A stretch of 44,825 bases of DNA, taken from the IMG/VR virus record IMGVR_UViG_3300048856_000103, positions 1-44,825 of that record, one strand, 5' to 3'. The notes below the pieces were generated by a model. It had not been told where the DNA came from. It did no database searches and saw nothing but the letters and a program-made list of their open reading frames with translations. This document shows positions 1 to 44,825 of this stretch, piece after piece. This DNA comes from a virus (taxonomy: Duplodnaviria; Caudoviricetes). How positions within the stretch are numbered: the stretch's first letter is position 1; every line of letters starts with the position of its first letter. The translations under genes and the position numbers were made by a program.

Positions 1-1233
1 ATGAAAAATTATATATCACACATTAAAGCCTTAATACCCAACTCCGAAAGAGAGGCTGTGATAAATTTAGACAGCCTCAACCTTATAATTACCGGCGCTA
101 ATGGTTGCGGAAAGACTCAATTCATCAATCATCTTTATAATTATCTAACACAGCGCATAGTTCACAGACAGAATATTGACATAGAGCAAACCCGGTCACA
201 AATTTCAATGTATGAAGAAGCTTTAAGAAGCATAACCAAGGCAGATGCAAGTTATCAATCATACGTCTCCACCATTGAAACATTTAAGAATCAACTAAAG
301 CTTGCTACTGAGCCACCGCTTACAGTCAGCAATATTGAGCAATTTACAATTGACTACCACGACAACCTCGCTATTCTTATAAAATTCGACGCGACCCGAC
401 AAGCAAACATCAGAGCGGCGGACTCGTCCAGAAGCTCGGAAACGTTAAAGCAAGAGTCAATTCAACTCGCCGACACTGGATCTTTGTTCGAAGAATATCT
501 TGTTAGTCAAAAAACGGCACAGGCATATGCTGAGTCGCCAAATATTGACAATAAGCCCACAGAAGCGAAAAAAATCTCGGACTGGTTTACAAAATTACAG
601 CACGACCTTCAAGAACTTTTCGAAGATCCATCTTTAATTCTTATATTTGATTCATCATCACAAAGCTTTTATATAAAACAAGACAATAAATCAAAGTACA
701 GATTCCAACAACTATCTTCGGGCTTTTCATCCATATTAGCTATTTACGCTAATCTCCTGACGAAGATACAACTTCGCGCGACTACCCCTGAAGAGCTATA
801 TGGCATAGTATTCATTGACGAGATAGACGCACATCTCCATGTTTCTTTACAGCGGAAGATTCTATCTTTTCTCGTTAAAGCTTTCCCCAGAGTCCAATTT
901 ATTGTGTCAACGCATTCTCCCTTTGTTGTTTCTTCGGTCAGCAATGCAGTGATATACGATTTATCAACGCTCGAACAGGTTGAAGACCTGTCTATGTACT
1001 CATACGAAGCGATTTTATCTGGCTTATTCAATGTTCTTCCGGTCTCTGAAGTTCTCAAAGAAAAAATTATAACTCTAGGCGAAATGTTAAGCTCCCCGGC
1101 TACTCATTTAGATAAAATGGAATCCCTAGTACTAGAAATCGGAGAGCATGAGAATGTTCTAGACAGCGAGTCCGCTACATTTTTGAAAAGAGCCAAAATA
1201 CAGGTCAACAAGCTTCATAACAAGGAAGTATGA
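1..1233 (+). CDS. ptuA: ABC-type AAA ATPase, Septu PtuA-like
   Basis: Walker A GANGCGKT, signature LSSGF, Walker B FIDEID, H-loop STHSP; low GC; overlaps the HNH gene (ATGA). Confidence 0.75.
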   Translation: MKNYISHIKALIPNSEREAVINLDSLNLIITGANGCGKTQFINHLYNYLTQRIVHRQNIDIEQTRSQISMYEEALRSITKADASYQSYVSTIETFKNQLKLATEPPLTVSNIEQFTIDYHDNLAILIKFDATRQANIRAADSSRSSETLKQESIQLADTGSLFEEYLVSQKTAQAYAESPNIDNKPTEAKKISDWFTKLQHDLQELFEDPSLILIFDSSSQSFYIKQDNKSKYRFQQLSSGFSSILAIYANLLTKIQLRATTPEELYGIVFIDEIDAHLHVSLQRKILSFLVKAFPRVQFIVSTHSPFVVSSVSNAVIYDLSTLEQVEDLSMYSYEAILSGLFNVLPVSEVLKEKIITLGEMLSSPATHLDKMESLVLEIGEHENVLDSESATFLKRAKIQVNKLHNKEV

Positions 1234-1892
1234 TGTTCAACACCACCAGACCGCCGGAAATACCACCCTCCTTAAATTCCAAGCAAAGATATGACGGAGA
1301 AGATGTTTACAGCAAGCTTAGTGATATCTTTTTTGATAAGTGTTATATCTGCGAAACAAAGGAACCACACGATATCAACGTGGAGCATTTTGACGCCCAT
1401 CAAAATGACGTTAATAAAAAATTTGACTGGCATAACTTATATCTGGCATGCAGCCGCTGCAACAACATAAAAAATGCGTTTTATAATAACATCTTAGATT
1501 GCTGCGACCCTACACAAGATGTTTTCCGAGCTATCAAGCACCTACCTGCCGCGACTCCTTTCGCCAAGTCCGTACAGATCATCTTAGTTCTAGACGACGA
1601 AAAAACACGATCGACTTGCAAGCTATTAGATAAAGTCTATAACAGCGAACACACCATTAACAAAAAAGTATCAGGATCATTCCTCCGGAGAAAGATCTTT
1701 GACCAATATAACTTACTGCTTGACCAAATAAATAATTACTATGGACCGACCGCAACCGAAGCTGAAAAGGAGCTGGCGATCCAAAAAATCCAGGTATTGA
1801 TTCAGAGGAAAGCACCGTACTCGGCATTCATTAGATGGTGCATAATCGAAGATGAGAAGCTTGGGCCCATGCTGAGTGAGCTAATGGACTGA
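1230..1892 (+). CDS. ptuB: HNH endonuclease, Septu PtuB-like
   Basis: CYICE...VEHF...WHNLYLACSRCNNIK HNH/Zn motif; translationally coupled to the ATPase. Confidence 0.75.
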   Translation: MMFNTTRPPEIPPSLNSKQRYDGEDVYSKLSDIFFDKCYICETKEPHDINVEHFDAHQNDVNKKFDWHNLYLACSRCNNIKNAFYNNILDCCDPTQDVFRAIKHLPAATPFAKSVQIILVLDDEKTRSTCKLLDKVYNSEHTINKKVSGSFLRRKIFDQYNLLLDQINNYYGPTATEAEKELAIQKIQVLIQRKAPYSAFIRWCIIEDEKLGPMLSELMD

Positions 1893-2058
1893 TGAATCAT
1901 GAGTCAATAAATCGATGCTTACTTCAATGCATCGTTAGAAATACATGCGCGTCAATTACCCTCACTCGAAGGAACTGATGTCGCATGATGCTACATTGCG
2001 AATTTTCGGGAAGCGCACAATGCAATGTCAAGATGAGCGTTAGCTAGTTTCGTTGCCG

Positions 2059-2545
2059 TTATTTATCCAGAACCGCCCAAAGCTGTTCTATCCGCGTTGT
2101 ATAGGTGCTACTCATTAGCGTCCTTTTCATTTTCCACTCTGGGTCTGCAGGCGCGCTACCAGCCCGCAATGTACCCCTACCCCACTTCTCATTAATCTCA
2201 TCCAACACCCCCATCACTTTGTTCGCCGCGATGGGCTGCGAGGCCGCGAACAGATCGTCGGTAAACTCCCCCGGCTGACGCAGATCCATGAGCAACACCT
2301 CGGCCTTGCTGTATTTGAAACCCGGCCGGTACACGCGGTTGACCGCCTTTTTCGCGGCTTTCGTCATCAGCCGCACGTCATTCGTTGGGTACGGCAGCTC
2401 AAACAGCGCGCCGTTGGCGTACTTAGCCTCCTCGGGATTGAACATGCCGGTGCGGATGCTGACGCGAAGCTTGTTTCCAATAGGAGTGTTTGGACCTACG
2501 CTTTTCCGATGCGCGCTGCTTGTAGGTGGCCACCGCTTCTCGATC
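2059..2545 (-). pseudogene. umuC: 3' remnant of Y-family DNA polymerase V subunit UmuC/RulB
   Basis: RVSIRTGMFNP...YSKAEVLL...WGRGTL...YTTR C-terminal motifs; upstream EAVATYKQRASEK lies in another frame; catalytic N-terminus absent. Confidence 0.85.
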
Positions 2546-2995
2546 GCATCCCACCAAGCGCCGAGCATTCCGCTACGGTAGATCCCCTACTCCGCCAGAT
2601 GGGATTCCCAGCAAAGCGGTGTCGTTCATAACACCCCGGATCACCAACTCATGTACTCGGGAGGTCATTAGGTTTATCCGGCATCAGGATGACGGCCAGA
2701 TAGCTCCCGTGCACTGGCTTGCATTTGGCTTGGAGCTGATGGCTGCGTCACGATGGCGCCACGGGCCACATCGAGGCTGCGGTTCCGGGATCGCCAAGCC
2801 ACCGCAGTTCATGCCGGACTGCGAGTATTCTTGCATTGATCTTGACCAGGTGCGTGTGCCACGCAGGAGCCCATCTTGGACGATTTAGTTTCTACACAGA
2901 GCTTACGACCCACTGTCTCGTAGCTGGTCATCGACTGCCAAGCTCCGGTGTAGTAGCTTCGTGCCTCCTTAAGCTCATCGCGTCGGACCAAAAGC

Positions 2996-4330
2996 ATGGA
3001 TGACCAACCAACCGTATTCGAAATTTTCACTCCCGCAACACCGGCCAATTTGACATTCATCGAGCGCGAGGAGATTAATACAAGCCTGGTGAACGCCCTC
3101 AGAACTCCGGGGAAGCAACTGGTGGTGTATGGGCATTCCGGATCCGGCAAGTCGACAATTATAAATAAAAAACTTTTCCAGCTGTATGAAGACCACGTCG
3201 TTTCAAGGTGCATGCAGGGCATGAGCTTTGAGCAGCTAATTCTAGATGCCTTCGACCAGCTAGCACCATTTTATACATCTGAGACAACATCTAAAAAGTC
3301 CACGACGAAAACTGCCTTGCTTGAGGCTACGTACGCCGGCATTAAAAGTCAGCTGGGCGGCAACGCCACCCTAGAAGCTGGGGATAAATCCAACAGAGTT
3401 CTACCCCCACAGCTCACTCTACAAAATCTTGCAAAGCTCATGGGTCAGGCGAAATGCTGCTGGATCTTGGAGGATTTTCATAAAATCAATGAAGAGGATC
3501 GTACGAAGCTATCCCAAGCGATGAAGGTTTTCGTAGATATGGCAGGTGAATATCCTACTTTGAAAATTGTAGCGATCGGGGCTGTGGATTCTGCTAGGCA
3601 AGTGGTTAAGTATGATCAAGAGATGCGTACTAGAGTTGCTGAAATTCACGTCCCTCTGATGGATATTCATAGCTTGCAGAGCATAATAATCAAAGGCTGC
3701 GAACTGATGAATCTAAGATTTGAATCATCATTAACGACAACTATAAGCCATTATGCCGCAGGGCTTCCTTCCATATGCCATACACTTTGCTTAAACATTT
3801 GTTTAGACTTAGGACTAGAGCTACCCAGCGAGACGCTAGTTCCACTTGCTAAAAATGCTCTACAACCCGCGATTAAAATGTACTTAGACGAAGCTTCTGA
3901 CACCCTGAAGCTTGCGTTTGAACACAACCTCAAACAAGTGAAAGTGAAAAAATACAACAACCCGGAGCTGATCATTAAGGCATTGTCAGAACTTCCGCAG
4001 GAAGGAGGGACCCGCGCCGACGTATTCAGACGGATCGTGAAGGATGAGAAGGATTACCCCCAAGGAAATCTGACAAAATATTTAAGGCAAATGTGCAACT
4101 CTGAGTACACGCCGTTAATCAGATTTAGTGAAGACTCAGGTAAATATGCATTCGTCGATCCATTATATAGGGCGTTTGCTATTGCGCTCTACGAGCGATC
4201 CCACGCCCATGCGCGCCCTGAGAAATCTATTGACTGGAACGATGCCATTGCCGAATTTGTGAAAACTTTCAATACAGAGCGGCTCACAAGCAGCATTCAA
4301 TTTCGCACTCCACTGAAAGGAAATAAATAA
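2996..4330 (+). CDS. Stand-alone P-loop ATPase (AAA+/STAND-like) with probable C-terminal winged helix
   Basis: Walker A GHSGSGKS, Walker B ILEDFH, GLP motif (AAGLPS); low GC. Confidence 0.75.
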   Translation: MDDQPTVFEIFTPATPANLTFIEREEINTSLVNALRTPGKQLVVYGHSGSGKSTIINKKLFQLYEDHVVSRCMQGMSFEQLILDAFDQLAPFYTSETTSKKSTTKTALLEATYAGIKSQLGGNATLEAGDKSNRVLPPQLTLQNLAKLMGQAKCCWILEDFHKINEEDRTKLSQAMKVFVDMAGEYPTLKIVAIGAVDSARQVVKYDQEMRTRVAEIHVPLMDIHSLQSIIIKGCELMNLRFESSLTTTISHYAAGLPSICHTLCLNICLDLGLELPSETLVPLAKNALQPAIKMYLDEASDTLKLAFEHNLKQVKVKKYNNPELIIKALSELPQEGGTRADVFRRIVKDEKDYPQGNLTKYLRQMCNSEYTPLIRFSEDSGKYAFVDPLYRAFAIALYERSHAHARPEKSIDWNDAIAEFVKTFNTERLTSSIQFRTPLKGNK

Positions 4331-5063
4331 TGATCCAACTCATTCCTCTTTAAACGCCCTTCATCTGTGCCGCATGGTTAATTTAATTGCTTCCGATACA
4401 TATCACTTGGCGTCGGAAGCGATAATCAGCGCTGATGAGGCCGGATTATCATCCCAACGGTCCTTGTAGCCATATGCTAATCGATATAATAATTAGCGCT
4501 AGCGTTACGTGGCACCCCTGCGCAGTTGGTACAAGACGAGGAATCCACAGGTATTTAACTGCCCCCCAGTTTGATCAGCATCCTATTTCTAGTGGATAAC
4601 CAACCACTTCATGAGCAAGGCCAATTAATTGCCACTGCTGATATATGAAGAAGATAAGAAAGACACCGCCCCAGCTCAGAACAGCCAACCGGCTCCTACA
4701 ACAACGAAGTAGTGTAACCAGATATCTTAAAGAAAGCCTGCCCGCCCCCAGAAATGCCTGACAGTTGCGTCTGATGCGGCTGACAAGCGACTAGGCCGAT
4801 TCGCCTACAGCCTAGCGATTTAGCCGCAATACGGCGTCTGCAATGCGGATGCCGAGCAGCCTGAAACAGCCGTGGTTGGGGGCTTTCATTGAAAGTCGAC
4901 CAGCGACAGAGAGCGCAAGACTGTCAGCCTCGATGCTCGAAGAAGTCGGATCGATATCACCTTGGCCGTCTGTAGGACCGATTGACGAAGGTGATCATTC
5001 CAACAACGCTTGAGGGCAGCCGGGAGAGCGTGTTCTCGCCGCCACCTAATCAAGGAAGGACTT

Positions 5064-5798
5064 ATGAACAGGACCCAAGCGCTTGCACCGAGCAAGATCC
5101 CTTTCCAATCGGCCACGCTGCTTTTGGTGGACTACTCCGACGAGCCATTCGTGCCGATGAGGCCGGTGGTTGAGGGGATCGGGCTGAACTGGAAGAGCCA
5201 GCATGCAAAGCTCACGTCAGGCCGGTTCGCGTCGACCATGGTGGAAATCACCATGGTCGCAGCTGACGGCCGTCAGCGAGCAATGTCGTGTCTGCCGCTC
5301 CGTAAATTGCCAGGCTGGCTAATGACGCTACATCCAGCCAAAGTGCGGCCGGAGATCCGCAGCAAGGTGACGGCTTATCAGCAAGAGTGCGACGACGTGC
5401 TCTGGGCGTACTGGGTGAGTCAGCGCGGCCCACATTCCGCTCAAGAATCTGCACAGCCTTCACTACGAAAGGAATCGGCTGATTTCACCGCCGACTATCT
5501 GGCAGACTGCCGTCGGGCGATTCGCGAGATCGGCGGCACGCCTCCCGCCTGGAGTCTTGCCACAGAACAAAAGGTCGCGTCGGGAATGGCCCACATGCTG
5601 CTGAGAAACAAGCGCTGGCTGGTGACCTTCGGCCAGTCGGGCGATCCTCACCTGCAGGTAGTACCGCACGACGCCGGGGTTTTCACACCAGACAGGATGC
5701 TGAGCTGGATCAGGGAAACTGACGGGGCCTATCAATCGTTTATGCCTGAGCTGCTGAGCGCGATTGGAGATCGGCTGCGCGCAACGAACGACCGATAG
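5064..5798 (+). CDS. Phage antirepressor with P22AR-type N-terminal domain
   Basis: PFVPMRPVVEGIGLNWKSQHAKL...LPGWLMTLHPAKVRPEIR...YQQECDDVLWAYW; RBS AAGGAAGGA before ATG 5064. Confidence 0.85.
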   Translation: MNRTQALAPSKIPFQSATLLLVDYSDEPFVPMRPVVEGIGLNWKSQHAKLTSGRFASTMVEITMVAADGRQRAMSCLPLRKLPGWLMTLHPAKVRPEIRSKVTAYQQECDDVLWAYWVSQRGPHSAQESAQPSLRKESADFTADYLADCRRAIREIGGTPPAWSLATEQKVASGMAHMLLRNKRWLVTFGQSGDPHLQVVPHDAGVFTPDRMLSWIRETDGAYQSFMPELLSAIGDRLRATNDR

Positions 5799-5820
5799 CC
5801 ATAAGGCGGCAGCTTAAGGT

Positions 5821-6618
5821 CTAAAACAGACTGCGCATGACCTCTGGCGTCCAGTTCAACACGACCAGCTCCTTCGACACCTGCGGACACGCATGTCGAT
5901 TATTTGCGGTGCTGTACCGAATGTCCAAGGTTTCAAAGTGGAAGCCCTCGAAGACTCGACGAATGTCAGGATGATCGTTGATGCTGACCATCACTTTGCC
6001 TTTGCAGCGCTTCATGAATTCAGCCATCCGCTCGTAGTTATAGAACTCGAACTCAACACCGTATCCGTTTGTTTGCCAATACGGCGGATCCATGTAGTGG
6101 AAAGTATGAGCACGGTCGTATCGCTCGGCGCACTCAAGCCACGGGAGGTTTTCGATGTAGGTTCCAGAGAGGCGCTGCCAGGCGGCTGATAGTTTCTCTT
6201 CAATTCGTAGCACGTTGATTGCAGGTCCAGTGGTAGCGGTCCCGAATGTCTGGCCAGATACTCGTCCGCCGAAAGCGTGGTGCTGCAGGAAAAAGAAACG
6301 AGCTGCGCGCTGGATGTCAGTGAGGATTTCCGGTCGAGTGTGTTTGTGCCACTCGAATATCTGGCGCGAACTGAGCGCCCACTGAAACTGACGGACAAGT
6401 TCCTCAAGGTGGTTTTGAACAACGCGATACAAATTCACCAGTTCGCCGTTGATGTCGTTGAGTACTTCGACCGGTGCCGGCTGGGGACGCATGAAGAAGA
6501 GTGCGGCGCCACCGGCGAAGACTTCGACGTAGCATTCGTGCGGAGGGAAAAGCGGGATGAGGCGATCAGCGAGACGACGTTTGCCGCCCATCCAAGGAAT
6601 GATGGGAGAGTGATTCAT
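5821..6618 (-). CDS. DNA adenine methyltransferase (D12/Dam class)
   Basis: PWMGGK, EVFAGG, LNDIN and DPPY motifs. Confidence 0.93.
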   Translation of the reverse strand: MNHSPIIPWMGGKRRLADRLIPLFPPHECYVEVFAGGAALFFMRPQPAPVEVLNDINGELVNLYRVVQNHLEELVRQFQWALSSRQIFEWHKHTRPEILTDIQRAARFFFLQHHAFGGRVSGQTFGTATTGPAINVLRIEEKLSAAWQRLSGTYIENLPWLECAERYDRAHTFHYMDPPYWQTNGYGVEFEFYNYERMAEFMKRCKGKVMVSINDHPDIRRVFEGFHFETLDIRYSTANNRHACPQVSKELVVLNWTPEVMRSLF

Positions 6619-6813
6619 TGTGTAAGCAAGCCTTATGAATAGGGGTGACGGGCGCTAGACTCACTTCGCTTTGTGCACGAAGCGGGAGCCTTGGCTGGGC
6701 TTGCAGGGGTATTCTGCGGGTTCGGCGGCCAGTCGGATGGTGGATCATCCGATCTGGCCGCTTCTTTCTAACGTGCCTGACGGAGTCAGGCATCATGTTT
6801 TGGAATTTTGCGC

Positions 6814-7674
6814 ATGAAGCTTTTCAGTTGGAACAGGGAAAAAATAGTCCAAGTTAGAATTACTAACGACACCTTTGCGTTTACTACCCCTGCGGCTGTG
6901 GCGCACGAGCCACCTACCCAGTCCAAGAGCAAGCCGCCGAACTATGAGCTCGGGCTAAAGCTGGCTGCGTTGATAGCGTTAGTACTCAACAGCCTACTGG
7001 CGATCATCGGGTACGTAGACTTCACCGGCAAGCTGGAAACCCTCGGCATAAGCACCAATGAGATCGACCTAGGTCTGCCCACCCTTCTGTTTCAGGGTTA
7101 TCTTGCAATCGTTCTCGATGGCTACACCTACATCGCATCTCACTTTCCGTGGGGCATACTGGGCCTTACCTTCATCCCCTCGTTGTTCTTGTACTTCCCA
7201 GTGTCAAAGCTGCTTAAGTCTCGCAGCCGAATCGATAGCTGGGTATTCTGCCTGCTGCTCACCTTCGGTCTCGTTATCATCTCCATCATCCCGACAATTG
7301 GTTTGAAACGGGGTATTGATTCAGCCTTCTCTACTTTTGAGAAAGAGAATCCGATTGATAGAGGTAACACGATCAAGGGACTTCGGAGGGAGACAACTAT
7401 ACAGACGAAGGAAGGCCCGAAAATCAGTGGTGATACTGTGTTCGCGTCTACCCTCTACACGTACGTGCTGCAACGCGCCGAACTGTACAAGATCGCCAAT
7501 CGTGACAACCATATTGTCAGCGTTACTTTAATTCACCCTGAGGTTAGGTCAGCGCCGAAAGCAGAGGTTGTACCGCCGGCAACTCAGGCTAGTTCTAGCG
7601 AGCAGCTGAAACCGTCCCCGCAAATGCCTGACAAGCCCTCAACGCAATCAACCCCCGATCCCCATCGTCGGTGA
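6814..7674 (+). CDS. Membrane protein moron (about 3 TM helices, Pro/Ser-rich tail)
   Basis: Long ORF with hydrophobic segments, opposite to the late operon; 3' end overlaps Rz; start TTG 6808 or ATG 6814. Confidence 0.7.
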   Translation: MKLFSWNREKIVQVRITNDTFAFTTPAAVAHEPPTQSKSKPPNYELGLKLAALIALVLNSLLAIIGYVDFTGKLETLGISTNEIDLGLPTLLFQGYLAIVLDGYTYIASHFPWGILGLTFIPSLFLYFPVSKLLKSRSRIDSWVFCLLLTFGLVIISIIPTIGLKRGIDSAFSTFEKENPIDRGNTIKGLRRETTIQTKEGPKISGDTVFASTLYTYVLQRAELYKIANRDNHIVSVTLIHPEVRSAPKAEVVPPATQASSSEQLKPSPQMPDKPSTQSTPDPHRR

Positions 7675-8134
7675 TGCCGATAATTCGTTGAGCATGCGCT
7701 GGGTCAAGTTCGGCTCGACGGGTTCCATGAACCACGCTGCCGGCGCCGGTGGTGGTTGGCACTGAACCGTCACCGGAACCGTACGCGGCGAGTAGGACTG
7801 ACAGCCGCAGATCAGCAGTAGCCAGGCGATCATGAAGACGTTTCTGTGTTTGTTGCGCATTGGTCAACTCGCTGTGATGGGTTTGATCGCTGGCCTGCAG
7901 TCGGCGCTCGAGCACCAGTCGTTTCTCCTGCTCCGTCCGTTGAAGCGATGCCCCAGCGAGCGTCAGTTCGTTGAGCGTGTCGCTGTGCAGGCGCGCCTGA
8001 CGCTCAAGCTTCGCGCCGTAACGCCAGTCCTGTATCTGCCAGGTCAGCACTGCGGCCGCACCAGACGTCACAGCGACCAGCGCGATCAGGGCCGACAGCT
8101 TCCAGGCCGCTTTGGGCGCAGGAAGTGGCGTCAT
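7595..8134 (-). CDS. Rz-like inner-membrane spanin
   Basis: N-terminal TM (W-QDWRYG), coiled coil, RAELDPAHAQRII...GLIALRACQ; follows the lysin. Confidence 0.88.
   Translation of the reverse strand: MTPLPAPKAAWKLSALIALVAVTSGAAAVLTWQIQDWRYGAKLERQARLHSDTLNELTLAGASLQRTEQEKRLVLERRLQASDQTHHSELTNAQQTQKRLHDRLATADLRLSVLLAAYGSGDGSVPTTTGAGSVVHGTRRAELDPAHAQRIIGITDDGDRGLIALRACQAFAGTVSAAR
7648..7860 (-). CDS. Rz1-like outer-membrane spanin lipoprotein embedded in Rz
   Basis: Lipobox LLICGC, Pro-rich CQPPPAPAAWFMEP; alternative frame inside Rz. Confidence 0.75.
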   Translation of the reverse strand: MRNKHRNVFMIAWLLLICGCQSYSPRTVPVTVQCQPPPAPAAWFMEPVEPNLTQRMLNELSASPTMGIGG

Positions 8135-8577
8135 GTCAGCGCCCTCCTCACCCCGGCTTCAATCAACTGAGTGGAGTACGGAACGCCCCCGTTCTCGTGC
8201 CTGATGATGGCGGTGACCAAGCCCACCAGAACCGGCAGCGAATGGACATCAAGGGGGGCATCGTGCGCCACCTTTAGGCTGGCGGCCGTCGCGCGGATGT
8301 ACGATTCAGTGTCGTTCTCTGTCCCCGGCGCCCAGCGGTTGATGATCTCCCGGACAGTGTCTATCCCTGACGCCCCGACGTTCGGCATACCGTCCTTGCC
8401 CCGGTAAGCGAGGATCAGTTTCCCGAGTGCGCGGATGCCGTTCTCCGGCGTGTCGAACCGGGCGAAGCGCTTCTCGATCGCCAGATCCGGTGTTAGCTGT
8501 CCTATCCAACGATTGCGGGGGTTGTAGTCAATGTTGCCAGGGTTGTTGTTACGAACCCCTCGGGTGACTGCAGGCAT
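8131..8577 (-). CDS. Putative endolysin (RNNNPGN-motif family, often labelled structural protein P5)
   Basis: RGVRNNNPGNI, FARFDTPENGIRA, WAP..ENDT, IIRHENG; lies directly before Rz/Rz1. Confidence 0.65.
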   Translation of the reverse strand: MPAVTRGVRNNNPGNIDYNPRNRWIGQLTPDLAIEKRFARFDTPENGIRALGKLILAYRGKDGMPNVGASGIDTVREIINRWAPGTENDTESYIRATAASLKVAHDAPLDVHSLPVLVGLVTAIIRHENGGVPYSTQLIEAGVRRALT

Positions 8578-8593
8578 CGATATTCTCCAGACG

Positions 8594-8616
8594 AAAAAAA
8601 ACCGCCCATGGGCGGT
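8594..8616 (-). terminator. Intrinsic terminator after gpD
   Basis: ACCGCC-CATG-GGCGGT stem followed by a T run on the minus strand. Confidence 0.75.
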
Positions 8617-8635
8617 GTGAGATGGCAGTGATTGG

Positions 8636-9667
8636 TTAGAGCTGGATGACCCTGAGCGGCTTTTTCGGCTTTCCTTTCGCGCTGCCTTTACCTTTCCTGC
8701 CGCCGTTGCACTCGACGGTCGTCGACCAGCCGGCCTGCGTAAAAACCTGCTCCACCGAATCGATCAAGTACTTGCCGTCGAGACCGCTCTTGAAGCCCTG
8801 GGCATTGATCTCGCGCTCGGCGAACAGGTCGGTTCGGCCGGGCATCTCTAAACGTACGGCAGCGGTTGATCGATTGAAGCCCGCCAGCCGCGCTTTGGCA
8901 GCAGCCTCAGCGGCTCCCTTGTTGGCGTGTATGTGTCGGTCGGTATGGATCGGCGGCAAGCCCTCGGTAGGGTCGTCATTGTCGAGCTGCACGGTGACTA
9001 GGTCGCCATTCTTGTCGGCGTAGGCCGCCTTTACCGCCTTCTTGACGTTGTCGTCTCCCAGCCTGAATTGCCAGCGGCTTACGTCGCTTCGCTTGATCAC
9101 CAGGAGGGGCAAAGCTTTGCCGCTGGCACTCACGCCGCCTTGGCGCGGCAGCACAATGAGCTTGTTGTTCGCCACCTTCGCAGTGCAGTCGTATTGCTTG
9201 GCGAGTCGCGTGATGAAGTTCAGGTCGGACTCGGTCAATTGGTCCGCGCGCTCAACGGGGGTTTGCACTGTGCATTCAGGCTTCCAGCCATTACGGCCGG
9301 CGATTTCCGACACGATGGTTGCCAGACTCGCGCCTTCCCAACTGCCGCTGCGCGTCGTCTTCGCGTCGCTACGGGTGTCACCGGATTTGCTGCGAATGAC
9401 GAGGGTGTCGGGCGGACCCGAAAGCTCTATTTCATCGACGGTGTAGTTGCCCATAAGTGTCAGCTTCTGGCTTTCGTAGCCCAGGTAAACATCCATTTTG
9501 GCGCCCCGCTTTGGCAAGGTGACAGCGCCATCGCGATCATCAATGCGCAGCTCGAAGTCATCCGAACTGGCCCCGGGCTTGTCGGTCGTTCGGATCAATA
9601 GCATCCGGTCGTTTATCAATGCGGTGATGTCGCTGCCGTTTGCGACGATTCGGAAGACTGGTCTCAA
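8636..9667 (-). CDS. P2 gpD-like late control / baseplate hub protein
   Basis: FRIVANG.DIT, SDDFELRIDDRDG, Q..ESDLNFITRLA. Confidence 0.9.
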   Translation of the reverse strand: MRPVFRIVANGSDITALINDRMLLIRTTDKPGASSDDFELRIDDRDGAVTLPKRGAKMDVYLGYESQKLTLMGNYTVDEIELSGPPDTLVIRSKSGDTRSDAKTTRSGSWEGASLATIVSEIAGRNGWKPECTVQTPVERADQLTESDLNFITRLAKQYDCTAKVANNKLIVLPRQGGVSASGKALPLLVIKRSDVSRWQFRLGDDNVKKAVKAAYADKNGDLVTVQLDNDDPTEGLPPIHTDRHIHANKGAAEAAAKARLAGFNRSTAAVRLEMPGRTDLFAEREINAQGFKSGLDGKYLIDSVEQVFTQAGWSTTVECNGGRKGKGSAKGKPKKPLRVIQL

Positions 9668-9744
9668 TGTGCCACCTTTACCTGTGACAAAGACCGAGGG
9701 ACTCTCTAGAATCCCCGCGCTTAATCACTACAGGAAGTAAAAAA

Positions 9745-10209
9745 ATGAAATGGATGTTGAGCGTTATCGTCTTGCTGAGCGCGTTCTCGGCCCACGCCGA
9801 AAAGAAGCTGGAAGTCATCGACCTGGCGCCTGAGAACCCTACGGCCGGACAGCTTGAAAGAGGCAAGGAATATGAACGCTCTCAAGCGGCGGCCGCAGCG
9901 GTTCCGCCCAAAGAAGCGAAGGAGTTTCTGATCAGGTTGGTGGGCACAGTTGCTCAGGGCCTGGAGATTGCTCAGTCGGGAACAATGACGGGCGTCCAAG
10001 CTCGCAACCAAGCCATCGCCTTAAACAGGCTTCAAGACGAAGGCGGCCGCTTTGGGGTGCTCTTTGCACCTCTGCATGCATGCAACTCAGCGTCTATCGA
10101 CGCGGCGCTTGCATGGCAGCAACTGATTAGAGGCGACGTGGACAAATTCAAAGAAGCACACTCCAGCTACCAAGAAGAGGCGGTCGCTTGCGCTAAAGCC
10201 TCCAATTAG
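9745..10209 (+). CDS. Secreted/periplasmic protein moron
   Basis: Sec signal peptide MKWMLSVIVLLSAFSAHA; antisense insertion between gpD and gpX. Confidence 0.75.
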   Translation: MKWMLSVIVLLSAFSAHAEKKLEVIDLAPENPTAGQLERGKEYERSQAAAAAVPPKEAKEFLIRLVGTVAQGLEIAQSGTMTGVQARNQAIALNRLQDEGGRFGVLFAPLHACNSASIDAALAWQQLIRGDVDKFKEAHSSYQEEAVACAKASN

Positions 10210-10412
10210 TCCCATAGCGTCACCACCTCATCCACCGCCGGCGCAACATCGGGCAGCCTTATTAGTAGCCCGGCCGCGAACGGTTGGGGTTCATCCGCCA
10301 GCCCCTGATTGGTATCGAGCACGGCCTCGACAGTGCCGATCAGGTGGCCGTAGTGGTGCTGACAGATGGTGTCGAGCACGTCGCCGTCAGACGTTCTGCA
10401 GGTCATCGCCAT
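10206..10412 (-). CDS. P2 gpX-like tail protein (LysM-like)
   Basis: T.DGD.LD.IC..HYG...VLD.NQGLA...LWD. Confidence 0.92.
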   Translation of the reverse strand: MAMTCRTSDGDVLDTICQHHYGHLIGTVEAVLDTNQGLADEPQPFAAGLLIRLPDVAPAVDEVVTLWD

Positions 10413-11232
10413 AGCGTAAAAACTCCAGGGTGAACGCTTGCTTGCGCGGGATTCCGCCCTGCAGCAGCGCGCTCTGTTCTTCGTTGAGGTTCACAAGGCA
10501 CCAGTTGCCCAGCACCTCGCCATAACCCGTCGTGAGCATGAGCGGTTGAAGCTGCCGCCCGATGCTGCGCAGGGTGTTCAGCTGCTTCAGGCCCCCTTTG
10601 AAAGAGGGGAATATCGCCCCTTTGATGGTGATCTTTTCTTCGCCGATGGCCACAGCCTGCTGCGCCGGTCGACGCGTCAGGCGTTCTTGAGCCGCCCAAC
10701 GAAAAGCGCTTGATCGACTCAGTTCATCGAACGCCGCCGTGTCCAGGTTGAAGAAGTACGGCAGTGTGTTGGGCGTCAGCGGCTGCATGATCATCAGGTG
10801 GGGGAATGGCTTGACCGCTTCCGGCGCCGGCGTGCCATTGGGTGCCATGCCAGCCGTTGCGAAAATCGGTTCTGATCCCGGGCTGAGCTTGGCGGCCAGC
10901 TTGTTCACCGCCGACTTGGCGCGTGCCGCCTGCTCACCCAGCACCTGAATCCGGTCTTGAATCTCAGCGGCGGCGCGCGTGGCTTTGCCGTATATCGCGA
11001 CGACTTGGCCGACCTTCGCCTGTGCCGCGCCGATGGCCCCGGTGACGCGCTGCAGTTTGGCCCCGATCAGGGGACCTACAAACGGGATGCTCTCTAGCTC
11101 GTTAGCCGCTCCGGATATCTCGCCGATGGCGCCATTGACCGGGCCGAGCATCCCGTCGAGGTCCTTGCGCCCTGCCTCGCCGGCCTGTACCAGGTACTTG
11201 AGGCCCGATTGCATACTTTCCAGATAGGGCAT
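10387..11232 (-). CDS. P2 gpU-like tail protein with N-terminal helical extension
   Basis: FRWAAQERLTRRPAQQ, GYGEVLGNW, FTLEF. Confidence 0.88.
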   Translation of the reverse strand: MPYLESMQSGLKYLVQAGEAGRKDLDGMLGPVNGAIGEISGAANELESIPFVGPLIGAKLQRVTGAIGAAQAKVGQVVAIYGKATRAAAEIQDRIQVLGEQAARAKSAVNKLAAKLSPGSEPIFATAGMAPNGTPAPEAVKPFPHLMIMQPLTPNTLPYFFNLDTAAFDELSRSSAFRWAAQERLTRRPAQQAVAIGEEKITIKGAIFPSFKGGLKQLNTLRSIGRQLQPLMLTTGYGEVLGNWCLVNLNEEQSALLQGGIPRKQAFTLEFLRYGDDLQNV

Positions 11233-11241
11233 TCGTGCTCC

Positions 11242-13818
11242 TTAAAACACCGGTTGATCCGTCATGTCGCGGCGCGCCACTTGCTGCGCGGTCTCGGTAA
11301 GGCGCCTTTCGATGTCCGGCATCAGCTTGTCGATCAGCTCGCGGGGATCCTTCACATCGCCGTGAACGGTGATGCTGAAGGACGGCGATACCGTTATTTT
11401 TTGATTAGGTCTGGAGCCGGATGGCAGGCCGTTTGTATTGCCCGCTTTTTTTAGCGTCTTTGATATATCCGCCAGTGCGGGAACTGCCAGCCCAGCACCG
11501 GACGTGATGAGCGGCTCCTTGGGAGCAAACGATGCGCCCATGCTCGTCAGCATTGGCACGGCAGGCCTGGGACGATCTCCGACCAGCAATGAAACCGCCG
11601 GCCGTGAAGTTGCTGCAGAAGGCGTCTCAGGTCCGCCAAACAGCGACTTGCCCACGACGCTACCCAATCGACCGCCGCCCATGCCGCCGAGGACGCCGCC
11701 GACCAATCCGCCAATCGCTGTTCCGATGATTGGAACCACGGAGCCGATGGCAGCGCCGGCAGCGGCTCCGGCCAACGTACCTGCCAAGGTGCCAGCGGCA
11801 TCGCCATACCCTTCCGCTTTTTCATCGCGGGTTTTTGCGTTGTCGTAAACGTCTTTGGCGTTAAGGGCCGCGTCAAACACGGCGGCTGCAGGATTGCCTT
11901 TTCCCAACCCGCCGAGCTTGCCGAGCCGAATACCCGACGGCTTGGCAGATCCAACCGAGGTGGCCAGCGGTTTAGGTGTCGCGCCAGGTGGCTTCCAATC
12001 ACTGAGCGTCTTCGGCGCGTGCGGCGCGCCGTTCGAATACACACGAACGCGAGGCTTGGCCGCCGTTACTGGCTTCTCCGGAACACTGACGGCCCGACGA
12101 CCGCGACCGATACGGCGTTTGCGGCGCCCTTCTCTGCCGCTGCCGTCCAGATCTGCGCCTGCTCCGGCGAGGCCACTGACGATCGCAACCTTCTGGACGA
12201 TGTTGGGATTGCCCATCAGCGTGCCGCGCGCGACGTTCATCATCCCTTTCGCGATTTTGAAGCTGCTATACGCCGCTGCGGCCGTCGCAACGGCAGCGCC
12301 GATACCCAGCAGACCTGTTACCAGTTTCGGCGACTCATCGCTGACGGCGGCAAGCGCTTTGGCGACCGAAGTCAGGCCCGAGGCAAACGTGTCAGTGACC
12401 GGCTGCATGGCGTCGCCGGCGCTGCGCAATGCATCGTCCATGGCCTGGCTGGTTTCTTTCCAGAGCTGCGCCGAGGTTTCCCGCCGCTCCCTCAAGTTCT
12501 TGTCAAGAATGCCGGCGGCGCTGGCCGAGTCTGTTTTCAGCTTCTCGTAGAGGCCCTTGCCCTGCATGTAGGCGGCGAGAGCAGCTTTCACTTGGCTGTC
12601 AGCAAACAGGTCGCCGGTGCGCAGCGCCTGTTCAAGTGACGTCGCCATTGCCTGAGCTTTTGCGGGATCTGCCTCTTTGGTGATGTCCTCCATCGCTTTG
12701 GACATGGCCTTGGCTTGTGCCGGATTAGTCGCCTCAATGTAGCGCTGCGCCAGGGCAAAACTTGATTCGACTGTGGACAGCCCACGCTTGAACCCGCTGT
12801 TCAGCGAACTCTGGTAATCGATACCGGCGGCCTTGTAGGCCTTGACGACGTCCGTAGACCCAATCTTGTCAATCCAGTTCTTCAGGTTATTCGCGGCTTC
12901 ATCCGAACTGCCAGCCGTTTTCATCTGCACCTGGAGCATTGCACCCAGCTGTGTAACGGCGTCGTTGCCAGTGATGCCCAACCGCCCCATACCCGAGAGC
13001 AGCTGCGGGAACCATTTGGCCATATCGCTGGCTTCAAAGCTGCCCGCCTGCCCCTGAAAGGCTATCGCTTCAAGTGCCTTTTGCATGTCCTGCGGATCGG
13101 TGATCAGTGCGTTCTGCCCCAGCGCGTTGATCATCGTCGCGGTGTCAGTCGCTTCAGCACCCTGGCCGATCACGAACTTGGCTGCCACCGGCGCGTATTC
13201 CATCGCCTGCTTGAGATCCATGCCCGCGCCGACCAGCGCGTTGATGACGTCCGCGACTTCGTTGCGCGCCATGCCGGTGTCACGGGAGGTGCTGATGATC
13301 TTGTCGGAGACTTGCTGTTCTTCGGAGGTGTTGGCAATGCCCGCCTTGATCGCGATGTCTCGTACCACGGCGCGGTATTCAGCACTGACTTTGGTCGGCA
13401 CGATCATCGTGGCCGCCGCCGCCCCAGCCGTCACCGCAGCGGTGTTACGCAGGCCCGCCGCGCCTTGTCTCATCTGTGTGTGGCCGGTGGACTTCAGCTC
13501 TGCAGAGCGAGCCTTGCGGCCCATCTGTTCGTAGGCCTGACCCAGGTTTCGGACCTGAACGCCCTGCTTGCGCAGAGCGTCCAGATTCGCGTCGAGCTTG
13601 CGGCGTAGCCCGTCAGCGGAGGATGAGCCAACGGCGTGCGCCTTTCGCCATTCGTCCTGCAGTTTGCGGGTTTCACCGATGACCGATTGCAGCACACGCG
13701 TCTTGCTCGCGGTGGACTCAAGCTTTTTGACCCGACCCTCCACGTCTTTGAACGCAGCGCCCACCGACTTGCTGACGGCGCCGCCGATCACCAGGCCGAG
13801 CGCTAATTGTTTCGCCAT
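11242..13818 (-). CDS. Tail tape measure protein
   Basis: 858 aa, Ala-rich; GQAGSFE.DMA.WFP, AANNLKNW; C-terminal Gly-zipper. Confidence 0.92.
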   Translation of the reverse strand: MAKQLALGLVIGGAVSKSVGAAFKDVEGRVKKLESTASKTRVLQSVIGETRKLQDEWRKAHAVGSSSADGLRRKLDANLDALRKQGVQVRNLGQAYEQMGRKARSAELKSTGHTQMRQGAAGLRNTAAVTAGAAAATMIVPTKVSAEYRAVVRDIAIKAGIANTSEEQQVSDKIISTSRDTGMARNEVADVINALVGAGMDLKQAMEYAPVAAKFVIGQGAEATDTATMINALGQNALITDPQDMQKALEAIAFQGQAGSFEASDMAKWFPQLLSGMGRLGITGNDAVTQLGAMLQVQMKTAGSSDEAANNLKNWIDKIGSTDVVKAYKAAGIDYQSSLNSGFKRGLSTVESSFALAQRYIEATNPAQAKAMSKAMEDITKEADPAKAQAMATSLEQALRTGDLFADSQVKAALAAYMQGKGLYEKLKTDSASAAGILDKNLRERRETSAQLWKETSQAMDDALRSAGDAMQPVTDTFASGLTSVAKALAAVSDESPKLVTGLLGIGAAVATAAAAYSSFKIAKGMMNVARGTLMGNPNIVQKVAIVSGLAGAGADLDGSGREGRRKRRIGRGRRAVSVPEKPVTAAKPRVRVYSNGAPHAPKTLSDWKPPGATPKPLATSVGSAKPSGIRLGKLGGLGKGNPAAAVFDAALNAKDVYDNAKTRDEKAEGYGDAAGTLAGTLAGAAAGAAIGSVVPIIGTAIGGLVGGVLGGMGGGRLGSVVGKSLFGGPETPSAATSRPAVSLLVGDRPRPAVPMLTSMGASFAPKEPLITSGAGLAVPALADISKTLKKAGNTNGLPSGSRPNQKITVSPSFSITVHGDVKDPRELIDKLMPDIERRLTETAQQVARRDMTDQPVF

Positions 13819-13858
13819 TTCATAGCCCTTCCCTCACGGCTTTACGCTGCTGGGCAGC

Positions 13859-13997
13859 TCATTCGCTGAGCCACCACACCATGTCGTAAAACGGCATCGT
13901 CTCGATCTCGTTCAGCGTGAAGCCCGTTTCTCTGGACAGACGTATGGCCAGCTGACGCAGCAGTGACGGGTCAAATTTCGTCTTCTTCAACCATACG
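13859..13997 (-). CDS. gpE'-like frameshift extension of the tail assembly chaperone
   Basis: +1 frame reads FDPSLLRQLAIRLSRETGFTLNEIETMPFYDMVWWLSE*, between chaperone and tape measure. Confidence 0.65.
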
Positions 13998-14294
13998 AAA
14001 GTAGCCGCGCTTCACGCGCTCATAGTCCTTTAGCGTGAGCTTTTCGAGATCCTCGGGGCCAATTTCGGCAAGGCTGCAGAACATCATCGCGTCGACGGCC
14101 AGCTCGTCGTTGGGGTGAGCTTTCTGACAGGTCCGAAGGTCGCGCACGGTCGGGGTGCGCATGTGCAGCTTTTCGACCTGAATGTTGGTGATCACGGCCG
14201 GCGTCGAAAGCGTCACTGTGACGCCTTGGTCGGTCACAGCGAGCCAGGTCGGCAGGCCGTCAGCGTGGTTTGATGCTGAGTTTGTAGTGCTCAT
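13971..14294 (-). CDS. Tail assembly chaperone (gpE/gp41-like)
   Basis: MRTPTVRD, LTLKDYERVKRGYF; between tube and tape measure. Confidence 0.88.
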   Translation of the reverse strand: MSTTNSASNHADGLPTWLAVTDQGVTVTLSTPAVITNIQVEKLHMRTPTVRDLRTCQKAHPNDELAVDAMMFCSLAEIGPEDLEKLTLKDYERVKRGYFRMVEEDEI

Positions 14295-14303
14295 GAATAA
14301 TCC

Positions 14304-14807
14304 TTAAATGCCTAACTGGTTGCGCATTTGCTGAAGCTGGTCGACGCCATTGATGACGCGCACCGAGTTCACCGGGTCGATTTCGAAGATGACCACGCCG
14401 TCGATCTCCAGCTTGTAATAAGACACGCCGACCGAGTACTTGAACTCGGCCTTGTCGCCGGATTTCCAACTGCCGGGATCCACCTCTTTGAGCATCCCCC
14501 GGATCGTTGCGGTGACGCCTACGAAGCGACCCTTCTGCTCTTTGAACGAACCACGGAATGAGCCGTTGAACGCAGTCTGGTCCGCCAGGCCGACGAACTT
14601 CATCGCTTGCTGGCGGACGCCGTTGGCGGTGAATGAGGCTTCAAGTTTCTCCAGCCCCACGTCCATGTCGATCTCGCCGTCCATGCCGCCCGCACGGTAG
14701 CCCTCCGTCTTGACGGCGATCTTCGGCAGCGTCAGCTCAGGGATGTCGCCGGAAAAGCTGATGCCGTCGATGAACAGGTTGGTGTTGAATAATGTCTGTG
14801 GCGTCAT
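14304..14807 (-). CDS. Major tail tube protein (P2 FII-like)
   Basis: LTLPK, YRAGGMDG, EVDPGSWK.GD, YYKLEIDG. Confidence 0.93.
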   Translation of the reverse strand: MTPQTLFNTNLFIDGISFSGDIPELTLPKIAVKTEGYRAGGMDGEIDMDVGLEKLEASFTANGVRQQAMKFVGLADQTAFNGSFRGSFKEQKGRFVGVTATIRGMLKEVDPGSWKSGDKAEFKYSVGVSYYKLEIDGVVIFEIDPVNSVRVINGVDQLQQMRNQLGI

Positions 14808-14825
14808 TGGTTGGCCCTCTTAGGG

Positions 14826-16001
14826 TTAGGTGTCGAGGACTTCGGTGAGCCACTGATTGGTGACTTCAACGAGGAAGTTCGGGTTCTCCGCAGGCGGCAC
14901 GTCGGTGAAGCGAATCACCCAATACACCTTGCCCTGCTCCAGCTGGCTGGCGGTGTTGCGTTCCGGGTCGGCATAGACCTCGAAGTTGATGATCGCGCCT
15001 TGATTCTTCAGATCACGCATGAAGTTCTGCAGGCCTTCGGTGACGTCCTTGACGTAGGTCTTGGTGATTGAGCGGTCGACCGCCCATTTGTGGCCATACA
15101 GGATCGCATCCATCACGATATCCATCGTCCGGACGCGAGTGACGAACGCCCACTTCGGATCGCTGGAGCGCGTGCGGTTGCCCCACAGACGATATCCGTC
15201 GTCGCGGATGATGGTGGTGATGTTCGCGGCGTTCAGCAGGTTGGCCCGGCAGGTGGTGTCGCCGTCCAGGAACTCGATCGGCCGCGACGTGCCGGTGATG
15301 CCGACAAACTCTTTGTTCGACGGTGACGCCCAAAATCCGTACTCGTTGTCGGTCCATGCGAACAGACCGGCGACGAATGCTGAGGCCGGCGAGTCGACGG
15401 TGCCATTCGCGCTGGTGTCCCAGAACTGCACACCAGGATCGACGAGGAATACGCGCTTGCTGCCGAAGTTCTCCGCGTAGGCCAGCGCGTCTTCGTCGTT
15501 GCTGTTTGGGCCATCGATAATGGCAATCGCCCGGAGTTTGCCAGCCAGGCCATCCATCGCGGTGGCGATCGCCTGCGTCGATGAATGCTTCGGCGCGATC
15601 AGTAAACGGGGCTGGGCGTTGAACTTGCTTTTGCCATCGAGCAGCGCCTGCAGCCCGGTTCGTTTGCCTGAGGCAAGTACACCTCCAATGATTGCCGAGA
15701 TCTGCTCGGCGGAGTCATCCTTTTTTGCGACACCGCACGCGACGATGACCGCCTTGGCACGGGTGTAGATGGCCTTGCATGCTTTGGTGATCGGGGCGTC
15801 TGGCCCCCACGCTGCGACCGCTTCGCGCTCGTTGGTGATCAGTTTGACTTCGTTGTCCTCGGCGGTCGGTGTGCCGTCCGCGCCCGGGCCGGGAGTGAAG
15901 GTGTCGCACAGTCCAATGATCGAGGACGACGGCAAGGAAATAACCCTCGCGCCCACGTCCAGGTTCGTGACCGTGACGCCGTGAAAAAAATCGTCGCTCA
16001 T
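14826..16001 (-). CDS. Tail sheath protein (P2 FI-like)
   Basis: FFHGVT, GFWASPSN, RLWGNRT; ATG 16001 with GGAG RBS. Confidence 0.94.
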   Translation of the reverse strand: MSDDFFHGVTVTNLDVGARVISLPSSSIIGLCDTFTPGPGADGTPTAEDNEVKLITNEREAVAAWGPDAPITKACKAIYTRAKAVIVACGVAKKDDSAEQISAIIGGVLASGKRTGLQALLDGKSKFNAQPRLLIAPKHSSTQAIATAMDGLAGKLRAIAIIDGPNSNDEDALAYAENFGSKRVFLVDPGVQFWDTSANGTVDSPASAFVAGLFAWTDNEYGFWASPSNKEFVGITGTSRPIEFLDGDTTCRANLLNAANITTIIRDDGYRLWGNRTRSSDPKWAFVTRVRTMDIVMDAILYGHKWAVDRSITKTYVKDVTEGLQNFMRDLKNQGAIINFEVYADPERNTASQLEQGKVYWVIRFTDVPPAENPNFLVEVTNQWLTEVLDT

Positions 16002-16013
16002 AGAATCTCCAGA

Positions 16014-16041
16014 AATGAAAAAGCCCCGCATGGCGGGGCTT
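16014..16041 (-). terminator. Intrinsic terminator before the sheath gene
   Basis: AAGCCCCGC-CAT-GCGGGGCTT stem plus T run on the minus strand. Confidence 0.7.
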
Positions 16042-16081
16042 CGTAAACAAAATCAACTCAGGTATCAGCGGGAAAGCGAGC

Positions 16082-16666
16082 TCACCTGGCTGCTCGGGGA
16101 TGCCTCATGGATTCGGGTTGCGCAGGCCAATCTATTTCAGACGGGAATCCCGGCTGATCCTCAATGCGGTTGAGATCAACTCGATAGGCTTTCCATTCAA
16201 GCAAAGCAGCCTGCTCAGCCTCTGTAGTTGTCCCCAGATCCACCGCATCCTGCAAAGGCGCTATCCGCAGACCGGCTTCGTAAAGGAGGCCGTCACGCTC
16301 GCCCAACACGCGATCAATAGCTGCAACAGCCTGCGCCTCAGAGTCCAACAGCCAAGCACCGTCTTTCCATACATGATGCACGCCGGGCCAAGGCAGATGC
16401 GTGAGCCCCTCCGGTAATTCGCCCACCTCGTTCCACGCTTGATCCTTTCCCGTGCTTGTGTCGTAGGCCGTGCCTCGGCGGTCCACTATTTGCTCAAGCT
16501 TTTGATCCCGATATACCCACACATAGCCCTCAGTAGGCAACGGGAGTTCGGTTTCAAGCGACAGCGCGTTTCCCGGTAACTGGGCGCCTAATCCGGGTAC
16601 CACAGGGAGCTCGACCGGACCACTACACACGGACGAGGTGTCGAGAAGGTAGATAAACATGCTCAC
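16082..16666 (-). CDS. Tail fibre assembly chaperone
   Basis: IAPLQDAVDLG, W..YRV.LNRI..QPGFP..IDWP. Confidence 0.9.
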   Translation of the reverse strand: MSMFIYLLDTSSVCSGPVELPVVPGLGAQLPGNALSLETELPLPTEGYVWVYRDQKLEQIVDRRGTAYDTSTGKDQAWNEVGELPEGLTHLPWPGVHHVWKDGAWLLDSEAQAVAAIDRVLGERDGLLYEAGLRIAPLQDAVDLGTTTEAEQAALLEWKAYRVDLNRIEDQPGFPSEIDWPAQPESMRHPRAAR

Positions 16667-16667
16667 C

Positions 16668-17963
16668 TCAAATTAGCTTGATTCGCCCCGGATAGGCGAT
16701 GTTTCGAGGACGCGTTTCTGTGCCACCGGACGCGTTGCTAGCAACCGTTCCGGTGCCGTAGAAAGATTCGTCCCCATAGACAGCGTTCCCAAGTACCCCG
16801 GAACTACGGTCGAGGTTGAATTCCATAAGGTGGTTGTGGGACTGAATATCGAAGCCTTGATAACTGCCGGCCACACGACCGGCATCGACTCCTCTTCCCT
16901 CATCGTGAATTCGAAGGAACTCCCCACGAAATTCAGGCCCCCGGAACGTTGACTTTCCGTCCCCCGCTCCCCAGAAGCCTTCAGTCCCTTCCGCAGCGCC
17001 ATCAGCCAAAATGCCGGACAGCCTTGCGTGGTCCCAAAGCCATGGCCATTCTGAACGTTTGTACTGCGCACCATTTGGCGGGCCGTAGCCACCCGGAGGA
17101 AACGCAAGAGTTGTCTCCATTACAGGCCTTCCGACAGGCGTGCTGTCGTAACGACCGATCAGCCACCAGCTACCTCGACCATCGCTGCGCAGATGCCACC
17201 AGTCGCCCGCTCCCATCAGCACGAAAAATGGATACCCTGCAGGGTTCAGGTGCGTGTGAAACATCACCCGGTCGCCCGCGTAAGCTTTGATCTCAAGCCG
17301 ATTGCCACTGTTGTCGACACGCTGCAGCAGCACGTCAGCCGTAGCGACAGACTTTGAAGACGGGAGCCTGATCTCACGGTTGCCCTCACCCGCATCGATC
17401 AAGACAAGCCCCATCTCCTTGCGGGTTAGCGCCCTTGAGGTTCCGACCCTGAAAATGCGGGTGGCCAGTTCCCCCAGGATCCTGATGCGGGTCCGGTCGA
17501 CGTATTCCCTGGTCGCAAGCACTACGCTGGGGTCGATCTTTAGCTCGACATTGCTCGAGTTGCTGACCTGAATGTTCAGCCGAATCACTTGAGTGCGCCC
17601 TGAGCCCTGGGCCAACAGGGGTTTAAACGAGGGCGCGCAATTAGCGATGGCAATCAGGTCGCCGTCCGCGTCATACAAGCCAATCTCGCGTATCCACCAG
17701 CCGCCGACTTCGGCCGGAATGACCTGCTCAGCGATGATAAGTGCCGGGTTGGCAGGATCAACTTTCAACTCGTTGAGCGGCGCCCGCCGTTGTTCGTTGA
17801 TCAGCGCCGTCTGCTCGGGCAACGGTACAAAGTCTTTTTCGTTGGCATCCCCGACGCCCATTTCCGTTATTTTCCACGGCACACCCAGCGCGTCTGCGTT
17901 GGCCTGCTTTGCCGCACCTACATTGGTGAGGATCGCAAAGAACTGCGAATTCTGATCAGTCAT
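16668..17963 (-). CDS. Tail fibre protein (P2 gpH-type N-terminus, tail collar domain)
   Basis: FAILT.VG, GGWWIREIGL, LKIDPSVVLATR, FRGEFLR..DEGRGVD.GR, ETRPRNIA. Confidence 0.92.
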   Translation of the reverse strand: MTDQNSQFFAILTNVGAAKQANADALGVPWKITEMGVGDANEKDFVPLPEQTALINEQRRAPLNELKVDPANPALIIAEQVIPAEVGGWWIREIGLYDADGDLIAIANCAPSFKPLLAQGSGRTQVIRLNIQVSNSSNVELKIDPSVVLATREYVDRTRIRILGELATRIFRVGTSRALTRKEMGLVLIDAGEGNREIRLPSSKSVATADVLLQRVDNSGNRLEIKAYAGDRVMFHTHLNPAGYPFFVLMGAGDWWHLRSDGRGSWWLIGRYDSTPVGRPVMETTLAFPPGGYGPPNGAQYKRSEWPWLWDHARLSGILADGAAEGTEGFWGAGDGKSTFRGPEFRGEFLRIHDEGRGVDAGRVAGSYQGFDIQSHNHLMEFNLDRSSGVLGNAVYGDESFYGTGTVASNASGGTETRPRNIAYPGRIKLI

Positions 17964-18565
17964 GCGTATACATCCATGCAGTCAATTGTTGTGTCCCGCC
18001 CGCCCATGCCAAAGCTGCCCTGCACTTCAATATCTGCGAGCGCCGGTGGGTAGATGTCGAGCTCGTCGCCGTCATACTGGCAGGCGGCCAAAGTGAAGCT
18101 GCCGGCAGTTTCCAGGCTGATCGCAAGGCCCATCAGATGCCGCGATAGCGGCTTGGCGTCATCGATGAGCCAGATCAGCTCCTGATACATCTCTTCAGTG
18201 ATGCCCGTATCGAGCACGCCGACCTTCAACGCGAACGTGCCAGGCACACCCTCCGGGCAGGTTTCCCACCACTCCACCACCTCGATCAAGTAGCCCAGCG
18301 GTTCAACGACGCGGCGCAGTGCCCCGATGGTGCCCTTGTGCGCATGGACGTAGAACGAAGACCGGATCGCCGCTCGCTTGGCACCATCGGTCCACTCTTC
18401 ACTCCAGCGGTCGACCGAGCACTCCCACGCCAGGAACGGCAGCAATACGGCTGGGCAGGTGTCCGGGTTGTAGATCGAGCGCAGCGGTGCCGGGGTGATG
18501 TCATCGGTGACATCCTCGATCACGCGTTCCAGTCGCGTGCTGTTAAGGGGTAAAAGACTTGTCAT
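17960..18565 (-). CDS. P2 gpI-like tail protein
   Basis: SLLP.NST.LE, NPDTCP..LLP.LAW, H.HKGT.GA. Confidence 0.93.
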   Translation of the reverse strand: MTSLLPLNSTRLERVIEDVTDDITPAPLRSIYNPDTCPAVLLPFLAWECSVDRWSEEWTDGAKRAAIRSSFYVHAHKGTIGALRRVVEPLGYLIEVVEWWETCPEGVPGTFALKVGVLDTGITEEMYQELIWLIDDAKPLSRHLMGLAISLETAGSFTLAACQYDGDELDIYPPALADIEVQGSFGMGGRDTTIDCMDVYA

Positions 18566-18566
18566 C

Positions 18567-19448
18567 TCACGCCCCCAGTCTCACGTCATAGGCGGTGCAG
18601 TAAGCGGCCTGGACCTGAGTCGGTTTGATGTCTTGCCAGTCGACCAACTCGACGCGCCGCACGCCGGTAATGTGCAGTTGCGCATCAATCGCCGACCGCG
18701 CGATCTCCACGCCCAGCCGACGGCGCGGGTTGACCCAGGCCGCGAGCCGCTTGCGGCACTCGGCCAGGATGGCTTCGTTCTCCGAGCCGCTGCCAACGGG
18801 GTGAATGACCGCGTCGATGGTGTACGGCAGCACCTCGGCGCTCTGCACCGTGAGCCGGTCACCGATAGGCCGCAGGTCCTCATCGCTCAGGTAAGCCTGA
18901 ACATGGGCAAGCAACTCAGGCGTCGCGACGCCATCGCCCTGCAACTGCTGAATCGTGACCACTGCTACTGCGGGTGACGGACTGATGGCAGTCGCATCGG
19001 CCACCAGCGCCGAGGCGTTGCGGGCATGCAGGACGTAGCTGCTGCGTGATCCCGCCGTGGTGAGCCCTTCCCAGCGCATCTGGATGCGCTCGCGCAGGGC
19101 GTCATCTTCCTCGAGTACTTCCGCCGTCGGCGGTACCGCCGTCAGATCCTCAGGCTGGATGACCAGGCGCTTTAGATTGACCCTTGCCGCCAGTTGCTCC
19201 AGATCGGCGCGCTTCGCATACGGAAGCAGCAGCGCCTTGGCGGCGTCATTGACCCGCGCCCTGTTGGCCATCTTGCGATAGGCCGCAACTTCCAGCAGCT
19301 TAACCACCGGGTCGCTCTCCAGCGGCGCCGTCCAGTTGTCGCCCATCAACAACCGGAACCGCGCGAGTTCTTCGGCGTAGATGTCCTCGAAATCCAGCGG
19401 CTCCAATACATCGGGTACGGACAGACCCGAGAGGTCGACGATGTTCAT
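18567..19448 (-). CDS. Baseplate J-like protein
   Basis: ESDPVVKLLE, EEDDALRER, TAG, RPIGD. Confidence 0.93.
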   Translation of the reverse strand: MNIVDLSGLSVPDVLEPLDFEDIYAEELARFRLLMGDNWTAPLESDPVVKLLEVAAYRKMANRARVNDAAKALLLPYAKRADLEQLAARVNLKRLVIQPEDLTAVPPTAEVLEEDDALRERIQMRWEGLTTAGSRSSYVLHARNASALVADATAISPSPAVAVVTIQQLQGDGVATPELLAHVQAYLSDEDLRPIGDRLTVQSAEVLPYTIDAVIHPVGSGSENEAILAECRKRLAAWVNPRRRLGVEIARSAIDAQLHITGVRRVELVDWQDIKPTQVQAAYCTAYDVRLGA

Positions 19449-19774
19449 GCAGCCACCTCCAGCAGTACGCGCTCGCCTTCGTAATCCGCAGTGAGGCGAA
19501 AGGAGATTTTGCCGCCGGCCACCGCCACGGCCTGGATGCTGGAAATCACAACCCGAGGCTCATACCGACCCAGCGCCCGGGCGGCCTCGGCCTGAACCGC
19601 GCCTTTCCAGCCCTCGGTCACCGGCAAATCGACGTAACGCCGCAGCGCGCTGCCGTACTCGGGCCGCATGCGACGGGAGCCGAGCGGCGTCGAGAGAATG
19701 TCGCCGATGGACTGACGCAGATGAGCAAGACCGGTCAGAGGCTTGCCGGTGACGCGGTCCATTCCGATCATCAA
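19445..19774 (-). CDS. Baseplate wedge W / gp25 family
   Basis: HLRQSIGDILSTPLGSR.MRPEYGS, EPR. Confidence 0.93.
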   Translation of the reverse strand: MMIGMDRVTGKPLTGLAHLRQSIGDILSTPLGSRRMRPEYGSALRRYVDLPVTEGWKGAVQAEAARALGRYEPRVVISSIQAVAVAGGKISFRLTADYEGERVLLEVAA

Positions 19775-20044
19775 TCAGTCCTCCTGCAGGCGTACCAGAT
19801 CCGGATGCCCACTGAGGTATTGCAGATCGGCATCGGTGGTGGCGACCGCGCGGCCCTTGGCTACGGCAATGGTGCCGCCGTCCGGGGTGATCAGCGTCCG
19901 CGACATGTACAGCGTGTCGCGAAACACATGCGTGGTTTCAGCGGGCTTTGTCTCGGGACCTGGTGCAGCAGTCGGTTCATCCATCGCACCCAGCGTTTGA
20001 AGATTGACCATTGCCGTGCTTGGCTCAGCCCGTGATTTGCTCAT
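19775..20044 (-). CDS. Hypothetical phage tail-region protein
   Basis: ATG 20044 with GGAG RBS; FRDTLYMSRTLI; fills the V-W gap. Confidence 0.7.
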   Translation of the reverse strand: MSKSRAEPSTAMVNLQTLGAMDEPTAAPGPETKPAETTHVFRDTLYMSRTLITPDGGTIAVAKGRAVATTDADLQYLSGHPDLVRLQED

Positions 20045-20060
20045 AAGGAATTCTCCAGAT

Positions 20061-20086
20061 ACAAAAAAGCCCGTACGCGACGGGCT
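20061..20086 (-). terminator. Intrinsic terminator after gpV
   Basis: AGCCCGT-CGCGT-ACGGGCT stem plus T run on the minus strand. Confidence 0.65.
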
Positions 20087-20099
20087 GTGGTTTGGTTGA

Positions 20100-20660
20100 T
20101 CAGTGGACGTGGTTAGGCGTGTTGCCACCGGCATCGATGATCATGCCGAGCCCCGTGATGTCGCCAGAGACCGTCAACGGGCCGGCGATTTCAGTGGCCC
20201 CGACGAGCTTGATCGACCCCGAGGTGATCGTGACCCCACCATCTGATACAACGATCATCGACCCGCCCACCTTGATCGTGCCGGTACCGGTCGGCAGAGT
20301 GATGTCGTACGTGCTGGCCTCCCAGTCATAAACCAGTGAGCCGCCATCATCGAACCGCCAGACCTCGACGTGATCGCGGTTGTCAGGCTGCGGGTAAGTG
20401 TCGCTGTACAGCCCCGCGATGAAGCGCCCAAGGCCGGGTTGCCCATGGGGGCAAAGCAGCGTCCCTTTCTCATTGATGCTGGGCGCTCGCCAGTGCCGGG
20501 CCTCGCCCGCAGCCTGGCTGTGCCAACGCACCCATGGGCTCACCCAGCCGCGGGAGTCGATTCGCACTTTCCCCTCGACGGTGTCGACAGCCACAACATG
20601 GCCGGGCATCAGCATCGCGCCGATCATTCGGTCGTGTTCAGCAAGGGCTTCGCGACTCAT
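20100..20660 (-). CDS. Baseplate assembly/spike protein V
   Basis: WVRW...AG..RHWRAPS..E, F.DGG...YD, terminal HVH metal-binding tip. Confidence 0.93.
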   Translation of the reverse strand: MSREALAEHDRMIGAMLMPGHVVAVDTVEGKVRIDSRGWVSPWVRWHSQAAGEARHWRAPSINEKGTLLCPHGQPGLGRFIAGLYSDTYPQPDNRDHVEVWRFDDGGSLVYDWEASTYDITLPTGTGTIKVGGSMIVVSDGGVTITSGSIKLVGATEIAGPLTVSGDITGLGMIIDAGGNTPNHVH

Positions 20661-21202
20661 ACGATTCCGACGTCGATGTCGACCTGATCAGGGTCCAGCT
20701 CTGGTTCCAGGAAAGCCGGCGCCGTATCAGGCCAGGGCCATTGTTCCTCGCCCAGATTGATCTCTTGAGTCCACTCGACTTTCCAGACGGTGTAGCCATC
20801 GAGCTCCGGACGGCTCCAGTCAGGCCCGGCCTGCACAAAAACGGCCGCATCGACGTGATCAAGATCCCAGTACTGGGCCCGAAGCAGTACGGCGAGTTGA
20901 GTGGCCAGATGTGCCGCCTGCTGGTGATGCCCGGCCTGTTCAGCTGCAACGATCACGTAGCCATCCATTCGACAGACCAACGGGGTTTCGCCGGTACCGC
21001 GATCGTGTCCCGGCTCCACCTCGGCAAGCTCAAGCAGCAGCGCGGGAAGCTGAACGCGATCCCGAATGTCCGGCCATGCCGCCACGGTCTGGAACCCGGA
21101 CATTTGCTCGCGGATCTGCAGCTCGACAGCGCTCATGAACTTGGTCAGTGTGAGCGGTTGCTCATCAGCCGGCGGTTCGTCGCAGGTATTTTTGCAGTTC
21201 AA
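20657..21202 (-). CDS. Tail terminator/completion-like protein (start uncertain)
   Basis: Position between gpZ and gpV; D.GTGET, PELDGY.VW.VEW. Confidence 0.65.
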   Translation of the reverse strand: MNCKNTCDEPPADEQPLTLTKFMSAVELQIREQMSGFQTVAAWPDIRDRVQLPALLLELAEVEPGHDRGTGETPLVCRMDGYVIVAAEQAGHHQQAAHLATQLAVLLRAQYWDLDHVDAAVFVQAGPDWSRPELDGYTVWKVEWTQEINLGEEQWPWPDTAPAFLEPELDPDQVDIDVGIV

Positions 21203-21827
21203 AATTCAGCTCCTGTTTGAGAATGTGCAGCAAGCGTTCGTCAGCTCGCCGTGCCCAGCTGTCGAACAGCGATCTGGCGTCCTCAATCGCCACTTTCGCC
21301 TTGGCGAGCGGGAAGCGGTTGTCGTTCTCGGCTATCCAGCCAGAGCTGACGCCGGCCGCAGCGGACACGTCGCTTTCCGGGTAATCCCGCGCGTTGAATT
21401 GCTTGCTGGCAGTGCGAATCCAGATGTCCGGGCGGTTGCCGTAGACCTTCTTGTAGAACGCCCCCTTGTAGCGCCGCCGCCCGACTGACACGCCCGATGC
21501 GGTCTGCCGTGCCCGGCCGGTACGGCTGGCCTCGATAGGATTGAGCCCGAACCACAATTTGCCCTGCGTGCTACCGGCCTTGACCGAATACGCTCGCAGA
21601 CGCTGCCGCACCGCGCGCATGGCGATGCCTTCTTTGCGACCCACCTCTCGGGCGAGGTGGGTACGCAACCAACCCAGCGTTTTGTTGATCGCCCGCCGCT
21701 GGGCATTGGCGGCGGCTTTCGGTACGAGCTGAGCGAAGTCGGTGAAGGCCTTGAGATCGGCCGTCGAGGGCTGAATGGTGATGAGCCCACTGCTGGCCGA
21801 CGTTTTGTAGAACGAACCGATACTCAT
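21165..21827 (-). CDS. Minor tail protein Z-like
   Basis: RRAINKT, LWFGLNP, GAF; neck-module position. Confidence 0.78.
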   Translation of the reverse strand: MSIGSFYKTSASSGLITIQPSTADLKAFTDFAQLVPKAAANAQRRAINKTLGWLRTHLAREVGRKEGIAMRAVRQRLRAYSVKAGSTQGKLWFGLNPIEASRTGRARQTASGVSVGRRRYKGAFYKKVYGNRPDIWIRTASKQFNARDYPESDVSAAAGVSSGWIAENDNRFPLAKAKVAIEDARSLFDSWARRADERLLHILKQELNFELQKYLRRTAG

Positions 21828-22138
21828 GGCTTGAGCCTCAAGACGAGTGCGACAAGACCGGCGCCGTCAGGCTCCAGTCGCACAATGATGTACTCGCCGC
21901 CGCCATCCAGTTTCGGCAGGTCGATCGTGAGGCCTTGGCCTTGATCCACCTCCCCGGCATCCGCTGTGCGCATGACGAAGCTCGGCTCGCGAAGCCCCGT
22001 GTTCAGCTTCCCGAACTGAGGCTGCAGCCAGGGCGCGGCGAACATACCGAGCACAGGTCGGCCCTCAATCACGGCGGTGTCAGCCAGCGTGTTGAAGACG
22101 GTGTCATCAACCTCTGCCACCAGGTCTCGAAAGCCCAT
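21824..22138 (-). CDS. Head-tail joining protein
   Basis: MGFRDLVAEVD..., EPDGAGLVAL; directly after the capsid gene. Confidence 0.75.
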   Translation of the reverse strand: MGFRDLVAEVDDTVFNTLADTAVIEGRPVLGMFAAPWLQPQFGKLNTGLREPSFVMRTADAGEVDQGQGLTIDLPKLDGGGEYIIVRLEPDGAGLVALVLRLKP

Positions 22139-22140
22139 AA

Positions 22141-23136
22141 TCAAAGGGTCAGCCGGATGACTGCACGCGGACGTGTGCAAAGGTGCAGCGGGTTGGACTG
22201 CGCCTCGCCGTCGACTCCCTTGCCGAAAGGCATCAGCTCCATCTTGCTGTAGTACGGAATGCCCAGCGTGTTCACGGTCTCCATGTAGTCCGCCGGGGCG
22301 AAGGCGGACTTGAACAGTTCCGGCACGCCCTCCGGCACTAGCTGGGCCTGGTCGTCGGCGATGAAAGCGACCCCGGCCACCTTGCCGCGATAGCGCTCCC
22401 AGGTGACGCCGCCGAAATCGAATGATTCTCGGCCGTCGCCGCGCAAGGCGGCTGCCTGAAGCGTCGCCTTGTATGTGTTCACCACTGAAGGGTGAGAGAT
22501 GAGCTCCGACCAGAACGTTTTGCCGCAAAACCCTCGCGAGCCGCTGCTGGTCACGCTACCCAGCGCGTCCTCCTGCATGTCGAGCGCCTCGACGCATTTG
22601 ACCTGAACCAAGGTATCGGGGTTAGCGAACTCCATGGGCATGCTTTGGCGCTGCACACCGAAGCGCGCGTAAATGTCGAGCAGGACCGTGCTGCCGTCGG
22701 CATCCAGGACCTGGCCCTTGATCGCCCCCATGCGTTGAAACTCATGGGTAACGTCCAGCTGACGTCTGGCCTTGGCCAGCCGCTTGTTCACCACGTCCTG
22801 TACGGCCTGCAATTCGCCCTGAGTGCCGAACGCGCGGATGCCTTGAATCTCATCCGCCTTGATGCTGAAGCGTTGCGGCAAATGCACGGTGTTGAACGGG
22901 ATGAGCACCCGCTTGCTGCCGCCCACTACCAGGCCGGAAGTGCCACGCTCGCCGGCCGGTACCAGCGCCAGCGTGTCGCCGTCCTTCTCGATCTGAACCG
23001 TAAGGGTGGTCACACCCTCCTCTTCAAACAGACCCATGCTGCCGATGCGACCCGGCAGATATTCCTGTTCGTTGATAGCGGTGGTGAGGCTTGAGACGCT
23101 GAACGCGTCATCTTCAAAAATGCCGATGTCGGCCAT
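22141..23136 (-). CDS. Major capsid protein (lambda E family)
   Basis: DAFSVSSLT.AIN, E.QRMGAIKG, FAPADY.ETVNT.G, EAQSNPL.LCTRP. Confidence 0.93.
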   Translation of the reverse strand: MADIGIFEDDAFSVSSLTTAINEQEYLPGRIGSMGLFEEEGVTTLTVQIEKDGDTLALVPAGERGTSGLVVGGSKRVLIPFNTVHLPQRFSIKADEIQGIRAFGTQGELQAVQDVVNKRLAKARRQLDVTHEFQRMGAIKGQVLDADGSTVLLDIYARFGVQRQSMPMEFANPDTLVQVKCVEALDMQEDALGSVTSSGSRGFCGKTFWSELISHPSVVNTYKATLQAAALRGDGRESFDFGGVTWERYRGKVAGVAFIADDQAQLVPEGVPELFKSAFAPADYMETVNTLGIPYYSKMELMPFGKGVDGEAQSNPLHLCTRPRAVIRLTL

Positions 23137-23150
23137 GGAATGACTCCAGA

Positions 23151-23177
23151 AATAACAAACCCCGCACTGGGCGGGGT
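23151..23177 (-). terminator. Terminator-like hairpin between decoration and capsid genes
   Basis: ACCCCGC-CCAGT-GCGGGGT followed by TTGTTATTT. Confidence 0.55.
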
Positions 23178-23197
23178 CAGGGTGTTTGGGGATAGTC

Positions 23198-23542
23198 TCA
23201 GCGGACGATGATGAATCGCGCGGCAAGCGCCTTCTCGGCGTCCGTATCCAGGCCGGTTAAAAGTGTCTCGCTGACCTCGGCCAGCCGCACAACGGCACGA
23301 CCGCGACGCGTGACGTCAGATTGACCGAGCGGGCCGAACAGGATGCAGGCCGCCGTTTCGGTGCCGTCTTCGGCAGCGGGATCGTAGGGCGCGAATTCGC
23401 CGCTGGCAGTGATCAGTCCAAGGAGCTGGCCAGGCGCAAGCGCCGCCCCCGCCGCGACATTGATCGCCTCACGTGAGATCTGGCCGTTGCCTTCCGAGAG
23501 CAGGAACTCCCCGGCGTGAATCGCTTCTTGTTTGATATTCAT
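23198..23542 (-). CDS. Head decoration protein (lambda D family)
   Basis: EFLLSE..G.ISRE, DP.A.DG.E.A..IL. Confidence 0.9.
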   Translation of the reverse strand: MNIKQEAIHAGEFLLSEGNGQISREAINVAAGAALAPGQLLGLITASGEFAPYDPAAEDGTETAACILFGPLGQSDVTRRGRAVVRLAEVSETLLTGLDTDAEKALAARFIIVR

Positions 23543-24687
23543 TGTCTGGCTCCAGGTGCCGGGGTTCGTTGTTGTTGGGTGCCGCGCCGTGCGGCCCAGA
23601 TGCCGCCTGGGTCGGGCTGCCGCGCTCTGTGCTGAACGACGTTGTCCGGCTCTAACGGCAAGCTGTTGTCGATCTCAAAACCACCTTTGCCGGTGAGCTT
23701 GTCGAACAGTCGTGCGCGCACTGCCTGCGGGTCGAGGTCGTCGCGCACGAAGCCCTCGACCAGCTCAGGCAAGCGGGCGGCTACACACAGGTCCCGCACC
23801 GATTTTGCTTTGGTTAGTGCTGCCTGCACGGTGGCTTCGTCTGCCAGCTTGGTGAGGCTGATCAGTGGCTCGATGAGGTTGCTTATCCCGGCCGCCGTAC
23901 AGCCTTGGGTAATCATCAGCGCCAACGTGGAAGACTGGTTCTCCGCCGGTGGTGCTGGAGGATTTTCAGGAGCTGCCGGTTCCGGCGGATCCGTGGCGTC
24001 GTCGAGTTGGGCAAGCAGGGCTTTCGGGGCGCATTGGTAGCGTTGCAGCACAGCCCCTTCGCCGATGCAGGCTTTGACCTCAATTCCGTTGCCGATCTCG
24101 TCGGCCAGCCCCAGCGCCACCGCTTCGGCAGCAGTCAGCCAGGTCTCCGCATTGACCAGCCGCCGCAGCTCTTCCTCGTCGATGTTTGGCGCTTTGGCCT
24201 TGTAGGCTGAAATGATGACCTCGAACGTCTGGTCCAGCACGTCAGCGACCCGTCGCAACGCCTCGGCGTCGCCGCTGGAATACGTCCACGGGTTGTGAAT
24301 CATCATCATGGCGTTAGCTGCGATCACCACGCGGTGCGCACCGCAGGCCGCGACACTGGCTGCGCTCGCGGCCAGGGCGTCGATGCGGGCGGTACATCGC
24401 TCGCCCAGACGCGACAGCGCGTTGTGCATGGCCAGGCCATCGAAGAGATCGCCGCCAACGCTGTTGAACGCGACCATGACGGGTGATGCACCGTCGTCCA
24501 GCGCTCGCAGATCCTGCACGAACTGGCTGGCCGTGATGCCCCAGCCGCCGATCTCGCCGTAGACATAAACCTCAATGCCGGGCGTCTCCGCCTCTGCGCT
24601 GGCCCGCAGGAAATACCAGCTCTTCGCCGAGACAGGCAGCTGCTTGCCCGCGCTGTCGTAAATCGTTGGAGCAGACTTTTTTCTCAT
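23539..24687 (-). CDS. ClpP-like head maturation protease/scaffold
   Basis: NSVGGD, LAASAAS, MMIHNPW, ETWLTA.EA. Confidence 0.93.
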   Translation of the reverse strand: MRKKSAPTIYDSAGKQLPVSAKSWYFLRASAEAETPGIEVYVYGEIGGWGITASQFVQDLRALDDGASPVMVAFNSVGGDLFDGLAMHNALSRLGERCTARIDALAASAASVAACGAHRVVIAANAMMMIHNPWTYSSGDAEALRRVADVLDQTFEVIISAYKAKAPNIDEEELRRLVNAETWLTAAEAVALGLADEIGNGIEVKACIGEGAVLQRYQCAPKALLAQLDDATDPPEPAAPENPPAPPAENQSSTLALMITQGCTAAGISNLIEPLISLTKLADEATVQAALTKAKSVRDLCVAARLPELVEGFVRDDLDPQAVRARLFDKLTGKGGFEIDNSLPLEPDNVVQHRARQPDPGGIWAARRGTQQQRTPAPGARQ

Positions 24688-26162
24688 GGTTGATCCTTGT
24701 CGTCCGTTGCTTCGAACGTGTTCAGCGTTCTGTAATTGAGGCCCAGCGACTGCGCCCTGAGCTGGTCTGCGGCGTTCTCGGCATCGACGGTTTCCGCGTC
24801 GTAACCGGTACGCAGCACCATCTCGCTGCGCGAGCCGAAACCCGCGTTGACTTCAAGCATCCGTGACTGCACGTCTTGCACCGGGTGGATGTAGGCCCAG
24901 CCTTGCGGGACCCAACGGGTGCGCAGGTACTCACGGCGGCGTTGCGCGTAGTCCGGCAACGCCAGCGCGCCGGAGAGCACGGCCATGTCCATCCATGCCG
25001 CCCGCACCGGCCGGCATAGCTGGTGGACATAGACGCTGAACTGCAGCTGTTCGAGCCGCCGACGAAACTCGTTGAGGACGACGCGTAGCGCTCGGTCGTT
25101 GACATCGCGCATGTCGCCAGTCAGCAGCTCATAGGGCGTACCGCTGCCGGCCGCTGCGGCCATCAGTTGCTGCCGCATGAAATCCGGGTAGTTGTTGCCG
25201 GCATCGGGCGGTTTCGAAAACTCCACCTCCTCGCCCGGCCCGAGCTCCTGCATGGTGCCGGGCTCCAGCGCCACCATCGGCGTGAAGCCGTCTGCATCGG
25301 TGTTCAGCAACTGTCCGGTGACTGGGTCGCGTGGGACCTGTACAGCGTCTGGTGCAGGCCGGCTGATGAAACCGGCGAAGAGGTTCGCGACCTCTTGCCG
25401 GAACAGCACCGCGTCGTCGTAGTTGTCGAGACTGCGCAGGCGCTTGAGCACCGGCGACAGCCGTGGCAAACCCCGAAGCTGGCCGGGCTCAACCGGCTCG
25501 AAAATGTGCAGCACCTGGCTGGCCGGTATGCGCACCAGCTGGTTGTACCCGCTGTTCAGGCCTTGGCTTTCGCGCGGGTGTGATCGGTACATCCAGTACG
25601 CCACTCGCTTGCCGGATGGTTCGAATTCGATGCCGGCCCTGATCGAGTTGCCGTTGCTGGTCATCTCGAACTTGTCGTGCGGCACGAATTCGGGCGCCAG
25701 GATCTGCAGCTGGATCGGCACGGCCAGTCCCTCGTCCAGACTTCGGGGCCTCAAGCGCACGAAGCATTCGCCGGCTGTTTCGACCGTGCGCGCGATGAGT
25801 GCCTGCTGCCCGTAGAAATCGGTCAGCCCGTCTGCATCCGCCTCCTCGACCCAATCCACCCAGAGCTCCTGAAGCAGCTTGCGCAGCTCAGGGTCCTCGG
25901 TGCGGGGCCTTGGGTTGATGCCCGTCCCAATGAGGTTGCTGACCCGCTTGTCGATGGTGTTGAAGGCATAAGGGTCATTGCGCACGGCTGCCCGCGACCG
26001 GCTGCGCAGATTGCGCAATGCAGGCATCATCAGGCTGTTCACGCTGCCATCCGGCGCCGTCCAGCTCGCGGAACGACGGCCCTCACCGGCACCGTCATAG
26101 CTGGCTTTGATGCGCTCCGGCAACAGGAACCCGCTGCGGGTCAGCGTCGGGTAGCGTGCCAT
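24684..26162 (-). CDS. Portal protein, lambda family
   Basis: LRSRSR..VRN, GQLRG.P, YELLTGD. Confidence 0.94.
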   Translation of the reverse strand: MARYPTLTRSGFLLPERIKASYDGAGEGRRSASWTAPDGSVNSLMMPALRNLRSRSRAAVRNDPYAFNTIDKRVSNLIGTGINPRPRTEDPELRKLLQELWVDWVEEADADGLTDFYGQQALIARTVETAGECFVRLRPRSLDEGLAVPIQLQILAPEFVPHDKFEMTSNGNSIRAGIEFEPSGKRVAYWMYRSHPRESQGLNSGYNQLVRIPASQVLHIFEPVEPGQLRGLPRLSPVLKRLRSLDNYDDAVLFRQEVANLFAGFISRPAPDAVQVPRDPVTGQLLNTDADGFTPMVALEPGTMQELGPGEEVEFSKPPDAGNNYPDFMRQQLMAAAAGSGTPYELLTGDMRDVNDRALRVVLNEFRRRLEQLQFSVYVHQLCRPVRAAWMDMAVLSGALALPDYAQRRREYLRTRWVPQGWAYIHPVQDVQSRMLEVNAGFGSRSEMVLRTGYDAETVDAENAADQLRAQSLGLNYRTLNTFEATDDKDQP

Positions 26163-26368
26163 CAGAGCCCCTTGCCGCTGTGGTACATCCGGTAGACCCG
26201 GGAGCGCGCCCGGGCATTACTGGCGAGCGACGTGCGGATCTCCTCGCGGGCCTTGAGCAGCTCGTCGACGGTGCGGTACTCCACGGTGCGGTCGGTGTAG
26301 CGGACGGTTTTCTCGCCACGAGCGATTGCCGCCTCGACGGCGTCGAGGTGCTTTTGGGTGAATGACAT
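26162..26368 (-). CDS. gpW-like head-tail joining protein
   Basis: AIARGEK.V...DRTVEYR..DEL; between terL and portal. Confidence 0.88.
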   Translation of the reverse strand: MSFTQKHLDAVEAAIARGEKTVRYTDRTVEYRTVDELLKAREEIRTSLASNARARSRVYRMYHSGKGL

Positions 26369-26369
26369 A

Positions 26370-28388
26370 TCAGCGTCTCTTCAGGTAACCGCTTTGTGAA
26401 CTGCGGCGGGTGGAGGTCGTTGCGGAGCGACTCGGTTGCACAGCAGGTGCTGCGGGCTGAGAGATCGTGGCGGCGCGAGGTGTTTCGTCAATCGGCGCAG
26501 GCGTGGCCGGTCGCTGCATCACCGCAGGTATTACGTTTTGGTCATCAAACAGCCCCGCCTGCGCGAGCGCTTGTCTTACCCGATCCCACTCATGTTCTTT
26601 GTATCGGTTGATCCCCAGGTAGTGCGCCATCGCCAGGTTGTAAACCATCAAGTCGAGCGCTTCGTTTCGCTCGGACTTGCCCTTGACCCACTCGATACGC
26701 TTGTAGCCACGGACATAGCGGGCAACCTTGCGCTCAGCGACACACTGAGCGAAAAACTCATCGGGCAAGTCATTGGCAAAGTGCAGCGCGCCAGGGCCTG
26801 ATTCAAACGGGTAGCGGTTGTAGATCCAGTCCTTGGCCGTGTCGGTGCCGACGATCCACAGCTCGGCACCATTGCGTTCGGTCTGGCCCTTCCAGGTGAC
26901 GTCGACTTGCGACGGCCGTTGCGCAATAACGGGTTTGTTAGGCTTGCTCGCGCCTTTTACGGCGAACACATTGCGCCAGCGCCGCACACGGCAGAACTGG
27001 TAAACCTCGTCGGTGTGATTGCCACCTGAGTCGACCGCCGTAGCCAGCACGCCCAGACCAACACCAGAGGGATGCCGGTAACGAACCTTCAGCAGCTCTT
27101 CCAGCGCGGCCCACGTGCGCTCATCTGCGGGATCGCCGGCGATGACCTGGACATCAACGACCCATCTTTCCATGCCCATGCCCCAACCCATCGCCATGAA
27201 CTCGAGGCGATTGGCCTGGACGTCGACAGCGCCGGTGATCATGAGGACGCCGGCCGGCATTGAGCCGAGCGAGTAAAGCTCAAGCCTTGCGCGGGCCATC
27301 AACACATCGGCTTTGGTTTGCTCCTGCGCGCTGTCCCAGACTCTGGCCAGCCGGGTGTTGTAGAACACCTGCATGGGCTCCAGGTCGCCCTTGGCCTGGG
27401 CTTTTTTGGCTTTCTCGAATTGCTTGGCCAGCGCCCGCCAGTCCATCCAGCCCGGCGGCGAATACAGCGCGTTGAGGTTGAAGCCCACAGTTTCGCCGTC
27501 GCCGATAGACATCGCGCGCCACTCGCCTTTGGCAAGCATCTCGCCCTTGTGATGCTCCTCGATCAGCACATCGCAGTCGGGGCCGGCGCACTGGTAATGC
27601 GCCAGTGTCAGGTCCGCCGAGTAGTGCAAGCGCTCCCATTCCAGCGTCTGCATGTGTCCGCAGGTCGGGCACGGCACGAAGTAGTAGCGTTGGTCGCTGG
27701 CCTCGAACAGATCGGCGATCCGCGACGCGCCCTTGATCGTTGGCGAGCTGGAGAAGTAGAACTTGGCGTTGCGGCCAAAGGTACTGCCCCGGGTTTCCGC
27801 CAGCTCGATCGGGTCACCCTCCTCGCCCACGTCGACGTCCCAGCGGTCCACTTCGTCGCCGTACACGTACCGAGCCGATAGCTCAGACAAGTTCGCGGCG
27901 GAGCCTGCGGTGGTGACGTACAACGAGCCGCCTTCAAACTCCTTGGTGTCCATGGTGTTGCGCGAGTCCCGCGACCGGGTCGCCGCCACGCGCTCGCGCA
28001 GCACCGGCGTGGCCTTGATCGTTTTGCTGATCCGCGACGACACCCGCTTGGCAAGGCCCAGGCTCGGCAGCAGCGTGAGGATGTTCGACGGCGCCATGTG
28101 AATCAGGCCACCGATCCAGTTCAGCGCAATCTGAGTTTTCATCAACTGCGATGCCACCATGGTGACGACGCGCTTGCACGGGTGCGCCGGTGAAAGGCAG
28201 CGCATGGGCTCGCGGGCATACGGTGTGCGCGAGGTGCGGTATTGGCCGGGTTCGGCGGCGCCGGTGTCACGCGGGATGCGCATGTACTCATCGGCCCATT
28301 CGTCGACCCAGAGATCCGGGTCGGGAGTCAGCCCCCGGTAATACGCTTCGCGGTACACCTCTGCACCGTCTGCGTATCCAGGTTGCAT
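26370..28388 (-). CDS. Terminase large subunit (lambda GpA family)
   Basis: RTPY..E, ASQLMKT, DEVDR, SSPT, DVQ, DSGG, RNEALD. Confidence 0.95.
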   Translation of the reverse strand: MQPGYADGAEVYREAYYRGLTPDPDLWVDEWADEYMRIPRDTGAAEPGQYRTSRTPYAREPMRCLSPAHPCKRVVTMVASQLMKTQIALNWIGGLIHMAPSNILTLLPSLGLAKRVSSRISKTIKATPVLRERVAATRSRDSRNTMDTKEFEGGSLYVTTAGSAANLSELSARYVYGDEVDRWDVDVGEEGDPIELAETRGSTFGRNAKFYFSSSPTIKGASRIADLFEASDQRYYFVPCPTCGHMQTLEWERLHYSADLTLAHYQCAGPDCDVLIEEHHKGEMLAKGEWRAMSIGDGETVGFNLNALYSPPGWMDWRALAKQFEKAKKAQAKGDLEPMQVFYNTRLARVWDSAQEQTKADVLMARARLELYSLGSMPAGVLMITGAVDVQANRLEFMAMGWGMGMERWVVDVQVIAGDPADERTWAALEELLKVRYRHPSGVGLGVLATAVDSGGNHTDEVYQFCRVRRWRNVFAVKGASKPNKPVIAQRPSQVDVTWKGQTERNGAELWIVGTDTAKDWIYNRYPFESGPGALHFANDLPDEFFAQCVAERKVARYVRGYKRIEWVKGKSERNEALDLMVYNLAMAHYLGINRYKEHEWDRVRQALAQAGLFDDQNVIPAVMQRPATPAPIDETPRAATISQPAAPAVQPSRSATTSTRRSSQSGYLKRR

Positions 28389-28392
28389 AGGC

Positions 28393-28962
28393 TTAGCTCT
28401 GTTTCATGGCTTGGAGAAGATCGGCATCGCCCATCCGTCCTGCGTCGTTGAAGACTCGGCGGAACGTACCCGCCAGGTGCTTTTCGATTTGCCAGGGATC
28501 GGTCATTGCCGCCAGCTCGGGCGCCAACTGGGGCGACAGGCCAAACACCAGATCGCGCAGCATGCGGCCAGCGGTAAATGCCGCTTGGGTAACGGCTTCG
28601 CGCTCAACGAGGTTGCCCTGGACTTTGTGGAACTCGGCCTCGGCGAGCTGCGCGAGGAAGTACTCGCGTTGGGCTCGGGCCTTCTGGTAGTCCGGCGCCT
28701 TGCCGGTGGGCGGCACCGCAGGTGTTTCGGCGGTGATCGACAGCTCTGGATACACGTCCCGTTCGAGGCGGTCCTGATCATGCCGTGCGGTGACGGCTGC
28801 TTTGCTCGGATCAGCCGATGAGGCGAGGAGCAGCTCGGTGGCTTCGAGATCGATCTTGCCGTCCTCGGTCAGGACCAGGCGTTCTAGTTTGGCCAGCTTG
28901 GAAACGTACGATTTTGCCCAGCCACGGCGGGCGGCAAACTCCGTTTTGCTGATGACGGTCAT
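28393..28962 (-). CDS. Terminase small subunit (Nu1-like)
   Basis: N-terminal HTH (EFA.RRGW.KSYVSKL), Y..ARA.RE; directly before terL. Confidence 0.88.
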   Translation of the reverse strand: MTVISKTEFAARRGWAKSYVSKLAKLERLVLTEDGKIDLEATELLLASSADPSKAAVTARHDQDRLERDVYPELSITAETPAVPPTGKAPDYQKARAQREYFLAQLAEAEFHKVQGNLVEREAVTQAAFTAGRMLRDLVFGLSPQLAPELAAMTDPWQIEKHLAGTFRRVFNDAGRMGDADLLQAMKQS

Positions 28963-28975
28963 GATGAGAAGTCCA

Positions 28976-29110
28976 GTTCACCCACTAAATACAGGTAGTT
29001 CACCTGTTCACTCGGTTCACTAAGCTGGTGAACCACCCGCTAACAAAATGCCGCGGGTTTCCTGCCCCGTACCCCGGCCAACCCGGCAGGGTCCCCGGCC
29101 CCTTCCTGAC
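28976..29110. promoter_or_regulatory. Candidate cos/packaging site with GTTCAC repeats
   Basis: GTTCAC at 28976, 28998, 29006 and 29015, inverted GTGAAC at 29028, then a GC-rich block, all just upstream of terS. Confidence 0.5.
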
Positions 29111-29124
29111 CGAAAATCGGCATT

Positions 29125-29472
29125 TCACGGCTGATTTTCGCCGGAGCCCGACGTCAGATCGGCAACCCCCAGCCGTTTTGCCGCCCAGCGCTCGTACAAG
29201 CTGATCGCGACGTCAGCGCCGGCCGTGGCTGCCAGGCAACCGAGACCGCCTGCTGCAAGAATGGAAGCGCCTGCAGCCATCAGCAGCATCATGGTCGTCA
29301 CGCCGGACACCACACACGCACCGGACCGCAGCGCCAATCGCCGCAGTAAGGCCCAGCCGTGCATCCCATCTTTATCCGCGCGCCACATCTCGCCAGACAC
29401 TCCACCGACGATTGCCAGGATGATCACGGTCCAGATCGGCATGTCGGCCAAAGCTTGTTGTTCGTTTGTCAT
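29125..29472 (-). CDS. Holin
   Basis: MTNEQQALADMP, GGVSGEMWRADK, three hydrophobic helices; first late gene. Confidence 0.85.
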   Translation of the reverse strand: MTNEQQALADMPIWTVIILAIVGGVSGEMWRADKDGMHGWALLRRLALRSGACVVSGVTTMMLLMAAGASILAAGGLGCLAATAGADVAISLYERWAAKRLGVADLTSGSGENQP

Positions 29473-29541
29473 CAGGTACATCCTCACCACGCGTATTGCG
29501 TGTAAACATAATTGGATAGCTTTGAGAACTGGAGATTTGCC

Positions 29542-29928
29542 ATGACTACTTTTGAAACCATCAGCGTGCTGATAGCTGTCGCTGCACTTGCCATTGCGGC
29601 AATCGGCGTTCCGACATTTGTGCTGATGTGGTCTCAAGCATCCGATGTCCACAGAGATCGCTTTCGCAAAACATGGTCATGGATAGGACAAAAAGCATAT
29701 CGGGGCTGGGCTTACATATCCGGCCTTGCCTTGGTGGTCAGGGGGATATGGGAAATGGTGCAGTTTGCTATCGATCCGACCGCCCCTACCCGAATGGACA
29801 TCATTAACCATGAGATGAACTTGTTCAGTCTTTGCGTTTTCAGTGCGGTGACCATCGGGATGTTCGTGTTCTTCACCAAGGTCGATCAGAAGAACCGCGA
29901 GACCACCGCCAACGAACAGGCAGCCTAG
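29542..29928 (+). CDS. Small membrane protein moron (about 3 TM)
   Basis: GGAG RBS, hydrophobic helices, own terminator; antisense to the late operon. Confidence 0.72.
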   Translation: MTTFETISVLIAVAALAIAAIGVPTFVLMWSQASDVHRDRFRKTWSWIGQKAYRGWAYISGLALVVRGIWEMVQFAIDPTAPTRMDIINHEMNLFSLCVFSAVTIGMFVFFTKVDQKNRETTANEQAA

Positions 29929-29934
29929 AAATGC

Positions 29935-29961
29935 AAAAACCCGGCTGAGTGGCCGGGTTTT
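29935..29961. terminator. Bidirectional intrinsic terminator
   Basis: AAAACCCGGC-TGAGTG-GCCGGGTTTT. Confidence 0.8.
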
Positions 29962-30012
29962 GAATCGATGTGGTTTGCGCCTTCTGCGCCCGCACCTATC
30001 GAAGATGACTAC

Positions 30013-30041
30013 TTTTTACAGGTCGATTTTCCTGGCATCAA
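30013..30041 (-). promoter_or_regulatory. Candidate late promoter (pR'-like)
   Basis: TTGATG-17 bp-TAAAAA on the minus strand, about 50 bp upstream of the terminator and ahead of the holin. Confidence 0.4.
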
Positions 30042-30144
30042 CCCTGTTTTAACGCCACCGGCGAATATGTAGTCAACACAGCACCAACGCCCCGGCAATA
30101 TCGACGAATACACCCACCCGGCCATTCGCTTTTGATCAGCGATC

Positions 30145-30410
30145 GGGCTGTCCCAAAGGCCTCAAGCAAGGCGGGACAGCTGAGAGCCCCGCAAATCAAA
30201 GCACTGCCCCACTGTCCTACTATTACTTCTCTTTTCTCGTATATAGAGAGAAAGGAAAAACACGCATGCGCGTGAAACGCGCGTACACCTCCGCCCGCTA
30301 GGCTCACATGCGCAAGGGCGTTGAAGATGGGACGGTGGGACAGCCCAACAACGACAAGGCCCGCGCGCGTCTCACTGCTACGCGAGCAGCGGGACAAGGC
30401 GGGCCAAAGC
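30145..30410. other. Candidate replication origin
   Basis: TGTCCC/GGGACA-like repeats (30149, 30173, 30205, 30213, 30329, 30337, 30391, 30401) around an AT-rich, strand-skewed core (30220-30260). Confidence 0.5.
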
Positions 30411-30438
30411 CGCAAGAGCACTGCGAGGACGCGAGGGA

Positions 30439-30801
30439 TCAAGCCGCCTTCCCCATCAGCAAGCCGGCAATGCACTCATGAGCGTGGTGCAGGCGCTGGT
30501 AATAGGTCTTCGAGCTGCAGCGGCAATGCAGCATCTTCTGCGAGAGGAAGCTATCCCGATTGCAGTAATGCTCTCGCACCACCACCGCCAGTTCCGGCGC
30601 CAGATGCTTGTTCACGATCAGCTCGATATCCGCCGATTCATCCAGCAGCACCCGGCTCCCCCGCGTGCCTCGGATCAGCTCGCCCTTGCACTCCATCAGC
30701 ATCGCGATCATGTTGCCGCCGCTCGCACCGGCAATGCCCCGGCACGGTGAATGCAGATCCTCGGCCCACAGCTTCAGCATCTCGTCGATCCGTTTAATCA
30801 T
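30439..30801 (-). CDS. Late-gene regulator, Q-antiterminator/PA0613-like
   Basis: MIKRIDEMLKLWA...EHY...CS.KTYY.RLH.AH C-terminal HTH-like segment; between replication and lysis genes. Confidence 0.65.
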   Translation of the reverse strand: MIKRIDEMLKLWAEDLHSPCRGIAGASGGNMIAMLMECKGELIRGTRGSRVLLDESADIELIVNKHLAPELAVVVREHYCNRDSFLSQKMLHCRCSSKTYYQRLHHAHECIAGLLMGKAA

Positions 30802-33013
30802 CGAAGCAAGGCTCCTCGACTGGATCAAGCACCAGCGCGCTCGGTCCGCCCCAGCCATTCGGCTTTTTGTAGCCCCAAGGCCGTACTCTGCTTTTTGCCA
30901 ACGCAGGCAGGCGCACCCGTCGCCATCCGAGGCGATGCATGATTGCCCCGACGCGCATCTGCTCTGGCTTGCCCCAGTGGCCAAAATCTAGCTTCAGCGC
31001 CTGCGCAAGCACCTCGCACCCGGTCGTGGTTTCGCCGATCTGCGACTCCTCGAGCCACATCAGAATCGGCCCCTCCCATTCATCCACCACAAAGCGCTCG
31101 TCCTGCTCCTCGGTGAACATCCCCGCCTCGTCTTTATTCACCCACCAGCGTTCGCCCGCGAGGTAACACGACATAGCTTCAGCCCAGAGCTGATCCCGAA
31201 ACTCACGCAGTGCATCAATGTCAGCCTTCGTGCATAGCACCGGCCAGTAACGACGGTTGCCGGTGGGATCCTTCAGATACTCGCCTTGGTTCGTCGTGCC
31301 AACGAACACACACTGGCGCGGCACGTCGTTCGTTCTGCGGCCGTAGCTCTCCCGGTAGGTGTCGGTGGACGCCGAGAAGAACTGCTTCGCCTTGGTGCTC
31401 TCTGCCTTGTTGAAACTGTCCAGCTCCCCCAGCTCGATCAGCCATTTGCCGCGCAGCGACATGAATGCCTCCTTGTCCCCGAGCACAAAGGGCGTGTCCA
31501 TGAACCAGTCGCCGCCCAATGCAGCGACAGCTGAGGACTTGCCTTCGCCCTGCAGGCCTTCGAGGATCAGCACGCAATCGGCTTTGCAGCCGGGCTTCAT
31601 CACCCGCGCGACTGCCGCGATCATCCAGCGCTTGGCGACCTTGCTCACATACTCACTGGGCGTGACGCCCATAAAATCCGTTAGCCAGGTATCGAGGCGG
31701 GGCACACGGTCCCATTCCAGTCCGTGCAGATAGTCGCGGACCGGGTGGAAGGAATGGTCATGCGCGACCACGCTCACGGCCTCGATCACGCTGGACGGCT
31801 TCACCCGCAGGTTGTATTGCTGGGCCAGCCACTTCATCACGCGCGTGTCATCAATGTCGGCCCACGCCCCGATATCGCCGCCATAAGGAGCCGTGCGCGA
31901 TTTGACGATCTTTGAACTGAACGCGCAGTAACTGATGACGCCTTTCCATCGCTCATCATTGGCAAGGATCATCTCGACGTTGGACATGTGGGCGATCAAT
32001 GCACCGTTCTCGGTACGCGCAAGACCGTCCTTCCAGCCCCCAGCCGCCGGCGGCTTGATGACCGCGAGCACCTGACGCCGAACAGCCTCAAGCCCTTCCG
32101 CGCAGTGCAGGTCGTTAAAGTCGGTCCACTTGTCGTGACGTTCGCCCGAAAAGACCGGACCCACCACCTGCCCGCCGACGATCAACGCCGCATTCGCGCC
32201 CTTCTCCTCGCCAGGGTTCCACAGCTCGCCATTCGGTCGTTTCGTCTTCCAGTCATCGTCCCGGCACACGATCAGCGGGCGCCCGGGAAAACGATCACGC
32301 ATGGTCTTCGCCACTTCCCGCAGATTGCCCGCGTCGAACGCGACCGCGACCGTTGCCGAAGTGGCCATGTGCAGACTGGCGCCCGTTGCATACCCCTCGC
32401 AGACCAGCACCGGTTCGCCCGGCTCAGGATGCGGACCGATAAGATGGAAAGCCCCCTCTTTGCTCATCCCGTACGGCCAATAGGACTTGTCTCGCCCGGT
32501 ATTCTCCTGCACCTCGGGGAAGATCACCTGCAGACCGACAATCTTGTCGCGGGCATCGCACATCGGCACCAGGACTGCACCCGTGCGCGGTGCATAGCGG
32601 ACGCCGAAACCAACAATCTGTTTGCGGTCCAGGTATAGGCTTTTGCCCTTCTCAGGCATCCGCTTGAACAGGCTGGATGCGCGACTGGCCGCCCGACGAG
32701 CAGCGTTGGCCGCCATCTCCGCAGCCCGCCGCTTCGCCTCCTCCTGCCGGGCGCGCATCACCTCACGCTCCTCCGCAGTCATCCGCCCGGCCTTCACCTT
32801 GATCTTCTGTGACTCGCCGGAGCGCCAGTCGCCAAAGCTGCCAAAAATGAGCGTCTCCCCCTTCTCGGTGCGATGCTCATGCAACACGTACCAGCCGTTC
32901 TTCTCCCTGCCCTTGTCCTGAGACGTCTTGCAGCGAGTCAGCTTGCCGTACACCAGGGGCACAGCGGGCTCCAGACCGTAATCTGCAAGTTGCCCCATTA
33001 CTTCATCAATCAT
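30794..33013 (-). CDS. Primase-helicase (Toprim + VapE/VirE SF3-type helicase)
   Basis: CEGYATG, DDD, TDFNDL; GLQGEGKS, ELGEL, GTTN, DPTGNRRYWP. Confidence 0.92.
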   Translation of the reverse strand: MIDEVMGQLADYGLEPAVPLVYGKLTRCKTSQDKGREKNGWYVLHEHRTEKGETLIFGSFGDWRSGESQKIKVKAGRMTAEEREVMRARQEEAKRRAAEMAANAARRAASRASSLFKRMPEKGKSLYLDRKQIVGFGVRYAPRTGAVLVPMCDARDKIVGLQVIFPEVQENTGRDKSYWPYGMSKEGAFHLIGPHPEPGEPVLVCEGYATGASLHMATSATVAVAFDAGNLREVAKTMRDRFPGRPLIVCRDDDWKTKRPNGELWNPGEEKGANAALIVGGQVVGPVFSGERHDKWTDFNDLHCAEGLEAVRRQVLAVIKPPAAGGWKDGLARTENGALIAHMSNVEMILANDERWKGVISYCAFSSKIVKSRTAPYGGDIGAWADIDDTRVMKWLAQQYNLRVKPSSVIEAVSVVAHDHSFHPVRDYLHGLEWDRVPRLDTWLTDFMGVTPSEYVSKVAKRWMIAAVARVMKPGCKADCVLILEGLQGEGKSSAVAALGGDWFMDTPFVLGDKEAFMSLRGKWLIELGELDSFNKAESTKAKQFFSASTDTYRESYGRRTNDVPRQCVFVGTTNQGEYLKDPTGNRRYWPVLCTKADIDALREFRDQLWAEAMSCYLAGERWWVNKDEAGMFTEEQDERFVVDEWEGPILMWLEESQIGETTTGCEVLAQALKLDFGHWGKPEQMRVGAIMHRLGWRRVRLPALAKSRVRPWGYKKPNGWGGPSALVLDPVEEPCFDD

Positions 33014-33221
33014 GTCGAACTCCCTGTACTTCCAACTTCGTCTGGCACTGCATGCACCGCACGCAGTTGGCAACGGCAAATCGCCGGGGCCAGGGAATCA
33101 AAGCTGCACACCCGACACAAAACATCGATGGGGCCTGAGCCTCGGCAGGCTTACGCGCTGCCAAGGCCAGATCCATCGACTTCAACATCAAGTCATTCGC
33201 AAAGTCGGCGGCGTCAGACAT
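33006..33221 (-). CDS. TraR/DksA C4-type zinc finger protein (PtrB-like)
   Basis: D..DFAND, C..C...IP..RR.....C..C..CQ. Confidence 0.9.
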   Translation of the reverse strand: MSDAADFANDLMLKSMDLALAARKPAEAQAPSMFCVGCAALIPWPRRFAVANCVRCMQCQTKLEVQGVRHD

Positions 33222-33299
33222 GGCACACCCCCAACTTGCGTGTGGCTACCGTTAGTTGTCCACGTAGGAACAATCCTCGGCATTTTTCGGAAAGATCCC

Positions 33300-33539
33300 T
33301 CAGCGTGCGGGGGTCCAATCCTCCAGCCCCATGAGCCGCTTGGCTTCGCCGAACGATAGAATTCGTGCGTCGGCCGGTGGGTTGGAAATGGCGTCCGTGA
33401 GGTACAGAACGCCGCTCGGGATGACCTTCGTTTTGTGCGGAGTATCGAAGACCTGGGAGAAGCCGAAGAAGTCCCGCATACGTTCGGCCAGTTGGGTTTT
33501 GCCGCAGCCTTGTGAGCCCACAACGATTAGGGTTTGCAT
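33300..33539 (-). CDS. Small hypothetical protein with a Walker A-like motif
   Basis: LIVVGSQGCGKT; AAGGA RBS. Confidence 0.6.
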   Translation of the reverse strand: MQTLIVVGSQGCGKTQLAERMRDFFGFSQVFDTPHKTKVIPSGVLYLTDAISNPPADARILSFGEAKRLMGLEDWTPAR

Positions 33540-33667
33540 GCTGTTTTTCCTTTTTGAGTGAATGGGAGTTGCGATGGTGTTTCAAGGAGATATGCGGTAC
33601 GCACACCTCCCCTATTGCTTGAGCAAGCTGAGGGATGGTGGGTGCAGCGCGGTCAACTCGGGCTGGC

Positions 33668-34186
33668 TTATTCACGGTCAGTCCCTCGCGTCGTGCGATG
33701 GACGTAAGTCGCGCGGTTGAGCATCCCGAGCAGGCCCTGAATGCCGCGAAACACCTGCAGGCGAATCTCGGCCATTTCGGAGTCGTTGACTTGCCCGTCA
33801 CCGATGCTTTTCGCCCAGGTGTCCGCCAGATCGGCGACCTGACGGAAGTAAGCAGCGATGCCGACGGTCAACGTCTCAGGCATGTCGCAGGTGTAGGCCT
33901 CGGCCAGCTCCTGCCAGATCGTGTCGCCGACCAGGGCGTGTACAGCGTCGAGAATGCGGCGGTCCTTGGTCAGCTCCAGGATCTCGCCGAACTCCTGCAC
34001 ATTGATCATGTGGCTGGGGTGTGTGGGTGAAAGCTTGTGCTGAAGCGTGGACGCGTTTCTGCCGGTGGTGGCGGCAATTGCAGCGGCGCCCCCGGGGTAG
34101 TCCCGAGCGGCGTGATAGAGCGCTAATTCGAGCGTCAGGACTTCCCTTTGCGCTCGAACAACGGAATTCAGAGCAATACGGCTCAT
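33668..34186 (-). CDS. Phage regulatory CII-family protein
   Basis: ALYHA.RDYPGG, TLQHKLSPT, DG.V...E; downstream of cro. Confidence 0.85.
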   Translation of the reverse strand: MSRIALNSVVRAQREVLTLELALYHAARDYPGGAAAIAATTGRNASTLQHKLSPTHPSHMINVQEFGEILELTKDRRILDAVHALVGDTIWQELAEAYTCDMPETLTVGIAAYFRQVADLADTWAKSIGDGQVNDSEMAEIRLQVFRGIQGLLGMLNRATYVHRTTRGTDRE

Positions 34187-34212
34187 GGCATTAATCCCTT
34201 CAGGTTGCCAGT

Positions 34213-34508
34213 GCCGCGCGGGATGCAATGGTGGTAAATTGCCCGCGTGGCTGAGAGGCCCAAAACGCCGGCTAGACCCGTAAAGTCGAAACCGGCACCG
34301 TGCCGGGGCGGGCAATTCATTTGCTCACCCCTGGCGCAACAGCTGCCCAATCTGTGGTGGAGACGGCAGCAACCAAGGCATCCGTGCCTTGGAATCTCGG
34401 CTAAAACTGACGGTTGTATCGTGGTGTGACCGTTACGTTTTACCGAGACCTGACAGCGTTGTGGTGACGCTGTCGGGGGGAACTGGGCGGCCCTTGGGCC
34501 GCCTTTTT
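34213..34508 (+). ncRNA. Candidate structured non-coding RNA with GUGGUG loops
   Basis: Seven consecutive stems including a terminal terminator; G-U pairs work only on the + strand; 5' end unknown. Confidence 0.55.
34486..34508 (+). terminator. Intrinsic terminator on the + strand, convergent with cro
   Basis: GGCGGCCC-TT-GGGCCGCC-TTTTT. Confidence 0.8.
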
Positions 34509-34511
34509 CTC

Positions 34512-34703
34512 TTAGGCCGCTAGCTGTTTAGTTTCAACGTGGTGAGCGACCTTCAACCTACCTGCGGAAATCGCATGCAGTTCAAACTGACGGAGTCGGG
34601 GGACGTGTTTGCCCCATTGGGAAACAGCGGCAGGGCTGATGCTGAGCGCCTTGGCAAGCCTTGTTTTCCCCTTGAAAAATTTCACGGCGTCTTCGGTAAG
34701 CAT
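34512..34703 (-). CDS. cro: Cro-like repressor
   Basis: DAVKFF.G.T.LA.AL.ISP.AVSQWG..VP..RQ; divergent from cI. Confidence 0.9.
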   Translation of the reverse strand: MLTEDAVKFFKGKTRLAKALSISPAAVSQWGKHVPRLRQFELHAISAGRLKVAHHVETKQLAA

Positions 34704-34732
34704 TGATGGGCTCCTCTAGGTACGGCTCGAAT

Positions 34733-34802
34733 TTAAGTACATTTAATTTTCTTATGCAAGCCCTAAAGATAACTTAATTAAAAAAGTCTTAAGCTAGCTT
34801 AA
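34733..34802. promoter_or_regulatory. OR operator region: three TTAAG-N4-CTTAA sites
   Basis: TTAAGTACATTTAA 34733, TAAAGATAACTTAA 34764, perfect TTAAGCTAGCTTAA 34789. Confidence 0.75.
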
Positions 34803-35428
34803 TGAATATGTCAGAACGCATAGCATTTGCCCTCGCCGAGTCAGGCCGCTCACCCCGTGAGCTGTCCAAGGATATCGGCGTCAGCGTCGCCCGAATCAGT
34901 CAGCTGAAATCGGGTTCAGGAGGAATCAAGGCCGAAAATCTTTTCGCACTTGCCCGTGCCACAGGCTTTTCCCCGCAGTGGATTGCCGATGGCACTGGAT
35001 TAGCAAAAGACACCCACGCCGGTGCCCCAGATTTCAGGCTCATAAGTCAGTTTCGGCCTTCGCGAGACGGTAATCCGGGTGCGCCGATGGCTTTTGATCG
35101 AAAATGGCTACAGAGCATGGGTTTTTCGGAGTCAGCGCTTGAGTACGCCTATCTCCTAGATGGCACCATGGAACCTTCGGTTATTGAGGGAGACCTGGTA
35201 CTTATAGATACCGATCCAGGAAAACTCGAAAGCGGAGGCATTTATTTAGTAGCAAGGTCAGAGACAGAGGCCGTGATTAAGCGATTTCTAAGGACAATGA
35301 CTAATGGTTGGATTATTCGAAGCGACAATGAGAACAAACGCCACTACCCTGATGAAACTGTAGACGAGGATGGAATACTTTCGTTAAAAATTGCGGGACG
35401 CGTCGTCTGGCGTGGCGGTAAAATTTAA
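34802..35428 (+). CDS. cI: CI-like repressor (HTH + S24-like C-terminal domain)
   Basis: N-terminal HTH, W...G.G linker, MEP..GD.VLID, KR, SDN, GRVVW. Confidence 0.9.
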   Translation: MNMSERIAFALAESGRSPRELSKDIGVSVARISQLKSGSGGIKAENLFALARATGFSPQWIADGTGLAKDTHAGAPDFRLISQFRPSRDGNPGAPMAFDRKWLQSMGFSESALEYAYLLDGTMEPSVIEGDLVLIDTDPGKLESGGIYLVARSETEAVIKRFLRTMTNGWIIRSDNENKRHYPDETVDEDGILSLKIAGRVVWRGGKI

Positions 35429-35522
35429 AAGGGACTTTACCTTCGGCGCATGCAGCTAGGCTTAAAGTAAATCATGATAAACATAAATATATAATAACAG
35501 GCATTAGTCCAAGGAGGTCTTT

Positions 35523-36560
35523 GTGGGGTTTTTTACAGAAGATGAAGTGGCAGATCTCAGGATTACACAGATGATCTTGCACGTAGTGGGCGATGAAGAT
35601 TTCATCGCGGAGCCGGTACGCCAGATCGAGCACGAAGAGTTTTTTATAGCTCGAATAATGGATACTGACAGCGATGCGATCTATAGTTTTCGGGATTTGT
35701 CATCGACTAAGTCTCAGCTTGAGCGTATTGCCCAAGGGCATGATACGTTCGAGCATGGTGCACAAAGTCTGTCCGCCGCTTTTTCTCGGATGCACGCTAA
35801 CAACAGTCGTCCCGGCGCATTATTCATATTTGAACTATCAGGCGGCAGCGACAATATCAAGTTATACAGCCTCATTAAGTACGATTACAGCGAGGCGATC
35901 GAGCAAGCAGCGCCGGAAGAAGGGGGACTTCTGCGAAGAATTGTGCACGCTTTTGTTGCGGACAAAAAAGCGATTCAGAAATCTTCGCTGATCAGAATAG
36001 TAAATGGATCAGGTGAGACGCTGGTATCTGCAAAAGACCGCATGAAAAAGGCACCAGAAATAGTTGACTACTTTGCCAACTTCCTTGACGTAGTCAGAAG
36101 CATGTCCGACCAAGAACTTAACACCAAAGTCGTGAAATTACTGCGCGAAACATTGACGCAATGTAGCGCAGATCTTCCAACTTCAGTACCTGTGGCGTTC
36201 GCCGCTGCAAAGTTAGCTATCTCGCAACGGCTCGAAATTTCCGAGGAGGCTATCATAGACGCAGTGCTTGTAGCAGCAGGCAATCCTCAAGATGAGCGAG
36301 TGATTACAAAGCTTCAAAACGCAGCTCGTCGCAAGATCCGAGCTGCGAAGATTGAGAACTTGATCTTTCCTACTGATCAGGCAATTCTAGGACGGCCTCC
36401 TTTAAGAAAGATTCGGACCACCGAAGGTGTAACCCTTCTTTACCCAGACGACGCAGGAATGACGGTGACGCGTCAGACCAAAAATACTGGCGGGGAGATC
36501 ATTACCGTTGATACCGCAGCCGTAACGGAAGACAAGCTTGTTCCTGACAACTCTCGCTAA
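35523..36560 (+). CDS. Nucleoid-associated protein (YejK/NdpA-like)
   Basis: ITQMILHVVG start, GALFIF, SLIKYD, IQKS, YFANFL pattern; AAGGAGG RBS with GTG start; low GC. Confidence 0.65.
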   Translation: MGFFTEDEVADLRITQMILHVVGDEDFIAEPVRQIEHEEFFIARIMDTDSDAIYSFRDLSSTKSQLERIAQGHDTFEHGAQSLSAAFSRMHANNSRPGALFIFELSGGSDNIKLYSLIKYDYSEAIEQAAPEEGGLLRRIVHAFVADKKAIQKSSLIRIVNGSGETLVSAKDRMKKAPEIVDYFANFLDVVRSMSDQELNTKVVKLLRETLTQCSADLPTSVPVAFAAAKLAISQRLEISEEAIIDAVLVAAGNPQDERVITKLQNAARRKIRAAKIENLIFPTDQAILGRPPLRKIRTTEGVTLLYPDDAGMTVTRQTKNTGGEIITVDTAAVTEDKLVPDNSR

Positions 36561-38049
36561 TCAGCTCAACGCCCTCGCAGCCGACTCTGGTGCGCATATC
36601 AGCGAGAGCGATGAATCAATTGCGGTCTCAAATTTAGGCTATGCCGAGGCGAATGAGATACTGGAGCTATGCACTGGTCTCGGATGGCCTTGCGCGGTCT
36701 ATGACGAAGCGGACACGCTTACTGAACCAGGACAGATAGTCGAAGAATTTTCGCCCTTTAGGCTCAGCATCAGAAAGCAATTAAATGCTGGCGGAAGCTT
36801 GAGTCTGGTCACAAGCAAAGGTTTCGCTTATTGGCTAGAACGAGGACACCCTGCTCACTGTTGGCGAGTTTTAGGGTTCGGCAGGGAAATTATTACGCAA
36901 TCGCGCATTTTTACCGACTGGTCAGTTTCCACCGTTACAGATCAATTTCCAGAAACTAAATCGCCTCGCGCATTGGTCAAAGAGCCGGGTGCAATGCAAA
37001 CTGTACCGACTGACATTCGGCCTTGGCTGATTACCGGTCCGACTCAGCCCGACTTTGCCAATGATCTACACCGAATGTGGTGTGTGAAAGCTTTCGATGC
37101 GTTAGTGAGAACTCTTGCTAACGAAATAGATGCTCTAAACGGCTCATTGCTTTTCAAGGGCCCACCTAAGCTGGCCCTAACGCTGAGAGATGTCTCTAAT
37201 TGTTCGCCCACTCCGTTGACTGCTACAGTCTTTACAGACGTACAAGCGGCGGCTTTATGGGTTTATGAAAATTTGCGCGAGGCGGAGTTAAAACACAGCC
37301 TGCTCGCATCAGAGGTTGCTCGCTCTGGACGTGCTGATGAGGAGGCTTCGCTTTATCTGGAAACTAATTTATCCACAGCATTAGAAAGTGCGAAAATAAC
37401 CTATCAGATGTCTTTGTCTGAGCTTGGGAAAGATACGCTTAAATCTTTGAGTGATCTTCGCAAAGCGATAACGGAGGAAACTGCAAAAGTCACAGAAGCA
37501 ACTAGGCAGACGATCACCGCCGTATCCGGCGCGCTGGCCGTCTGCTTGGGGCTACTAGCAGCGCGAGTTACGACTGACCTAAACTCTTGGGTCATCGGCG
37601 TAGTAATGGTAGTCGCTATTGTGTACATCAGAGCGATCATTTACTCGGGAGAGTGCTTTATCCAGGTCCAGCGTGGTTTGCGAAGAGATTGGCAGCCAAA
37701 GCTATACCGTTTTCTTCCTGCGGAAGATTATAGGTTAATGGTTACCGATCCTGCGGAACAAACGGAGAAAGTTTTTAAAATCTCCGCTCGAATCGGGACT
37801 GGAGCCGTCTTGGTAATGTGTTTGGTAGTTCTACTATTTAGTATTTTTGGTCAACCAAGGGCTTCAACTCCCGTCTCAACAGCAGTAAAAGAAGCGGTCC
37901 GTCCAAGCATCCCAGATAGTCACGAAATCCCCAATCGCATTTTCGCTCTGCCCCAGCAGAATCGTCCCGCTGGACGCTGGATCTCTCCACTTGCACTACC
38001 CTCTCCCTCTGCAGCAACTCCCCCGGCGGTACAACGTTTCGACCGATGA
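36538..38049 (+). CDS. Hypothetical protein with coiled coil and three C-terminal TM helices
   Basis: Overlaps the upstream gene; hydrophobic segments AVSGALAVCLGLLA, WVIGVVMVVAIVYI and GAVLVMCLVVLLFSIF. Confidence 0.75.
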   Translation: MFLTTLANQLNALAADSGAHISESDESIAVSNLGYAEANEILELCTGLGWPCAVYDEADTLTEPGQIVEEFSPFRLSIRKQLNAGGSLSLVTSKGFAYWLERGHPAHCWRVLGFGREIITQSRIFTDWSVSTVTDQFPETKSPRALVKEPGAMQTVPTDIRPWLITGPTQPDFANDLHRMWCVKAFDALVRTLANEIDALNGSLLFKGPPKLALTLRDVSNCSPTPLTATVFTDVQAAALWVYENLREAELKHSLLASEVARSGRADEEASLYLETNLSTALESAKITYQMSLSELGKDTLKSLSDLRKAITEETAKVTEATRQTITAVSGALAVCLGLLAARVTTDLNSWVIGVVMVVAIVYIRAIIYSGECFIQVQRGLRRDWQPKLYRFLPAEDYRLMVTDPAEQTEKVFKISARIGTGAVLVMCLVVLLFSIFGQPRASTPVSTAVKEAVRPSIPDSHEIPNRIFALPQQNRPAGRWISPLALPSPSAATPPAVQRFDR

Positions 38050-38137
38050 CCTCCCCATGGCCCTGTTCGTGGACCTCATGTGATTGCGAGAGTACTCGCA
38101 TGGCGCTAGCCAGCGAACCCCGATCAACACCGCACTA

Positions 38138-38176
38138 TTAAGCAGTCTTGACAGGTTTATTTAAGTATTCTTTAAT
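38138..38176 (+). promoter_or_regulatory. pL promoter with OL operators
   Basis: TTGACA (38148)-17 bp-TTTAAT (38171), overlapped by TTAAGCAGTCTTGA (38138) and TTAAGTATTCTTTA (38161). Confidence 0.75.
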
Positions 38177-38211
38177 CTCCTCACTCTCCACCACAGAGCT
38201 GAGGCCACACC

Positions 38212-38388
38212 ATGCAAACCACAGCAACCCTGCACGTCCACCCGGCCGCTGCAAGCCCGTTCCAGATCTTCGAGGCGCGCCGCCTGGCGCGTGAGTCAGG
38301 CTGCGCCTTCGTGCCTTCCAAGCCTACCCTGGCAGCGCGAATCCGCACCTTTCCCACCACCCCGGGCGGCGGAGGGCGTGCAGCATGA
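38212..38388 (+). CDS. Small early-left protein (58 aa)
   Basis: MQTTATLHVHPAAA...PGGGGRAA*; GAGG RBS; ATGA overlap with the next gene; not in the ORF track. Confidence 0.65.
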   Translation: MQTTATLHVHPAAASPFQIFEARRLARESGCAFVPSKPTLAARIRTFPTTPGGGGRAA

Positions 38389-38972
38389 ACCTGTTCAAAA
38401 TCGACAACCGCACCCTTCGCTTGCTCGGCGCTCAGGTCAACCTGAGCGAGACGTTCAATCATCTGCTGCGCTCAACTCCACGGCGCCACGTGCTGCCCTT
38501 CCGTCTACATGTCGATCGAGCGCCCGCCAGGACCACTTTCACTGTTGAGATTGGTTGCGAAAGGCACTCGGTCGTCCTGCAGAATGACAAGAAGACGCAC
38601 CTCAAGCTCGCGGATTTCATCGAAGAGATCGCGAATGGACCGGCCTTGGTCTCAGCTCCTTTGAAGCTGCAGGTCCGACACGCCAGCCGCCAGTTCGGGT
38701 GCTTCACCTCCGAACAGCTTCAGCAGGTGTTTGAGCTCGTCTGCACGGGCGGAACGCTCACGTTGGAAGCGGGCTTCGACCTGCCGATCCACCTTGCTAT
38801 CCACCGCAACGGCCTGCGCTCCGCGATCACGGTGATCGTCAGCATCGGCGTTAAGCAACCGCGGACTCAATGCTTCACCGCGCGCGGCGGTGCGGTCGAG
38901 CTGTACGAAAAGGTTGCCAACGCCCTCCTCCGAATCGCAGACGCCGCTACCCCTGCGGCGCACGCGGCTTGA
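38385..38972 (+). CDS. Hypothetical phage protein
   Basis: Coupled ORF in the pL operon. Confidence 0.75.
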   Translation: MNLFKIDNRTLRLLGAQVNLSETFNHLLRSTPRRHVLPFRLHVDRAPARTTFTVEIGCERHSVVLQNDKKTHLKLADFIEEIANGPALVSAPLKLQVRHASRQFGCFTSEQLQQVFELVCTGGTLTLEAGFDLPIHLAIHRNGLRSAITVIVSIGVKQPRTQCFTARGGAVELYEKVANALLRIADAATPAAHAA

Positions 38973-38982
38973 GGAGGGCAGC

Positions 38983-39267
38983 ATGGAACGCAGCCTGAAA
39001 CTCACCGCCGAGTACTTCAGCATCACACGGCCCAAGCTCATTAAGTTGATGCGCGTCCAGGGCCTGCTGAACGAGCTCAACCTTCCGGCCTACCCCAACC
39101 GCGACCGCGAATACCTGCGCGTCAAAGACAGCAGTTGGTATCACCACGAACTGGGCATGCAGTACAGCCAGTCCACCAGGGTGAAACAAGCCGGGATCCC
39201 GTGGCTCGCTGAACAACTCGACCTCGCACTCCCCGCCACCCCGGCTGACCGCCGTGACGTGGCCTAG
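38983..39267 (+). CDS. KilAC-domain (antirepressor-type) DNA-binding protein
   Basis: A..F...R..L...MR..GLL, T.VKQAGI.WL; GGAGG RBS. Confidence 0.65.
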   Translation: MERSLKLTAEYFSITRPKLIKLMRVQGLLNELNLPAYPNRDREYLRVKDSSWYHHELGMQYSQSTRVKQAGIPWLAEQLDLALPATPADRRDVA

Positions 39268-39418
39268 GGAATACGCTCGCCAGATCATCGCCATGAGGAC
39301 CAAAGAGGAGCGCAACAGCGCGCTCCTTGAGATCCCCGAACACCTGCGCGAGCTGACGAAAAAACACTGCCTGATTGCGTGGGGTCATCCCAAACGCAGG
39401 CGCAGCAAGGAAGGCTAA
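39254..39418 (+). CDS. Small hypothetical phage protein (54 aa)
   Basis: GTG start, WPREYARQI...EERNSAL.EIPEHLR; fills the operon gap. Confidence 0.6.
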   Translation: MTWPREYARQIIAMRTKEERNSALLEIPEHLRELTKKHCLIAWGHPKRRRSKEG

Positions 39419-39424
39419 CTGACG

Positions 39425-39751
39425 ATGAACAACTCGAATCAGCCCCCGCTCCGGCTCATCCCTGCGCCGGAAACCGTCACCGTTGAATTGCTCTACCGCA
39501 CCTTCGGCGACGTGCTTATCCCCTTGGAAAAGCTGCGCGCACAGTACTTCCGCAATCTCAACGACCGGTCCTTTCAAGCCGAGATCGAGAGCGGCCGCAT
39601 CCAGTTGCCGGTCACAACCCTGGACACCAGCCGCAAGGCGCCGAAGTTCGTACACATCCGCCACATCGCGGCCTTGATCGACATCCGCGCCTACAAGGCC
39701 GACGAAGAGATGGCCGCCGGAGCATCCGACTCGACCGAATCCACCCAATAA
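39425..39751 (+). CDS. PrtN-family (pyocin activator-like) DNA-binding protein
   Basis: LLYRTFG.VLIPLE.L...YF, I.LP...LD.SRKA...VHI.H.AA.ID. Confidence 0.85.
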   Translation: MNNSNQPPLRLIPAPETVTVELLYRTFGDVLIPLEKLRAQYFRNLNDRSFQAEIESGRIQLPVTTLDTSRKAPKFVHIRHIAALIDIRAYKADEEMAAGASDSTESTQ

Positions 39752-39793
39752 CAAAACCGCCGCCACCACCGGCTCACCATGCGAGAAAGCACT

Positions 39794-40210
39794 ATGACCA
39801 CCATGCAAACATTCGCCCTCATCAGCCTGATCGTGATGGCTGCATTCCTCATCTACCTCGGCTACCGCTTCGGCAACAGGGACGGCCGGAATTACGGCAT
39901 GGAGCTGGGCATGAAGCTCGGACGAAGCGGTCTTGAACCTACGGTGAGGCAACTGCAGGAGAAACTAGATCTCGCTCGCCGCGATTACCTTCGTCTTGAT
40001 CGTCAGTATCACTGCGCCCGCGCCAACGCCACGCTTGGCGGGGCCGAGCGCCAGACGCTGCTGCAGATCGCCAGCAAGCTAAAGGTAGCGTCGGCAACCT
40101 TCGGGGCAATCAACGCCAAGGCACACACCGAGCAGACGATGCAGCTCCGCGAGAAGGCCTTGGCCCTCGCTGAACTCATCGAGCCAGGTGTTCAGGAGCG
40201 TGCCGCATGA
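39794..40210 (+). CDS. Hypothetical protein with N-terminal TM and coiled coil
   Basis: Hydrophobic N-terminus, GY..G..DG. Confidence 0.72.
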   Translation: MTTMQTFALISLIVMAAFLIYLGYRFGNRDGRNYGMELGMKLGRSGLEPTVRQLQEKLDLARRDYLRLDRQYHCARANATLGGAERQTLLQIASKLKVASATFGAINAKAHTEQTMQLREKALALAELIEPGVQERAA

Positions 40211-41283
40211 CGCAGATCCTGACCTTCCTCGGCAAGACCATCGACCTGCGCGCACCAGACGCCCAGCAGATTGACCCTCGCGACATCGCCCATGCCCTCG
40301 GCCAGATCTGCCGCTTTGGCGGGCACACGAACAAGTTCTACAGCGTTGCGCAACACAGCTGCATCGTCGCGGATCTGGTGCCCGAGGAGCACAAGCTCGC
40401 CGCCCTCTTGCATGACGCGACCGAGGCGTATTGCGGCGACGTCGTCCAGCCACTGAAACAGGTGCTCCCGGCCTACCGAGACATCGAGCAACGCCTCTGG
40501 ATGAGCATTTGCGAGCGCTTCTGGATCGCCCCTCTATTGCCGGAGTGCGTCCTGCAGGCGGACATGATTGCGCTGGCCACCGAGCGACGTGACCTGATGC
40601 AGCCGACGTTCGACACGTGGGTTTGCCTGGACGGCGTCGCGCCGATGACGAAAACCATTCGGCCTTGGGGCGTACAAGAGGCCCGTGACAACTACTTCCA
40701 GCGCCTGATGGACCAACTCGCCATTGAGCATCGGAGGAAAGCGGGCGCGGTAGTGGCGCAGGCTGCACACGATAAGTCGCCCGCTTTGCTGCGCAACGTA
40801 CTCAGTGTCGCCGCGCAGAAAACAAAGAGCCTCTGCTGCGCAGCAGCAGGCATTACTGAAGAGGTCAGCGCCACTGCCGAGGCGCGTATACCCCACAAAA
40901 AGCTGCGCCGGGCAGCGACATCAGAGGACACGCTTACCGCTCGGGTTTGCCCGCCCGCGCAGCTTGCTCAGGGGTATAAACCCCTGCCGAAGACAGCCGA
41001 AGGGTGGGCTCTGATCTCTCCCAGGCATGTAGGCGAGTACGCCACCGCGCCCGAGGTGACGATGCTGATCGAGCACGCCAAGTGCCTGATCAGGATGTAT
41101 CACCACGCGGTGCGGGACCTCGCGAGCATGCTTTCATCGAACAATTGCACAACGGGCTCACCGAGCCATTTCCATCAGACGCCCGGCCGGTGGGAGTTGG
41201 ATGGTTCAGTGTGTATGGAATGCGCCACCTATGACGTGATCCGCGAGCTGGCCTCTGGCAAGAAGGAGTCCGGCTATGCATAA
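40207..41283 (+). CDS. HD-domain phosphohydrolase (YfbR-like) with long C-terminal fusion
   Basis: DIAHAL..ICRF.GH, YSVAQHS, LLHDATEAY.GD, ADMIALATE. Confidence 0.85.
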   Translation: MTQILTFLGKTIDLRAPDAQQIDPRDIAHALGQICRFGGHTNKFYSVAQHSCIVADLVPEEHKLAALLHDATEAYCGDVVQPLKQVLPAYRDIEQRLWMSICERFWIAPLLPECVLQADMIALATERRDLMQPTFDTWVCLDGVAPMTKTIRPWGVQEARDNYFQRLMDQLAIEHRRKAGAVVAQAAHDKSPALLRNVLSVAAQKTKSLCCAAAGITEEVSATAEARIPHKKLRRAATSEDTLTARVCPPAQLAQGYKPLPKTAEGWALISPRHVGEYATAPEVTMLIEHAKCLIRMYHHAVRDLASMLSSNNCTTGSPSHFHQTPGRWELDGSVCMECATYDVIRELASGKKESGYA

Positions 41284-42952
41284 GCGCATCCTCAAGCACT
41301 TCCACATGTGCTGCGGCCTCGGCGGCGGGGCCAAAGGTTTCAATAAGGCCAAGCCTGTAGTCGGCAACATCCAGGGCGAGTGGGTGTGCATCGGCGGCGT
41401 CGACGTCGACCCCGCTGGGCTACGCGACTTTGAACGACTCGCCGGCGTGCCAGGGACCTTGCTCGATCTGTTCACCCGCGATCAATACATCCGTTTCCAC
41501 GACAAGGAGCCGCCGGAGGGCTGGCGAGAAGCGACGGCCGAAGACATCCGCCGCGCAGCTGGATACCAGCGGCCCGACGCCGTGTTCATCTCCAGCCCTT
41601 GCAAGGGCGCGTCAGGCTTGCTGTCCGAAACCATGAGCCAGACGCCGAAGTACCAGGCGCTGAACGAGCTGACGCTGCGCTGCATGTGGCTCATGTGTGA
41701 GGCGTGGCCGGATGATCCCGTGCCCCTGATCGTCTTCGAGAACGTGCCGCGTCTGGCAACCCGGGGACGCCATCTGCTCGACCAGATCAACAAGCTGTTG
41801 AACCACTATGGCTACGCCGTTGCCGAGACTACCCATGATTGCGGCGTTATCGGCGGACTGGCGCAAAGCCGCAAGCGCTTCCTGCTTGTGGCACGGCACG
41901 CCGAGCAAGTCCCGCCGTTCCTTTACGAGCCAGAACACAAGTCACTGAAACCCGTGGGTTCGATACTTGGCCGCATGCCCATCGCCGGCGACGTCGGGGC
42001 AGCGGGCCCCATGCACCGCATCCCAGCCCTGCAGAGGAAAACGTGGGTAAGGCTCGCGCTGGTCGAAGCCGGCAAGGACTGGCGATGCCTCAACGACTTG
42101 TCGATCGAGGATGGCTACCTGAGAGATCTAGTCATCGTGCCGCAAGCGTACGCAGGTTACCTGGGCGTGAACCAGTGGAGCGCTTCGATGGGCACCGTCG
42201 CTGGCCGGTCCAGCCCTACCAACGGCGCGTTCTCGGTGGCCGATCCACGCGGCAAGTCCGGAGCTCTGCAGTACCAGCAGTACGGCGTTCGCCGCTGGAA
42301 CGAATCCAGCGGCGCAATCATCGGCGTGAAGTCGCCGGGCCAGGGCACGTTCAGCATCGCTGATCCGCGCGATCCCGGCATCGGCCACGCCAAGTACAAC
42401 GTCGCCAAGTGGGATAAAACATCGCGCACCGTCATATCCGGCAGCACCACCGGCCAAGGCGCCTTTGCCGTACAGGATCCGCGTCCTGGCATGAAGCGCG
42501 GCAAGGGCGATGCCTACCTGAGCGGCGGCCATTACGGCGTAGTCGACTGGAATGACCCATGCGGCGCCGTGTCCGCCAGCGCACGCCAGGACAACGGCCG
42601 TTGGTCAGTGGCAGATCCGCGCATGCCGGCCGCGAATGAGCGTCTGACCTGCGTGATCGAGAGCCTCGACGGCACTTGGCACCGCCCGTTCACCACATTC
42701 GAGATGGCCGCGCTGCAGAGTCTGGTTGAGCCGGAAGAATGGCTGGAGCTGGACGGGCTGAGCGACCAAGCGTGGCGCGAGCGCATCGGCAATGCAGTCC
42801 CGCCGGCTGCGGCCGAGGCAATCGCCCTGACCATGGGAACCACCCTACTCCTCGCCGGCATTGGCGAGACTTTCATGCTCAACAATCTGCCGGTGTGGGT
42901 GCGGCCTATTGCTGTTGGGTTGAGCGTGGCGCGGATGGGAGATGCAGCATGA
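41276..42952 (+). CDS. C5 DNA cytosine methyltransferase
   Basis: CGLGGG, catalytic SPCKG, FENVP, QSRKRF, IGNAVPP. Confidence 0.9.
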   Translation: MHKRILKHFHMCCGLGGGAKGFNKAKPVVGNIQGEWVCIGGVDVDPAGLRDFERLAGVPGTLLDLFTRDQYIRFHDKEPPEGWREATAEDIRRAAGYQRPDAVFISSPCKGASGLLSETMSQTPKYQALNELTLRCMWLMCEAWPDDPVPLIVFENVPRLATRGRHLLDQINKLLNHYGYAVAETTHDCGVIGGLAQSRKRFLLVARHAEQVPPFLYEPEHKSLKPVGSILGRMPIAGDVGAAGPMHRIPALQRKTWVRLALVEAGKDWRCLNDLSIEDGYLRDLVIVPQAYAGYLGVNQWSASMGTVAGRSSPTNGAFSVADPRGKSGALQYQQYGVRRWNESSGAIIGVKSPGQGTFSIADPRDPGIGHAKYNVAKWDKTSRTVISGSTTGQGAFAVQDPRPGMKRGKGDAYLSGGHYGVVDWNDPCGAVSASARQDNGRWSVADPRMPAANERLTCVIESLDGTWHRPFTTFEMAALQSLVEPEEWLELDGLSDQAWRERIGNAVPPAAAEAIALTMGTTLLLAGIGETFMLNNLPVWVRPIAVGLSVARMGDAA

Positions 42953-43215
42953 TATTTGATGCGAAAACCGACACCCTCCCCGAGGCGGTGATCAACGGCG
43001 TTGTTTACGAAGGCTTCACCTGTAGCACCCGTGACGGGAATCGCTTGCGCCTGGCGCTGGTAGACGAGAACGGGAATGTTGTCGCGGCCGGTGCCGAGGT
43101 TGAACGGGAGGCATGGAGCGTCTGCATCCAGGTGCAGCATAACTTCTGGATCGGCCAGGGGCATCTGCGCGTACTGAGTAAACCGGTGCCTTTTGCAACG
43201 GAGGACGCCGCTTAA
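42949..43215 (+). CDS. Small hypothetical protein
   Basis: ATGA overlap with the MTase; stop overlaps the recombinase stop. Confidence 0.6.
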   Translation: MIFDAKTDTLPEAVINGVVYEGFTCSTRDGNRLRLALVDENGNVVAAGAEVEREAWSVCIQVQHNFWIGQGHLRVLSKPVPFATEDAA

Positions 43216-44825
43216 GCACCTACGCCCGCCTGCCACTCCCCGGTTGTGCGATTGATCCTTAGCAGCCGGGGTTGGGCACCCTTCCCCACCAGCAGCACGT
43301 CGATGAATTTCCCCTTTCTGTCAGGATCCTGCATCCCTCGGTGATAGATCACGATCCGCTCGAACGTTTCTGAGACCAATTGGCGGGCCTTCATCCGAGC
43401 GCCGTAGTCCAACGCATTGACGCCCTCAACGAGATCCGCCCAGGCTTCAGAAAGCGCCGGCTGACCCCGGTGCGACACGGCCACCAACTCTCTCTCGGCC
43501 TGACCGACCTCCTTCTGCTTCACGGCAAGCTGCGCCTCCAGCTCACGCGCCTTGCGCACGAACACCAGGGGGGCGGCGCCGCTCTCATCTGCCATGAGCG
43601 CCTCGCTCACCCGCTCGATCTGCTGCTCGAGCACGCCGACATCAGCCTTCGCTTTCGCCAACCGCTCGCGAATGGCCTGATTCTGGTCACGTTCCTCCAG
43701 CAGACTGGTGAGGTTCATCTGGTCAGTGCAGTAGGCCATGATCGCTTTCTCGATCGGCACCACGCTGCAGCTTCCACCAACCGGGCAACCTTTGTTGTGC
43801 GAATACCCAACGCAGATCACGCGCCGGTGCCCGTCCGTGATCGAACCGTCGGCCTTGGCACGCTGCATTGAGTTCTGACCAATCATCGCGGTACCGCAAT
43901 AGCCGCAGTACGAGATGTTCAAGCCTGTGAATACACCAGGTATCGCCCCTTTGCCTTTGCGGCGAACGCGACTGTCCACCAGCTGCTGCAGCTCGGCATG
44001 CTGTAGCGGATCGATCAGCGGCGGGTAGTAGCCTTCCATTCTGTAGGTCTCACCGTCGACCTCCAGCTCCTTGGCACCGAGCAACGCAGGCAATCGAACC
44101 AGTCGGTGTACCTGCAGGGACGTGATGCCTTTATCAGTTAGCGCATAGCCCTTTTCACTCAACTCCCGGACGATCCTGACCGAGCCATAACCGCGCATGA
44201 ACAACTCGATCACCGCCCGGGCCGCCGCTACCCTCTCAGGGATCATGTGCCACTGGTTGCCGTCCCACCGGAGCCAAGCGGGGTCTTTACCGTTCCTGAT
44301 CAGGCCTCGGTAGGTCCCGGCGATCCAGTTTTCGCACTGCCGGCGGATCGCGGCTTTCACTCGCTTGGATTTGGTGTCCGACTCTTCATGGGCGCGGATC
44401 ATGACCAAGAGCGAGTACACCAGGTCCATCGGCTGAGCTTTCAAACCCGCACGGTTGTACTCCCGGCCGTCGCTGGCGGTGACGACTGTTATGCCGGCGT
44501 TGATGATTTGGGCGAGTTGGGCTTGAGCTTGAATGGGTTCGGCGCGGCTTAGGCGGTCGAGGCCTTCGACAACCAGGACTGAACCGGGGGAGATCCGGCC
44601 ATCTTCTATCGCGCGAAGGAAAACTCCGAGAGCGCCTTGGGTAACGTGGCGTTGGTGATAGGCGGATAGGCCCTCGTCGCGCAACGAGAGGGACTCATCG
44701 AGTGTCAACCCGGTTTCAGCAGCCCAGCGTTGAGCATATTCATGCTGGCGAACAGCACTACTGCCGGAGGATTGCTTGGGATCGGAAAATCGCAGATAAC
44801 TGTAAACTCTTGCATCATTCCTCAA
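43212..44825 (-). CDS. Large serine recombinase (prophage integrase)
   Basis: YSYLRFS (catalytic Ser), DRLSR, zinc ribbon CGYCG...C, coiled coil; start lies at the window edge. Confidence 0.93.
   Translation of the reverse strand: MRNDARVYSYLRFSDPKQSSGSSAVRQHEYAQRWAAETGLTLDESLSLRDEGLSAYHQRHVTQGALGVFLRAIEDGRISPGSVLVVEGLDRLSRAEPIQAQAQLAQIINAGITVVTASDGREYNRAGLKAQPMDLVYSLLVMIRAHEESDTKSKRVKAAIRRQCENWIAGTYRGLIRNGKDPAWLRWDGNQWHMIPERVAAARAVIELFMRGYGSVRIVRELSEKGYALTDKGITSLQVHRLVRLPALLGAKELEVDGETYRMEGYYPPLIDPLQHAELQQLVDSRVRRKGKGAIPGVFTGLNISYCGYCGTAMIGQNSMQRAKADGSITDGHRRVICVGYSHNKGCPVGGSCSVVPIEKAIMAYCTDQMNLTSLLEERDQNQAIRERLAKAKADVGVLEQQIERVSEALMADESGAAPLVFVRKARELEAQLAVKQKEVGQAERELVAVSHRGQPALSEAWADLVEGVNALDYGARMKARQLVSETFERIVIYHRGMQDPDRKGKFIDVLLVGKGAQPRLLRINRTTGEWQAGVGA

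Follow-up and report, generated by a model that had tools for sequence, protein, structure and literature searches.

A conserved RNA encoded between cro and cII of Pseudomonas prophages and its likely pairing with the early-left leader

Temperate-phage switches are usually described through the proteins CI, Cro and CII, and to our knowledge RNA layers are known in detail for only a few enterobacterial phages (P1/P7 c4, P4 CI, P22 sar and lambda OOP). We asked what is encoded in the 325-bp gap between cro and cII (34187-34511) of a Pseudomonas prophage, for which an initial annotation had proposed a previously unannotated small RNA. The window, by which we mean the whole stretch of DNA analysed, corresponds to a complete provirus record in IMG/VR (44,825 bp), and its relatives were all found within Pseudomonas genomes. 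We found that the gap encodes a real, expressed and conserved prophage RNA. We consider it likely that this RNA is a conserved + strand sRNA of the c4 kind, whose apical loops would pair with the leader and start of the early-left operon and so bar ribosome loading.

The immunity region of the window has a lambda layout. The cI-type repressor (34802-35428, + strand) carries an HTH and an S24 peptidase domain (Pfam PF01381 and PF00717), and the divergent cro gene (34512-34703, - strand; stop codon 34512-34514) belongs to the P22_Cro family (PF14549, E 7.6e-18). On the far side of the gap, cII (33668-34186, - strand) was assigned to the Phage_CP76 family (PF06892, E 9.2e-21) and to PHROG 101, CII-like activator. 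It is followed by small genes and a Toprim/VapE primase (30794-33079, - strand); a DksA-like zinc-finger protein is encoded between cII and the primase at 33006-33221. Between cI and the early-left promoter there are two + strand ORFs of 345 and 503 aa (35523-38049), neither of which gave a Pfam, PHROG or PADLOC match. This stretch looks like an inserted accessory module; the distance from leader to RNA gene is mostly far shorter in relatives (1.1-4.8 kb). We also observed a 16-mer of the type TTTAAGTA....TTTAA in the cI-cro spacer (34732-34747) and over the -10 of the early-left promoter (38160-38175), which makes it a candidate for an operator shared by the two. The count of this 16-mer (three found, 0.03 expected) is circular because the pattern was derived from those two sites.

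The gap had been described as a chain of stems, and every one of these stems was recovered, either at the same coordinates or a few bases off. The + strand of 34187-34515 folds to -166 kcal/mol (z -6.75), with none of 100 shuffles as good, and the - strand folds to -144.9 kcal/mol (z -5.09). We collected 160 related loci via the cII protein. The whole element was present in 149 of them (77-91% identity); leaving the window aside, these amount to 143 distinct sequences, and 48 maximally diverse sequences were aligned (alignment A1). The RNAalifold consensus structure of A1 contains 81 pairs, with 97.4% of the cells paired and compensatory changes in 31 pairs. Covariation in homologous cro-cII gaps is thus well above what shuffling produces (15.2 ± 2.0 double-change pairs, with 0/500 shuffles reaching 31). 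When pairing partners were slid by one to three columns, only 6-10 double-change pairs were found and 41-50% of the cells were paired. The result was the same within the predicted transcript: 66 pairs, 97.0% paired, 29 with double changes, against 13.6 ± 1.9 in shuffles (0/500 reach 29) and 6-9 with slid partners (40-46% paired).

The covarying structure also indicates the strand. The 3877 pair cells hold 405 G.U and 53 A.C combinations, and it follows that the selected structure is on the + strand; reading on + leaves 97.4% of the cells paired, against 88.3% on -. A pair of the terminator stem (323-333: GU 27, AU 19, GC 2) fits the + strand only, and the sole terminator-like hairpin with a T tract, at 34485-34504, is on + as well. 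The two arguments for this strand made in the initial annotation, from G-U pairs and from the U tract, were therefore both borne out.

All hairpins of the RNA are given here as read on the + strand, with pair numbers from A1. The 5' hairpin (GGCU-GAGA-GGCC, 34249-34260) corresponds to helix 63-67/72-76, which is 97.4% paired and alternates between U.G and U-A. Hairpin H3 (34300-34337) is built from helices 119-127/148-157 and 130-134/140-144, and it covaries at pairs 125-150 (AU 29, GC 14), 131-143 (AU 27, GC 13) and 133-141 (AU 28, GC 19). The stem of H4 (34342-34370) is 100% paired; its loop stretch at 34351-34363 reads TCTGTGGTGGAGA, and TCTGTGGT in this hairpin is invariant among the 48 sequences of A1. 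H5 (34373-34392) has an invariant UCCG loop and compensatory changes in 5/7 pairs, among them 206-212 (AU 28, UA 16). In the long hairpin H6 (34395-34448) the helices 225-229/275-279, 234-235/270-271 and 239-243/261-265 all covary. The H6 apex is GCA-UGUGGUG-UGC in relatives and divergent in the window, where 34420-34428 reads CGTGGTGTG. H7 (34449-34477; loop UUGUGGUGA, 34459-34467) has compensatory changes in 5/11 pairs and frequent G.U at pairs 288-302 and 290-300.

Four motif copies had been noted in the gap, GTGGTG at 34354, 34421 and 34461 and TGGTGG at 34229. The three GTGGTG copies do lie in loops, and one heptamer, UGUGGUG, is invariant in three apical loops of the family. Loop conservation in related prophages, on which the earlier proposal had staked itself, was found throughout: across 144 sequences the loops are invariant or nearly so, with TCTGTGGTGGA, GCATGTGGTGTGC and CTGTGGTG almost unchanged. 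We considered a coding reading of the gap and rejected it. A 60-aa frame from GTG 34247 meets a stop after two codons in 109/144 relatives, and the lengths of the element vary without keeping to multiples of three.

The putative promoter of the RNA is an extended -10-like motif, TGnTAAATT, at 34232-34240 on the + strand (TG at 34232-33, hexamer TAAATT at 34235-40). We infer its role from conservation only, as the pattern T..TG.TA.ATT (34229-34240) is invariant in the 48 relatives and at least 99% kept in the 144; a consensus scan did not list a sigma-70 promoter for the RNA, and there is no good -35 at 17 nt. The start is predicted at the invariant G34247, and the predicted sRNA, of about 264 nt, runs on the + strand to the T tract (34247-34510). 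The inverted repeat at 34213-34251 (+ strand; pairs 32-60 and 34-58 of A1, a few compensatory changes) had been taken as the first stem of the RNA. The repeat is present, but it encloses the -10 motif and lies upstream of the predicted start, so that it is probably promoter DNA and not RNA, its TGGTGG at 34229 included. At the other end, a terminator scan found an intrinsic terminator at 34485-34510 (+ strand), with a stem at 34485-34504 followed by a T tract that is invariant among relatives; its end lies three bases away from the stop codon of cro. We also noted two invariant blocks, CGGCTCATGGCATTAATCC and GTTGCCAGTGCC, within 34178-34215, which take in the start and ribosome site of cII as well as the DNA immediately before the RNA promoter. 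These could be an activator binding site or part of cII translation control.

Expression was examined in public metatranscriptomes, many of which match small shares of a 1.2-kb stretch in a run index. Contigs were placed on 33600-34800 for eight RNA-labelled runs from eight studies (soil, leaf litter, phyllosphere and plant). In 8/8 runs every contig on this stretch fell within 34188-34488; the contigs carry no strand. None was found on cII or cro in any of the eight runs, where uncovered parts are not proof of silence. The window-like contigs cover 34258-34458, 34279-34488, 34259-34442, 34285-34483, 34280-34454, 34258-34475, 34267-34454 and 34188-34464. Five further contigs are pieces of divergent relatives, with depths of up to 94 and 441. 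Contig sizes were 122-277 nt, plus one contig of 471 nt; the latter comes from a divergent relative in run X11 (depth 441) and overlaps by only 53 nt. As the contigs are whole short records and not the ends of longer ones, the gap RNA was assembled where its flanks were not.

Those RNA-run contigs that start inside the predicted sRNA jointly cover 34258-34488. Three of them, from three studies, begin at 34258 or 34259, that is 11-12 nt past the predicted start, the true ends not being given by contigs. The inverted repeat at 34213-34251 lies upstream of the contig left ends in 7/8 runs. The exception is run X2, for which the RNA label is a guess. Its contig has its left end at 34188, one base away from the start codon of cII and 59 nt upstream of the predicted RNA start, which it does not fit; this contig (34188-34464) may represent a longer isoform, - strand mRNA or DNA. 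On the evidence of RNA-labelled contigs, which come without strand or ends, the gap RNA was found as a discrete and abundant species in RNA samples from the environment. Covariation, G.U bias, terminator orientation and the confinement of RNA contigs to the gap together support both parts of the original proposal, that there is an unannotated + strand prophage sRNA and that it lies antisense, by position, to the cro-cII transcript.

What the loops might pair with was sought downstream. A promoter-like site with TTGACA (38148-53), a 17-nt spacer and TTTAAT (38171-76) can be read on the + strand at 38148-38176, and we take it to be the putative early-left promoter. The 5' leader behind it contains TCTCCACCACAGA (site A, 38185-38197, + strand), an exact 13-nt complement of the H4 loop stretch 34351-34363 that ends 4 nt before a GAGG ribosome site (38201-38204). 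Site A is the best H4 duplex of the 10.3 kb downstream (-31.3 kcal/mol). None of 500 dinucleotide shuffles of these 10.3 kb reached 13 nt (maximum 11), and neither did any of 300 mononucleotide shuffles; the wrong strand gave 7. A neighbour-swap shuffle reached at least 13 nt in 7/300 cases, but such a shuffle randomises poorly, and the site can survive it unbroken.

Within the window, H4 is the one loop with a strong pairing; the other two loops have weak partner sites. Over the start codon, CACACCATG (38206-38214, + strand) could form nine pairs, one of them G.U, with the H6 apex CGTGGTGTG; this match was picked by eye only and is not statistically distinguished. No exact complement of at least 9 nt was found in the window for H6 or H7. 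A whole-hairpin duplex search with H6, H7, the 5' hairpin and the linker returned only GC-rich pairings of stem to mRNA with no evident meaning. At the place of a third site (site C, 39759-39796, + strand), the window has a hairpin GCCG-CCACCAC-CGGC (39759-39773) and the site itself is degenerate; GCACACCACATG, present at this place in 58/64 relatives, is absent from the window.

The sites are clearer in the family, where we surveyed 64 loci whose flanks are 2 kb or longer. In 62/64, a stretch of at least 9 nt (9-17 nt) is complementary to the H4 loop. In 51/64, a complement of the H6 apex of at least 9 nt (site B) follows 23-30 nt past the H4 site, and in 50 its first base is 1-2 nt past the A of the start codon. 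Another 1.5-2.1 kb on, 58/64 have a third site, 12 nt or longer, that starts at the ribosome site and reaches into the start codon of a gene encoding a membrane-type protein of about 139 aa. Matches to H7 (mostly 9 nt) exceeded the maximum of 20 shuffles in only 2/64 loci and are no longer than chance. The leader is kept from CTCACTC onward while the promoters upstream of it differ from phage to phage, and in relatives, TTGACA-type sites are spaced from the conserved leader as in the window.

The H4 loop and the leader also vary together. Seventeen relatives have the H4 loop GUGGUAAG instead of GUGGUGGA, and the corresponding leaders have UUACCACAG instead of CCACCACAG. We compared the two RNA nucleotides after CUGUGGU with the two leader nucleotides before ACCACAG in 90 distinct combinations of RNA and leader (58/150 loci had no recognisable leader in the flank). 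RNAs with GG faced the complementary CC in 69 combinations, UU in none and another dinucleotide in five; RNAs with AA faced the complementary UU in nine, CC in none and another dinucleotide in seven. Thus 7/16 AA-type RNAs face leaders without full complementarity, and the AA/UU variant may go back to a single ancestral event. Among the 90 combinations, hardly any two leaders have the same promoter stretch upstream. Since RNA and leader are split by the mosaic immunity region, with almost as many promoters as loci, the match has been kept through recombination. The length of the H4 flank pairing (9-17 nt) varies mostly by changes in the RNA against a constant leader and on its own is weak evidence of co-evolution. 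As to the window, its H6 apex (34413-34430) is unlike that of all 63 other viral loci examined, and its sites B and C are altered too (38206-38225, with C-to-A in codon 2, and 39775-39800, with a shortened site C). Either the apex and both sites have decayed together, or the RNA has been re-targeted.

The operon behind this leader begins with a 58-aa gene (38212-38388, + strand; PHROG 35204 of no known function, E 6.6e-23), relatives of which were found in only two loci, too few for an anchor. It also encodes a 195-aa protein with a PHROG match of unknown function. The third gene has a KilAC antirepressor-like match of 23.2 bits against a Pfam cut-off of 25.3. Further on are a PrtN (pyocin activator)/excisionase-like protein (39425-39751) and a 138-aa membrane-type protein (39794-40210, + strand, ATG 39794), followed by a nucleotidase-like protein and a DNA methylase. 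A large serine recombinase, as integrase, is encoded on the opposite strand at 43212-44825.

From these data we favour the reading in which the RNA acts as c4 does. Of the two options left open in the initial annotation, the loop-pairing one (P1 C4/P4 CI logic) gained support from the 13-nt exact H4 complement in the leader and from the co-variation of loop and leader. The apical loops would pair with the leader and start region of the early-left operon in the cell, and ribosome entry at the paired leader would be blocked. Polarity might perhaps extend repression to downstream genes, including the PrtN/excisionase-like gene, and in a lysogen the RNA would add a layer to CI repression. The cro-cII transcript runs across the RNA gene on the opposite strand, which makes the RNA fully complementary to the cro-cII mRNA over about 260 nt, so a second role in cis, against this mRNA, is possible.

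A wider reading starts from the identity of loops and leader across prophages with unrelated cI and cro, by which a resident prophage would silence heteroimmune relatives. The RNA might then be a family-wide immunity layer independent of repressor specificity, acting on the early-left operon of superinfecting heteroimmune relatives and, through the antisense overlap, on their cro-cII transcript. We put this forward tentatively, as a possible extension that we would not yet bet on. If it is true, few prophage products in natural Pseudomonas populations would be expressed more highly than this RNA, judging from its abundance in soil and leaf metatranscriptomes.

We think it unlikely that the RNA acts in cis only, as a long antisense of the cro-cII transcript that sets the level of cII and downstream lytic genes by cleavage or interference, with the leader matches incidental. 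Full complementarity follows from position, and the + strand terminator stops the RNA just before cro. The distribution of the element fits such a role as well. It travels with cII and the primase, which are present in 160/160 loci, while cro and cI are exchanged (the window's cro was found in three loci and its cI in four of the 160). Homology among relatives ends exactly at the terminator T tract, beside the cro stop codon (34505-34514); the element therefore belongs to the cII-replication module, and the RNA gene marks a mosaic joint between the cII-primase module and the exchangeable cro/cI genes. However, an antisense acting in cis has no need of an invariant loop sequence common to three hairpins, and it leaves unexplained why the leader sites exist and why they co-vary with the loop across 1.1 kb or more of mosaic DNA. 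Two loci, L009 (1862-2500) and L024 (1846-2500), moreover have an extra gene between the RNA element and cII. This ORF of 100 or 89 aa, also found in L007, starts right past the conserved ribosome site, and in L007 and L009 a 50-nt piece of the element is duplicated beside cII. The cis and trans roles are in any case compatible with each other.

Beyond these loci, the RNA gene was matched in 65/401 sampled Pseudomonas species genomes, a few of the matches covering the terminator only. In a class-level sample (blastn), 1/400 scored genomes matched, and this was the centre genome itself; blastn gave no match of the gap in cultured phages. Weaker matches in six genomes (G235, G006, G348, G043, G167 and G356) cover the 3' part only, from about base 92-122 to 261 of the 264-nt query, and represent more distant family members with a different 5' part.

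The other option of the initial annotation, a protein sponge of the CsrB/RsmZ kind, found no support. In this reading the RNA is a sponge or scaffold that offers three UGUGGUG copies to a host or phage RNA-binding protein. The invariance of one heptamer in three apical loops would suit it, as would the abundance of the RNA in environmental samples. The CsrA/RsmA motif GGA is, however, not the repeated element, we know of no RNA-binding protein for UGUGGUG, and the complementary, co-varying mRNA sites are a sufficient reason for conservation: the repeated GUGGUG would be kept because these sites exist. We regard a sponge as very unlikely.

It is hardly probable, too, that the structure serves the - strand, as a cro-cII mRNA leader in which nut-like or attenuator hairpins with CACCACA loops control read-through or cII translation. 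Lambda nutR/tR1 occupies the same position as the gap, the - strand fold does beat its shuffles (z -5.09), and there is an invariant block around the cII ribosome site (34178-34215). Against this, 9% of the pair cells are mismatched on - (405 G.U against 53 A.C), pair 323-333 (GU 27, AU 19) fits + only, and only on + does a T tract come after the last hairpin. The early-left sites are on + and can be paired by a + strand RNA only. Finally, a role of the repeats as DNA, as iterons or operators bound by the product of an adjacent replication or regulatory gene, is suggested by TGTGGTG-type repeats beside the primase/helicase module but is barely credible, since base pairing is kept by compensatory changes that protein sites do not need, a discrete RNA is seen, and TGTGGTG is not enriched across the window (8 found, 5.3 expected). 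CACCAC is enriched across the window (41 against 21.8 expected), with most copies within genes.

What is new here is the metatranscriptome evidence of a discrete RNA and the comparison of GG/CC with AA/UU combinations, natural compensatory variants that point to the base pairs of interest. If the RNA does repress the early-left operon, this would explain the silence of excision and other early functions in prophages. Phages that differ in their repressors could then also be cross-immune, and a compact, programmable three-loop regulator would become available for Pseudomonas.

We compared the gap RNA with known systems. The Rfam C4 family (RF01695) comprises c4 of P1/P7 with the CI RNA of P4 and the CA RNA of N15. 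In an Rfam cmscan of 33000-36000 with E up to 10, no C4 match was found; the only matches were SorX, ZMP-ZTP and COG3860, all below their gathering scores. SorX (RF02784; 25.1 against 46.6 bits) was rejected as a candidate, its match being to the last hairpin and terminator only. No description of such a Pseudomonas RNA was found in full-text searches of openly available papers or in passages of a review of phage small RNAs from 2025 (PMC12197685); the review's table gives only PAK_P4as15 for Pseudomonas.

Several hairpins with one short motif are a feature that the gap RNA has in common with CsrB/RsmZ. Those RNAs present GGA in 5 to over 20 copies, whereas the gap RNA has UGUGGUG in three copies and complementary mRNA sites, and its GGA occurs only in the H4 loop and two linkers. 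A lambda-type nut site or tR1 would have its structure selected on the - strand mRNA; here the selected pairs are 97.4% paired on + against 88.3% on -.

Among cis-encoded antisense RNAs, OOP RNA of lambda is antisense to cII, and sar of P22 is a small antisense RNA that blocks translation initiation of a gene upsetting lysogeny (PMC12197685). Like RNAs of this type, the gap RNA lies opposite another transcript, the cro-cII spacer, with full overlap by position. Like OOP, it is a short transcript of the cII region that opposes the rightward early transcript and stops at a terminator of its own. OOP is 77 nt long and covers the cII 3' end; the gap RNA, in contrast, is about 264 nt long, covers the untranslated cro-cII spacer and has matching sites in another operon. 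It also differs from sar, a true cis antisense of the ant start, in that its matched sites are 3.7 kb away on another transcript.

The closest parallel is c4 of P1/P7, an RNA with two pairing loops that RNase P matures from a longer precursor. Made in the lysogen as a second layer of immunity, it pairs through its hairpin loops with sites flanking the ribosome-binding region of another phage operon. That c4 targets ant mRNA by sequence-specific binding is stated in the review (PMC12197685). The gap RNA would pair likewise: its H4 complement is 4 nt before the ribosome site, and a second site follows in 51/64 relatives, starting 1-2 nt past the A of the start codon in 50 of them. The two also differ. 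While c4 is 77 nt long, the gap RNA is about 264 nt long with seven hairpins, three of them with candidate pairing loops. It has its own predicted promoter and terminator between cro and cII and, unlike c4, does not head the operon that it would control. Its loops are invariant across heteroimmune phages, while those of c4 define immunity type. The c4 target is the antirepressor operon icd-ant; the first two genes of the candidate operon of the gap RNA have no known function, and the third has the sub-threshold KilAC antirepressor-like match. Unrelated in sequence and structure to c4, P4 CI, sar and OOP alike and standing outside the C4 family, the gap RNA nevertheless likely works in the same way.
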